Source of the DNA: an uncultured bacterium
Lineage (GTDB): Bacteria > Babelota > Babeliae > Babelales > Vermiphilaceae
Length of the DNA stretch: 64,000 bases
Direction: 5' to 3'
Assembly (NCBI GenBank): GCA_963713925.1
Contig: OY970212.1
Coordinates: forward strand, 1,120,001 to 1,184,000
Shown here: positions 1 to 64,000 of the stretch, piece after piece
How the letters are laid out: every line of letters begins with the position of its first letter
Numbering within the stretch: position 1 is the stretch's first letter
The notes under the pieces: model-generated
Seen by the model: the letters and a program-made list of their open reading frames with translations, nothing else
Database searches by the model: none
What the model was told of the DNA's origin: nothing
Translations under genes and position numbers: made by a program

Positions 1-387
1 AATTTTGGAAGTAATAACTTTTCACCGGTAGGGACAACCGTCAGCGTTGTTAACTTAAAAACCAATACCGTGATTGCAACTATTCAAGTTGGCACTCAGC
101 CATCAGGAATTGCCATCACTCCAAATGGTTGTTTTGCGTATGTTACCAATTACAATACATTGTACCTCGGACCTAACTTTACCAATCTAACGGCGGGCGT
201 AGGAACAGTCTATGTTATTGATATTGCAACCAACAAATTATTGTGTCCTGTCATAGTAACCGGCTCATCACCTGCTAATATTGCAATATCCCCGAATGGT
301 TGCTTTGCATATGTTACTAATTATACGTCTCACACGGTAAGCGTCATTAATATTTTTGATAGAATGTGGATTGGCACTCGAAACTAA
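1..387 (+). CDS. YVTN/YncE-family beta-propeller repeat protein (5'-truncated by window edge)
   Basis: Frame open from base 1; repeated PxGIAITPNGxxAYVTN...VSVI motifs. Confidence 0.85.
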   Translation, partial: NFGSNNFSPVGTTVSVVNLKTNTVIATIQVGTQPSGIAITPNGCFAYVTNYNTLYLGPNFTNLTAGVGTVYVIDIATNKLLCPVIVTGSSPANIAISPNGCFAYVTNYTSHTVSVINIFDRMWIGTRN

Positions 388-398
388 AAAGAGCTCTT

Positions 399-980
399 AT
401 GAAAAAAATAATATTTCCTTTTTTGTGCATTTTCTCATCATTATTACCCATAAGCCTCTCTGGATCTACCGAACAACAAGGCTCCTGTTTTTCAACTGCT
501 TTTTCTGCCGGATATGTTTTTAAACATAATGATTGCATATTTAAAGAAGTCTACGGGCATGGAATAGTAAATGTCATCACTGCAGACGGTTGCTACTATC
601 CTTGCGAGCAATGGGGCATAGGCGCAAAGATAAGCTATTGGCGCGCTCATGGACGAACAACGTTTTTAAAGAAATGCTCTCTGCTGCAAGAAGTGCCACT
701 TACTTTTTACCTACGCAGGATGAAAGATTTTAGATGCGGTTTGCAGCTCTATGCTTCATTGGGCGGTGGGATCATTTGGATTAAAGAGAAAAGCTATCTT
801 GGTGATTTGCATCTTCACAAAGGTATTGGCGAAGCTGAAATAGGTATGAATTATCCGATATGGCGCTGCGTGAATATTACAAGCGCATTTCGCTATCTTT
901 TTCCACGGCAATCACACTGCGGTACAAAAATGGATGTCGGCGGATTTGATCTGAGAGCCGGTATCGGATTTCAATTCTAG
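399..980 (+). CDS. Small outer-membrane beta-barrel protein, Cys-rich
   Basis: Signal peptide MKKIIFPFLCIF, alternating beta-strand pattern (LYASLGGG, FDLRAGIGFQF), C-terminal Phe. Confidence 0.65.
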   Translation: MKKIIFPFLCIFSSLLPISLSGSTEQQGSCFSTAFSAGYVFKHNDCIFKEVYGHGIVNVITADGCYYPCEQWGIGAKISYWRAHGRTTFLKKCSLLQEVPLTFYLRRMKDFRCGLQLYASLGGGIIWIKEKSYLGDLHLHKGIGEAEIGMNYPIWRCVNITSAFRYLFPRQSHCGTKMDVGGFDLRAGIGFQF

Positions 981-1001
981 GCTATAAAACTTGTAAATTT
1001 T

Positions 1002-1038
1002 GAAGGCCCGAGATTTCTCTCGAGCCTTCGCTCTTTTA
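1002..1038 (+). terminator. Putative intrinsic terminator
   Basis: GAAGGCCCGAGA-TTTC-TCTCGAGCCTTC hairpin followed by T-rich tract after the stop codon. Confidence 0.55.
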
Positions 1039-1095
1039 TAGAAGTTTATTTTTTTTGGAGTTTATCAGAAAATCTCGGAAGTTCCTTATTGCTAC

Positions 1096-1209
1096 GTCAT
1101 CCTGAATTTATTTCAGGATCTACTTAACCTGGATCCAGCCTTCGCTTATCCAGGCTTTCAGGCTTGGTAAGCTACGGCGGACAAGTTGCTGAAACAAGTT
1201 CAGCGCGAC
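1096..1209 (+). repeat. Palindromic repeat family D (RPE-like double hairpin), interrupted by a family A copy at about 1135-1185
   Basis: GTCATCCTGAATTTATTTCAGGATC...TGCTGAAACAAGTTCAGCGCGAC; uninterrupted reverse-complement copy at 34369-34429. Confidence 0.8.
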
Positions 1210-1260
1210 AACCAACCCTTGTATGTTAAAAATTGATTCAAATTTTGATAGATAATGTAT

Positions 1261-1444
1261 TAATTTGTGATCGGTATATTGTTTCACAAATTAGTTGCTC
1301 GGGAAAAGCTGATAGAGCTCGCGCCAACCCTAATCGTAATCGATTGCTAAAAAGTTTGAGACTATCAGCTTATACGAAATTACCTCGAACAATTACTAGA
1401 GGCGTATTAATACGACCTCGAATGTTTACAAGGATGAGGTATTT
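1261..1444 (+). ncRNA. IS110 bridge RNA (5' stem-loop + target-binding loop + donor-binding loop); exact 5' end unknown
   Basis: Stems 1261-1270/1284-1293, 1306-1315/1362-1371 and 1381-1386/1436-1441, with internal loops matching target and donor sequences. Confidence 0.85.
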
Positions 1445-2386
1445 ATGATTACCCTACCAGAAGTATTTATCGGCGTCGATATTTCAAAGAACAATTTGGA
1501 CATTTTTATTCATCCGTTGAAGCAATGGGTTAAAATACCCAATACAGAAAGCGGAATAAAAAAGTTTGTGAAGCAATTATCCAATTACAGTATTAAGCAA
1601 ATTGCATGTGAGGCAACCGGTGGTTACGAAAAATTGCTTACTCGGGTATTACAGGAACATTCCTATAGTTGTTGGATAGTTGATCCACGGAGGATAAAGG
1701 GTTTTATAATCGCAACTGGTTGCAAAAGCAAAACAGACAAAATAGATGCACAAAAAATTGCTGAATTTGCATCGAAGAATTCTCAAGATTATGAGCCAGT
1801 CAGCAGAACTCATAACCAAGAAACATTGCTATCTTTGGTTAATCGAAAGCAGGATTTGACCAAATTTTTGGCAACTGAAAAAACTCGACTTAAACACCCC
1901 TCGCATGCACTCGGTGTTTCAAGTATCGAAAGAATGATCCTCTTTTTAAATAAAGAAATCAAGGCTTTGGATGAACAAATTGAAGAATTGATTGATCAAG
2001 ATGCGGTACTGCAGAAACGGACAGAGCTTTTGGAATCAATCCCGGGAATCGGTAAATCTTCGGCCGCGATATTGATTTCGTTTGTGCCTGAACTTGGATC
2101 TGTAAGCAATAATGAAATAGCAGCCCTTGTCGGAGTTTGTCCTTACGATCGAGAAAGTGGCAACTATACAGGCAAACGGTTCATTCAAGGCGGTAGGATT
2201 ATTCCTCGAAATGCATTATATATGTGTGCTATAACGACTATTAAGTATTATGCTCCTTTAAAATCCTTTTATGATCGACTAATAGCAAACAAAAAAAGCT
2301 TTAAAGTAGCTATTGTTGCAGTAATGCGAAAGCTGATCATCATTGCAAATGTTATCTTGAAAAAGGGCGAAGTATGTAGTGCTTAA
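1445..2386 (+). CDS. IS110-family DEDD recombinase/transposase
   Basis: FIGVDISK, CEATGGY, KTDKIDA (DEDD); SIPGIG; C-terminal GVCPYDRESG catalytic-Ser motif; AVMRKL. Confidence 0.97.
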   Translation: MITLPEVFIGVDISKNNLDIFIHPLKQWVKIPNTESGIKKFVKQLSNYSIKQIACEATGGYEKLLTRVLQEHSYSCWIVDPRRIKGFIIATGCKSKTDKIDAQKIAEFASKNSQDYEPVSRTHNQETLLSLVNRKQDLTKFLATEKTRLKHPSHALGVSSIERMILFLNKEIKALDEQIEELIDQDAVLQKRTELLESIPGIGKSSAAILISFVPELGSVSNNEIAALVGVCPYDRESGNYTGKRFIQGGRIIPRNALYMCAITTIKYYAPLKSFYDRLIANKKSFKVAIVAVMRKLIIIANVILKKGEVCSA

Positions 2387-2447
2387 AAATTAATTGACTT
2401 TTAACACAATTACTTTTTAGTTAGAAAACTTAATTTTCGTACAAGCA

Positions 2448-3281
2448 CTAAAACCGAATAACCGCCGTCATACGATTGAGTTCATCTTGGTATTCTTGGA
2501 GCAGTGTTTTATATTTTTTCTCACGAAGCGCCATCTCAATTTCATCATGTCGCTCTTCAAGCGGCACGGGGCGACGCGGCAAAAGACTCACCGATTTAAA
2601 GAGTTCAAAGAAATCGCCGTGCTTAACAATCTTTATTTGCCCAGGTTTAAGCTTGCAAATAAATTGCTTATCTTCGGCTACTTCCGATTCCTTAATCCAG
2701 AATGGATCAGACCACGAGATAGTCACCGTCTGATCGGTTATTTTCTTCTGCAACTCTTTTACTGTCTTTGCTACATCAAAGCCGGTTGCAGCTCTTTTGA
2801 CCTCATAGGAAGGCTCAAGATATTGTGGGTTTTCATTCCAGTAGATTTCCATTTCACGTTTTGAGACCGTCAAACGGCTCATAATGCGAAACCCAGTGAC
2901 CTGGTTAACCCCAGTCATAACCTTAAACTGATCTTTACCTTCTTCTAAAGTATAGCCACCGGAAGTAAATATTGATTCCAACTCTTTATCACTTAAGTTA
3001 TTTTCTCGTTTAATTTCTTTCAATTGGCGCTCAACAGCATCTTCATCGACCATTTTAAACTTTTCGGCATCCATAAACATCTGACATTCCCGGGTGCGAT
3101 TCTCCAGGGAATGCATCCGGCCATCAATGCCCGGGCGATTGACATCTGATTTGGTTATAACGTCAGTTCTTTCAGGCCCAACGACTACGGCACTAATTGA
3201 ATCGAGCTCAACTGCCCCCTGCGGGAGGGCACATATTCTCAAGGCAGTTGCTAGAATAAGAAAGAGACAGCGTATGTTCAT
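2448..3281 (-). CDS. SurA-like periplasmic chaperone/foldase
   Basis: Signal peptide, LDSISAVV...VITKSDV SurA N-domain pattern, degenerate parvulin region. Confidence 0.7.
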   Translation of the reverse strand: MNIRCLFLILATALRICALPQGAVELDSISAVVVGPERTDVITKSDVNRPGIDGRMHSLENRTRECQMFMDAEKFKMVDEDAVERQLKEIKRENNLSDKELESIFTSGGYTLEEGKDQFKVMTGVNQVTGFRIMSRLTVSKREMEIYWNENPQYLEPSYEVKRAATGFDVAKTVKELQKKITDQTVTISWSDPFWIKESEVAEDKQFICKLKPGQIKIVKHGDFFELFKSVSLLPRRPVPLEERHDEIEMALREKKYKTLLQEYQDELNRMTAVIRF

Positions 3282-3295
3282 AATGAATCCTTTTA

Positions 3296-3336
3296 AAACT
3301 AAGAGTAGGATCAGGGTATGATCCTACTCTTAGTTT
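3296..3336. terminator. Perfect 18-bp hairpin between the two foldase genes (terminator or mRNA stabiliser)
   Basis: AAACTAAGAGTAGGATCA-GGGTA-TGATCCTACTCTTAGTTT. Confidence 0.6.
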
Positions 3337-3363
3337 ATATATCTTATGGCAACGCGTCTATGC

Positions 3364-4449
3364 TTATACGGCGCGCGCGGCAGCGGCTTTCTCAGGAGCT
3401 GCGGTTTGCTGTTCCATCATAATCGCTTCTTTGAGCTGTTCAATGGCATCAGCAGACTTTCTCCCTGCTTGATCTTGGAAATAGGTATCCTTGATCTCGA
3501 TTTTAAGTTCTTTTTTGTAATCTTCAATGGCTTTTTGAGCAGCACCTTGCTCTTTTTCTTGCTTCACGTAAGGCGCCAATTGCTCTTTGACTTCCTCAAA
3601 TGGAGCATATTTGGCTTCTTCCTTTGAAATAGCATTGATAATCCACACGGTACCATCAGAAGCTTTCATCACTGCAATCTTTGGAAAAGTAGTGATTTCC
3701 ATCAATTTTCCACGAATAGCTGCATCGACGGCAGGGCTGGCAGCATTAACGAGTTTGAAATCTTTGAATGATTTGCCAAGGTTTGATTCTTGAGCAATCT
3801 TTTCAAACTCACTATTTTTGCCTTTCACTTTTTCAGCAAATGCTCGTGCGTCAGTTTCGTTTGCAAATGAAACACCTTGAGCTTTCACGCCACCACGAGA
3901 AACAACAAGGCCCGGAATTTGATTTTTATGTTCCTCATAGAAGGCTCTCACATCAGCATCGCTTACATGAACATTCAATCCTTTTTGGAACAGTTCAATG
4001 TTTGCCATCTGAGTTGCATTTTTAATTAAATCAGCAAGTCGTGCTTTGTATTCAGGCGTTTTATCCAAACCTTTTCCATACACATGTGCACTAATAATGG
4101 CCGGCGTGACAAGCGCTTGAATAAGTTGTTTTTTGACATCGGCTTCGATCCCCGGATTCATCGCCAAAAGTTCACTCAATTGCGGATCTTTTAACGCTTC
4201 TTGGAATTGCTTTTCAACCATTGCAACAGTAACCAAAGGCTTTCCGTTAATAGTTGCAATGACATCAGACTTGTCTGATGCATCAGGATATTCAATACCA
4301 CTCGGAGCTGTTGGCTCGGATTTTACTGGTGCTGCGGTTGATTTTTTTGCCTCAGTCGTTTTTGATACATTAAACCAATCGCATCCAGGGAAAAGTATGG
4401 TAAGCGAAAGTAAAATGCCTACATTCAAATAATTTGTATGTTGTTTCAT
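3364..4449 (-). CDS. PpiC/PrsA-type peptidyl-prolyl isomerase/foldase lipoprotein
   Basis: Lipobox LFPGC, VIATINGKP, VSDADVRAFYEEH, FEKIAQE, PFEEVKEQL. Confidence 0.8.
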   Translation of the reverse strand: MKQHTNYLNVGILLSLTILFPGCDWFNVSKTTEAKKSTAAPVKSEPTAPSGIEYPDASDKSDVIATINGKPLVTVAMVEKQFQEALKDPQLSELLAMNPGIEADVKKQLIQALVTPAIISAHVYGKGLDKTPEYKARLADLIKNATQMANIELFQKGLNVHVSDADVRAFYEEHKNQIPGLVVSRGGVKAQGVSFANETDARAFAEKVKGKNSEFEKIAQESNLGKSFKDFKLVNAASPAVDAAIRGKLMEITTFPKIAVMKASDGTVWIINAISKEEAKYAPFEEVKEQLAPYVKQEKEQGAAQKAIEDYKKELKIEIKDTYFQDQAGRKSADAIEQLKEAIMMEQQTAAPEKAAAARAV

Positions 4450-4620
4450 ACACGTCCTTTTGTTATAATACCGTTGATTTTTGAAAATTGATTTAATGCT
4501 AGCATGAATCAATCGAGTGCTCAAGAATCAACCCTACTTTGCCAAAGGCTTTATCCCAAATTTTATTGGGACTCAGGCTTCGTAGGGCAGGCCCCCACAA
4601 ATCAGGAAAAGGAATCCATC

Positions 4621-5667
4621 TTGAAAAATGCAATCCGATTTATTTCAATTTTCAGTTCTTTTTGCTCATTTACATTGTTTTCGGCAGATATACCGAATAA
4701 CGATAATTCAATTGGTGGAATGGTAGGGAATGTCGTTAAAGTAGCTCTCAACAAAGCAACCAGAAAGATTTACAAAACACTCGATCCAAACTTAATCATA
4801 GATGACACTGCCACAACAAGAGGCGTCATTGAAAAGGGGTATCAAATTGTTGATAATCTGTCCGTAAGCAAGAAAGCAACTATTACTGCAAGCGATTTTG
4901 AAACATTTAAGCAAATTGGTGAAAGAGCAGATGCAATGGCATTAAGCACTCATCAAGCAGTGACTGCTACTGGAGGATTGCAAAAATTAAACAGCTTTTT
5001 ATTGTATCCCAACGACGAAGTTCTTGTTCCTATCATTCGTGAGATCATCGAAGCGTATGTAAAGCAAGCAAAAGCGATCAGTGAAGATTGTCTACTACAA
5101 CCACTCGCACAACAGCCATCGCCGAGAAAAGAAGAAAAGCAATTAACACCAGACAATGATAATTCAATTTCCGGGATGTTATGGGACATAGGAAAAGCAA
5201 CAATCAATAAAGCGAGTAGAAAGATTTCAAAAACACTCGATCCAAACTTAATCATAGATGACAAAGTTACAACAAAAGGTGTCATTGAAAAAGCAAAGCA
5301 AATTATTGTTAGTCTTTCTTCGAGCAAAAAAGCAACCGTTACTGCAAGCGATTTTGAAACATTTAAGCAAATTGGTGAAAGAGCTTACACAATCGCGTTG
5401 GGCTCACATCAAGCTATGGGCACTCCGGGGGGCTTGCGGAAATTGAACGAATTTCTAGCACCTCCCAATGATGCGCTTATCCCTCCTATCATTTATAAGA
5501 CCATCGAAGCATATGTAAAGCAAGCAAAGGCAATCAGTGAAGACTGTTTACCAAAACCACAACCGACTGTGAATTCCACATCAACACTGAAACCGGCGGC
5601 CACAAACCCTTTGTTTGAATCACCACCGACGTCTCCACGGCAACAACAAAAACCGGCGAAAAAGTAG
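4621..5667 (+). CDS. Secreted hypothetical protein with an internally duplicated domain of about 135 aa
   Basis: TTG start after AAGGA; signal peptide; two copies of NDNSIxGM...KTLDPNLIIDD...AYVKQAKAISEDCL. Confidence 0.75.
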   Translation: MKNAIRFISIFSSFCSFTLFSADIPNNDNSIGGMVGNVVKVALNKATRKIYKTLDPNLIIDDTATTRGVIEKGYQIVDNLSVSKKATITASDFETFKQIGERADAMALSTHQAVTATGGLQKLNSFLLYPNDEVLVPIIREIIEAYVKQAKAISEDCLLQPLAQQPSPRKEEKQLTPDNDNSISGMLWDIGKATINKASRKISKTLDPNLIIDDKVTTKGVIEKAKQIIVSLSSSKKATVTASDFETFKQIGERAYTIALGSHQAMGTPGGLRKLNEFLAPPNDALIPPIIYKTIEAYVKQAKAISEDCLPKPQPTVNSTSTLKPAATNPLFESPPTSPRQQQKPAKK

Positions 5668-5713
5668 GTCAAAATCAAGACGAACCTACATAATCTTTTG
5701 AAAAGTTCTTTAA

Positions 5714-6409
5714 CTATACTGCCCGCGCACCGACAACCGCAATAATCAGCGCGGGCTTTGCTTTTCGTAATTCTTGAATCATGGCTTTGAGCGTTGATCC
5801 GCTCGTGAGCACGTCATCGACAAGCAAGATTGCTTTTCCTTCAATCATCGAACTGTTTTTTTTCAGCGTAAACGCATTTTTGACGTTTTGCAGTTTTTGA
5901 TCAAAGGAAAGCAGCGATTGGAATTGAGTCTTTTTATTTCGTTTGATGATGTTTAAAACAGGTTTATCGAATCTGCGTGAAATTACAGCAGCCATTTCTT
6001 CTGCTTGATTGTATCCACGTTGCGCATACCGCGTCCAATGGAGCGGAACGGGAATGATATAATCAAATGATTGTGTCTCAACCCCCGATTGTTTCACTAC
6101 AATTTCACCCAAAACGCGCGCGGCAAATACATCTTTATTCTTAGTTGCTAAGACCAAATCACGCAAAGGGCCTTCATATGAGCCGGCAGCCCACACACGA
6201 ATCTCATAGTTTTGCGTGATTGAAAGCGATTTGCTCACGACCGGAGTTATACGAGCTAGGCAGTCAGCGCAGAGGCGTCTATACAGATCAATTAATCGAC
6301 GGCAACTCACACATCGTGGCTGAGTGATATGCCAGACTAAGACGCGTGCAAAAGCATGTACCCCGCGTATAACATGAGAGAAATTGCTATATATGTAAAA
6401 GTTTTGCAT
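5714..6409 (-). CDS. comF: ComF-family double zinc ribbon/phosphoribosyltransferase protein
   Basis: CxxC...CxxC, IPVPLH...RGYNQA, LLVDDVLTSGST. Confidence 0.9.
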   Translation of the reverse strand: MQNFYIYSNFSHVIRGVHAFARVLVWHITQPRCVSCRRLIDLYRRLCADCLARITPVVSKSLSITQNYEIRVWAAGSYEGPLRDLVLATKNKDVFAARVLGEIVVKQSGVETQSFDYIIPVPLHWTRYAQRGYNQAEEMAAVISRRFDKPVLNIIKRNKKTQFQSLLSFDQKLQNVKNAFTLKKNSSMIEGKAILLVDDVLTSGSTLKAMIQELRKAKPALIIAVVGARAV

Positions 6410-6421
6410 ATCTATTTTCTT

Positions 6422-6711
6422 GTTCGTATGGTTCGACTCCGTTACACTCCGCTCACCACGAACGGAGAACTGTCCTATGCTCCAATTAGTCTTTTATTTT
6501 TTCGCGTTCGCGGGGCCCCCGATCGTAACGTCAGTGTAGATTGGGGTTGTCATGGTGAGTATAGCGCAATTTTGGGGTCCCCGATGAAGGGTCCCATGCG
6601 TAAGCGCAACGTAAGCATGGGTAAATGGAGCGTAAGCGAAATGGGGCCCCATACGAAGTTTGCGAAGTATGGGTAAAAATTGGGGCAATAGCGAAATCGA
6701 ACCATACGAAC
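6422..6711. repeat. Mosaic of nested palindromic repeats (families C and B)
   Basis: Family C at 6422-6465; family B at 6512-6547, 6574-6686, 6589-6622 and 6643-6674; split reverse family C at 6551-6569 and 6690-6711. Confidence 0.75.
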
Positions 6712-6750
6712 TTCCAAAATTTTTTACACTTTCAAAAAACTCAACAGAAC

Positions 6751-7227
6751 CTAGTTGTACTTAAAAAATTCACTCTCAGATAAAAAAAGAGTTGTGACGC
6801 CCAAAACAATGGCCACATCGGCAATATTAAACGTTGGAAACTGCCAACCGTAGGCAGAGACAACAATGAAATCAACAACGCCGGGATATACAATTCGATC
6901 CCACACATTAGAAAGTGCTCCGACAATGATTGCCACATGTGGCACGATTGATTTGTTACGTTTGAACGTGTCATAGGTGTAGCGGGCAAACAAAAAGAGC
7001 ATTGCACAAATCACGCCAATAAGCACGGCTTGCATCATCGGGTGTTCAGAATGCAGCATGCCCCAGGAGATGCCTCTGTTGAATGCTAGCTCAAAAGAAA
7101 TGGGCTCAAAAAAGGCTTGCTCGACTAATGCGTGTTTGATGGCCCAAAGCTTAGTAAATCGATCAGCGCAGACGATCCCGATCGCTAGAAAAAATGGCGC
7201 AATCAACCTATCGAATCTGAATTTCAT
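6751..7227 (-). CDS. lspA: Lipoprotein signal peptidase II
   Basis: NRGISWG, GALSNVWDR, VVDFI, FNIAD motifs. Confidence 0.95.
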   Translation of the reverse strand: MKFRFDRLIAPFFLAIGIVCADRFTKLWAIKHALVEQAFFEPISFELAFNRGISWGMLHSEHPMMQAVLIGVICAMLFLFARYTYDTFKRNKSIVPHVAIIVGALSNVWDRIVYPGVVDFIVVSAYGWQFPTFNIADVAIVLGVTTLFLSESEFFKYN

Positions 7228-9511
7228 AGCTTCCAAGTCGTGTCACAACGCTGTTATAAATCTGTTCAACTTCATCTTTTGATAAGGTTTTTGTGTGGTC
7301 TGAGATAACCATTCTGAGCGTGATTGATTTTTTATCTTTCCATTCAGGCTTGCTGAACAAATCAACAACATGCATCGACTCAATGCGAGGTTCAACTGCT
7401 GCTATACTACGCAATAATTCTTGCACCGTCACCTTCTGGTCAACCAAAAAGCTGATATCGCGAGTTGATTTTTGGAATTTTGAAATCGGTTTTAACTGGG
7501 TAACCGGCTTATTAAAATCGATCATGAAACTCAGATCAAGCTCAAAGACAAATGCATACCCTTGCGCGACTTTGGCAAAAAAAGACGCGTCAACCAACCC
7601 TGCCATTCCTACAACCCGGCCGTTGTACAAAAGCTGTGCGCTCGTGTATCGCGCATACCACGGAACCGTAGGTTCACTCATTTGCTTCCACTCATAGGTG
7701 AACCCGAATGAATGAGAAAGTTTATCGATTATCGCTTCGCATTCGTAGAAATCAACAGCCTCATGCCGCTTATAAAAAATCCCCGATAATGATTTATTCT
7801 CATTAATAGTTCGATCCGAAGGCATATACCATGTACGTCCCGATTCAAAAAAGCGTAATTCATCATGGTCAGGTGCCGCATGAGCAACATATTTCAAAAG
7901 TCCGGGAATCAGTGATTTGACGAGATATTTCCAATTTTCTGATACCGGGCTTAAAACGTGCGGTTGTTGCATAAAATCAGTCAACCCCAGTTTTGTTACA
8001 AAATCGGTGTCATACAATGCATAGTTATACACTTCGCGCATGCCATGACCAAAAGCCAACAAGCGTTTGATCTGTCTTAAGATCAATGGTGCATGCAAGG
8101 GAAATGGATCCATCAATCGTGATTGGAGCCTCGTTGGGATTTTTGCAAAGCCATAGATACGCACTACTTCCTCAATGATATCTTCAGCAATTTTAATATC
8201 TTTAGTTGCGCGGAAGCTCGGCACGCCAATATGATATGAACCATCGCGCGTTTCAACTGAAAATCCAAGCGCGGTGAGCGTTTTTACGATAAATGATGAT
8301 TCAATCGGAGCGCCGACACGCTCTTCAATTAAATGATGTGAAATAGTTAAGAAAGTTTGTTTCGGCAACTGTCCACGCGCAACGACGGCATACGATGAAA
8401 ATGGAACGAGCTTTGTTCGTTGTGCAAGCGCAAGATATCGCTCAATTGCATCGGTGACATTATATGGATCGAGGCTTTTTTCAAAGCGGGCTGATGCATC
8501 GGTGCGTAACTTGTGTCGAGCCCCGCTCAAGCGGACTGCTGCCGGATCAAAGTGAGCTGCTTCGATCATCACCGAGTGAGCATTTTTATCAACCATAAGC
8601 GATTGACCACCCATGACTCCTGCAAGTGCAATCGGCTGCTTGCCATCAGTCACCACCAGATCTTGGGGCACCAACTCAATTGATTGCCCGTCGAGCAATG
8701 TCATTTTTTCTTTGTTTTGAGCAAGACGCACCTCAAACTGCTCAATTTTTGATTTCGTCGTGTTATAGGCATGCATCGGTTGGCCAATATCAAACATCAC
8801 ATAATTGGTCAGATCGACCGTCGCATTAATCGGCTTCGCATCAACGCGCACCAACCGAGCGGCAATGCCAACATCAGATGCGCTGTAGTTGACCGTATCA
8901 AGGGCTGCGCAGGCAAAGCGGGAACAAAGTTTTGATTCTTTCAAAACGATAGCACCGGTCTGTTTGCTTGATACTTCGTTTGAAAGTTCTTGGATTTTTT
9001 GTTTTTCGATCAATGCATCTATCTTTTTGAGCTGAACTCCAAAAAGCACCGAAAGCTCTCGAGCCACTCCCCGATGCGACCACAAATCAGGCCTATGGTT
9101 GATTGATTTATTATCGACATCGATAACCCAATCTTCTTCGGGTATTGATTCAAACGATTGTGAGAATGTGCTTGGCTCTATGGGCCCCAGCAATCCATCT
9201 TTTGATGAGCCCAAATCAGCGAGTTTTACCCAGCGATAGGATTTTTCTTGGATAACAAGCGCATGCTGTCCGACACTCAAATCGGTCCGACCAGAAAGCT
9301 CATGGACCGAACCATTTGGCAAAGCTGCTTTAATTCCTGACGCAGTAGATTCTTTGACTTCCGCTAACGCAAACTTCTTTTTCTCTACGGTAACTTTATG
9401 AAATGACTCTATTTCAGCCACGGACTCATTAAATCGATTTACGATAGTTTGTATATCGACAGCGAATTTTCCATCAAGATGATCACATATCCACGCAAGA
9501 GAAAGTTTCAT
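7208..9511 (-). CDS. pheT: Phenylalanine--tRNA ligase beta subunit
   Basis: MKLSLAWI, NHRPDLWSHRGVARE, VDLTNYVM...GQPMHA, RFEK, EDIIEEVVRIYG, C-terminal RDISF. Confidence 0.97.
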   Translation of the reverse strand: MKLSLAWICDHLDGKFAVDIQTIVNRFNESVAEIESFHKVTVEKKKFALAEVKESTASGIKAALPNGSVHELSGRTDLSVGQHALVIQEKSYRWVKLADLGSSKDGLLGPIEPSTFSQSFESIPEEDWVIDVDNKSINHRPDLWSHRGVARELSVLFGVQLKKIDALIEKQKIQELSNEVSSKQTGAIVLKESKLCSRFACAALDTVNYSASDVGIAARLVRVDAKPINATVDLTNYVMFDIGQPMHAYNTTKSKIEQFEVRLAQNKEKMTLLDGQSIELVPQDLVVTDGKQPIALAGVMGGQSLMVDKNAHSVMIEAAHFDPAAVRLSGARHKLRTDASARFEKSLDPYNVTDAIERYLALAQRTKLVPFSSYAVVARGQLPKQTFLTISHHLIEERVGAPIESSFIVKTLTALGFSVETRDGSYHIGVPSFRATKDIKIAEDIIEEVVRIYGFAKIPTRLQSRLMDPFPLHAPLILRQIKRLLAFGHGMREVYNYALYDTDFVTKLGLTDFMQQPHVLSPVSENWKYLVKSLIPGLLKYVAHAAPDHDELRFFESGRTWYMPSDRTINENKSLSGIFYKRHEAVDFYECEAIIDKLSHSFGFTYEWKQMSEPTVPWYARYTSAQLLYNGRVVGMAGLVDASFFAKVAQGYAFVFELDLSFMIDFNKPVTQLKPISKFQKSTRDISFLVDQKVTVQELLRSIAAVEPRIESMHVVDLFSKPEWKDKKSITLRMVISDHTKTLSKDEVEQIYNSVVTRLGSYEIQIR

Positions 9512-9713
9512 GGCCAACCTTTATCAAAAACTTCGCCAAGCTCTGTTTTTGAGTAATATCAGAATAAGATAATTTTTTACGTAAAATTAAGTTTATATTG
9601 AGATTCTACAAGATAAATAGACATCTATAAAGAGCAAACAGCTAAAAAGATATATTTATATTGAAAACCGACGCAATCCGATGTTACAATTAAGAAAAAA
9701 TCAAAGGATCGAT

Positions 9714-11759
9714 ATGAATAAAATTATCCTACTATTTGTTTTTGCAGTCACTCGGGTTTTCAGCGCTCAACAAGCTGTCAAACCTGAGGATCTTGGAGCA
9801 TATGCCGGAATCCAAGCATTTTCAAAACAAGCGTCGTTAAAACCAACGCTCGCAGCTACACACCCGGAAAAATTGCATGTTCCCATGACTTTTGATGACC
9901 GTCTTGCTACTGATGGGTTACTTATTTTTTTGGATAATACGGAAAAAATGCTGAACCCAGTTTCGGAACAATTGCTTTTTGCGCTCCATCAAAAGGCATG
10001 TCCTATTTTAGCATCGACCCATCTTCTAAAAGCAATCGAAGAAACGCCGAACGTCGCACAATTTGCCGCGACTTTCGACACGCCGATGGCTGAAAAAATT
10101 CGACAGTATTTTAATGATATAAAAAAGGCAGTACCCCATTTTATTGATAATAATCCGGGACTTTCTCAAGAAGAAATAAATAAAAAAATACAAGATTTTT
10201 TATTTGCGAAAGCCTCGGAGCTTGATCTTAAATTCAAAGGAACTTCAATAAAAAATTTATTGTTTGATATTCATCGCTCTCTCATCAAAGAATTCACTCC
10301 TTGGAACCGAAATGAATGGCTTATTAAAGCCGTCAATCAACAACTTCTTTTATTGGTTCCACGGAACTATGTAAAAAACCGATCTGGAGAGATTATTTCC
10401 GGATCTCTTTCTTTGCCAAGCTCTACTTCTCTGACTACTTTTGAATACAAAACGGGACTCAAAATAGGCCATATGCAAACAGTAACCGATTATCATGCAG
10501 CAATCAAAGTATCTTCAGTTGCCGTTCCTGACCAATATTTTATGGACCCATTATTGAAATCAAGTATCTTTGTTTCTCGCGCGGAATATGCTCAAATCTC
10601 TCAGATTTATGAACAACCTCGATGGGCGCTTTTCATAAATGGTCATGGCTCCATTGGGAAGAAAATATGCGGATTATCTATACCCGCATTTTCTCAAATG
10701 CTTGAATTTCTTGATACGAAAATAAATACTGCTTTTTTGACATATTCCAGTTGTTACTCAGTAGGAACTAATCAGAAACAAATTTACAAAGATCTTGAGC
10801 GGCCGACAAAATTATCTTTTCCTGTTGCAACGGCATCTGCTTTTGATGATGTAGCTTTTTCTTCCGTGACACTCCCTTGGCCAGGTATAGGGGTAGACAC
10901 CATTGATTTTCAAAATAAAACGTTAAAAGTAAAATATACTACCAATTTCAAACAATTTATTGATCTTGCGACTTCAAAAAATCCTGATATTACGTTAATC
11001 GCTTCGACTGTTATGCCGCAAGCAATTAAATTGGCAGAACTCGCTCCACATATTCGCTTTGGGGGCAGTGAATGGTTTACTATTGATAGTGCTAAAAACT
11101 CTGTAGCAACTATCGGAACTCCATTTGCACAAACATGCACCAAAGTTGACCTAATAAAACGATTTAGTAAAAAAGGACTTATTCCTACTATTTATTGCCT
11201 TTACATACCTATTATTCCCTGCGAGCTCGTAATAAACTCATCGGGCTATAAACCTTTTTTCTTTCCAATGGCATCTTTGAAGACTCTGGATCAAAATTAT
11301 TTTATGTATTACATCAAGAAATTGTCCGTACCACACCACTCTTTAAGAAATGTTCATAATATGTTCACAAAATCGATTTCGGATAAATACAAATTGATAG
11401 CAGCTCTTGATGAGATTGAATTAAAAGAGATCGATGATCGAACCTTGTATGCAGAACCCCAAATTATCAAGGATGTGTTTATTATCCATAATAATCCTAT
11501 TCAAAATGTTGTATGGTTCACCGCCCAAGAAAATTTTCATCATGAAAAAACCGAACAAATGAACGAACCGGTAGAAAAGTTTTATGAAATAGATTTCAAC
11601 AAACCTATTTTAGAAAAAAAAGAAATCAAAGATTACCGCCGTTTGAGAAAGACTCTTGGATTTACTGATGCAATAGCTCAATTCGAGAAAGAAAAAAGAG
11701 AGCCGGCTCAAGCGCTTGAAAATATTTTGAAGAAAAAAATTGAGCGCGGACCGCAATGA
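9714..11759 (+). CDS. Secreted hypothetical protein with putative clan CD (caspase-hemoglobinase fold) His-Cys dyad
   Basis: Signal peptide; ALFINGHGS and FLTYSSCYS motifs. Confidence 0.55.
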   Translation: MNKIILLFVFAVTRVFSAQQAVKPEDLGAYAGIQAFSKQASLKPTLAATHPEKLHVPMTFDDRLATDGLLIFLDNTEKMLNPVSEQLLFALHQKACPILASTHLLKAIEETPNVAQFAATFDTPMAEKIRQYFNDIKKAVPHFIDNNPGLSQEEINKKIQDFLFAKASELDLKFKGTSIKNLLFDIHRSLIKEFTPWNRNEWLIKAVNQQLLLLVPRNYVKNRSGEIISGSLSLPSSTSLTTFEYKTGLKIGHMQTVTDYHAAIKVSSVAVPDQYFMDPLLKSSIFVSRAEYAQISQIYEQPRWALFINGHGSIGKKICGLSIPAFSQMLEFLDTKINTAFLTYSSCYSVGTNQKQIYKDLERPTKLSFPVATASAFDDVAFSSVTLPWPGIGVDTIDFQNKTLKVKYTTNFKQFIDLATSKNPDITLIASTVMPQAIKLAELAPHIRFGGSEWFTIDSAKNSVATIGTPFAQTCTKVDLIKRFSKKGLIPTIYCLYIPIIPCELVINSSGYKPFFFPMASLKTLDQNYFMYYIKKLSVPHHSLRNVHNMFTKSISDKYKLIAALDEIELKEIDDRTLYAEPQIIKDVFIIHNNPIQNVVWFTAQENFHHEKTEQMNEPVEKFYEIDFNKPILEKKEIKDYRRLRKTLGFTDAIAQFEKEKREPAQALENILKKKIERGPQ

Positions 11760-11761
11760 TC

Positions 11762-12631
11762 TCAGCGTCCTTCACGCTCATTTAAAAGCTCTTCCGACAT
11801 CATGCTGTATATTTCTGACGCATCCTTGAGCATTTGGCAATCAAGCCGGTGTTCTTTGCTTTCTTCATGAGGTTGCACATCAGGGTATAATTGCTGGTAG
11901 AGCAAAACGCCTTCTCTCGCTTGACGGACGCCGCGAGTCAATGTCCAGATCTGAGCTCTTCTGCGCAAAAAATCTTTGACATTATCAGGCACTACCCTTG
12001 CCCAATCATAACCAATATCTTCATTATCTCCATCATCCGGCATGAGATAATCCTGATGAGCTAAATGCCCCATTGCTTGAATAAGATACTTTTTAATGCG
12101 GCTATTTCTCGCATATTCGTAGTGATCGGGAATAGCGAGAGCATTCTCAGACAGGCAAGCGTTCATAGATAAATCATTATCATAGACGGTGTAGATTTCT
12201 ATTAGCTTAAATTCAGGTTCCAGTTCACGACGAATCCTTTTCTCCAGTCTTCTGGGAACAACAGAAAAAAAATGACTTTCTCCTGTTAAGCGCGCCTTTT
12301 GGGATGACTCTTTGATCAACTTCTCTTTCAATTGTTCAGCAGTCACCTGCCGGAAACTGCACAACTCATTCATTGCTACTGTCGCTTCTTTTTCAATTTT
12401 ATTTTGGAAATAGTGTTGCACTGCAAGCACATGCGCCGGAAATTTTTTAGCATTTTCCGGGGTATATATACATGTGTTTAAATTTGAAATATTGTACGAA
12501 GACGATGAATACAAACGCGATTGGTGCTTGACTTGAGATTTCTGTACGGACTTTTGGGGCATAGGTCGATATAACATGCCATAACTTGATAGATACAGTA
12601 ATAGGCTAAGACTGATACATTTGATTGTCAT
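11762..12631 (-). CDS. Secreted hypothetical protein, degenerate M48-like (QAMGH in place of HExxH)
   Basis: Signal peptide; NAC...LIQAMGHLAHQD resembles LRHELSHIIYED of 23711-24463. Confidence 0.55.
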   Translation of the reverse strand: MTIKCISLSLLLYLSSYGMLYRPMPQKSVQKSQVKHQSRLYSSSSYNISNLNTCIYTPENAKKFPAHVLAVQHYFQNKIEKEATVAMNELCSFRQVTAEQLKEKLIKESSQKARLTGESHFFSVVPRRLEKRIRRELEPEFKLIEIYTVYDNDLSMNACLSENALAIPDHYEYARNSRIKKYLIQAMGHLAHQDYLMPDDGDNEDIGYDWARVVPDNVKDFLRRRAQIWTLTRGVRQAREGVLLYQQLYPDVQPHEESKEHRLDCQMLKDASEIYSMMSEELLNEREGR

Positions 12632-12648
12632 AGATAATCCCACAAAAG

Positions 12649-12924
12649 CTATTGCGTTTTATTAAATGTATTTTTTGATTTTCTTTCCATTTTAATTTTT
12701 TCTTGTTCGTGTTTTTTCATATGATCTTGCAATTCTGCGAGCGTCGGAAAAACTACCAAATCGGCTTTTGGATTGTCGAAATCTAAATTGTTGAACGGAT
12801 GACACACTGTGCAAAAATGAAAAATCTGGATATCCATTTGTTTCAATGGTCTCTCATTTTCACTTGCATTAATTGCCGGAAACAAAAAAACACACATCGT
12901 GATTATCTTTTGTATAAAGTTCAT
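12649..12924 (-). CDS. Small secreted protein with C2H2-like zinc finger
   Basis: Signal peptide; CxxC ... F-x5-L-x2-H-x3-H. Confidence 0.6.
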   Translation of the reverse strand: MNFIQKIITMCVFLFPAINASENERPLKQMDIQIFHFCTVCHPFNNLDFDNPKADLVVFPTLAELQDHMKKHEQEKIKMERKSKNTFNKTQ

Positions 12925-12959
12925 AAATTCCTCATCTCTTTTGCTGGTCAACACCACAA

Positions 12960-13397
12960 TCAATAAATGCCATCGTCCGAATCACTTGAAGAGGAATCGC
13001 CGGAAGAAGAAGATGATGATGATGATTCCAATTTTTGAGAGGCAGCGGGTACAGATCTTCTGATCCGGTTAGCCGGTAACGCATATCGCATGAAACTTCC
13101 TTCAAATCGAACATCGCCTATGATAACGTTATGATCCGCAAGCGTATGATTCTTTTCTTCGTCCAAGCCGTTACATTGCTGAAGGCAATAGCGACACTGA
13201 GTTGCTTGATTATCCGGAATTACTTCAACATGTACTTCGGACAGATCAAGCAAATTCTTTTTAGGTTCCTTAAAATTCTCTGATGGGGTTGTTTGGGAGT
13301 GAGAGAGGGCATCAAACAACTTTCTCCGCTTTGCGGGAGATTCAGCTCCTTGCACAGCCATGCAAAAAAATAGTGAACATAAAAATAATTTTTTCAT
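12960..13397 (-). CDS. Small secreted protein with NLS-like motif, C2H2 zinc finger and Ser/Asp-rich tail
   Basis: Signal peptide, SPAKRRKL, C-x2-C-x12-H-x4-H. Confidence 0.65.
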   Translation of the reverse strand: MKKLFLCSLFFCMAVQGAESPAKRRKLFDALSHSQTTPSENFKEPKKNLLDLSEVHVEVIPDNQATQCRYCLQQCNGLDEEKNHTLADHNVIIGDVRFEGSFMRYALPANRIRRSVPAASQKLESSSSSSSSGDSSSSDSDDGIY

Positions 13398-13675
13398 TCA
13401 GACTTTCCAACCTCAATTCCACTCACTGTGCGCATATATTTACATTTCGTATCTTGACCAACAGGCATGATTCCAAGGAATCTTCTTTTTTCATGCAAAT
13501 CGAGTGCTTCATAAAGCTCGTTATCAATATCAATATCTTGATAATGAGAACGCCTTGCTCTTTTGCCATATTTTTTTTTGGCAGACGTTTGATGGAAAAA
13601 TGTAAAATCGAATGAATATATACTCAATACAAAAAACGTTATTATGTTTATAGCAAAAATAACCGATTTTTTCAT
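13394..13675 (-). CDS. Small secreted basic hypothetical protein
   Basis: Signal-like N-terminus; KKKYGKRARR; overlapping start/stop with both neighbours. Confidence 0.55.
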   Translation of the reverse strand: MKKSVIFAINIITFFVLSIYSFDFTFFHQTSAKKKYGKRARRSHYQDIDIDNELYEALDLHEKRRFLGIMPVGQDTKCKYMRTVSGIEVGKSE

Positions 13676-14454
13676 TGCAATACATTCCATAAAGAAAGAA
13701 GCATTTCCATGTCCATTTGTTGCGCCCTGAGTTTCAAAATATCTTCGCCAACACGCTCAAGGTTGTAATGAGACTGCATTAAATTATTGCGTATGGTACG
13801 ACGCGGTTGCAAGAAAATCAGTTTTATAAATTTCCAAAATTCAGTTTCATTTGGAATTGAGCGCACGACTGAGCGAGGTTTGAAATAGAGCAATCGAGAA
13901 TCAACTTTTGGTGGCGGGTAAAAAGAGAGCGGAGCAATTTTATCAAGCAACTTGAACTCAAAATAGTGCTGGAAATAGAGCGATGAGTATCCGTATCCAC
14001 GCCCTTCTTGTTTTACAATCTTTTGAGCGACTTCTTCTTGCACCATCACCACTCCCTCAGAAATGATATCACGCGCAGAAATCAGCTTGTGCAAAATAGG
14101 GAACGTAATTTGGTATGGCAAGTTGGCAAGCACGATCCAAGGAGCTTCGCTTGCAATACTTTGCAGATCAACATCGAGGAAGTTCACGAGCCGCATATCA
14201 AGCCGCTTATCTGGCAAGAGCTCGCGAACATATTGCGCCCATTCCGGGTCTATCTCAAAAACAATCAATTTTTTGACAGGACGCTCAAGGATTGCGCGCG
14301 TTAAAATCCCCTCACCGCAGCCAATTTCAAACACATGAGAATCGGCATTAAGTTTAACATAATCCCGCATTCTATGGACAATGGCAGCATCTTTTAAAAA
14401 ATGCTGCCCATACCTTTTTTTTACCTCAATACCTTTTATATAAGGTTTTTTCAC
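13672..14454 (-). CDS. rsmA: 16S rRNA m6,2A dimethyltransferase
   Basis: KKRYGQHFL, EIGCGEG, ANLPYQI, MVQEEVA, PPPKVDS. Confidence 0.96.
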   Translation of the reverse strand: MKKPYIKGIEVKKRYGQHFLKDAAIVHRMRDYVKLNADSHVFEIGCGEGILTRAILERPVKKLIVFEIDPEWAQYVRELLPDKRLDMRLVNFLDVDLQSIASEAPWIVLANLPYQITFPILHKLISARDIISEGVVMVQEEVAQKIVKQEGRGYGYSSLYFQHYFEFKLLDKIAPLSFYPPPKVDSRLLYFKPRSVVRSIPNETEFWKFIKLIFLQPRRTIRNNLMQSHYNLERVGEDILKLRAQQMDMEMLLSLWNVLQ

Positions 14455-14483
14455 AAAAATTCCCGATTTTATTCATTATTTCT

Positions 14484-14575
14484 GGGGTTCCAAGTCAGCG
14501 TTAATGCTGACTTGGTATATTTTATTCCATTAAAGCTTTACACCCAAGCTCCGCATTAAGCTTCGCTTGGGGCCC
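14484..14575. repeat. Two family B hairpin repeats in opposite orientation
   Basis: GGGGTTCCAAG...CTTGGT (14484-14516) and ACCCAAG...CTTGGGGCCC (14542-14575). Confidence 0.65.
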
Positions 14576-14591
14576 GTGAATTTTGACATTT

Positions 14592-15638
14592 TTATTCCAT
14601 TAAGGCTTCTTTAAAGAAGTCAAAGTTCTCCAACACTTTTCCGATGCCTTTTACCACGCAAAAGAGCGGATCTTCTGCTATTTGCACCGGGAGACCAGTC
14701 TCTTTTGAAATGAGCCTATCAAGCCCTTTCAACATGGAGCTTCCTCCAGCCATCATGATTCCCTTGTCAACAAGATCTGATGAAAGTTCAGGTGGAGTAT
14801 TTTCAAGCGCAACGCGTACAACGTCAACAATCGCGGCAACCGTTTCAAGCAATGCCTCATTGACTTCAGGAGCCGTTAATGTGATGGTCTTTGGAACACC
14901 GGAGACAAGATCGCGTCCCTTAACTTCAAGGCTCATTTTTGAAATATCTGAATCTAGCAACGCTGAACCAATTTCAATCTTGATAATTTCCGCAGTGCGC
15001 TCACCGATTAATAAATTGTACTTGCGTTTAACATATTGCACAATAGCGCGATCCATTTCATCGCCACCAACACGCACCGAACGGCAGAAAACGACTGACT
15101 TTAAGGAAATAACAGCAACTTCAGTTGTTCCCCCGCCAATGTCTACAATCATGCTGCCGGTTGGCTCTTGAACCGGGAGACCTGCGCCAATTGCTGCCGC
15201 CATCGGTTCAATGATGGTGCGAACAAATCGAGCGCCTGCTTGTTTTGCCGAATCAGTTACGGCCCGTTTTTCAACCTGAGTGATTCCTGAAGGAACTCCA
15301 ATGATCATGCGCGGACGAATCAAAGTGTTGCGATCATTATGCACCGCTTTAATAAAATAACGAAGCATGCTTTCAGTAAGTTCAAAATTGGCAATCACGC
15401 CATCTCGCATGGGGCGGCACGCAACAATATTTTCAGGAGTTTTACCAAGCATTTCTTTTGCCGCTTTTCCTGCCGCAAGCACAATATTGCTATTGGCCCG
15501 CACAGCAACAACTGACGGCTCATTAAGAATGATGCCTCTGCCTCTTACATAAACCAGTGTATTTGCGGTTCCCAAATCTATTGCCATATCATTTGACAAT
15601 ACTGGCAATTTTGGAAGCCATGCCGGTAAAAATTTCAT
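14592..15638 (-). CDS. mreB: Rod shape-determining actin-like protein MreB
   Basis: IDLGTANT, EPSVVA, EPMAAAIGAG, DIGGGTTE. Confidence 0.98.
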   Translation of the reverse strand: MKFLPAWLPKLPVLSNDMAIDLGTANTLVYVRGRGIILNEPSVVAVRANSNIVLAAGKAAKEMLGKTPENIVACRPMRDGVIANFELTESMLRYFIKAVHNDRNTLIRPRMIIGVPSGITQVEKRAVTDSAKQAGARFVRTIIEPMAAAIGAGLPVQEPTGSMIVDIGGGTTEVAVISLKSVVFCRSVRVGGDEMDRAIVQYVKRKYNLLIGERTAEIIKIEIGSALLDSDISKMSLEVKGRDLVSGVPKTITLTAPEVNEALLETVAAIVDVVRVALENTPPELSSDLVDKGIMMAGGSSMLKGLDRLISKETGLPVQIAEDPLFCVVKGIGKVLENFDFFKEALME

Positions 15639-15655
15639 AATACTTTCCTCTACTC

Positions 15656-16906
15656 TTAAAACATAAATTCTATTCCAAGCGCTACTTTATTAGTTTTCGC
15701 AACCGAATGTCCCACCATGAATGAAATCGGTATGTCCCACTTTAAAAAGACAATGGGCTTCATACCACGTTCTTCACACATTTTTCCAAAATCATAAAAG
15801 GCATTCAAGGTGAGATACTCACTTGCCCAATGTGAGAATGTTTCTTGTAGATTTGAATTGGCTTTCGCGTCCGTCACCGGAGACGTTGTCAAGCATGGAT
15901 TTCCGTTGCTCCAATGATCTCTAAAATGGCTGATCAATGTATATTGCAAGCCAAGCCCCAATCCATCACGCAAGTTTTCGACATAAAAGTAAGGTAAGAA
16001 GACTAAAGTAACCCCAGGATCTATGCGAGCTGTGCCGGGAACAACGCCAAAGAGCGGTTGTTCTAGTAATATATTAAACCGCGCAGGCCGAACTCGCGCG
16101 AATCGCTTGCTTACGCGTAGCCAGAGACCGAGCTTCCAGTCTTCTTTCAACTCAAATTCTGCTTCCCCCTGCACATAGGCTCCATAAAAGCCGTTTCCAC
16201 CAAAGGGCACCGAAGCCGGAATATTGGCATCTGAAGCCAAACCGGTTGGAAACAACAACCCGGCGCGAAGGGCGCCAAGCAATCTTCTGAATTTATATGC
16301 ATAGTCAAGAGAACGTTCATAGCGGGCGTACAGATCAAGGTCTCCAAAGCCTATTTGATTCCAAAATCCGCAATCAATGCCGATTGTTGAAAGCATTCTT
16401 GCCCGAATCAAATCAAGCTCAACAACCTCCTCCCCGGTCATGATGTTGGGAGTCGAATTGACCCCATCAAGCACATACAATATTCCGGAATTGAGGCGAA
16501 GAATATACCAATACAAACCGAGAGAGAAATGGTCACCAAGCCCAAGCTGCGTCGCAAATTCGAAACTCTCTGCTTGAATTTTTTGATGCAATCGCCATAT
16601 AAGAGAACTATCTGCAAATCCCGGCACCAACGGATTGGCAAACCCGACTTCTTCCATTGCATTGGCGATTTCTGTTTGATTAAATGTGCCAAAAATTTCA
16701 GGAATACCAACAATTTGACTTAGTACGCTCGGCGATGGATATGCTTCTTTTCCCGAATAGAATGCGAGGTCAAAACGCAAATGTGAATTGTAATATTTTG
16801 ATGTTATATAGGGATATTGCAACAATGGCAGATATCTATTGTCAAATACTGCGTGACACGACGCAACAATGAAGATCGCCCATACATAGAAACTACGTCG
16901 AATCAT
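15656..16906 (-). CDS. Putative outer-membrane beta-barrel protein
   Basis: Signal peptide, GFGDLDL motif, aromatic-rich alternating strands, C-terminal GIEFMF. Confidence 0.6.
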   Translation of the reverse strand: MIRRSFYVWAIFIVASCHAVFDNRYLPLLQYPYITSKYYNSHLRFDLAFYSGKEAYPSPSVLSQIVGIPEIFGTFNQTEIANAMEEVGFANPLVPGFADSSLIWRLHQKIQAESFEFATQLGLGDHFSLGLYWYILRLNSGILYVLDGVNSTPNIMTGEEVVELDLIRARMLSTIGIDCGFWNQIGFGDLDLYARYERSLDYAYKFRRLLGALRAGLLFPTGLASDANIPASVPFGGNGFYGAYVQGEAEFELKEDWKLGLWLRVSKRFARVRPARFNILLEQPLFGVVPGTARIDPGVTLVFLPYFYVENLRDGLGLGLQYTLISHFRDHWSNGNPCLTTSPVTDAKANSNLQETFSHWASEYLTLNAFYDFGKMCEERGMKPIVFLKWDIPISFMVGHSVAKTNKVALGIEFMF

Positions 16907-17009
16907 ACGCTCTCACCTGCTTATTTTGATCTGATCAAAGATGTACCACTTACATTCCATTTTTTGTTTATTTTTTCTCCCAAGTACGACTTGGGTAAAT
17001 ATGGCCGTT

Positions 17010-17106
17010 CCAGTCCGCCGTCGCTTATCCATGTCTTATTACCCAAGTTACGCATTGCCTCACTTGGGACCCAATTCTGACTTGGCAAGCTATGGCGTGA
17101 CAGCCT
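17010..17106 (+). repeat. Family A repeat with a family B hairpin (17041-17072) in its loop
   Basis: CGCTTATCCATGTC...[ACCCAAG...CTTGGGACCC]...GACTTGGCAAGCTATGGCG resembles 1135-1185. Confidence 0.6.
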
Positions 17107-17178
17107 ACACTTGTTCTATAAATGTCAAATGTTCTACCTTAAAAAGCTGGCCCGCCCAGCCGTAGCCTTGGCGTAGGC

Positions 17179-17271
17179 TGGAGGAGAGAGGGGGATTCGA
17201 ACCCCCGATCCCGTTCATCGCGAGATAATCGCTTTCGAGGCGACCGCTTTCGACCACTCAGCCATCTCTCC
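17179..17271 (-). tRNA. tRNA-Ser(CGA) with encoded CCA
   Basis: GGAGAGA acceptor stem, anticodon loop CT-CGA-AA, long variable arm, GGTTCGAATCC T-arm. Confidence 0.96.
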
Positions 17272-17516
17272 ACAACACCCAATCTGCGTGCTAGCACTTC
17301 GATTGGGACCCGAATATATCAAAATTTCGTTTTTATTATATCTAACTCATACTTGCATATAGCGCTTTCTTTGAGTTAGTTTTGCTGTCCAATATACCTG
17401 ATTTTGTTTTTTTTAAAAGTTTTGATCGGCAAATGGGTTATATACCCACTATGTTCTTGATGTCCAACCCTTTTTGCAAAGCTGTACGCTTTTTTCTCAA
17501 TTTTTACCTGCTCATA

Positions 17517-18236
17517 TTATTTATCCATCTTGACTACATCAGCAAGCAAAGATGCCCCTTCTTGAATACAAACCTCATGAATCGCACTATTCACGCGCGA
17601 AAAATATTTTTCCAAAGCCAGATATTCCCAATCAACAGTATCTCCCATTGCTTTTGCCAACCTCTCTGCATCTCCTTGGGCAAAAGCCTGAAAATACTGA
17701 TTCCTATTATCAACAATTGATAGTGCAACTTTTGTAAGCTCACCAACAAGCCGTTCTTTTTGTTCATCGGTGCGACAAGCCATGTATGAATCATATTCCG
17801 CTATTTTTTCGTCCGATATATATATCTTGCCTCTCACAAAATCATAGAGGCGAAGAGCTTGGATTTGAGATATATTTCTTGGACACGGTGAAAGATATCC
17901 CGCTCTATTTAATATAAAAGTTGGTTTTATGCCTACGTTTGTCGCACTTTTAACCTTTTCATATACACCTATTAAAACAGCATGTGCAGTTTTGAGATCA
18001 ATGGAATGAATAACTGATTTTTTATTAATGTATCGGCAGGAAATCATCGTTTGATTGTTGATCTTTTTGATTTCAAATTTTGCCAATATAAATGCATCTA
18101 TTAATGAGTTTACTCTCCCCAAAAAAAATGGTGATGCTTGCGGCTTGTAAATCGCACAAAATAAATCGTTATTATTGCTATTACTTGCGGATAATGGAAG
18201 ACAAAAGATACATGATGTAAAAAATATATTTCTCAT
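17517..18236 (-). CDS. Secreted hypothetical protein
   Basis: Signal-like N-terminus; open frame of about 240 codons directly downstream of the Sel1 gene. Confidence 0.65.
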   Translation of the reverse strand: MRNIFFTSCIFCLPLSASNSNNNDLFCAIYKPQASPFFLGRVNSLIDAFILAKFEIKKINNQTMISCRYINKKSVIHSIDLKTAHAVLIGVYEKVKSATNVGIKPTFILNRAGYLSPCPRNISQIQALRLYDFVRGKIYISDEKIAEYDSYMACRTDEQKERLVGELTKVALSIVDNRNQYFQAFAQGDAERLAKAMGDTVDWEYLALEKYFSRVNSAIHEVCIQEGASLLADVVKMDK

Positions 18237-18285
18237 AATTTCTTTTCTTAGATGCATCATAATTCAAGTTTTTTCTTACATTATT

Positions 18286-20286
18286 CTATTTCTTCGGTCT
18301 CAACAAGCGATGATACACACATGCATCGCCCGAATCTTTTTCCATCATAAACGTGTATTCCGCCCGGCATTCTCTCTTTTTTCCGGTGCTCAGATCAATG
18401 CGCGTCACATCTGCAATCAAACAATCTTGACTTTGAGAAATTCCATCTTTAACAAATGGAACGAGCTGACCATAATACTGAACAACATAATCAAGCATTT
18501 GGGCAAAAGTATGATCATGTTTTGTGTCTTCTCTTTTCACTCGTTGTCGTTGTAAAATACGTGGATGAAAGGTGAGGGCTGAAATACTGGCCAAATCTCT
18601 TTCGATATGTTCCGGCGCATACACAACCAATTTTTCATTGTGTACGGAATCGAAAATCTCAATCTGTTTTGTATTGTGGTTCACTCTTTTTACAAGACTG
18701 CCATCGGCAGTTTGAAAATAATCATTCCACTGCTCTTTTGAAACTGAAAATGGTGTTTCGTCTACACCGCTCTGCGTTTTTTCAATGGGGGCTACTGCTG
18801 CGCTTGCTGAAACTGCCGCTTCATGTTTCTTTTTCAATCTTTCAAGAGATGGTAGTAGCTCCTCTGTTTTAAAAAAGACATCATCTATTTTCGTTTCCGA
18901 CTCTTCGATAAGTCGTAAACCGGCCGGTATATCTTGCTTCACGCCAAGGCCAATGAGACGCATATACCCACGAGCAAAAAGCAATGATCTGTATTGTGTC
19001 CCAGTATTATTCTTTATTTTCGACAAATAACTATCAGCTTTTTGATTATGAGCGGTAACACCCATTCCATATTTATAGCCAATAGCAAGCTGCAGCCAGA
19101 CAATCGGAATTGCTTCTTCTGAAGCCTGTTGCAAATAACTCATCCCTTGTTCGGGAGATTCAAAAAGTAGCTTACAACCAATTAAAAATTGGGCGAGTCT
19201 ACAACCACTATCAGCAGATTTTTTAATATCTTCTTCTGCCGCTTTCTTATCCCCCTGAATTTTATTGATCAAAGTCAAACGCGCAAGCTCGAAAGCTCCA
19301 TTCAATTGATTCTTTTTGTAATGATCTACCGCTTTTTGAATGTCTATATTCTCTTTACCAAAAACCCCTTCGTAAGTGCGCGCAATGGTAGTAACAACAT
19401 GGCAATAGAGGTCTAGATCTTTCTCTTTATCAATTTTTTGCTCGCTATCAAACAGTAATCTCAATCCCTCAGCCGCATTTCTCGGCACCACAGCTCCCTG
19501 TAAATAGTGCAGCGCCAAACCCCACTGTGCGTTATGATCCCCTTGCAGCGATAAATCTCTTAAAATAGCAATTGCTTGATCATGTGCGTTGCTATCATTC
19601 CCCTGAAGAAGAAGGAATGCCAGCTGTTTTTGTGAATCACGAATCAAATCTTGATAGTGTGAAAATTTCCGATATGGCTCCAATACAGCAACAGTTTTTT
19701 TAAAGTATGTCTTAGCTTCATCATGCTTACCAAGCTTCAGATATGCGTCTGCCACAAAATAATTGTTATCAATTAATCCGTCTTTAACTGCATCAAAAGC
19801 ATATTGTAACATATCTCCATAACGTTCTTTTACCTGGGCAATTAAAACCAGGTGTGCATGCGCTGGCAAATATCCATATTTGCGCGACTGCAGCAACCAT
19901 TGTTCTCCTATTTTAACATCTTCACCGACTGGCGGAGTGCCAAGGGTATATCTTACTCCGATAACAAAAGCCGTCTCAGCAGTCTGAGTTGCTGAAAAAT
20001 TTGGATTTTTCGAATCTAGGGCAACAAATTTCAAACCTGAACGAGCATTCACATTTCTGGATCTACACGCCTTTTTACAAAACAGCAGACGCTCCTTCGT
20101 AGCAGCTTCAAGATTCTTGAATGTATCCGGATCCAATGGAGTGACACACATTTGTTGCACTTCCAACGAAGGTTTTACCGCAAAGTCCGGTGAGAGTTGT
20201 AATGTGCGTTTATCAGAATCATCCATTGAATAAATGCTACACATAGTAAAAATAAGACCAATTATAAAAGGACAGAATTTTTTCAT
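18286..20286 (-). CDS. Secreted Sel1/TPR-repeat protein with uncharacterised C-terminal HPR...HxF...YHR domain
   Basis: AQWGLALHYLQGAVVPRNAAEG, LAIGYKYGMGV, GLGVKQDIPAG Sel1 motifs; RBS AAGGAG. Confidence 0.8.
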   Translation of the reverse strand: MKKFCPFIIGLIFTMCSIYSMDDSDKRTLQLSPDFAVKPSLEVQQMCVTPLDPDTFKNLEAATKERLLFCKKACRSRNVNARSGLKFVALDSKNPNFSATQTAETAFVIGVRYTLGTPPVGEDVKIGEQWLLQSRKYGYLPAHAHLVLIAQVKERYGDMLQYAFDAVKDGLIDNNYFVADAYLKLGKHDEAKTYFKKTVAVLEPYRKFSHYQDLIRDSQKQLAFLLLQGNDSNAHDQAIAILRDLSLQGDHNAQWGLALHYLQGAVVPRNAAEGLRLLFDSEQKIDKEKDLDLYCHVVTTIARTYEGVFGKENIDIQKAVDHYKKNQLNGAFELARLTLINKIQGDKKAAEEDIKKSADSGCRLAQFLIGCKLLFESPEQGMSYLQQASEEAIPIVWLQLAIGYKYGMGVTAHNQKADSYLSKIKNNTGTQYRSLLFARGYMRLIGLGVKQDIPAGLRLIEESETKIDDVFFKTEELLPSLERLKKKHEAAVSASAAVAPIEKTQSGVDETPFSVSKEQWNDYFQTADGSLVKRVNHNTKQIEIFDSVHNEKLVVYAPEHIERDLASISALTFHPRILQRQRVKREDTKHDHTFAQMLDYVVQYYGQLVPFVKDGISQSQDCLIADVTRIDLSTGKKRECRAEYTFMMEKDSGDACVYHRLLRPKK

Positions 20287-20487
20287 ACTTCTCCTTGCAC
20301 AGGAATGAGTTGATCTGAACAAAAAATTCGATATCGTATGTACCATAGTAAATATTCATCTAAAAAAAGGAAGTTTCATATGAATACTCATCTTTCACGC
20401 GCATGGACGACGCAGCTAATAATTGGTACACTCATCTCGCTCGTAACATCATTTGTAGCAAGTAAAGAAAAAGGGGAACCGGTTATC

Positions 20488-21951
20488 ATGGAAAAGATGC
20501 AAGCTATAGTACTCGGGGCAGGCAAATCAACCCGATTCAACACCGGCAATAGTAAGTTGATTGAGCCTATTTGCGGCCAGCCGATGATTCTCTATTCCAC
20601 AAAATTATTGGCAAAACTTGATATTGCAACCATTGTTGTTGTCGGTTATCAAAAAGAACTTATTATGGACACCATCAACAAAGTGCATAGAGGAACGGTT
20701 CAATTTGCCGAGCAAGTCGAACAACGCGGAACCGGTGATGCCATTAAATGTTCAAAAGATTTTTGGAAACGTGATCATATCTTAATTCTCAACGGCGATA
20801 TGCCGTTGATCGACGAATCAATTGTTCTCGATTTGTATCATCAACATATGCAATCAAACGCCGCTATCAGCTTTGTCACTTCACACATCGAAACCACAAA
20901 TCATGGCTACGGACGAGTGGTGACGCAAGATGGTATCACGCAAATCATTGAAGCGAAAGATTTCACTCTCAATCCAGACGAACACTGTGTTATCAATGCA
21001 GGTGTTTATTTAGTCAAACGAACATTCCTGCAAGATTCGATTAATAAACTGAATTGCAACAACAAAAGTAATGAATTTTATATCACTGACTTGGTGAAAA
21101 TTGCTTCAGAAAGCGGTGCCGGCGTTTCCACGCTCATGGTTCCGTTTGATCTAGTTCGCGGCATTAACACCATGCAAGAACTCTGGGCTGCAGAGCAGAT
21201 TCAGCGATCGCGCATCATCAAGCACCACATGGATAATGGCGTTCGCTTTTCAGTCGCCCAAAATGTGCATGTTGATCTTGATGTAGAAATCGGCTCGGGA
21301 TCATACATCGGATGCGGCGCTCATCTAATTAAAGACACTCGCATTGGTAAAAATTGCATGATTCACGAAAATGTTTCCATTGAATCCAGCGACATTGGCG
21401 ATTCATGCGAAATCAAGCCATTTACCATCATCACCGAATCAATTATTGCAGGCAATTGCTCAATAGGTCCTTTTGCTCACATCAAGCAACATTCCATGAT
21501 TGGAGAACAATCTACTATTGGAAATTTTGTTGAAATCAAAGAATCAAAAATCGGTAGCAGCACAAAAGCAAAACATCTTGCCTATATCGGCAATGCGCTC
21601 ATCGGCGATCAGGTCAATATTGGCGCGGGGACCATCACATGCAACCATAATGGGGTGAGCAAACACCAAACAACAATATCAGACAATGCCTACATCGGCA
21701 GCAATAACACACTGATTGCTCCGGTTACCGTCGGGGCAGAAGCATACACTGCTGCTGGATCGGTCATTACTCAAGACGTTCCTGCAGGAGCGCTCGCCAT
21801 CGGACGCGCACGCCAAGTTAACAAAGAAGGGTATGCGCATAATCTGCGTCAAAATGACCAGATGCACTCGCAGCATGAAGTCATTGAAACCAAATTAATG
21901 TTTTCTGGTGCTCTCAAAACACAGAACGATACAACAAATCATTCAGATTAA
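20488..21951 (+). CDS. glmU: Bifunctional UDP-GlcNAc pyrophosphorylase/glucosamine-1-P acetyltransferase
   Basis: VLGAGKSTRF, GTGDA, NGDMPL, hexapeptide repeats, GNFVEIK, NIGAGTITCN. Confidence 0.96.
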   Translation: MEKMQAIVLGAGKSTRFNTGNSKLIEPICGQPMILYSTKLLAKLDIATIVVVGYQKELIMDTINKVHRGTVQFAEQVEQRGTGDAIKCSKDFWKRDHILILNGDMPLIDESIVLDLYHQHMQSNAAISFVTSHIETTNHGYGRVVTQDGITQIIEAKDFTLNPDEHCVINAGVYLVKRTFLQDSINKLNCNNKSNEFYITDLVKIASESGAGVSTLMVPFDLVRGINTMQELWAAEQIQRSRIIKHHMDNGVRFSVAQNVHVDLDVEIGSGSYIGCGAHLIKDTRIGKNCMIHENVSIESSDIGDSCEIKPFTIITESIIAGNCSIGPFAHIKQHSMIGEQSTIGNFVEIKESKIGSSTKAKHLAYIGNALIGDQVNIGAGTITCNHNGVSKHQTTISDNAYIGSNNTLIAPVTVGAEAYTAAGSVITQDVPAGALAIGRARQVNKEGYAHNLRQNDQMHSQHEVIETKLMFSGALKTQNDTTNHSD

Positions 21952-21952
21952 A

Positions 21953-22016
21953 GGGACCCACGCGACCTGTCCGCCGTAGCCTTGTGCGAAGGAGGAAGCG
22001 TCAACAAAGTGTGGGT
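21953..22016 (-). repeat. Family B hairpin repeat carrying a nested family A copy (21966-21996)
   Basis: GGGACCCACGC...[CCTGTCCGCCGTAGCCTTGTGCGAAGGAGG]...GTGTGGGT. Confidence 0.65.
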
Positions 22017-22025
22017 AAAATAATT

Positions 22026-23267
22026 ATGATACGCTTTATACACACCGCTGACGTACATTACGGCATGGAAAATTATGGCCGCATTGACCAGGCAACCGGG
22101 ATTCATTCTCGATTGCTCGATTTTCATAAGTCTTTTAACATCTGCATTGATTATGCGATAGAACATGCCGTCGATTTCTTTCTGTTCTCCGGCGATGCGT
22201 ATAAAACGACAATGCCAAGCCCCACGCAGCAAAAATTATTTTTAAAATCATTGCTTCGTCTGCAACAAGCGGGAATTCCGGTTGTGCTTATCATTGGCAA
22301 CCATGATAACCCACTCAGTTTCGGCAAAGCACACACGCTCGATCTCTTTTCTGAACTTCCGCTGGCAGGCTTTCATGTCATATCGAAACCATCGATTGTG
22401 TCATTGAACACAAAAAATGGCCCGGTCAACGTTGTTGGGATCCCCTGGCCAACCCGCAACACCATCAGCATAAGCTCAAAATATGGGGCGCTCAATGCAA
22501 TCGAAATTACTGATCATATTTCGCAAGCAGTTGCGCGCATTATTGCCGAGTTGGCAGGACGATTGGACAAATCAATCCCGACTGTGCTCGGTGCGCACCT
22601 GACAGTAAGCTCTGGAATTTTTTCAGGATCTGAAAAACGAGCCATTTATGGCACTGACCCCATTTTATTACCTTCGCAATTGGCTATCGAACCATTTGAT
22701 TATGTTGGATTGGGCCACTTGCATCGGTATCAAAATCTGAATGAAAACGGATATCCGGCCGTTGTCTATTCGGGATCAATTGATCGAGTTGATTTCGGCG
22801 AACGAAAAGAAGAAAAAGGGTTTTGCGATGTGATGATCCAAAGCAAAGGAAAAACATCACATCAATTTATCCAAGTGCCCACACGTCCGTTTTTGCAAAT
22901 CGAGATTGAGCTGACTGAAGCAAAAGATCATACTGATCAGATCATTCATCATCTGAACAAATATGATATTCAAGATGCCGTTATTAAAATAATTTACCAT
23001 TTACCCCCCGACACAAAAGATAGTGTGAATGTTTCACTCGTGCAAAAAGCATGCAGCGCGGCATGGTATATTGTCGGCATTATCCCAATTCGAGCATTGA
23101 GCGCAAAACAGCGCCGCGCACAACTGAGTGTCGACATGGATTTGGAGACAGTGCTTGATCGCTATTTTGATTCCAAAGCTGATTTAAAAGTGCACAAAGA
23201 GCGGTTGGTGCAAAAGGCGCTTGCTTTGGCGCAAGAAGTTGCGAGTGAAAGCGAAGAGAACGTGTAG
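22026..23267 (+). CDS. sbcD: SbcD/Mre11-family exonuclease subunit
   Basis: HTADVHYG, SGD, GNHD, LGHLH, YSGS...DFGE. Confidence 0.92.
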   Translation: MIRFIHTADVHYGMENYGRIDQATGIHSRLLDFHKSFNICIDYAIEHAVDFFLFSGDAYKTTMPSPTQQKLFLKSLLRLQQAGIPVVLIIGNHDNPLSFGKAHTLDLFSELPLAGFHVISKPSIVSLNTKNGPVNVVGIPWPTRNTISISSKYGALNAIEITDHISQAVARIIAELAGRLDKSIPTVLGAHLTVSSGIFSGSEKRAIYGTDPILLPSQLAIEPFDYVGLGHLHRYQNLNENGYPAVVYSGSIDRVDFGERKEEKGFCDVMIQSKGKTSHQFIQVPTRPFLQIEIELTEAKDHTDQIIHHLNKYDIQDAVIKIIYHLPPDTKDSVNVSLVQKACSAAWYIVGIIPIRALSAKQRRAQLSVDMDLETVLDRYFDSKADLKVHKERLVQKALALAQEVASESEENV

Positions 23268-23287
23268 CCTACTCCGCGTAGGCTGAC

Positions 23288-23583
23288 GCAAAGGGTAACG
23301 CCCCTTTTGAAACCCAAATTTGATTTTTAAAGAATGGTTTTTTGCCCACTGCGCGTGGGCCAGCGGCAAAAGACCCGCTTCCCGCGGTGGGGCAAGAGTA
23401 GTTTTGCCACCACTCTTGCATCTCGGGCATTTAAAACCAAGGTTTTAAAATTTCCTTGAGGTTCAACTCACCCAGCCTACGTTTATCCAGGCCTTCCGGC
23501 TTGGCAAACTACGGCGGGCAGGCCATACTTTAATTAAATCGCTTCCATTGGTTCGGTAAACCTCATCAGACTTTTTTATTTTA
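23288..23583 (+). repeat. Long structured repeat, copy 1 (inverted relative to 24582-24840)
   Basis: Near-identical blocks, e.g. CCTTGAGGTTCAACTCACCCAGCCTACGTTTATCC and AACCTCATCAGACTTTTTTATTTTA. Confidence 0.85.
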
Positions 23584-23636
23584 CGAATGAAAACTTTAAT
23601 GCGAAATCAATTGGCTTTGGAATTGTGAGTTTGTTA

Positions 23637-23680
23637 CCGTTCGTGCTGAGCGAAGTGTAACGCAGTCGAAGCATACGAAC
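23637..23680 (-). repeat. Family C repeat
   Basis: Reverse-complement similarity to 6422-6465. Confidence 0.75.
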
Positions 23681-23710
23681 TTCTTTTCTGATCTCAAGAA
23701 TTTTACAAGC

Positions 23711-24463
23711 TTAGAGAGCCAAATCCTGTCGGATCTTTTTCAATATCGCTATGCGCTCTGCTGGAGTTGGGTGATAAGCAGAAGTTGTTTCATCCGTCGC
23801 ATAAAAATCGATTAAATATTTTCCATGATCACATGAATGGAGGGTGGCATATACATCTGCCCTTATTTCGTGAGCACGACGCAATAGATAACTTGCTTCT
23901 TCAATCTCCTCGTAACTTTCCTGAGAATGAGTCCAGACCAAGCATTGGACAAGCTCCCTGTGAAAATTATCCTCATAGATGATGTGGCTCAATTCATGAC
24001 GCAAAATCTCTTTTAATTGAGGAATATTTTTTACATGCTGTTCACTATTAAGATTAATAAAACATTCTTTGGTTGCGTAGTTCCGACATACACTTACCTG
24101 TTGGAGCAAAAAATCGTCATGTGATAAAATTCGGATCTTTACATCGGTCGGAAAAATAGTTTTAGCAGTTCCTAAAATGACTGCTGTTGAATTACTCGTA
24201 GATGTGCCATGGATCTGGTCATACAAAGCGACCATATCTTGAACCAATCTATCATGACTTAATTTTAGGTCTGCATGAAGTTTTGCATCATCAAGCTCCT
24301 TTTGATCTACTCCATATTTTTTAAGAAACGTCTCCTTTTCTCTTGCTACATTTTCATGGGCCCAATCCATCCATTTCATTTTGATAGCATTAGCGTTTTG
24401 ATCCACATCAGCAGAAAACAGCCCGACACATGTCAATAATGCTGCAAACAACATATGTTTCAT
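23711..24463 (-). CDS. Secreted M48-family zinc metallopeptidase
   Basis: HELSH, ExxAD (EIRAD), HPxxxER (HPTPAERI); signal peptide. Confidence 0.8.
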   Translation of the reverse strand: MKHMLFAALLTCVGLFSADVDQNANAIKMKWMDWAHENVAREKETFLKKYGVDQKELDDAKLHADLKLSHDRLVQDMVALYDQIHGTSTSNSTAVILGTAKTIFPTDVKIRILSHDDFLLQQVSVCRNYATKECFINLNSEQHVKNIPQLKEILRHELSHIIYEDNFHRELVQCLVWTHSQESYEEIEEASYLLRRAHEIRADVYATLHSCDHGKYLIDFYATDETTSAYHPTPAERIAILKKIRQDLAL

Positions 24464-24581
24464 GATGTATTCCCCTTATTCTACGAAATTAAGATCCAGA
24501 TTACACCCCGCTTTAGGGCTAGACAAGCGCCAATAATTCTACGACATTGTCATTTGACTTGAAACTATAATGTCACATAAA

Positions 24582-24840
24582 TAAAATAAAAAAGTCTGAT
24601 GAGGTTCACCTGAACACATGATAGAATGTTTTTTACAATTATGGCCTGCCCGCCGAAGTTTGCCGAGCCGGAAGGCCCGGATAAACGTAGGCTGGGTGAG
24701 TTGAACCTCAAGGAATTTTTAAAACCTCGGTTTTAAACGCCCGAAATGCAAAAACGGTGGCGAGACCGTTTTTGCCGCGAGTCCCCGCGGAGGGGACAAA
24801 ATGTTTCTGGGGGTTTCAAAAGGGATGCTATCCCTTTGCC
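24582..24840 (-). repeat. Long structured repeat, copy 2
   Basis: Reverse complement of 23288-23583 with indels; extra family A copy at 24844-24892. Confidence 0.85.
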
Positions 24841-24913
24841 GTGCCCGGCGTAGCCTGCCGAGCCGGAAGGCCCGGATAGGCAGAGCCTGGGCACCTGCCC
24901 CCTTGGTGAGGGG

Positions 24914-25411
24914 CTATATGTCTCCTAATGTCGGTGCAACGCTTGATGTCAACTGATCAAAATTAAGCAAAATTCTTCTGAAAAATATATCGCTTGCCAA
25001 CTCAGTGGGTGTATATCCTAGATCATTTCTGCCATAAATATCAGCTCCAAATCCAAGCAATGTATAGAGCGCTTTACGCCTATTTGCTTTACGAGTGTCA
25101 TACATAACGACATAATGGAGCGGAGTGTTACCATAAATATCACGCGCATTGGGGTCATCTCCAGCAGCTAAATAGCCATCCAAAGCAGTCCAATCAGCCG
25201 CTATCGCTGCGTGGTGCACACGGGTGCGCTTACGTGCGTCGAGTTGTTCATAATGTGGCTTTTTCTGATCTTTCCCATTGAGGTTATCGTTATGTTTGTC
25301 GCGCATCAGATTGATTCTATTTTTCATAGAAGCAGTGAGAGTCGAACTTTGTTGCCCTGCATTGAGCATAACTACGCCGGTGATGCACATAATAAAAAAT
25401 ATTTTTTTCAT
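24914..25411 (-). CDS. Secreted ankyrin-repeat protein
   Basis: GDDPNARDIYGNTPLHY, GADIYGRNDLGYTP; signal peptide. Confidence 0.88.
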   Translation of the reverse strand: MKKIFFIMCITGVVMLNAGQQSSTLTASMKNRINLMRDKHNDNLNGKDQKKPHYEQLDARKRTRVHHAAIAADWTALDGYLAAGDDPNARDIYGNTPLHYVVMYDTRKANRRKALYTLLGFGADIYGRNDLGYTPTELASDIFFRRILLNFDQLTSSVAPTLGDI

Positions 25412-25654
25412 ATGAAGCCTCGCTTCTTTTTATGTCATTCAAATTCAATGCTAAGCCGCACATTTTACACAGTTTGATTGAAATATTTTCTTTCCTGTAA
25501 TGCAACACTATAGTACTCTTATGGCATGTAGATATACAAGAAAAACTATTTAACCGGACAGCGAAAAGTCTGCGTTCTTTTTCAGTCCGGTTGGTACAAC
25601 GATTGAATTCATTACGAAATCATGGCTTAAAGACATGGAATTTATCGGAGATGC

Positions 25655-26785
25655 ATGAAACGAGTTCTCATTTTCACTTCAGCCGGCGGAGGCGGACATT
25701 TATCCGCCAGTAACGCCATCAAACAACAACTTGAGGCCTATTACACGGTAGAAACTCGTCTCATTTTTGAAGTACTAAGTTCAATTGATGTTATCCGTTT
25801 TTTTACATTTCAAAAATATGGGTTTGAAGATTTTTATAATTATCTTTTAAAGAAACAGTATCTTAAAATTCTCAATCTATGTATCGCATTAGGACTTGTA
25901 TACTTCAGACTGCGACCCAAAAAAATCACGGCGGTCATGACGCAATTCTTAAGCAAAGATAAGCCTGACCTCATTATTTCAGTCATTCCGTTATTCAATC
26001 AATATATCCATAAAGCAGCCCAACAACTTTCCATTCCTTTCATTTTGGTGCCAACAGACCTTGATATCACTACCTTTGTTACCGGCATTCAAGATACCTA
26101 TCCCAAATTCAAATTAGCTCTGGCATTCGAAGATCCGGCGTGCACGAAGCTTGCAGAATCACACGCAATCACCAAGCGACATATGGCGGTAACCGGTTTT
26201 CCACTCAAGAAAGATTTTTTTAAAACCGACCTGTTGCGCACGTCCGTCCATCAAGAATTTTCAATTGATGCATCAAAACCCGTCATTATGATTCTCATGG
26301 GAGCCCAGGGATCATTTTCCACTTATACACTCGCCCGAGAATTACAATATTGTGTCATGCCCGTGCATATCATTTTTTGTCTGGGGAGAAATGAATCGTT
26401 GAGAGCAAAAATTCAGGCGCTCCAATTTGGGGAACATGTTAGTTATAGCATTGTCGGATTTACCAATAAAATTTCAGAGCTTATGTCGGTGAGCGATCTG
26501 ATTATTACCAAATCAGGTTCGGTAAGCGTCTGCGAAGCACTCTATAAAAATATCCCAATTATTTTAGATGGAACATCAGATTTATTACTGTGGGAAAAAT
26601 TTAATCATTCATTTATAGAACAACACAAATTCGGCAGAGTCTTAAAACATCCAAGAGAATTGTGTTTTCTCATTGAGCAATTTTTATCGAAACCCGTGCA
26701 TCGGCAATATAAGAAAAATATTGAACTGCTTGAGAAAAAACAGGGCGTTGTCGAAATTGAGAAACTAGTGAAAGAAATGATATAG
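25655..26785 (+). CDS. MGDG-synthase/UgtP-like GT28 glycosyltransferase
   Basis: SAGGGGHLSA, PDLIISV, VPTD, GFTNKISELMSVSDLIITKSG. Confidence 0.88.
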   Translation: MKRVLIFTSAGGGGHLSASNAIKQQLEAYYTVETRLIFEVLSSIDVIRFFTFQKYGFEDFYNYLLKKQYLKILNLCIALGLVYFRLRPKKITAVMTQFLSKDKPDLIISVIPLFNQYIHKAAQQLSIPFILVPTDLDITTFVTGIQDTYPKFKLALAFEDPACTKLAESHAITKRHMAVTGFPLKKDFFKTDLLRTSVHQEFSIDASKPVIMILMGAQGSFSTYTLARELQYCVMPVHIIFCLGRNESLRAKIQALQFGEHVSYSIVGFTNKISELMSVSDLIITKSGSVSVCEALYKNIPIILDGTSDLLLWEKFNHSFIEQHKFGRVLKHPRELCFLIEQFLSKPVHRQYKKNIELLEKKQGVVEIEKLVKEMI

Positions 26786-26814
26786 ATGAAAGAGTGGACT
26801 TGAAGTCCACTCTT

Positions 26815-27078
26815 TCATCTATTTGGCCGCTTATGTAAGCTGTGAGCGCCTTTTCTTGTATAACTTGGATTAGACGCTTTCGTTTTCTGATTTCGTTTTT
26901 GTTGAATCAAATTAGCTTTATTAAAATTATTAATTCGCGGCGGTGTGTTCACTTGGTTTTGTGCCAATTGCGCCATTTCAATGGTGTATGCAAGCGGCAA
27001 CAATGGATGTAAATGCTCCATGGCAAACAGAGAAGCGCTGTTCAACAATGCGAAAACACCAACTATTTTTATGTTCAT
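26815..27078 (-). CDS. Small secreted protein with basic C-terminus
   Basis: Signal peptide ending SLFA; K/R-rich tail. Confidence 0.6.
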   Translation of the reverse strand: MNIKIVGVFALLNSASLFAMEHLHPLLPLAYTIEMAQLAQNQVNTPPRINNFNKANLIQQKRNQKTKASNPSYTRKGAHSLHKRPNR

Positions 27079-27119
27079 AAAATCCTTTTTATCATGCAAA
27101 AGCGCATGGTTTGTTATTC

Positions 27120-27449
27120 TCATTTTTTGATTTCTTTTTCAAGATCTAAGACAATTTGATTCGCTTTCGTATGCTGTTCAAGCTTATACGCCAGCAATTT
27201 ATCCTTATCCTGTTGGTCTAACGGGTTTCCTAAAGTTTTATATCCAAGTTCGAAACCACTGATGCGCCCGTAACAATCATTCATTGCTTCTCTTGCTTTC
27301 TCAAATTCTTTTAAAGCAACAGTTTTGTCATGATCAAGTTTTTTTAAAGTAGCCGCTTCTAATGCATCAAGTCTTTGCTGTGGAGACTTGTCTGCCGCAT
27401 ATTGCATACCGATCACGCAAGCGGTCACTAAATACATGAGATTTTTCAT
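27120..27449 (-). CDS. Small secreted helical protein (paralog of 27487-27816)
   Basis: MKNLMYL...QYAA, CxGxISGxExG, EKEIKK tail. Confidence 0.7.
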   Translation of the reverse strand: MKNLMYLVTACVIGMQYAADKSPQQRLDALEAATLKKLDHDKTVALKEFEKAREAMNDCYGRISGFELGYKTLGNPLDQQDKDKLLAYKLEQHTKANQIVLDLEKEIKK

Positions 27450-27486
27450 TGTTAACTCCTTATATCGCGCAAAAGCGCATGGTTCG

Positions 27487-27816
27487 TTATTCTAATTTTT
27501 TGAGTTCTTTTTCAACATCTGCAAGAATTGTTTTCATCTGCACTTCTTGCCCTCTTTTGTATGCTTCGAAACTCTCTTGATCTATTGATTCTTTTTCTTT
27601 TGAAGGAGATGGCGCTAAATGCTTCATTCCATCCTCGTATCCACTTATACAGCCGGAGCATTGAAGAATCTTTCCTTCTGCTTTTTCCATTAAAGCCAGC
27701 TTGAGACTATATTCGTCAAAAGCAACTTTTCTCAACGAACTAATACGTATCAACGCGTGTTCGGCCGCATATTGTGTGCCCATTACAAAAGCAGTTAGGT
27801 ATATGAGATTTTTCAT
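27487..27816 (-). CDS. Small secreted helical protein (paralog of 27120-27449)
   Basis: MKNLIYL...QYAA, CSGCISGYEDG, EKELKKLE tail; same upstream RBS block. Confidence 0.7.
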   Translation of the reverse strand: MKNLIYLTAFVMGTQYAAEHALIRISSLRKVAFDEYSLKLALMEKAEGKILQCSGCISGYEDGMKHLAPSPSKEKESIDQESFEAYKRGQEVQMKTILADVEKELKKLE

Positions 27817-27837
27817 TGTTAACTCCTTATGATATGG

Positions 27838-28224
27838 TTACTTTTTTATCAACCAGGGCAATTCCGGTACGTCTCTGACTTTAATTAAATATGCGCGTGA
27901 TGTAGCTTTGGTAGGACCATTTTTCCATTCAAGCAATAATGCACGATTGGCCTTCCGAAAAGCATCTAAATCATGACCTTTTTCATCAAAGATTTTCGTT
28001 TGTTCAGAGGAAATTTCTTGAATAATATTTTGCAGTAGACCTTCGCAAAAAGCTTTAACCCATCCCTCTCTTACCTTAATCGGCAAAAGTTGTGTGCGAT
28101 ACTGCTCAATGAGTGCTTTTAATTCAGCAAGAGAATTGAATTCGAGTGGTTTTGGATCATTCGAATTATCACTAGAAAAACAGGAAACAGTTAAAAATAC
28201 AAGACCGATCAATAGCGATTTCAT
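27838..28224 (-). CDS. Secreted hypothetical protein
   Basis: Signal peptide; RBS AAGGAG. Confidence 0.65.
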   Translation of the reverse strand: MKSLLIGLVFLTVSCFSSDNSNDPKPLEFNSLAELKALIEQYRTQLLPIKVREGWVKAFCEGLLQNIIQEISSEQTKIFDEKGHDLDAFRKANRALLLEWKNGPTKATSRAYLIKVRDVPELPWLIKK

Positions 28225-28308
28225 CAGGCTCTCCTTTTATCGCGCAAAGCGCAAGGTACTACTCCAATTTTTTGAGTTCTTCTTCAATAGATTCTCTCTT
28301 CACGATCT

Positions 28309-28908
28309 CTATTTTTTAGGCGCTTCGATAGTCGGCACCTTATATTTTTTTGAATCCAAAAGCAACCCCCCTCCATCTTGAGTAGCCAATTTCAGCGTAT
28401 CAATGAATTCCTTTTTTAAGGTTGAGAACCTTTTGGGTACCTCAATTTCAATCCCTTCTCTTCCATACCTTTTCGTATTGATTGCGTTTATTAAAGCTAC
28501 TCGAATTTTATTTTTTTGCAGATCAATAGTCTCCATGGTCGGTTCATCGAGCTCTATTTGCAAGACTTTATCAATCGCATCAATTCCTACATATTCAAAC
28601 GAATCTTGTGACAATTCTTTTTTCTTAAAATGAACTGCTTCTCTTGATTCATAAAAAAATTGACGATATTCATTACGATATTCTTCTAATGCTTTCTCGT
28701 ATGCTTTTAATTTTCTTTGACGCTCCATCTCTTCAGCTTCTTTTTTGTATAAATCCATTTTTTCTTTATACGTCATACCCTCTGTTCTCTCTTCTTCTGC
28801 TTTGCGCTGGTCTTCAAGCCTATCGAAATATCTCTGCAATTCGCTGGAATAAGAAAGGCTATAAATCATCGAAATGGAAACGAGCGCGAACAGTTGCATA
28901 TTTTTCAT
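28309..28908 (-). CDS. Secreted coiled-coil hypothetical protein
   Basis: Signal peptide; E/K/R-rich helices. Confidence 0.65.
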   Translation of the reverse strand: MKNMQLFALVSISMIYSLSYSSELQRYFDRLEDQRKAEEERTEGMTYKEKMDLYKKEAEEMERQRKLKAYEKALEEYRNEYRQFFYESREAVHFKKKELSQDSFEYVGIDAIDKVLQIELDEPTMETIDLQKNKIRVALINAINTKRYGREGIEIEVPKRFSTLKKEFIDTLKLATQDGGGLLLDSKKYKVPTIEAPKK

Positions 28909-28930
28909 GTATTCATCCGGTGCTGAAGAT

Positions 28931-30385
28931 TTAAAGATGTTTCTTTAACAATTCCTGAATTACTTGCGGGTTGCCTTTGCCTTTTGTCTTTTGCATTGCA
29001 AGGCCAACAAAGAAGCCAAACAATTTATCTTTACCCGATCTATAGTCAGCAACCTGCGCTTGATTTGATGCAACAATCTCTTTAATAATTGCTTCAAGCT
29101 CATCGGTGGATCCAACCTGCTCAAGGCCCAACTCTTTGACCAAGGCATCCGGCTCTTTGCCAGTGGCAGCGATAGCAGCAAAAATTTCTTGAGCCGCACG
29201 ATTGTTGATCACACCTGTTTCAAGGAGTTTCACCAAACGGGCTAATCGCTCAGGAGTCACTTTGCATGCAACCGGTGGAATTTTTGTTTCTTTGATATAA
29301 GCCATCAATTCACGCAAAATCCAATTGGCAACCTGCTTGCTTGGATTGATTTTGTGCGCTTGATCGAAATAGTAAGAAAGTTCCGGTTCATCAACCAAGA
29401 TATCAGCTTCTGCGGCAGTGAGTCCGGCATTTATAAAGCGATTTCTTTTTGCTTGTGGAAGCTCAGGCAACGATTGTTTCGCATCTGATAACATGTCAGA
29501 AGTGATTTCAACAAGCGGAAGATCCGGATCGTAGAAATAACGATAGTCGGCAGCTTCTTCTTTGCTTCTCATGACAAATGTTTTTTTAGCTTTTGTATCC
29601 CACAGCCGTGTTTCTTGGGTAATTTTTCCGCCCGCTTCAATTGTTTCAATTTGGCGTTCGATTTCATACTCGGTTGCATCGGAAATATATTTTATTGAGT
29701 TAATATTTTTCAACTCAACCCTGGTTCCCAATTTTGTCGCACCCTTCTTTTTGACTGAAATATTTGTGTCGGCACGGAATGCCCCCTCTTCCATATTTCC
29801 TGAACAAATGCCCAAATGGCGCACCAGCGTGTGTAGCTCTTTCAAGTAAGCACGCACTTGCGCCGCATCTTGCAAATCAGGTTCGGTAACGATTTCAAGA
29901 AGAGGTGTGCCGGTACGATTGAAATCAACAAAGCTTTCATTGCTGGAATCAAGGTGAAGATTTTTTCCCGCATCTTCTTCCATATGGATCCGCATGATGC
30001 GAATGTTTTTGGTGCTCCCATCTTCGAGTGTGATGGTGACATGCCCATTCGCGCAGATGGGCAAATCGCTTTGGCTGATTTGATAATTTTTTGGCAAATC
30101 AGGATAAAAATAATGTTTTCGAGCAAAGCAGGAGACCGGGGTGATTGAACAGTTTGTTGCCAGACCAAGCTTAATGGCATTATTGACAACTTCCTTGTTC
30201 AAAACCGGTAATGACCCGGGATATCCGGTGCAGATGATACAAATATTGGTGTTAGGCTCTTTGCTGACCTGATTCGCGCACGTGCAAAAAATTTTGCTTT
30301 TGGTATTCAATTGCACGTGAACTTCGATACCAATGGTAGCTTCATACGCAGGATAGTGATCAAGAATTGATTGCGGCTTGGACAT
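28931..30385 (-). CDS. gatB: Asp/Glu-tRNA amidotransferase subunit B
   Basis: IGIEVHVQL, RKHYFYPDLPKNYQISQ, HMEEDAGK, MRSKEEAADYRYF. Confidence 0.98.
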   Translation of the reverse strand: MSKPQSILDHYPAYEATIGIEVHVQLNTKSKIFCTCANQVSKEPNTNICIICTGYPGSLPVLNKEVVNNAIKLGLATNCSITPVSCFARKHYFYPDLPKNYQISQSDLPICANGHVTITLEDGSTKNIRIMRIHMEEDAGKNLHLDSSNESFVDFNRTGTPLLEIVTEPDLQDAAQVRAYLKELHTLVRHLGICSGNMEEGAFRADTNISVKKKGATKLGTRVELKNINSIKYISDATEYEIERQIETIEAGGKITQETRLWDTKAKKTFVMRSKEEAADYRYFYDPDLPLVEITSDMLSDAKQSLPELPQAKRNRFINAGLTAAEADILVDEPELSYYFDQAHKINPSKQVANWILRELMAYIKETKIPPVACKVTPERLARLVKLLETGVINNRAAQEIFAAIAATGKEPDALVKELGLEQVGSTDELEAIIKEIVASNQAQVADYRSGKDKLFGFFVGLAMQKTKGKGNPQVIQELLKKHL

Positions 30386-30403
30386 TGTAGAATTCCTTAG
30401 ACG

Positions 30404-32941
30404 TTATTTTTTTGCGCAGCATTTTTTACTTTTTTTGCCCGAACCACATGGACAGGCTTCGTTTCGGCCAACTTTTTCGCCACTTCGCACTTGTTGTTGT
30501 TGAGCCGGCTCTTCAGGCCCGCTGACTTGCATTTGTTCAAGCTCACGTTCACGACGATGCTCAAATTCATGCTGATCAAAATGCTCAAGATTCAGATGGA
30601 AAACATGATGGACAACCGTGCGTCTGATGCTTACAAGCATTTCTTCAAACATGGCAAACGCTTCTTTTTTGTATTCAATCAGTGGATTCTTTTGACCCAT
30701 TGAGCGCAGGTTAATGCCCTCTTTCAAGTGATCAAGGTTGAGCATGTGTTGTTTCCAGGCCAGATCCATGGTCTCAAGCAGGAGCCAGCGTTCTGCACCC
30801 TGAACCATTTCTTGATTTTTTTCAGTGCGATAGAGCTCATATTTTTCAAGCAAGAAATTAATGACATCTGAGATGAATTGATCAACACTCTTTTCATTAA
30901 ATCCTTGATCAATAAACATTTGCGGCTTCAAACCGGTCATTAATGATAATTCTTGGTGTATCGCTTGGACCTGCTCAGAAGTCATGGCGCGTCCGGCAGT
31001 GAATGCCCCGACAAGATCTTCAACGGCTCGTTCGATCATATCGCGCACGAGCGTGTAAATCTCTTCATTTCCTTCTAAAATAGAGCGACGGTAGCTGTAA
31101 ATAACTTTACGTTGTTGATTGAGCACGTCATCATATTCAAGCAAATGCTTACGTGTTTCAAAGTTTTGCTTTTCAACCTTTTCTTGCGCACGCTCGATCT
31201 GCTTTGAGACAAAATTTGATTCGATTACTTCATCTTCTTTCATCCCCGCCCATTCCATACGCTTTTTAAACGTATCGCCTGAGAAACGACGAATGAGATC
31301 ATCTTCCAAAGAAATATAAAAGCGAGATTCGCCGGCATCTCCCTGACGCCCGGATCGCCCGCGCAACTGGTTATCAATACGACGCGCTTCATGGCGCTCG
31401 GTGCCGAGAATATACAACCCGCCCAGCTTTCTTGATTCATCGGTAAGCTTAATATCAGTTCCGCGGCCGGCCATATTGGTTGCAATGGTAATACGGCCCG
31501 GTTCGCCCGCATGTGCTACGATTTCTGCTTCACGTTGGTGTTGCTTTGCGTTTAACACATCATGTGGAATACCGTGTTGGGCAAGTATGTGGCTCAAAAA
31601 TTCAGATGTTTCAATAGCGACCGTACCAATAAGCACTGGCTGACCTGTTTTGTGCCGTTCTTTGATATCTTCAACAATGGCCTTATATTTTGCATTCTTA
31701 TTCAAAAAGATAAGGTCAGATTTATCAGTACGAATCATCGGCTGATTCGTTGGAATCGAGACGACATCCAACTTATAAATCTTGTAAAATTCTTCCGCTT
31801 CGGTGGCCGCAGTACCGGTCATACCCGCAAGCTTCTTGTAAAGCCTGAAATAGTTTTGAAGCGTGATCGATGCAAGCGTTTGAGATTCTCGTTCGATTTC
31901 AACCTTTTCTTTTGCCTCAATTGCTTGGTGCAATCCATCTGAATAGCGTCGACCTGCCAGGATACGGCCAGTAAACTCATCTACGATGAGTACTTCCCCG
32001 TCTCTGACAACATATTCAACATCTTTTTTAAATAGGGTGTGAGCACGTAATGCTTGTTGAACATGGTGCAAAATTGTTAAATTTTCGATTGCATATAAGT
32101 TGTCGAGCCTAAAGAACTCTTCAATCTTATCGTTGCCTGATTCGGTGAGCTGCACATTGCGTAATTTTTCATCAATTTCATAATCGGTATTTTTCGATAA
32201 CCGGGCAACAGCTCTATCGGCATCAACATACAATTTGCTTGATTCATCAGCTGCACCGGAAATGATAAGTGGCGTTCGAGCCTCGTCGATCAAAATAGAG
32301 TCAACTTCATCAACGATTGCATAGTTAAGGTCGCGCTGCACATAATCTTCAAGTCTGAATTTCATATTGTCGCGCAAGTAGTCAAATCCAAACTCGCTGT
32401 TGGTTCCGTAGACAATATCCGCCTCATAGACCTTCTTGCGCTCAGAATCGCCCATGTTATTTTGCAGTGCAGCAACTTCAAGCCCCAAAAAGCGGTAAAT
32501 CGGAGCGTTCCACTCTGCGTCACGTCGAGCCAAATAGTCGTTGACGGTGATCAAATGCGCGCCTTTGCCGGTTAATGCATTCAGATAGAGCGGCAAAGTA
32601 GCAGTGAGCGTCTTTCCTTCCCCGGTTTTCATTTCAGCGATTTTACCTTGGTGCAAGACGATACCACCGATTAACTGAACATCATAATGGCGTTGACCCA
32701 ATACTCGCTTTGAAGTCTCTCGAACAACGGCAAATGCTTCGGGCAAAATGGAATCGAGCTTTTCTCCACGCGTGAGGCGCTCGCGAAACTCATTTGTTTT
32801 TTGTCCCAAATCAAGATCTGATAAGCTACTAATGGAAGCCTCAAGGCTATTTATTCGATCGACAATGGGTTGCAGGCGTCTCAATTGGCGCGCGTTATTC
32901 GTGCCAAGAATCATCGCCATTATTCGTGCAATCATGTGCAT
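30404..32941 (-). CDS. secA: Preprotein translocase ATPase SecA
   Basis: EMKTGEGKT, DEVDSILIDEARTPLIISG, TNMAGRGTD, SEC-C CPCGSGKK. Confidence 0.99.
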   Translation of the reverse strand: MHMIARIMAMILGTNNARQLRRLQPIVDRINSLEASISSLSDLDLGQKTNEFRERLTRGEKLDSILPEAFAVVRETSKRVLGQRHYDVQLIGGIVLHQGKIAEMKTGEGKTLTATLPLYLNALTGKGAHLITVNDYLARRDAEWNAPIYRFLGLEVAALQNNMGDSERKKVYEADIVYGTNSEFGFDYLRDNMKFRLEDYVQRDLNYAIVDEVDSILIDEARTPLIISGAADESSKLYVDADRAVARLSKNTDYEIDEKLRNVQLTESGNDKIEEFFRLDNLYAIENLTILHHVQQALRAHTLFKKDVEYVVRDGEVLIVDEFTGRILAGRRYSDGLHQAIEAKEKVEIERESQTLASITLQNYFRLYKKLAGMTGTAATEAEEFYKIYKLDVVSIPTNQPMIRTDKSDLIFLNKNAKYKAIVEDIKERHKTGQPVLIGTVAIETSEFLSHILAQHGIPHDVLNAKQHQREAEIVAHAGEPGRITIATNMAGRGTDIKLTDESRKLGGLYILGTERHEARRIDNQLRGRSGRQGDAGESRFYISLEDDLIRRFSGDTFKKRMEWAGMKEDEVIESNFVSKQIERAQEKVEKQNFETRKHLLEYDDVLNQQRKVIYSYRRSILEGNEEIYTLVRDMIERAVEDLVGAFTAGRAMTSEQVQAIHQELSLMTGLKPQMFIDQGFNEKSVDQFISDVINFLLEKYELYRTEKNQEMVQGAERWLLLETMDLAWKQHMLNLDHLKEGINLRSMGQKNPLIEYKKEAFAMFEEMLVSIRRTVVHHVFHLNLEHFDQHEFEHRRERELEQMQVSGPEEPAQQQQVRSGEKVGRNEACPCGSGKKSKKCCAKK

Positions 32942-33105
32942 CCTTGTATAAAATTTTTAGATCAGGCTCTTAACCCCACATTTACATGCGGGGAACCCGA
33001 ATAAAACCTACTCTGCGCTCGGTTTTTAAGAAATTGTTGTCTGCTATAGAACAGAATCTGAATGTATCACAAAGATGCAAAATCGACAAATGGCAACCCC
33101 ATCTT

Positions 33106-33546
33106 TTACATAGTTGTACAAGAACCTCGCTGTTCGATGTGCTCTTCTATAATGGCATTCGGTAGCTCTATGTTTCGTGCAAGCTGTATTTTATTAAAAT
33201 TCATACGCTCAGAAAGCCATTCTTCTGGATTATCTTTTTCTAAATCAAATTTTGAGCATGTGTCTGGAAAAAGATCAATGAGCTGTTTTATTGCAGAACC
33301 GTTTAGGCTGTGTTGAAACAGCATTTTTCTATTTGCATCTTGATTAGATGTTGTTTGGGCTCCTAAAAGATTCTTGCTTGCTTCAAGTGTTGTTTTGCTT
33401 TGTTTCAATAGTTTCAACCATTCTATTAATGACTGTTCCATTTTAGTTAATTGGATTTCTTCATTGCTTGTATTTGGAGAGCTGGTATCCGCACCAGTTA
33501 TTCTCCATGATAGAAAAATGGCGATAAGCATAATAATCCGTTTCAT
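33106..33546 (-). CDS. Secreted hypothetical protein
   Basis: Signal-like N-terminus MKRIIMLIAIF; RBS GAAGG. Confidence 0.6.
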   Translation of the reverse strand: MKRIIMLIAIFLSWRITGADTSSPNTSNEEIQLTKMEQSLIEWLKLLKQSKTTLEASKNLLGAQTTSNQDANRKMLFQHSLNGSAIKQLIDLFPDTCSKFDLEKDNPEEWLSERMNFNKIQLARNIELPNAIIEEHIEQRGSCTTM

Positions 33547-33706
33547 ATGGTTTCCTTCTATTATGAAAACGTGACTTGAGCCCAGTATAAAACGGGAAAA
33601 AATCATTCGTCAATCTATTGAATTGACAGCATAATTGCTTTTTTTTCAGGCCTTTTTATACTAAATTTAATTGATACTTTTTTATACCTTTGCAAGGAGT
33701 TATTGC

Positions 33707-34273
33707 GTGATCTCGACATCAGATTTCCGTAAAGGGGCAAAGATCCTCTTTCGCGACCAACCTTATATGGTTCTTGAATACCATCATGTAAAGCCGGGCA
33801 AAGGCGGCGCATTTGTGAGAACCAAGATGAAAAACATGATCACGGGCCTTATGCACGAAGAGTTGTTCCGTTCAGGGGAAAAATTCCCAGCTCCTGACCT
33901 TGAATACAAAAACATGACCTATCTCTATAAAGATGGTGAAAGCTACAACTTTATGGATCAAGACTCATTTGAACAAGTCGAATTGACCAAAGAGCAAATC
34001 GAAGAAGTAATCGATTTCCTAAAAGAACAAGAAAAATATACCATTCTCTACTTTGAAGGCGCGCCTATTGGTGTAACCCCTCCTTTATTCTTAGAACTTG
34101 AAGTCAAAGAAACACCTCCGGGGGTGCGCGGCGATACAGCTCAAGGCGGAGCAACAAAGCCGGCAACATTAGAATCAGGGCTTGTGCTTCAAGTGCCGCT
34201 CTTTATTAATGAAGGGGATATCGTTAAAGTTGATACCCGTGACTCAAAATATGTTGAGCGTATCAAGAAATAA
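33707..34273 (+). CDS. efp: Elongation factor P
   Basis: HVKPGKGGAFVR, PGVRGDT, VPLFINEGD; GTG start after AAGGAG. Confidence 0.98.
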   Translation: MISTSDFRKGAKILFRDQPYMVLEYHHVKPGKGGAFVRTKMKNMITGLMHEELFRSGEKFPAPDLEYKNMTYLYKDGESYNFMDQDSFEQVELTKEQIEEVIDFLKEQEKYTILYFEGAPIGVTPPLFLELEVKETPPGVRGDTAQGGATKPATLESGLVLQVPLFINEGDIVKVDTRDSKYVERIKK

Positions 34274-34305
34274 GCCTACTTCGCCAAAGGCTTCGTAGGG
34301 CAGGC
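34274..34305 (+). repeat. Family A short repeat
   Basis: GCCTACTTCGCCAAAGGCTTCGTAGGGCAGGC; interrupted near-copy at 4534-4593. Confidence 0.65.
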
Positions 34306-34368
34306 ACCTACTTTTACCCAAATGAGGTGGTCTACTTCTTACAACAACGAAATACGAGTTTATCAGTT

Positions 34369-34429
34369 GTCATGCTGAACTTGTTTCAGCATCTGGGTTA
34401 AGTGGATCCTGAAATAAATTCAGGATGAC
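34369..34429 (-). repeat. Family D (RPE-like) double-hairpin repeat, uninterrupted
   Basis: GTCATGCTGAACTTGTTTCAGCATC...GATCCTGAAATAAATTCAGGATGAC. Confidence 0.8.
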
Positions 34430-34530
34430 AAAGCTGTAAGGAACTTTCAGGAATTTTCGAATAAGCTCAAACATTTTTTTACAAACTCCTAAAAATGGAG
34501 TGAAACGGAATTTTTTAGGGGTATATACAC

Positions 34531-35025
34531 GTGATCGATCCAAAAAATGGGCCGAAAGAACCGGCCAATAATAATGAAACTATCGAATTTGATCTGAGTA
34601 AAGTTGATTACAATGATCTGAGCGATCGAGTAGTTCGCTCGCTTATTTTTCATTTATTGTACGCAATGGAAAGTTTTGAATATCAAGCTTCACTTGAATC
34701 AGTCGTTGAGAATTTCAACCGTGGCTATGAGCTCTCAATTCCACTAAACAGTGAACTCGTGCGTGTGACGCGCGCCATTGTAGATGAACGAGCTGCACTT
34801 GATGAAAAAATCAAACCATTACTCCACAACTGGCGGTTTGATCGCATCGGTGTGGTGACAAAACTAATCTTACGTTTTGCGCTCTGGGAATTAGACACCC
34901 TTGAGACGCCGCCAAACATTGCCATGAACGAAGCTATCGAATTGGCAAAATGTTTTGCAGAAAAAGATGCGTATAAGTTTGTAAATGGCTTACTTGATGA
35001 GCATGTTAAAAAGAAAAATGGATGA
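34531..35025 (+). CDS. nusB: Transcription antitermination factor NusB
   Basis: NWRFDRI, ILRFALWE, NEAIELAK, FVNGLLD. Confidence 0.93.
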   Translation: MIDPKNGPKEPANNNETIEFDLSKVDYNDLSDRVVRSLIFHLLYAMESFEYQASLESVVENFNRGYELSIPLNSELVRVTRAIVDERAALDEKIKPLLHNWRFDRIGVVTKLILRFALWELDTLETPPNIAMNEAIELAKCFAEKDAYKFVNGLLDEHVKKKNG

Positions 35026-35050
35026 CGTAATGTCATCCATTTTTCTTTTT
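35008..35050 (+). terminator. Likely bidirectional intrinsic terminator
   Basis: AAAGAAAAATGGATGAC-GTAAT-GTCATCCATTTTTCTTT between convergent genes. Confidence 0.7.
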
Positions 35051-35086
35051 AATTAGACCTCGCGCCGTTGAACTTTCGTTTTTGCA

Positions 35087-35130
35087 GTTCGTATGGATTC
35101 GACTGCGTTGCACTCCGCTCACCACGAACG
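35087..35130 (+). repeat. Family C repeat
   Basis: GTTCGTATGGATTCGACTGCGTTGCACTCCGCTCACCACGAACG. Confidence 0.75.
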
Positions 35131-35173
35131 ATTAGAGATTTTTTTACTGACGTTTTCAAAAACTCAACAAAAC

Positions 35174-35380
35174 TTAGTGACTTTTTTTGAAAACAAGAAG
35201 CAATTCGCGAAGCTCCGAACGATAGGATTTTTTCGCAATCACTCTTGGAACTACACAAACCAATTCAAATCCTCTCTGAGCTGCATCGTGCACTGTTTGG
35301 ATAAATTCATCTTGATCAATATAAAGTTCCATCCATGATTTTTTCAACGGAAACGTAATATATTCATATTCGATCTTCAT
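35174..35380 (-). CDS. DUF4177-like small protein
   Basis: EYEY...AQRGFELVCV...LVFKK pattern. Confidence 0.7.
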   Translation of the reverse strand: MKIEYEYITFPLKKSWMELYIDQDEFIQTVHDAAQRGFELVCVVPRVIAKKSYRSELRELLLVFKKSH

Positions 35381-35399
35381 AATTTCCCCTCAATTACGC

Positions 35400-35981
35400 T
35401 TACTTCGCGCGAATATCTTCCAACAATTTGCCAAGCTTATTTTCGCCATGCTCATCAAGACCGGTGCCCCAATGAGCATCGCCGATGTGAACAAAAATCG
35501 GTTGCGAACCAGTGTTCTTTAGTGCGTTGAGCGATTCAGGATTTTGCTTAAAAAATTCCTGTAATGCCTTCATCATAAGAATATCTCGTTGTTCTTTCCA
35601 ATCTTTACGAACATACTGTTGCGACGAAAGTTGATTCATCAACTGCAACGCAAATTCGGGGGTATCTGCTTTTTCAATATCGCTAACGATCGTTACTTTT
35701 ATGACACATTGTTTATTATCGGCATATGGCTCAGCTGCCAATCTATGCCAAAAGGTTTTCCATGTGCGGCCGTCATAAGTGAACGGCTTATTTAAAAACA
35801 AATAGGTTTCATCGCCAGCCTTAATGCGTGCCGGCGCTCTCATGCCCAATGGTTTTTGTGCTGCCTCATTGCGAGCAACGGTAAAGCCAAAAAAGGCCAA
35901 TGCCGATAGCATTGTAGCGGTGAATATAAGCATTCCTGATTTTAAAAATTCATTGAAAGTCATAGATTTTTCCCCTTCCAT
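35400..35981 (-). CDS. NADAR (YbiA-like) domain protein with N-terminal hydrophobic segment
   Basis: RKDWKEQR...MMKAL...FKQNP...LKNTG...DAHWGTG...GENKLGKLLEDIR. Confidence 0.75.
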   Translation of the reverse strand: MEGEKSMTFNEFLKSGMLIFTATMLSALAFFGFTVARNEAAQKPLGMRAPARIKAGDETYLFLNKPFTYDGRTWKTFWHRLAAEPYADNKQCVIKVTIVSDIEKADTPEFALQLMNQLSSQQYVRKDWKEQRDILMMKALQEFFKQNPESLNALKNTGSQPIFVHIGDAHWGTGLDEHGENKLGKLLEDIRAK

Positions 35982-35991
35982 TTATTCGCTT

Positions 35992-36098
35992 CCCAATTCA
36001 CCCACGCTTACGCATGGGACCCGTAATTTCACCCACGCTTACGCATGGGACCCGTAATTTCACCCACGCTTACGCATGGGACCCGTAATTGGGGACCC
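35992..36098 (+). repeat. Three exact 31-bp tandem family B units inside an outer family B element
   Basis: CACCCACGCTTACGCATGGGACCCGTAATT(T) at 35999, 36030 and 36061. Confidence 0.9.
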
Positions 36099-36385
36099 TG
36101 TAATCTATATAATAAAACAATTTATCATTTACTAATAGGATATATTATTTAGGGTGAAAATAGCAATATTTCGATAAAAATGCATGGTTTATTACCTTAC
36201 TGACTAATGGCATATACTATTCCCCCTTTTTGAGTTTATATACAACTGTGATAAAAAAATGGTAAGCTGTTTTGAAAGGTGTAAAAAAATGAAGCGTCCA
36301 CCGGATTGAAAGCCGGTGAATGCGGAATTCCTCGAAGCTTTAGCGAAGTAGAATGAGTGGGTTCAATACTTTTTTAAGGGCAACT

Positions 36386-38116
36386 ATGAACTTTGTCAGA
36401 AAAATCATGCTTGGTATTTGTGTTCTTTTGGGGGCATCAGGAACCATGCTTTATTTGTATCTGACACAAAACGAAACCGCACAAAGTTGTGCTCTATCAC
36501 ATGAACAATCACAAGAAATATCTCAAGAGGCTCCTCTAAATTCCAGCCAAGATCATGCCATCAAAACAATCAAACCTGAGCCACAAATACAATCGAGCGC
36601 AATTCCACAAAAAAATCCGTCCAAACAGACAACATACCCCTACAACAAACCGTTTTTAACCGGATTCCAATCTCAAAAACAGATTGTAAAACTCATGGAC
36701 AAGGATTTAGAAGTCGTGGGTTGCATACCTGAGTGGCTCTACGGCTCATATGTTGCTGTTGGCCCGGCGCAATTTGAAGCAGGAGAAAGCAAGGCTCACC
36801 ACTGGCTTGACGGACTTGCCATGGTGCATCGATTTGCTTTCAAAAAGGGGCACGTTTCTTATGCAAATCAATTTATACATTCCTATTATTTTAACGAGTC
36901 GATCTCAAAAGGAACTTTGACCAATTCGGCCCTTGCCTCAGATCCTAATGCTTCCTATTTTGCAAAATTACGTGCCGCACTTTCCGATTCGGATGATCGT
37001 CCGCCGTATGATAATACCAATATCGGAATTATCAATCACAATAATAAGTGGATTGCATTGACCGAGACTCCGAATGCTATTTCCATTGATCGCAACACGC
37101 TCAAATCTGATAATGAGTATGTATTTACCGATGATATTAAAATGCATACGATGAGTGCGCATCCTATTATTGATCCTCATACCCATGAATTGTTTGATGT
37201 GGGAACAACATTCGGGCACAAAAGTACCTACACTATTTTTAAATTGGAACCGCACAGCTTTAAGCGCGAAGTTGTTGCTCAAATGAGCACCGGTTATCCA
37301 TCATATTTGCATAGTTTTGCCATCACCGACAAATCGATCGTCCTCACGCAAGTTCCTTTCGTTCTGAATCCATATGACCTGCTTACTTCCTCAAAACCGT
37401 TCATTGAAAATTTTGTGTGGAAACCGCGCCAAAAAACAGCCCTCTCAGTTTTCGATCGGAAATCAGGTGAATTGATCCATACGTTTTATATCGACCCAAC
37501 ATTTATTTTCAATCATGTGAACGCGTTTCAGACAGATGATGTCATCACGCTCGATGTGATTACGCACAAAGATCCGTCAATGATAGCCGGATATAAAATG
37601 GCGCAACTATTCTCAAACAACCACTACGCGCCACCACTTGGCACCGTAACAAGAATTACGTTGAATCTAAAAACCGGGGTCGCCACTATCAAGCAGCTCA
37701 CTCAGATTGGTTTAGAATGGCCAAGCATTCATTTCGATGCGATTGGCATGAAACCTTATCACTATATATGGGCTTTAAGCGCGCAAGCACAAAATGATTT
37801 TTACACCATGATCGTCAAATATGACATTAAAAACCAAAGTTACGTCTCTTGGTCTGAGCCGCTTTGCTATCCAACAGAACCTACCTTCGTTCCAAAACCG
37901 GGTGGCACACAAGAAGATGATGGCGTTATTATGAGCGTTGTCTTGAATGCAGTAACAAAAAAATCATTCCTGCTCATCCTTGACGCGCACACCATGAAAG
38001 AAATTGCTCGAGTGCTCTTGCCGGTTCACGTTCCTTTTATAACCCATGGCACATGGATGCCTCGCCACAGAAGATCTTTGCCGGAATTCATTAAGGAAGA
38101 AATTCTTCGCAAATGA
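36386..38116 (+). CDS. Carotenoid oxygenase (RPE65/BCO family) with N-terminal membrane anchor
   Basis: IPEWLYGS, HWLDGLAM, four Fe-ligand His (SAHP, YLHSF, FNHVNA, THGTW), EPTFVP...EDDG. Confidence 0.9.
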   Translation: MNFVRKIMLGICVLLGASGTMLYLYLTQNETAQSCALSHEQSQEISQEAPLNSSQDHAIKTIKPEPQIQSSAIPQKNPSKQTTYPYNKPFLTGFQSQKQIVKLMDKDLEVVGCIPEWLYGSYVAVGPAQFEAGESKAHHWLDGLAMVHRFAFKKGHVSYANQFIHSYYFNESISKGTLTNSALASDPNASYFAKLRAALSDSDDRPPYDNTNIGIINHNNKWIALTETPNAISIDRNTLKSDNEYVFTDDIKMHTMSAHPIIDPHTHELFDVGTTFGHKSTYTIFKLEPHSFKREVVAQMSTGYPSYLHSFAITDKSIVLTQVPFVLNPYDLLTSSKPFIENFVWKPRQKTALSVFDRKSGELIHTFYIDPTFIFNHVNAFQTDDVITLDVITHKDPSMIAGYKMAQLFSNNHYAPPLGTVTRITLNLKTGVATIKQLTQIGLEWPSIHFDAIGMKPYHYIWALSAQAQNDFYTMIVKYDIKNQSYVSWSEPLCYPTEPTFVPKPGGTQEDDGVIMSVVLNAVTKKSFLLILDAHTMKEIARVLLPVHVPFITHGTWMPRHRRSLPEFIKEEILRK

Positions 38117-38118
38117 CG

Positions 38119-39889
38119 TCAATTGTATGACAACCCTTCAAATGGCTTGAGCAAGGTAATTCTTACCTTATTGCGCGCATCATCAACAACAATGCTATAT
38201 TCATTTTGAGTAACAATAGCATCTTGATTGTTAATAGGTGCCGAAGTTACCTGCTCAGTTGCCGGTTGTTCTTCAACTGTTGCGTATGATTTTGAAAAGA
38301 AATCTTGGAAAAAATTTTCACCCTGTTTAATTGGTTCAATACCACGGTGATAGAGTATTCCTCTTTGATCATAGGTATTTACAAACACATACAATTCTTT
38401 TTTGTTCTGTTTTGCTCCAGTTAAATACTCAATTTCACCGGCAAGTCGATTCTTTTCCATATTTTTTAATAATCGGATCGATCATGTAGCTGAAGGTGTG
38501 ATATAAGATGCTATGGGGATCTTTTCCCCGCACAAACTCTGGATTGAGCCAATTCAATATACGTTGATCATATGAAATTTTTGATTCGTCTGCTTTTAAC
38601 TCTTGATTTTTTTGAACAATATCTTCTTTTTCCACAAGAGCTGCTGCTAATTGAGGCAAAACCGGTTGCAGTGGAGACTCGGGAGCTGGTTCGTTTTTTA
38701 ATTCTTCCGCTGCTGGGGGACCTGGAACAACTACCGGTTTCTTTTTCGGCTTATTTCTCTCATAAATACAACTGAAATTCAACTCATTCTTCAAATCATA
38801 CTGGTTTACTGTTGGCCTGGAGGCAAGTAGCTTACTTACTTCCGGTGGGAAAACGGCATGCGAAGGTAAATATTCAAACCCATACATTACATATTTTGTA
38901 GGTTTATCCTTTAACAATTTTTTACTGTCCGTTAAATCCCTTTTAGCAATTTCATATTTTTTCGAGATCAAGTCTGTATATTTTTGCATCTTATCAAGAA
39001 GTGTTCCCATCTTGCTCTTTACATCTTTGAACTCAGCAGTAATTTTTCCTGATGTTGTCTCTATCGGACCACTATTGGCATACGCTTGATCCAATTTCGC
39101 ATAGACAACAAGAAAATCTGAAAATAACGGAATGTGGGGGATGATACTAGAAACGTCGGGAAAAAGCTGCTGTAAACATCATTCCGGCGATTCTATGGCA
39201 ATTGGTTGAATCTTTCCTGCCTTACCGATTTCAACGCTTGACCAAGCTTCCAATATAATAGGCATACTGCCCAATAATCTCGGTATTGGAGCAAAATAGT
39301 ATGAATGGATAAAATTTCCCACCAGTTTTTTTACTTCATCATTTTCAGGATTTGAAAATGCTTTTTGCAAAATCGGAAAAATCTTCTCTATTTTTGCGAC
39401 ATCTCTGACCGTGTCCAAATTGCCAACTGATAAAGCCATCGAAATTGCGGGCATCGACTCAAGAAGTCGAACTCCCATCACTCCCTGTTTAGGAAAGATT
39501 CCGATTCCATACGCGTCAATGACCTCTCGTCCTGCAAAATTTTTATTGAAATCGATCAGAGGTTGCTTTGGACTTGCAAGTTCGACAACCAATCCGTTTA
39601 TGAATTTATATTGCTCATATTTTTCGCTCGGACCTATTGCTGGTATAATGGCGCAAAAAAGTTCAACTAACTTCTGCTGATAAAGCAATAACGTTGAAAA
39701 CTGATGCAATCGATCACAATATTTTTCAACTTCTATCTTTTTTTGCTGATTTGTCCCAACTGATGGAAGATCTCGCTTGAAATAGGTAACCGGATCAAAA
39801 GTTTTGAAATCAACCTTCTCTTGAATATCGGCTGATTTATTGTTTGTAGCGATACATACTATTGCAACAAACAAATTTCTGATTTTCAT
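38119..39889 (-). pseudogene. Disrupted secreted protein (in-frame TGA at 39179-39181 plus frameshift near 38445) with C-terminal HxF...YHR domain
   Basis: ORFs 39179-39889 and 38435-39094 share a frame separated by a single TGA; the domain continues in ORF 38119-38460. Confidence 0.65.
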
Positions 39890-39938
39890 GCGACTCCAAC
39901 TATTTGTAAAAAAATCTGCGCAATTCGAACTCAGTTTA

Positions 39939-41888
39939 TTACAAGTAATATCCGCACACAACAACATATGTCTTGCCCTGTCTTTCAACTTGCTCGGCAA
40001 AATCAACTCGCGTACCACCGAATAAGTTATACGTTAATTTAGCCGGGCCACGTTTGACGCCATTAATTAAAAGACGCACATATGGTTTACCATTTTGATC
40101 TTTCGCATCCATCATATTCGTCCACGTCAACTCGGAGTTACCTCCGGTCGCAATACAAATGCCCGCGTCATCATACACCGTAATATATAAATCGCCACGA
40201 ACAAACGATCCATGCTGATCGATAAAACCGCGGAATGCCACAAGCGGTTCATTCATTTTCAAATAACTGACGGCCGAACGAAGCATCAATAAAGTGGTTT
40301 CTTCTTTTGAAACCGGGTACAATCCTGCGCTGATAATATATTTTTCAAGACCAAGTTGTATCGACTCGCTATATGCACTCTCAAAAGAGCCATGCACTTT
40401 AAAAGTAATCCAGCCGCCACCTTCAAGCGCTTTTGAGATAAGTTCTTGTATATAAAGGTGGTTATCTTCGTCTTTTGCTTGCCATACGTTAGCCCCTATG
40501 TAGTCAGGAGTTTTACCATCCGCAATAATATCTCCCTTGGGTGAAAGCACTGTGATGGTCAAATCACCGACATGAAACATGTTGTCTTTACGAGAAATGA
40601 ATGCTTCCACAGCGCGACTCTTTCCTTGTCGCTTCATATACTCATAAGCTTTTCGCACCACTTCGACAGCCTTATCTCTGGTCACTGTCGGATAATATCC
40701 GGATGCAATGAAATATTCTTTGCCTGCTCTATCGACGACTTTTTCGGCATATGCAAGCTTTGGAACACCTTTTGAGTAATAATCAACCCAAACGCCTTGG
40801 CCGCCGGATACTTTTAATTTCGAAATAATTTCCTGGTTCATTTTTTTACCGCGACTATCGGCATAATTCCATGCATTGGTCCCAATGAGTCCCGGACGAT
40901 CACCTTGCGCGAAGATAGTGCCATCAAAATCGAGTACATAAATATACAAGTCACCAACGACAAAACGCCCCATCGGATAGGTATAAGAGCTAAATGCTTC
41001 TTCAACGGGATACTTTTTCTTGATCACCAAATCATTGAACAACCCAACAGCACCTTTTACCAACCCAACAACCTGATCTTCTTTCGAATGTGGATAGTAA
41101 CCGGATCCGACAACATAAACAACGTCATCTCTAATCACCTGTTTAACGTAAGTCACTTTTATCGCATTCTGCCAATTATAGGTAAGCCACCCTGAACCAG
41201 GCTTTGCCGCTTTAATCATTTCTTGCACAATGAACGTATTGTACTGATCTTTCAGATCCCACATATTCTTCCATACATTTTCCGCTACTTCGCCGCTCGC
41301 AAAACAGGTGCCGTCATTAGTATAGACGAATGTATATAGCTCTCCCCAATGAAAATCGTCTGAATGAGTAAGAGCGTGAAAAGATTCGGCAAGATCATGT
41401 TCGGCCATATATTTTGCCGCTTTTTCCACTAAAGAAACAACCTGAGCTCGTTTTGCTTTAACATCAAATCCTTGTGCCGATTGGGAAAGCAATTCATTAA
41501 TAGCCGGTTCGAGATATACTTTTGTTTTTGATATTTCTGCAGCAACTTCCTTTTCTGCCGGTTTTGCAGCCGGTGTCTCTTTTGATACATTCGCTGATGG
41601 GCTTGGTTGAGGAGACGATGCCGGTTGTGGAGTATTTTCTGCCGCCCGAGCCTGCGTTGGGACAACGGGAGTTACTTGTTCCTTTTCTTGAGATTTCTGC
41701 TGATCCGGAGCAGAAGCTTGATCTTTTGCGCTCCCTGCTGCTTTTGCCAACTCCTCTTCATTCTCAGGCAATGTAATGTGAGTTGCCAGCGAATCTGCGT
41801 ATAATTCATAGATGCTGTGATTGCCACACAAACTCGTTGAGCAGATAATCATTGAAAAAAATATCATTCTATTCATGCAGTGCTTCAT
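39939..41888 (-). CDS. Exported protein with four tandem single-Cache (sCache_2-like) domains
   Basis: Four repeats of GxLY...G...D..G....E.I....G.W.....K........GxYP after a signal peptide and P/A/Q linker. Confidence 0.8.
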   Translation of the reverse strand: MKHCMNRMIFFSMIICSTSLCGNHSIYELYADSLATHITLPENEEELAKAAGSAKDQASAPDQQKSQEKEQVTPVVPTQARAAENTPQPASSPQPSPSANVSKETPAAKPAEKEVAAEISKTKVYLEPAINELLSQSAQGFDVKAKRAQVVSLVEKAAKYMAEHDLAESFHALTHSDDFHWGELYTFVYTNDGTCFASGEVAENVWKNMWDLKDQYNTFIVQEMIKAAKPGSGWLTYNWQNAIKVTYVKQVIRDDVVYVVGSGYYPHSKEDQVVGLVKGAVGLFNDLVIKKKYPVEEAFSSYTYPMGRFVVGDLYIYVLDFDGTIFAQGDRPGLIGTNAWNYADSRGKKMNQEIISKLKVSGGQGVWVDYYSKGVPKLAYAEKVVDRAGKEYFIASGYYPTVTRDKAVEVVRKAYEYMKRQGKSRAVEAFISRKDNMFHVGDLTITVLSPKGDIIADGKTPDYIGANVWQAKDEDNHLYIQELISKALEGGGWITFKVHGSFESAYSESIQLGLEKYIISAGLYPVSKEETTLLMLRSAVSYLKMNEPLVAFRGFIDQHGSFVRGDLYITVYDDAGICIATGGNSELTWTNMMDAKDQNGKPYVRLLINGVKRGPAKLTYNLFGGTRVDFAEQVERQGKTYVVVCGYYL

Positions 41889-41914
41889 ATATAACTCCCT
41901 TGGGCCAATCTCGA

Positions 41915-42601
41915 TTAATCTCTTTGGCGGCCAGTCAATCTCAAAATAAGCAAGAAAAGATTGATAAAATCAAGATATAATTCCAACGAACCTATCAACG
42001 CTATTTTTGACCAACCTTCTCTATCGACATTCATTGATGTTGCAATCGCCTTTAACTTTGAAACATCAAATGCAGTCAATGCAAGAAAAATGAAAACTCC
42101 AATGATACTTAAAACATAATCGACGACACTACTTTTAAAATAGAGATTCACCAAACTAGCAATGATAAAACCGATGAGACCCATAAATGCAATATGACCA
42201 ATGGTAGACAAATCGGCCTTTGTGTAATATCCATATACGCTCATTATTGCAAACATACCCGCGCTAATTAAAAAAGCGCTAAATAATGATGCCTTTGGAT
42301 ACATCAATAAAATGCCCGACAGCGTCAATCCATTCAAAGCGGCATACAGGAGAAAGACCCCGAGTGCTTGTATATATGACATTTTTTGAATAAGCATTGA
42401 AAATAAAACCACCAATGCAAGTTCTGCCACAATAAGGCCCATAAAAACAAAGCGTGTTTGAAAAATAAATGAAAAAATTGCAGGAACGGAAACAACCGCC
42501 AATGCTGAAAGCGCCGTGACTGTCAAACCGATTCCCATCCAGGCAAATACTCGATAGAGAAGATTTTGGGAAGTTGAAAGAGTTGTTTCTTGTTGATACA
42601 T
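41915..42601 (-). CDS. Bax inhibitor-1/YccA family membrane protein
   Basis: Seven hydrophobic segments; YTKADLS, LELYLDFINLFL. Confidence 0.92.
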   Translation of the reverse strand: MYQQETTLSTSQNLLYRVFAWMGIGLTVTALSALAVVSVPAIFSFIFQTRFVFMGLIVAELALVVLFSMLIQKMSYIQALGVFLLYAALNGLTLSGILLMYPKASLFSAFLISAGMFAIMSVYGYYTKADLSTIGHIAFMGLIGFIIASLVNLYFKSSVVDYVLSIIGVFIFLALTAFDVSKLKAIATSMNVDREGWSKIALIGSLELYLDFINLFLLILRLTGRQRD

Positions 42602-42741
42602 AGAATTCTCCTGAGATAAATTAGTAATACTTTTTTTACTATAGAATAGAGAATTACTTCTTGTCTACACTTGAGACTTGCGCAAAGATTTCAAGCTATG
42701 TCATGCTCAAGAAGTATAAAAAAATGTAAGGAGAAATTGTT

Positions 42742-43356
42742 ATGAATTTTTATAATACAATCGTTGTTGCAACAGTATGTCTGTTGTGCATCAATTGGGG
42801 AGGACAAGAAAGTATTGAGCGAGGAAAACACTCGATTAATTACTATGGGACTATCTTTCCGCGCGAAGGCGACCCAATTAAAGTCGAAAATATTTCTATC
42901 TCAAACATAACAAAGCAAATACCCGTTTATGAAGTCCCATCTTCTCATGAAAAAGAGGTTGACCAACAAGGAAAAGTGACGACAAACTATCTTTTAAGAG
43001 AAGATCCTCGCAAAGGGATAATAACTCGCATTGATCTGGTTGAAACAAAAAAAATTGAAGTTCCTGATCCAACTGAATGGAAATATACGCGTAAAAATGG
43101 AAGCTCCACTTCGTCATTTATAAAAATAGTTGTGACAACAAATGGTGAAACTCCCACAAAACATGATTTTCTCATTGAAGAGTCTCGAAAAATATTCTGC
43201 TCGGAAAATAATACGATTGATCGAGAAGTTCCATTCAGATCACTTTTGAAAATTGAGTTTGAAGGATATGAATTAAGAGAAGTTGAACAAGCAAAAAACA
43301 TTCGAAACCATCATGGAAAACGGCGGATGAAAACTCAATCTCAATCGGCCGCATAA
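42742..43356 (+). CDS. Secreted hypothetical protein
   Basis: RBS AAGGAG; signal-like N-terminus. Confidence 0.65.
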   Translation: MNFYNTIVVATVCLLCINWGGQESIERGKHSINYYGTIFPREGDPIKVENISISNITKQIPVYEVPSSHEKEVDQQGKVTTNYLLREDPRKGIITRIDLVETKKIEVPDPTEWKYTRKNGSSTSSFIKIVVTTNGETPTKHDFLIEESRKIFCSENNTIDREVPFRSLLKIEFEGYELREVEQAKNIRNHHGKRRMKTQSQSAA

Positions 43357-43488
43357 TGATGGGGAGCATCTATAGTTATATCGACACTACGCGCGAGACT
43401 CGTTACACTTAGATGCAGGGTCCCATGTGAAGCCATGGGTAAAAAGAAAGTAGCTAAAAGTAAAAAAACTATTGCAAAGGCTTAAAAA

Positions 43489-43806
43489 ATGACTCATGTA
43501 ACAAAAGCAAACTACAAACAAGAGGTTGAAACATCACGTCTTCCCGTTATTATCGATGTATATGCAAGCTGGTGTGGGCCATGTCAAATGATGGAACCAA
43601 TTGTAACCGCCCTAGAAAAAGAAATGGGGTCTGAATACAAATTTCTGAAACTCAATGTTGATGAGGCGCGAGATCTATCAATTGAATTCGGCGTCACTTC
43701 TGTTCCTACCTTCCTCTTTATTAAAAACAACCAAGTTCGTGGTAGAGAAACGGGATACATGGATAAAGAAGATTTAAAGAAAAAAATCACCGGCTATTTG
43801 AACTAA
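43489..43806 (+). CDS. trxA: Thioredoxin
   Basis: WCGPC, KLNVDE, SVPTF. Confidence 0.95.
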   Translation: MTHVTKANYKQEVETSRLPVIIDVYASWCGPCQMMEPIVTALEKEMGSEYKFLKLNVDEARDLSIEFGVTSVPTFLFIKNNQVRGRETGYMDKEDLKKKITGYLN

Positions 43807-43811
43807 ATTGT

Positions 43812-43843
43812 AGAGGCGCTTGTACAGCGCCTCTTTTATTTTT
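43812..43843 (+). terminator. Intrinsic terminator
   Basis: AGAGGCGCT-TGTAC-AGCGCCTCT followed by TTTATTTT. Confidence 0.8.
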
Positions 43844-43895
43844 ATCGGGCTGTTAGGGCCAGTCGAGTTTTAAAAACACAAAAAACAACTCCAAT

Positions 43896-44031
43896 CCGTT
43901 CGTGGTGAGTGTAGTGTAGCGAAATCGAACCATACGAACAGTTATGTGACACAATAAGAACAAATTTTTGATCAAGCAACTATTCCGTTCGATTTGGTTC
44001 GACTCCATTACATTACGCTCACCACGAACGG
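43896..44031. repeat. Inverted pair of family C repeats
   Basis: 43896-43939 (reverse) and 43985-44031 (forward). Confidence 0.75.
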
Positions 44032-44113
44032 AGTATTTTCTCCTCTAAAAATACTTACACGGGCACCATTTTTTCATGTCTACAAAACTCAACGGAACCT
44101 AAGCCGTGGAAAG

Positions 44114-44542
44114 TTATTTCATACTAAAAGGTGGCGCTTTGCCTGCATCACAGAGAGTTACACCATACAACGCCTCATCCTCACCTAATGGTATTACTTT
44201 CTGCCTGTAAGACATCAAACCCAACATATCAAAAAACTGCTCTGTTGTGCTAATATCATCGAAAATACCACGTTGCAAATCAACTAATAGGGCAATTCCT
44301 TGCGGGGTAACAATCCGAGCCGGCACCCCACCTTTCATGATAACGCCATATCCGCTTTTAGATTTAAACAATGGTATTACCTGCGCATTCGAACACAACT
44401 CAAAGGTACAATCCTTTGCTCGAGATTTAGTCATTATTTTGTACACCACAGAAAAAATTGAATCTCGTATAGGATCACGATCTGGAATATCAGCACTGAA
44501 AATGTTTGTGGCGAGCGCAAGAAATAGTAACTTTCGATACAC
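44114..44542 (-). CDS. Secreted hypothetical protein (paralog of 44603-45013)
   Basis: IFxxVxxIxxxSR and YxxIMKxGxPxxxVTxxG shared with neighbour. Confidence 0.65.
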   Translation of the reverse strand: MYRKLLFLALATNIFSADIPDRDPIRDSIFSVVYKIMTKSRAKDCTFELCSNAQVIPLFKSKSGYGVIMKGGVPARIVTPQGIALLVDLQRGIFDDISTTEQFFDMLGLMSYRQKVIPLGEDEALYGVTLCDAGKAPPFSMK

Positions 44543-44602
44543 TAAGATTCTCCCCTTTTAGGAAATACTAAGCCGATAGCATATTAATATCGCATATTTA
44601 TT

Positions 44603-45013
44603 TCATAATCTTGCAAGCGCAGGCGCATTTCGACCAACAGAATATCTTGTCCCACCAACCCATAACGTTAATGATGATGGTTTCTTTATCTCGCAAAGGT
44701 TCAGCGCTTTCATGACCCTTTCTTCTACATCGCTGAGATTGCCCCACACAGTTCCTATCAATGGAGTATACCCTCGTGAAGTAACGAGATAAGAGGGAAT
44801 TCCTTCTTTCATTATAATTTCATAATCATCAGCAGAATCTGTTTTAGCAAGAGACTTCAGTTGAGGTTTTGGATCCTCAAACCGTCCTTGCCTTGATCTC
44901 TGTGCAATTCTCACAACAGTGTCAAAAATTTTTCGACCTCTTGTATCCAAATCTTTATTAGAAGATCCAATCAATGGAAAAAAAGAAAAAGTTAATGCTA
45001 TCATTATTTTCAT
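44603..45013 (-). CDS. Secreted hypothetical protein (paralog of 44114-44542)
   Basis: Same shared motifs; RBS AAAGGA. Confidence 0.65.
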   Translation of the reverse strand: MKIMIALTFSFFPLIGSSNKDLDTRGRKIFDTVVRIAQRSRQGRFEDPKPQLKSLAKTDSADDYEIIMKEGIPSYLVTSRGYTPLIGTVWGNLSDVEERVMKALNLCEIKKPSSLTLWVGGTRYSVGRNAPALARL

Positions 45014-45026
45014 ATAAGTCCTTTCA

Positions 45027-46355
45027 TTATTTTTTATCAACAACAGTATATCCAAGCGCATGCAATTGATCACGAATAATATCAGCTCTCTTCCAATCTT
45101 TTGCAGCTCGAGCTTGAGACCGCTCATCTAACAGTTTTTGAATTTCGGGAGTTATTTCTTGAGCCGCTTCCGGTAATGGCTTGAGATCGAGCCCAAAAAT
45201 GTGTTGTATGACATATTTAACTGCCGCGCGCATTCGTTCATCTGTTGTCATGGACTGTTGAGATTCAAATATAACTCCCCAAGCTCCCGGTGTATTTAAA
45301 TCATCGAGAATAAATTCAAACATGCGTTTGACTACTGGATGAGATAATGCGTCTGCTTGCGTGATATCGTCAGTCGGATGATTTTTGAAAAAAGTGCTTA
45401 ACCGTTGATAGCTCTTTTGTAATGAGGCAATATCATCAAAAGAAAAATCAATTGGAGCTCGATAATGGTGGCTTAATATATAAAAGCGAATGACCATCGG
45501 ATCGAATTTGTTAAAAATCTCGCGTAACGTAAAAAAATTTCCGAGCGATTTGGACATTTTCTCTTTGTTGATCATAACAAAGCCATTATGCAACCAATAA
45601 CGCGCAAATGGCTTTCCGGTTAGTCCTTCCGTTTGCGCGATTTCATTTTCGTGATGCGGAAAAATGAGATCTGCTCCACCGGCATGAATATCGATTTGTT
45701 CACCCAAATATCGTTTTGACATCGCCGAACATTCAATATGCCATCCTGGTCGACCTGGCCCCCACGGGCTTGGCCATGAGACTCCATCTTTTTCACCTTT
45801 CCAGAGCGCAAAATCAAGCGGAGATTTTTTGATGTCTCGCACATCAACGCGTGCTCCAGCGACAAGTTCATCGAGTTTCTGGCGAGAGAGCTTGCCATAT
45901 CCCGGAAATGTAGCAATGTCATAGTAGACATCGCCATCAACCACATACGCCTTGCCCTTATCAATGAGTCCTTGAATGAAGGTAATGATAGTATCAATAT
46001 TTTCAGTCACATATGGTTCGATCTCAGGCCTGAGGCATGCGAGCCGATCCATGTCTTCATGATAGGCCGGAATAAAAGTGTTGGTAATTTCTTTATAAGA
46101 TGCTGCATTGCCCAGCTGGGCAGCAGCTCGATTTAAAATTTTGTCGTCAATGTCAGTGAAATTTCTGCAATACGTAACTGCATATCCTTGCGACTTCAAA
46201 ACACGAAAAAGCAAATCAAAGGTGACATAACAACGCCCGTGCCCCATGTGCGCATAGTCATAAGGAGTGATTCCACACACATACATGCTCACCCGAGCTG
46301 GGTCACGTGGTTGAAAATGTTCTTTGCTTGCCGTCAATGTATTAAATAATTTCAT
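45027..46355 (-). CDS. cysS: Cysteine--tRNA ligase
   Basis: MYVCGITPYD..HMGH, GRPGWHIECSAM, FPHHENE, KMSKS. Confidence 0.98.
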   Translation of the reverse strand: MKLFNTLTASKEHFQPRDPARVSMYVCGITPYDYAHMGHGRCYVTFDLLFRVLKSQGYAVTYCRNFTDIDDKILNRAAAQLGNAASYKEITNTFIPAYHEDMDRLACLRPEIEPYVTENIDTIITFIQGLIDKGKAYVVDGDVYYDIATFPGYGKLSRQKLDELVAGARVDVRDIKKSPLDFALWKGEKDGVSWPSPWGPGRPGWHIECSAMSKRYLGEQIDIHAGGADLIFPHHENEIAQTEGLTGKPFARYWLHNGFVMINKEKMSKSLGNFFTLREIFNKFDPMVIRFYILSHHYRAPIDFSFDDIASLQKSYQRLSTFFKNHPTDDITQADALSHPVVKRMFEFILDDLNTPGAWGVIFESQQSMTTDERMRAAVKYVIQHIFGLDLKPLPEAAQEITPEIQKLLDERSQARAAKDWKRADIIRDQLHALGYTVVDKK

Positions 46356-46583
46356 TGATCTCTCATTGCAATTTTTTTACGACTTGATGGTCGTTGGTTT
46401 TGAAATAAGGTTGAATAACACTCCATTCATTATAAAAAAAAAATAATAACTTCATAGTATAAGGTGGCCAATTTTGTAAAAACGGGTATGATCAGGATAA
46501 AAAACGAAATGGACCGCCAATCAGACCCACTGCTGATTGGTATAAAAAAGGATGTTGCCATCGAGCGCCAGGGAGCTTTTTAC

Positions 46584-49157
46584 ATGACACTTGCACCTTC
46601 CAAAATCATACTTCTTTTTATTGCATGTACCGGTTTAATTTTGCAACCTGTTTCTATGTTTTGTGGTGAGCAAAATATAGAATATGAAGAACAAAATGAT
46701 CGACCGGAAGAAACAATATTGCAAGATGAAGACGGTGAAGAGATTATTGATGATATCATCGATGATAATTCGAATGCCTCAAATCAAGTTGCTACAAACA
46801 ATGTGACGGGACGGAAAATTCGATCTATTTTTATTGAAGGTAATAAACAAATCAGCTCTCAAGCGATACTCTATCGCTTGCCCTATAAATCGGGTGAAAT
46901 CTATGATCCGGCCAAAACACGTTCTCTCATTAAACGTTTGTATAAAGATTTAAAACGCTTGCGCCATATTGCTGTCTATGGAGAACCTGTCGGATCAGAT
47001 ATGATCGACTTGTATGTTGTCGTGCAGGAAAAAAAACTTCTTAAGGATTTCAGACTGGTCAACAACACACAAGTTTCAACAAAAGAAATTTTGGAAAAAA
47101 CAAAATTAGATCAAATTCCCGCAATAGACTATGAAGAACTGAAAGTTATTTCAAGCAAGATCAGACATTTGTACTCAGAAAAGGGATACCACTCTGTCGA
47201 CATCAACGCGCGCCTTGAAATCGATTCTGATGATAAAGCTGTCCTCGTGTTCGAATTTACTGAATATCCAAAATCATTAGTCAAAAAAATCAAATTTATC
47301 GGCAATGAGGCATTCCCCGGGAAAAAGTTGCGATCAACGCTCTACTCAAGAGAAGATTGGATTCTCAGTTTTATGGATGGGTCGGGAATTTATCAAAAAG
47401 AGCGAACCGAGGCAGACAAACAGGTTATCGAGCAATTGTATCAAAACCATGGGTATATTGGCGCGAAAGTGACTGATGTTACGGTGGAAACCGATGAATG
47501 TTCTCAAGACATCACCCTCACCTATTATATTGAAGAAGGGGCGCAATATTGCGTCGGAACCGTTACGGTCGTTGATGCCGATGGATTGTCCGGAGCAAAA
47601 ATAGCTGAATGTTTGCCCTTGCAACCCGGCGATATATATTCACGTGAAAATGTCGTGGAATCGATCAAGTTTATTGAACATATTTGGAATGATCGTGGAT
47701 ATTTGTATGCCAACGTTGAACCTCGCATGAATCCTGATGATGTAAACAAAACAGTGGATGTCACATTTGATCACGATTTGGGTGATAAAGTTTTCTTGAG
47801 AAACCTCACCATCGTCGGTAACAACAAAACACGTGACAAAATTATCAGGCGCCAGTTGTTGGTTGAAGAAGGCGGACTGTTGACCGAATCTGCAATGGAG
47901 GCATCAAAAAACAGAGTTGAATCGCTCGGATATTTTGAGTTAAAAGATGGTGTCACCTGGAAAATGACGCGCGTTAATCAAAATTTGGCTGACCTTGATT
48001 TGATTTTGAAAGAAGCAAAAACCGGTAACGCGTCTTTCCAGCTTGGATTTAATGGAACAGCATCAATTAACTCGCCCGCAGATGGCCTTGCAATGGATTT
48101 TAATGTCGCAGACAGCAATTTGGGTGGCTGGGGCGTCAGCGTCAATCTCAATGGACGTCTGGCTAAAAATGAAAAAACATTTATTGCAAACATCACACAA
48201 CCATGGCTTTTTGACAAACCGATTATGAGCGCAGTTGATGTCTACCACAAACGTTTAGGCTATGATGATTTCAAGGCAACGACTGCAGTTAATGAGCTAC
48301 GCACGGGCGGATCATTAACAACAGGATTTATGACAATACTTCCGCGATTCAATTTTACTGACGTGTTTGTCAGATCGAATCTTGGCTTTGATAGTATTAC
48401 CTATCAAGGAGTTCCCAATGATATCACCAGGATGCCTGACCAAGTGGGACTTTTTAACAACGCCGATGCCACCATACAATACAGAAGACTTCTCAATGAG
48501 GAATTTACACCGGGCCATCTGACGTGGCTGACTTTCACTGTCGGACAAGAAAAGAAAAACCACCCGATGCATCCAAGCAAAGGATATGCGTGGGTTGCTC
48601 GTTCGTATACTGGCATCCCAAATCCTGCAAGCCCTCTTGCATTTGAAAAAATCGATCTCGATTTTCATTGGTATACCCCATTAATCGGTGATCGCGATCT
48701 TATTTTCCACTGGCATAACTATTTTGGATATATTGTTCCTCTCACGAACAAAATCATTCCATTTGGTGAATTGTTTCACATCGGAGGGCCTGCAAGTGTG
48801 CGCGGATATCTCTTTGGACAACTCAGTCCACGATTTAATGTAAATGGTGCGTCCGATTCAATTGGTGCATCACGAACGCTTTTCGTTAATGCAGAATTGA
48901 TCTTCCCAATTCAACCAGACATGACGATCAAGGGTGTCTTGTTCTATGACGGTGGATCAGGATGGAACACGCCATATCGCACTCCGGCCAACCAACAATT
49001 TATTATCAACAACAATTTTGATTATCGTCATGCAATCGGGGCCGGAATTCGTCTTTTAAATCCGATGCCTATTAAAATTGATGTCGGCTTTAAACTAGAT
49101 CCACGCCCAGGCGAATCGCCCTATGAAGTGCATTTTGGCATGAATTACGATTGGTAA
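46584..49157 (+). CDS. bamA: Outer membrane protein assembly factor BamA
   Basis: POTRA repeats (IEGN, FIGN, IVGNNKTRD), GGPASVRGY, GIR...PMPIKID; acidic N-terminal extension. Confidence 0.95.
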   Translation: MTLAPSKIILLFIACTGLILQPVSMFCGEQNIEYEEQNDRPEETILQDEDGEEIIDDIIDDNSNASNQVATNNVTGRKIRSIFIEGNKQISSQAILYRLPYKSGEIYDPAKTRSLIKRLYKDLKRLRHIAVYGEPVGSDMIDLYVVVQEKKLLKDFRLVNNTQVSTKEILEKTKLDQIPAIDYEELKVISSKIRHLYSEKGYHSVDINARLEIDSDDKAVLVFEFTEYPKSLVKKIKFIGNEAFPGKKLRSTLYSREDWILSFMDGSGIYQKERTEADKQVIEQLYQNHGYIGAKVTDVTVETDECSQDITLTYYIEEGAQYCVGTVTVVDADGLSGAKIAECLPLQPGDIYSRENVVESIKFIEHIWNDRGYLYANVEPRMNPDDVNKTVDVTFDHDLGDKVFLRNLTIVGNNKTRDKIIRRQLLVEEGGLLTESAMEASKNRVESLGYFELKDGVTWKMTRVNQNLADLDLILKEAKTGNASFQLGFNGTASINSPADGLAMDFNVADSNLGGWGVSVNLNGRLAKNEKTFIANITQPWLFDKPIMSAVDVYHKRLGYDDFKATTAVNELRTGGSLTTGFMTILPRFNFTDVFVRSNLGFDSITYQGVPNDITRMPDQVGLFNNADATIQYRRLLNEEFTPGHLTWLTFTVGQEKKNHPMHPSKGYAWVARSYTGIPNPASPLAFEKIDLDFHWYTPLIGDRDLIFHWHNYFGYIVPLTNKIIPFGELFHIGGPASVRGYLFGQLSPRFNVNGASDSIGASRTLFVNAELIFPIQPDMTIKGVLFYDGGSGWNTPYRTPANQQFIINNNFDYRHAIGAGIRLLNPMPIKIDVGFKLDPRPGESPYEVHFGMNYDW

Positions 49158-49203
49158 TGGGTATCCGAAAAAAAAGAAAAGAGTAGTAAAAGAGGAAAAA
49201 GCA

Positions 49204-49521
49204 ATGAAGCGATGTGTCAGTTTTGTTTTCATACTATTTTTTTTCAACATCCCGATCAACGCATCAGAATCATATCTCGACCAATGTATCGCTGCCGGAA
49301 TTCCTAAAAACGTTGCAACAATAATGAATAGACTTGAAAGAAACGAACAGGAGCATGGCGCTTGCACCTCTGAAAAACGACGAACGCAAATCATCGCATT
49401 ACTAGAATCGGGATCCTCAGCACGTAATGTATTATCACCCTATCTTGATATGGCATACAAATGGAAAGATGAAACAGCTGTAGGAGCGCTCACTCAGTTC
49501 GGCGTAAAAAAAGAAGCCTAA
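49204..49521 (+). CDS. Small secreted hypothetical protein
   Basis: Signal peptide ending INA; weak ankyrin-like C-terminus. Confidence 0.6.
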   Translation: MKRCVSFVFILFFFNIPINASESYLDQCIAAGIPKNVATIMNRLERNEQEHGACTSEKRRTQIIALLESGSSARNVLSPYLDMAYKWKDETAVGALTQFGVKKEA

Positions 49522-49595
49522 ATACACTTGACAAGATTTTTTAGTTGAGTTGTGATGGATCAACGATAACGGATAAAAAAGCCGTATTATTTTAA

Positions 49596-51332
<1,737 letters not shown>

Positions 51333-51409
51333 TAAAAAAAGCCAATAAAAAAGGGTCGTATGATTAAATTTTCATGCGACCCCTCATAAAAAAAGAAAGA
51401 GAGATGTAA

Positions 51410-55954
<4,545 letters not shown>

Positions 55955-55962
55955 GGACTTCT

Positions 55963-58056
55963 ATGTGGATTAATACATTACCCAAACTTCGTTTTTTTTG
56001 TTTCCTCCGTCGCCTGTCAGCTATGGCGAGACAAGCCGTGTGGGGCCCCAATAAAAAACTACTCATGACTGTGTCCTTCGCTATGTTGTCATGTCAATCA
56101 GCTCATATAACTTATAAATATTTAGATCCCTCATTTGGACCCGATCAAACCGGAGTTGTGATATTTACTGATCAAACGCTGACATCATTTACTCATGTAA
56201 GTCTTCAATCTGCTGATAATAAAATTGTCGTGAGTGGGTCGACCAGTAATAGCGCCTCGCAAACCGTGGTCGCACGTTATGAAACAACAGGAGAACTTGA
56301 TACAACATTTGGAACCGGTGGATTTACCAATGTTCTTACCGGGAATGCATCTTCCTCCTTTGCAAATGTCATTAATTCAACTGGAAACATCATAGTAGTC
56401 GGCAGTAGCCAATCAACAGAAAGCGATATCACGCTCTGGAGTTTTACAAGCGCCGGTGCTCTCGATCCTTCATTTGGTAGTTCAGGCACTACAATTACTC
56501 CACTCAATGATGGAGCTGCAGCATACGATGTCGGCCTTCAGTCTGACCAAACAATTGTCATTGCAGGAGCAACCATCATAAGCGGTATACCTTATGCATT
56601 TATTGCTCGTTATACAACTGCTGGAGTTCTTGACACAACATATGCAACCGGAGGAATATTTCAAACTTCCATATTTAATTATGCAATAGCACGCACCATT
56701 GCCATACAACCAGACGACAAAGCGGTTGTAGGTGGGACCGCACTCAGCGGCTCAAATCTGATATATGGATTAGCCCGATTGACAACAACAGGCACACTCG
56801 ATTCAACATTTGGCTCAGGAACCGGTATTGTCACCGGACAAATTCCGGGTTCAACATCCGATATCATCTATGATGCGCAGTTACAATCGATCGCTCCAAA
56901 TGCAGGAAAAATTATTGCGGTCGGATCAACATTTATCAACAGTGTTCGACAAGTATTTGTTGCACGATTCAACACTGATGGCTCTTTGGATACCACCTTC
57001 GCCTCAAGCGGTTACTTTATTCAAGCATATGGAAATACGAGCTCGGCGCTAGCAGTCTCGATCCAATCAAATGACAATATCGTTTTTACCGGAAACTCAG
57101 ACAGCTATCCTCTCACCGGACGCCTCACCCCCAATGGAGCCCTTGATACCACATTCGGCAATAATGGAGCTGTTATCACAAACTTATTATCCCCTGTATC
57201 TTTACAATCAACAACGATCGATAACAATGACAAGCCAGTGAGTGTTGGATCAATACAAGATAGTGGTATTTTAATACGCTATCTTTCGACCAATCAGGAC
57301 CTCATTGGAATTACATATCCTGACAATGGTGCCGTCGCACATATTTGTGCGCCGCTCATCACGGGAACGTCGTCTGCTTCTATTGGCACAACAGTAAACA
57401 TTTTTATTGATGGCATTCTTGTCGGATCAGCACTCACCGAATCTGACGGAGTATGGACATTCTATGACACACCTGCTCTGTCATCTGGAGCTCACACAGT
57501 TACAGCTCAGTTGGTGAATGGACAATCGCCGGAACCTTCTGTCACCAATAACTTCACTGTCATGCTGTGCTCGGCAACGGGTGCGACTGGTGCAACCGGA
57601 GCAGATTTCACCGCGCAGGATTACGCATATGTTTACCACACCGCATCGGACCCTATATCAACGGCAAATACTTTCCAGACCATCAATTTCAGCAATACTC
57701 CAATATTGAATGGGTGGAACGCATCACCAACGGGAGTACTGACTAATCCAGACTCCGGCACTTATCTTGCGCAATGGGGAATTTTTGCACAACAAAATAA
57801 TGTCTTCAACCAGTTGGTGACAACTCGACTATTGTTGAATAGTGCTTCTGTTGCTGGAAGTGTTGGAAGTGTTTATACAATGCCCGCAACCAATCAACCA
57901 ACCAATTTAACCGGTCGATGTTTAATAACCTACATAGCCAACCAACAACTCATGTTACAATGGACCGCTTCAGCTGCTGGCGTATCATTAGCCCCTGCGG
58001 GACCGAGTGGGGAAATTCCTGCATCAGCTCAATTAGTTATCGAACGAATCAATTAA
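55963..58056 (+). CDS. Secreted delta-60/Ig protein with vestigial 3-triplet collagen and head domain
   Basis: RBS GAGGA; LDxxFG repeats; [13 protein letters not shown]; ends LVIERIN. Confidence 0.85.
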   Translation: MWINTLPKLRFFCFLRRLSAMARQAVWGPNKKLLMTVSFAMLSCQSAHITYKYLDPSFGPDQTGVVIFTDQTLTSFTHVSLQSADNKIVVSGSTSNSASQTVVARYETTGELDTTFGTGGFTNVLTGNASSSFANVINSTGNIIVVGSSQSTESDITLWSFTSAGALDPSFGSSGTTITPLNDGAAAYDVGLQSDQTIVIAGATIISGIPYAFIARYTTAGVLDTTYATGGIFQTSIFNYAIARTIAIQPDDKAVVGGTALSGSNLIYGLARLTTTGTLDSTFGSGTGIVTGQIPGSTSDIIYDAQLQSIAPNAGKIIAVGSTFINSVRQVFVARFNTDGSLDTTFASSGYFIQAYGNTSSALAVSIQSNDNIVFTGNSDSYPLTGRLTPNGALDTTFGNNGAVITNLLSPVSLQSTTIDNNDKPVSVGSIQDSGILIRYLSTNQDLIGITYPDNGAVAHICAPLITGTSSASIGTTVNIFIDGILVGSALTESDGVWTFYDTPALSSGAHTVTAQLVNGQSPEPSVTNNFTVMLCSATGATGATGADFTAQDYAYVYHTASDPISTANTFQTINFSNTPILNGWNASPTGVLTNPDSGTYLAQWGIFAQQNNVFNQLVTTRLLLNSASVAGSVGSVYTMPATNQPTNLTGRCLITYIANQQLMLQWTASAAGVSLAPAGPSGEIPASAQLVIERIN

Positions 58057-58071
58057 AAAGGAGTATTAATA

Positions 58072-60381
58072 ATGAATAAAAATATTATCAATTTACTCAG
58101 CCTACTCGGTATACACTTCACCTTTTTTATTCAAGGACAACAATATCTGGACACCTCGTTTGGGCCGGATCAAAATGGAATTGTTATTCTGAATACGGGA
58201 TCAGTAACATCACTCAGTGATATCGCTATACAGACTGATAATAAAATCGTTGTAAGTGGATCATTCGCCAGTGAGACGACACAAACGCTCGTCGCTCGTT
58301 ATCTACCTGATGGAACTCTTGATGCTACATTTGGCACAGACGGACTAACAACTGTTTTGACGGGAAGTGGTTCAGAAGGCCATGCCCACGCAATCGACTC
58401 AAGCGGTAACATTGTAATTGCAGGTGAAAGTGTGTCTACTGAAGCCGATATTACTCTGTGGAGATTTACGGCAGATGGATCCTTGGACAGTACATTCGGA
58501 ACCTCCGGAACTGTAACGACAGCACTTAACGATGGGGCCGCTGCAAATGATCTTGCCCTACAACCATCTGATGAAAAAATTGTCGTAACAGGGCCAACTG
58601 TTGCATCGGGAATTCCACAGATATTTGTAGCCCGATATACAACGTCAGGTGTACTTGATACAACATATGGAACAAGCGGAATAACGCAACTTCAGATATT
58701 TGATAATGCTTTTTCAAACACCATTATCATACAATCGGATGATAAAGCAATTTGTGCAGGAAGAACAGATGACGGCAGTTTAAGTCTCTATAGCATTGTT
58801 CGATTCACAAGCTCAGGAGACCCTGATAGCTCATTTGGATCATCCGGTATTGTAACTGGCCAATCAACGAGTTCAACTTTTGATGTATTTTATGCACTTG
58901 GCTTACAATCTTCGGGCAAAATTATTGCAGCCGGGACAGCAACTATCGATGGTCAAGAGGAAACGCTCGTTGCTCGGTTTAATACCAATGGAACATTAGA
59001 CACAACATTTGGCTCGAGTGGGTATGCCACCAATACATTTGGAGAAAGTAGTGGCGCACTCGCACTCACCATTCAATCAGATGATTCAATAGTCATTTCA
59101 GGATTTGCAGATGCCTTCCCATTTACTGCTCGTCTTACCGTAGATGGAGCTCTCGATTCATCATTTGGTAATGAAGGAGTTGTTATCACGGATACTCTTG
59201 ATGAAGCTGCTTTTTTTAACGCCGTTACTGTTGATTCAAGTGATAAAATTTTAGCTGTAGGTGTGTATGATATTGATGGACTTCTCATTCGCTACCAACC
59301 AAATAATTCCGATTTCATCAACATATTCAATCCTGCTGAATCATCCACTATTTCAAGTTTCCCCACCACTATTTCAGGAAATGCTTCTCAGTCGAACTCA
59401 ACTGTTTCATTAGAAATAGATTCCATAGCGATCGGAGCGACTATCACAGATTCATTGGGCAATTGGATTTTCTCATATCCTCTTATTTCTAATGGCGCGC
59501 ATACCATCACAGCAAATCTTCTTGACTCATTGAATACCATTATTGCAACATCAAGCAATGATTTTACCGTTAGTTCCAGCGATGCTATTGAAATTGTTTC
59601 TCCCACTCAAGATGAAATAGTTCTTACTGCATTTCCAACTATTACAGGGCTCAGTTCTGAATCAAGTGCAACGGTAGAAGTTTTTATAGATTCCGTATCA
59701 ATCGGCACCGCACTCACCAATGCGATTGGATCTTGGTCCATCGATTCTCCTCAATTGAGTAATGCTTCCCACACGGCACAGGCAAATTTGCTTCCCGGAG
59801 CAACAGACTCAGTCACATTCACTGTCAGCGCAGCGCAAGGAACAACGGGAGCAACTGGCCCTGCTGGTGCAACAGGCGCAACCGGGCCATGTTGTCCTGG
59901 AGCTACCGGAGCGACCGGTGCAACCACAAGTAGTAACGACTATATGTATTCATATCACACCGGTAATGATACTTTGGCGATCTCAAACACATTCCAAAAC
60001 ATCGTCTATAACAATCCGCTGACTCAAAACAGTGGATGGTCAATGAGTTCGACCGGTGCATTTACAAATTCCAACTCAGGAATTTACTTAGTAGCTGCGA
60101 ATATAGTGGCCCAATTTAGTGGACTTATGACAGTTGGTGTTCACCCAAGTTCACTCAGACTCATGCTCAATGGTTCACAAGTTCCCGGTGCATCAGCGTT
60201 CACCACAACCGATAATAATCTTGCTCGAAGTCAAACAAGTATAAACACAATCATAAATTACACCGCAAACCAACCACTCGTCGTACAATGGACCGGCGAC
60301 ATAACAAACTTCACGCTCTCCGCTCGAACAAGTCCAAACCAAACGGCGTCATCACAAATTACTATTGAAAGACTTCAATAG
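58072..60381 (+). CDS. Secreted delta-60 protein with two Ig domains, short Cys-interrupted collagen and head domain
   Basis: LDxxFG repeats; two G.W......SN..HT Ig motifs; GATGPCCPGATG; ends ITIERLQ. Confidence 0.85.
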   Translation: MNKNIINLLSLLGIHFTFFIQGQQYLDTSFGPDQNGIVILNTGSVTSLSDIAIQTDNKIVVSGSFASETTQTLVARYLPDGTLDATFGTDGLTTVLTGSGSEGHAHAIDSSGNIVIAGESVSTEADITLWRFTADGSLDSTFGTSGTVTTALNDGAAANDLALQPSDEKIVVTGPTVASGIPQIFVARYTTSGVLDTTYGTSGITQLQIFDNAFSNTIIIQSDDKAICAGRTDDGSLSLYSIVRFTSSGDPDSSFGSSGIVTGQSTSSTFDVFYALGLQSSGKIIAAGTATIDGQEETLVARFNTNGTLDTTFGSSGYATNTFGESSGALALTIQSDDSIVISGFADAFPFTARLTVDGALDSSFGNEGVVITDTLDEAAFFNAVTVDSSDKILAVGVYDIDGLLIRYQPNNSDFINIFNPAESSTISSFPTTISGNASQSNSTVSLEIDSIAIGATITDSLGNWIFSYPLISNGAHTITANLLDSLNTIIATSSNDFTVSSSDAIEIVSPTQDEIVLTAFPTITGLSSESSATVEVFIDSVSIGTALTNAIGSWSIDSPQLSNASHTAQANLLPGATDSVTFTVSAAQGTTGATGPAGATGATGPCCPGATGATGATTSSNDYMYSYHTGNDTLAISNTFQNIVYNNPLTQNSGWSMSSTGAFTNSNSGIYLVAANIVAQFSGLMTVGVHPSSLRLMLNGSQVPGASAFTTTDNNLARSQTSINTIINYTANQPLVVQWTGDITNFTLSARTSPNQTASSQITIERLQ

Positions 60382-60402
60382 TAGAACAAAAGGAATCAAA
60401 TC

Positions 60403-63111
60403 ATGCTAAAAAGAGAGAGTATATTCATACGAACAAGTATCCTATCGATACTCATTTGCTCGGGATATCAGTCGAGCACTGCAAACCAATTTTTAGATAA
60501 AACATTTGGCGCAGAACAAACGGGGATCGTGATCGATCCATCAAACAATGCTGGAGCAACATCAGTCGCCCTTCAATCAAACGACTATCTTGTTTTTGCG
60601 GGATTTAATGCTGCTCAAACTCCGCGGGCTTTTTTTGTATCTCGATACACCAACAACGGTATTCTTGATACAACCTATGGAACCTCTGGATACACAACTA
60701 CCACTATTGGCTCTGACGCAATTGCAAACGCTGTAGCCTTGCAAACAATTTCGGCAAGTCCATTAACGCAATTTGCTGTTCTAGCAGGATCAAGCTTTGC
60801 AAGCGGAAGCAATCAAATCACCCTTGCTCGATATAACACAAGTGGTGTTTTGGATGCGACATTTGGTTCGTCAGGAATTGTGCAAACCCCCGTTCCACTG
60901 AGTACCGGTTCTCAAGCAAATGCTGTCGCTATTCAGCCAAATGGAGCAATCGTTATTGCCGGGTCAGCAGTTATCAATGGTTCACCGCAATTTGTTATCG
61001 CACGATACACGAGCAGTGGAACACTTGACGGCACATTCGGATCGGGAGGCATTGTTACCTTACTGATTGGCGAATCGTCAGTCGCCTATGCAGTTGGCAT
61101 TCAACCGAATTTAACATCACCTTCACTGAGCGGTGATATCGTTGTTGCCGGTGTGACCTCAATTGGTAATCAAAATGAATATGCACTCGCTATTCTTGAT
61201 AGTACGGGGGCAGTTGTTACAACCAATACTGTGCAAGTGCCCGCGGCGACTAACTCGTGCATTTACGCACTCGCAATTACTGGCAGTGACGAAATAGTTG
61301 TCGGCGGTTTTGCTGCGACACATACCTCGATGAGTATGTCGATAGCTCGATTTAATTCAACAGGGACTATTGATGCTTCATTTGGAACTTCAGGACATAC
61401 CGTTGTCACTCTTGGAGCAAATACACAAATTCGAGCACTCACATTTGACGCAAGCGGAAATATCGCTACAACAGGCTTTGTTGATGGACTCGTTCTTGCG
61501 ACTCGTTTTACCAGTTTAGGTCTTCTTGATACCACGTTTGGAACTGAAGGATACGTGATCGCCGATATCGGCCAATTTCCGGCACAACACAACGGCGTTG
61601 CGGTTCAGGCGATTGCCCCTAATACAAACAAAATTGTTGGAGCTGGGCAAACATTTAACAATCCGGAACTGGTGCGTTATCTAGCGAATAACACAGGATT
61701 TATTACTATCACCTTTCCTCCAAACGGCGGCACTGTTCATACCTGCTCACCGGTTATCACCGGAACTTCTTCGGGCGTAGCTGGAACAGTGGTAGACATT
61801 TCTATTGATGGCAGCTTTGTCGGATCAACCACTACCGATGCAAATGGAAACTGGACTTTCTATAACACTCCTGCTCTTTCATCCGGATCTCATACAGTCA
61901 CAGCTCAGTTGGTCAACGGACAATCACCAGAACCTTCCGCAACGAACACATTCACCGTCACGCTCTGCTCGGCAACGGGTGCGACTGGCGCCACCGGCGC
62001 AACCGGCAATCCGGGGCCTACCGGAGCTGCTGGCGCAACGGGCACGACAGGAGCTACCGGCATACAAGGTAAAACAGGTGCGACAGGAGCCACCGGAAAT
62101 ACCGGAGCCGCCGGACAAACTGGCGCAACTGGTCAAACGGGTTCGACCGGATCAACTGGCGCCACAGGTACAACTGGAGCTACTGGTGCACAAGGTAATA
62201 CCGGTGCCACAGGTGCTGCCGGACAAACCGGAGCAACCGGGCAAACGGGTTCGACTGGTAGCACAGGATCAACAGGATCCGCCGGCGCAACCGGACAGAC
62301 TGGTTCAACTGGGGCAACTGGCGCACAAGGTAACACTGGTACCACAGGTGCTGCCGGACAGACCGGAGCAACTGGGCAAACGGGTTCGACGGGAGCGACT
62401 GGAAGTACCGGTTCTACCGGCGCAACAGGGACAACAGGAAGCACCGGCGCTGCGGGACAAACCGGAACTACTGGATCGACAGGAGCAGTCGGACAAACTG
62501 GCGCAACCGGAAGTACGGGGGCTACCGGGGCAGTTGGTGCAACTGGTGCGACTGGTGCAAATGCATCATCTTTTGCGGAATTGGTATTCACTCCGACCAG
62601 CATGAATAATGACACCTATTTTGCAATTCCAAATCAAACAATCAGTTCCGTGTACTTGGGTGGCAACGGGCCAAACGCAAACATACTCGTATGGCAATTA
62701 CCATTTGCCGGAGCCTCAGGTCCGCTTGACACCAATATCAACTTTAAAATTCCACATAATTACAGCACTTCTGGCCCAACTTCAATGATGCTCCATGTTC
62801 TTGCAGCACAAAACGGGGCGACAGGAACAAATGCTGCAATCCGCGCATATGCCGATTTTAAAGGCAATGGACAAACAATCGGTAATGCGTATGCACAAAC
62901 ATCTGATGTCGCTTTTACCGTATCGGAACCAGCGGGAGCGTCCCAATTAAACGACTTCCTTGTTACTATTCCGCTCACTGCTGGTACTATTTCGCCAGAC
63001 AATTGGGCGTTCTTAGTGTTTAATCGTATTTCTCCAACTGGTGGCAACGAATACAGCAACGATCTGTATCTAGGGCCAGTTTCATTTAGATATTTGTTAA
63101 CTAACAGCTAA
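60403..63111 (+). CDS. Secreted delta-60/Ig collagen-like protein (about 65 triplets) with a different C-terminal domain
   Basis: Propeller region highly similar to 51410 gene; GAT/GQT/GST triplets; C-domain ends [10 protein letters not shown]. Confidence 0.85.
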
Positions 63112-63118
63112 TCACATT

Positions 63119-63151
63119 AATCGAGGGATCCATATGATGGATCCCTCGATT
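63119..63151. terminator. Perfect 15-bp hairpin ending the collagen array
   Basis: AATCGAGGGATCCAT-ATG-ATGGATCCCTCGATT. Confidence 0.65.
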
Positions 63152-63312
63152 GAGTAAAATATTCCCTTTTGATAGAGTATATTTAAGTAAACATGAATCC
63201 AGGTGAAAGACCTATAGTTTCGTTGTTTCAGCAAATGTCAAAGTACAAAAATGTATCCCGAGTATAAAGGGAATCCCGTATTTTAAGTACGGATAAAATA
63301 TATGGCGATCTT

Positions 63313-64000
63313 ATGGGAACAATACTTCTTTTTTATAAATATATTTCTATTTCAAACCCAAAACAGATCCTCAAATGGCAGGAAAAACTGTGTGGACAAC
63401 TCAACCTCAAAGGCCGTATCATACTCGGACACGAGGGCATCAATGCCACTCTGGGAGGCAGCATTCAAAACACAGAACGATATAAAGAAATCATGGAAAA
63501 GCATCCTCTCTTTGGAGGCATCGATTTTAAAGAAAGCCCCGGAACCGCGGATTATTTCCCCCGATTGCGCATTGTAATAAAAGATGAAATTGTTCACTTG
63601 GGTCTTGATACGCAAAAATATACCGCTGCCAGTGGGGGGATTCATCTTTCTCCCGAACAAGCGCATCAACTTATGGATGAGAAACCGGAAGATCTTATTA
63701 TCATTGACTGCAGAAATACCAATGAAACAAGTATCGGCACCTTTACCAATGCCGTACGGCCTGATACCAATTATTTCCGTGAATTTCCTACGTATGTCGA
63801 CAACAACCAAGAACTTTTTAAAGACAAAACTGTTTTAATGGCATGCACCGGTGGCATTCGCTGTGAACGCGCTTCTTCATATGTAAAAGCAACAAGCGGC
63901 GCCAAAACAGTGTATCAAATTTCCGGCGGGATCCAGCGATATGTCGAAAGATTCCCCAATGGACATTTCCGCGGGAAAAATTATGTGTTTGACGCGCGCA
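63313..64000 (+). CDS. trhO: TrhO/UPF0176 rhodanese-domain tRNA hydroxylase (3'-truncated; absent from the ORF track)
   Basis: MGTILLFYKY, LKGRIILGHEGINAT, IDCRN..E..IGTF, CTGGIRCERAS, GGIQRY, GKNYVFD. Confidence 0.92.
   Translation, partial: MGTILLFYKYISISNPKQILKWQEKLCGQLNLKGRIILGHEGINATLGGSIQNTERYKEIMEKHPLFGGIDFKESPGTADYFPRLRIVIKDEIVHLGLDTQKYTAASGGIHLSPEQAHQLMDEKPEDLIIIDCRNTNETSIGTFTNAVRPDTNYFREFPTYVDNNQELFKDKTVLMACTGGIRCERASSYVKATSGAKTVYQISGGIQRYVERFPNGHFRGKNYVFDAR

Follow-up and report, generated by a model that had tools for sequence, protein, structure and literature searches.

The window analysed here is a stretch of 64,000 nucleotides from the genome of an uncultured bacterium of the Babelota. 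Near its beginning we found an insertion sequence that runs from CT to CT on the plus strand (1218-2414). An earlier note on this DNA had given its extent as 1212..2420; the CT boundaries held, but the start lies at 1218 and not at 1212, because two further copies in the same genome share identical ends and have different flanks. The features of the element are the following, all on the plus strand.

1218..2414, IS110 element, 1197 bp counting both CT cores, with three genomic copies
1218..1219, left CT core, with the right donor next to it (1220-1224)
1222..1227, -10-like hexamer TATGTT, whose -35 partner lies solely across the circle junction (pattern only)
1261..1293, 10-bp 5' hairpin of the predicted bridge RNA, which the alignment of 18 orthologous left ends does not show as conserved
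1306..1371, predicted target-binding loop: outer stem, loop and inner hairpin (1332-1345)
1323..1331, left target guide, 9 nt with the core
1348..1354, right target guide, 7 nt with the core; 1347 is complementary too, without covariation in orthologs
1355..1356, target-loop handshake bases, the first pairing with donor position 7 (rule from PMC11208158)
1381..1441, predicted donor-binding loop: outer stem and inner stem-loop
1389..1397, left donor guide
1422..1432, right donor guide, either contiguous (1427-1432) or discontinuous (1422-1423 plus 1428-1432)
1433..1434, donor-loop handshake bases, the first pairing with target position 7
1436..1439, GAGG, the 3' strand of the donor-loop stem and a likely ribosome-binding site, 5 nt before the ATG
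1445..2386, IS110 recombinase, 313 aa (PF01548, PF02371, NF033542), with D12/E56/D98/D101 and S238
2394..2399, -35-like hexamer TTGACT, 17 nt from the -10 hexamer after joining of the ends (pattern only)
2406..2414, right CT core preceded by the 7-nt left donor

The recombinase scored above the cut-offs of both PF01548 and PF02371 and reached 197.7 against NF033542 (cut-off 140). Its residues D12, E56, D98, D101 and S238 were invariant in 50 of 50 aligned homologues (50 aligned of 120 matches listed), and they align with D11, E60, D102, D105 and S241 of IS621, whose catalytic residues are named in PMC11208158. The frame is complete with all five, in keeping with the description of the element as intact in the earlier note. 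By sequence, ISCro4 and IS621 alone were recovered as relatives of solved structure (2 of the 177,635 sequences searched), and ISCro4/IS622 was the best match (E 1.8e-38; ~32% identity). The structure model had a pLDDT of 86.6, falling below 50 only at 236-248 (the serine loop), and it agreed with 8wt9 and 9t56 at TM 0.80-0.81 and 31-32% identity. The closest other protein among the matches listed was 72% identical, and one homologue of 65% identity was labelled Candidatus Dependentiae. A 71-aa frame (1233-1448) over the left end was judged incidental.

The recombinase domains, the catalytic residues, the ends and the RNA loops all fit the IS110 group (IS621-type) of the IS110 family. The layout of the IS1111 group, in which a long right end carries the RNA and the left end is short, was not seen: the predicted RNA lies in the left end, and the right end has just 28 nt. 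Sub-terminal inverted repeats measure 7-17 bp in the IS1111 group and 2-3 bp in the IS110 group. The window element has an 8-bp inverted repeat, longer than the latter, that flanks the donor 14-mer, overlaps the promoter spacer and the -10 hexamer, and is imperfect in some orthologs.

Three near-identical copies of the element, 1197 bp each, were present in the window genome (1.32 Mb, one contig, 95.75% complete), at C1:1121218-1122414, 1277391-1276195 and 679641-678445. They differed from each other at 0-2 of 1197 bases (0-0.17%); both differences fell in third codon positions, the encoded protein was the same in all, and 12 runs of at least five bases had the same length in all three. CT stood at both ends in every copy, with a left end of 227 nt. 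Among the public runs listed for the element none was an RNA run; contigs assembled from two DNA runs covered parts of it and held no circle joint, which was no evidence either way.

Guides, handshake bases and covariation

The five helices that the earlier note had drawn were all at their places. The 1255-1450 segment folded into two stems with internal loops, preceded by a 5' hairpin, at a z of -3.6; none of 200 shuffles was equally stable. The minimum-energy structure had a few weak pairs within both loops, but in the ensemble the guide stretches were 65-87% unpaired and the stems 98% paired. When the fold was extended into the coding region, the donor loop was rearranged. An Rfam search of 900-2600 gave six weak matches, none near a gathering score, and no bridge-RNA model turned up.

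Every quoted guide word was likewise found where it had been reported. The left target guide GCCAACCCT (1323-1331) matches the left flank (1211-1219) at 8 of 9 bases, the odd pair being rG:dT; one of the other copies has a flank that matches this guide at 9 of 9, and the remaining two copies carry the rG:dT pair at position 1. CTAAAAAG (1347-1354) is the reverse complement of 2413-2420. In the donor loop, ACAATTACT (1389-1397) is identical to 2406-2414, and TACAAG (1427-1432) is the reverse complement of 1218-1223. The right donor guide may consist of two parts (1422-1423 plus 1428-1432), as it does in IS621, instead of one unbroken 6-mer. In the window, neither handshake base is complementary to the substrate of its own loop, and in both loops the second one is unpaired. 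When the left end was shuffled 20,000 times with its dinucleotides preserved, the individual guide words arose at 0.0003, 0.06, 0.001 and 0.04, and three of the four together never.

Ortholog loci numbered 128 with a match, of which 50 were near full length at at least 37% identity; matches were found in 19 of 261 genomes of the phylum. Both ends were parsed at 33 of these 50 loci (17 were dropped), yielding 22 distinct left ends, and 18 of the 22 were aligned, the four most distant being left out. Single-protein locus scans returned one locus in genome contigs and none in metagenomes. The guides were taken from alignment columns in a register set by the RNA's own CT. One copy was scored per system, in G156 the worst-matching one; in L013, where the left end is duplicated over 18 bases, the outer end was used.

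Across the 18 ends, the left target guide matched its own flank at 81 of 126 positions (permuted mean 38.5), and positions 10-14 of the right target guide did so at 68 of 90 (permuted 32.1); neither value was reached in 20,000 permutations. Without the window sequence the counts were 75/119 and 63/85, again at 0/20,000. The donor-loop handshake base agreed with target position 7 in 16 of 18 (permuted 7.5; 1/20,000) and the target-loop handshake base with donor position 7 in 17 of 18. The left donor guide gave 125/126 matches over nine distinct guides, and the right donor guide was complementary and nearly invariant. Related sequences are not independent, but all 18 left guides differed from one another, as did 17 right guides. 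The guide matches dropped at target positions 1-2 (5/18 and 9/18) and 14 (8/18). Several orthologs match their left flanks poorly (e.g., L002, L013, L017, L032), so the family tolerates left mismatches. The four conserved helices also showed compensation, with 17 of 25 stem pairs changing on both sides; 93.7% of cells were paired versus 32-38% for slid controls, the structure having been derived from the same alignment.

The right target match had been described earlier as a long, 8-nt one. The complementarity of 1347-1354 is present, but it consists of the standard 7 nt (core plus five) and one base that does not covary: position 15 matched in 2 of 18 orthologs, where 4.0 were expected, and an 8-nt right guide was rejected as a family feature. 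For this element alone the two lengths cannot be separated, because all three perfect 14-mers in its genome carry G at position 15.

We also weighed whether chance, or relics of duplication, could explain the loop matches, the protein alone choosing the site. The donor guides hardly vary in the clade and thus offer little covariation evidence by themselves. However, 18 different left and 17 different right guides vary with the flanks of their own elements, the handshake base changes along with target position 7, and the shuffles never produced three of the four guide words; we regard this explanation as extremely improbable. The extra copies, the covariation, the handshake fit, the compensatory stems, the junction promoter pattern and the catalytic residues instead point, at the level of sequence, to the IS621-type bridge RNA that the earlier note had proposed, and the element is very probably an intact and recently active one of this type.

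Some orthologs showed peculiarities. In alignment A2 (columns 130-141), the 9-nt left guide shifts by one base within a loop strand of fixed length, the linker base standing before or after it. In L013 (G120:C9) the first 18 bases of the left end are tandemly duplicated, giving two right-donor junctions. L032 (G156:C6:254017-254946) is one of five copies; its site fits chiefly the right guide and appears to lie within an integrase-like coding sequence. The other four G156 copies sit in one REP, which would make L032 a natural off-target insertion. L039, L031 and L021 (G073) have TT for CT at the right core, two of the three at the left core too, with a right guide ending in AA, a possible natural change of core.

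The host MITE and the occupancy of its target sites

The flanks of the three IS110 copies belong to a MITE family with 25 copies in the window genome. Around the window copy its features are as follows, again on the plus strand.

1058..1073, terminal inverted repeat at the left end of the host MITE, worn, with 3 mismatches to the consensus
1096..1120, first REP-like hairpin of the MITE, a repeat that also flanks a small GIY-YIG gene elsewhere in the genome
1135..1185, second hairpin-repeat module, found in long MITE variants and free-standing elsewhere
1188..1209, second REP of the MITE in inverted orientation, separated from the target by 1 base
1211..1217, host sequence forming the left target (positions 1-7)
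2415..2419, host sequence forming the right target (positions 10-14)
2433..2448, terminal inverted repeat at the right end of the MITE, with 3 mismatches and then TAA

Both 16-bp terminal repeats were found in 21 of the 25 copies, 140-315 bp apart, and 14 of these 21 had identical 3-bp flanks (10 TTA, 3 TAA and 1 TTC). The repeat thus fits a MITE in being short and multi-copy, with terminal inverted repeats and target duplications and no transposase. Its interior holds two REP-like hairpins in opposite orientation and optional extra hairpin modules. All three insertions lie at the same position, 1 base past the second REP, in the non-hairpin subterminal arm. The element does have a target of its own, as the earlier note had stated; what that note missed is that this target is a fixed position in a multi-copy MITE and not a unique site.

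The probable origin of the MITE was found in relatives. A search of 261 genomes of the phylum gave 60 others with matches, among the matches listed only partial ones, chiefly to the REP. Of 15 regions at terminal-repeat matches, three (G014, G232) hold ~880-bp elements that share this 16-bp end and contain an IS5-type frame, and both of the two proteins tested pass NF033580. The MITE ends share 16 of 16 bases with these IS5-family elements, and the T-W-A flanks are the same. They are likely, judging from sequence, to be the parent of the MITE, which unlike them has no transposase; an IS5/DDE transposase was not found in the window genome (95.75% complete). At L154 and L155 (G014) there are three IS5-family copies, two of which look frameshifted close to their start. 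Further MITEs, 145-175 bp long (L158, L159 and L164, in G201, G257 and G056), have the same IS5-type 16-bp ends and different REP cargo, so within the phylum IS5-type ends repeatedly capture hairpin repeats.

Among the three occupied MITEs, 11-16 aligned bases differ (~8%), and a 53-base indel also separates two of the pairs. Since the host repeats diverge while the IS copies barely differ, the element entered each MITE separately, and the earlier description of it as recently inserted agrees with this. The alternative would be a single insertion, after which the MITE-plus-IS unit moved or was duplicated as a whole, so that the occupancy of perfect sites was inherited. Around the IS, two of the three host MITEs still have both of their ends, with 3-bp duplications that match (TAA, TTA), so an IS5 enzyme could in principle move such a composite. 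Nevertheless, host repeats ~8% and a 53-base module apart, as against 0-0.17% for the IS, largely refute it; target position 1 also differs between the copies, and the genome (95.75% complete) yielded no IS5 transposase. We consider this alternative very improbable.

Sites were counted after in silico removal of the IS, with A or G allowed at position 1. The genome contained three perfect 14-mer targets, and all three were occupied. Genome-wide, 7, 11 and 13 sites match 13, 12 and 11 positions, with no occupied site besides those three; none of the 10 sites matching only positions 1-11 to 1-13 was occupied, nor any of the other 22 MITE copies. Eight of these 22 empty MITEs have a single mismatch, at positions 2, 9, 12 and 13 and, in four of them, at 14; the four at position 14 stem from a longer T-run. 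Clean excision would leave a perfect site empty, and the genome showed no such site. The guides having been read from the window copy, two copies are independent in the occupancy test, and the chance of the observed occupancy given the window copy was 1/36 among MITEs matching positions 1-11 and 1/66 genome-wide (1/276 for all copies). These counts support pairing out to target position 14, in a small sample in which the T-run lengths of the empty MITEs come from assembly only and could include errors.

Since no perfect 14-mer occurs outside the MITE in the window genome, these sites cannot separate recognition of the 14-mer alone from a reading in which targeting is RNA-guided but also needs the REP hairpin or MITE structure. 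That all insertions lie 1 base beyond the second REP agrees with such a need for structure, as do the many ortholog targets in hairpin repeats and the 5' target stem-loop of ISPpu10, reported to raise specificity (10.64898/2026.03.19.712850). Yet the REP of one occupied copy (B) is a variant that has lost this hairpin fold, the 14-mer is weakly paired in single-stranded DNA folds, and the sequence match alone separates the three occupied MITEs from the 22 empty ones. We think it rather unlikely that structure is required in addition to the 14-mer.

Several neighbouring observations were made. The host MITE of the window copy lies between convergent genes, right after a terminator-like hairpin (~1003-1035), and its right end (window 2433-2451) abuts the TAG with which the minus-strand gene at 2448-3281 stops. 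Further on, a 387-aa frame (4504-5667) without a Pfam match consists of two similar halves of ~140 residues each. Elsewhere in the genome, a 103-aa stand-alone GIY-YIG gene (C1:104377, in G000:C1:104203-104827, L135) has the MITE REP on both sides, and its 3' end together with the right repeat appears duplicated upstream; such a REP-flanked GIY-YIG layout is known from Ssn nucleases (PMC11893778). Another three small GIY-YIG genes (C1:141659, 353985 and 1102706) each lie between other hairpin repeats, as Ssn-like units. In the MITEs at G000:C1:992821 and 908935 (coordinates after IS removal), a different short palindrome stands at or next to the IS110 target position.

Proposed cycle and relation to described elements

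On joining of the ends, the -35-like and -10-like hexamers would form a candidate promoter. The pattern was present across the joined ends of the window element and of 18/18 ortholog ends, with a 17-nt spacer in 17, though the anchors that locate the ends contain these hexamers. A scan of the linear element found no promoter on the coding strand, as expected if the promoter forms only on the circle. By analogy with IS621 (PMC11208160, PMC11208158, PMC13626964), read-through would yield a little RNA and enzyme, rare excision would join the ends into a circle, and the circle would build a promoter across the CT core that gives an RNA of ~200 nt from the left end. Recombinase on the donor loop would hold the circle junction and recombinase on the target loop would find the 14-bp MITE site; strand exchange would occur at CT, with the handshake bases favouring insertion. 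With its guide programmed against the subterminal arm of a MITE, the element lands in selfish DNA between genes. It appears to read the target over all 14 positions, and it has filled every perfect site in its genome. A different route, copy-out by half matches rather than clean excision, is proposed in 10.64898/2026.08.31.748434. We hold with high confidence that this is a recently active bridge-RNA element, a reading built on its boundaries, recombinase, fold, guides, handshakes and three independent MITE insertions, the steps of the cycle being borrowed from IS621.

In the predicted RNA, the GAGG closing the donor loop is 99% paired. It is present in 16 of 18 ortholog ends and stands 5-8 nt ahead of the first ATG in 14 of 18. 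The guide fold and the start of translation may therefore compete through it; a literature search on the Shine-Dalgarno sequence or ribosome-binding site with IS110 bridge RNA returned nothing evidently about such competition. A more speculative scheme, which we put forward as possible but doubtful, adds a natural on/off gate: all 14 positions would be read so strictly that a one-base slip of the T-run shuts the landing site (five T usable; four, six and eight not), every usable site is filled, and the element would spread only by a MITE slipping back or by mutation of its guide. In the same scheme, the donor-loop stem would hide the ribosome-binding site of the recombinase, so that one transcript serves as guide or as message, limiting synthesis of the enzyme.

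The closest described system is IS621 of E. coli (PMC11208160, PMC11208158; PDB 8wt6/8wt9). Both have a long left end, a two-loop RNA, 9-nt left guides, a CT core in all four pairings, handshake bases, a junction promoter (here as a pattern only), a DEDD plus serine active site and insertion into intergenic repeats. Unlike IS621, to which its protein is ~31% identical, the window element has its own target, placed in the non-hairpin arm of a MITE beside the REP, and a donor flanked by the 8-bp inverted repeat. Its right target guide natively has 7 nt, whereas wild-type IS621 pairs 4 nt, although longer right guides in natural orthologues were already stated in PMC11208160. With ISCro4/IS622 (10.1101/2025.05.14.653916; PDB 9t56) it shares a 14-base target and donor, the CT core and handshake guides; the 14-base recognition is given there for IS622. 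That study screened 72 orthologues, and neither Dependentiae nor Babel occurs in its main text.

Insertion into REP-bearing repeats also has precedents. Coxiella IS1111 occupies a fixed position of the REP-bearing MITE QMITE2 (20/21 copies; PMC5896051) as an IS110-family element; it differs in belonging to the IS1111 group, in carrying its RNA in the right end and in targeting the GTAG REP itself, and guide pairing is not analysed in the accessible text of PMC5896051. ISPpu10 of Pseudomonas putida (10.64898/2026.03.19.712850) is similar in its IS110 group, CT core, multi-copy repeat target and strict right and looser left guide. Its target stem-loop includes the left target, whereas the hairpin closest to the window 14-mer lies upstream of it and has changed in one of the occupied copies. 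The architecture, the CT core, the handshake rule and REP/MITE targeting are thus already published, and no new mechanism is involved. We found no paper on IS110 in Dependentiae or on an insertion sequence in Babelota, and the supplements of ortholog screens could list the clade.

This compact (313 aa), intact bridge recombinase, with ~31% identity to IS621/IS622, is a good candidate for ortholog screens, its donor, target, boundaries and handshake bases being fixed by three natural copies. The natural mismatch series (eight empty single-mismatch versus three filled perfect sites) hints at high specificity to position 14, a reach that had to be engineered into IS621. The clade itself, with 18 ends, a near-constant donor and 18 different left guides, shows natural retargeting to different host repeats.
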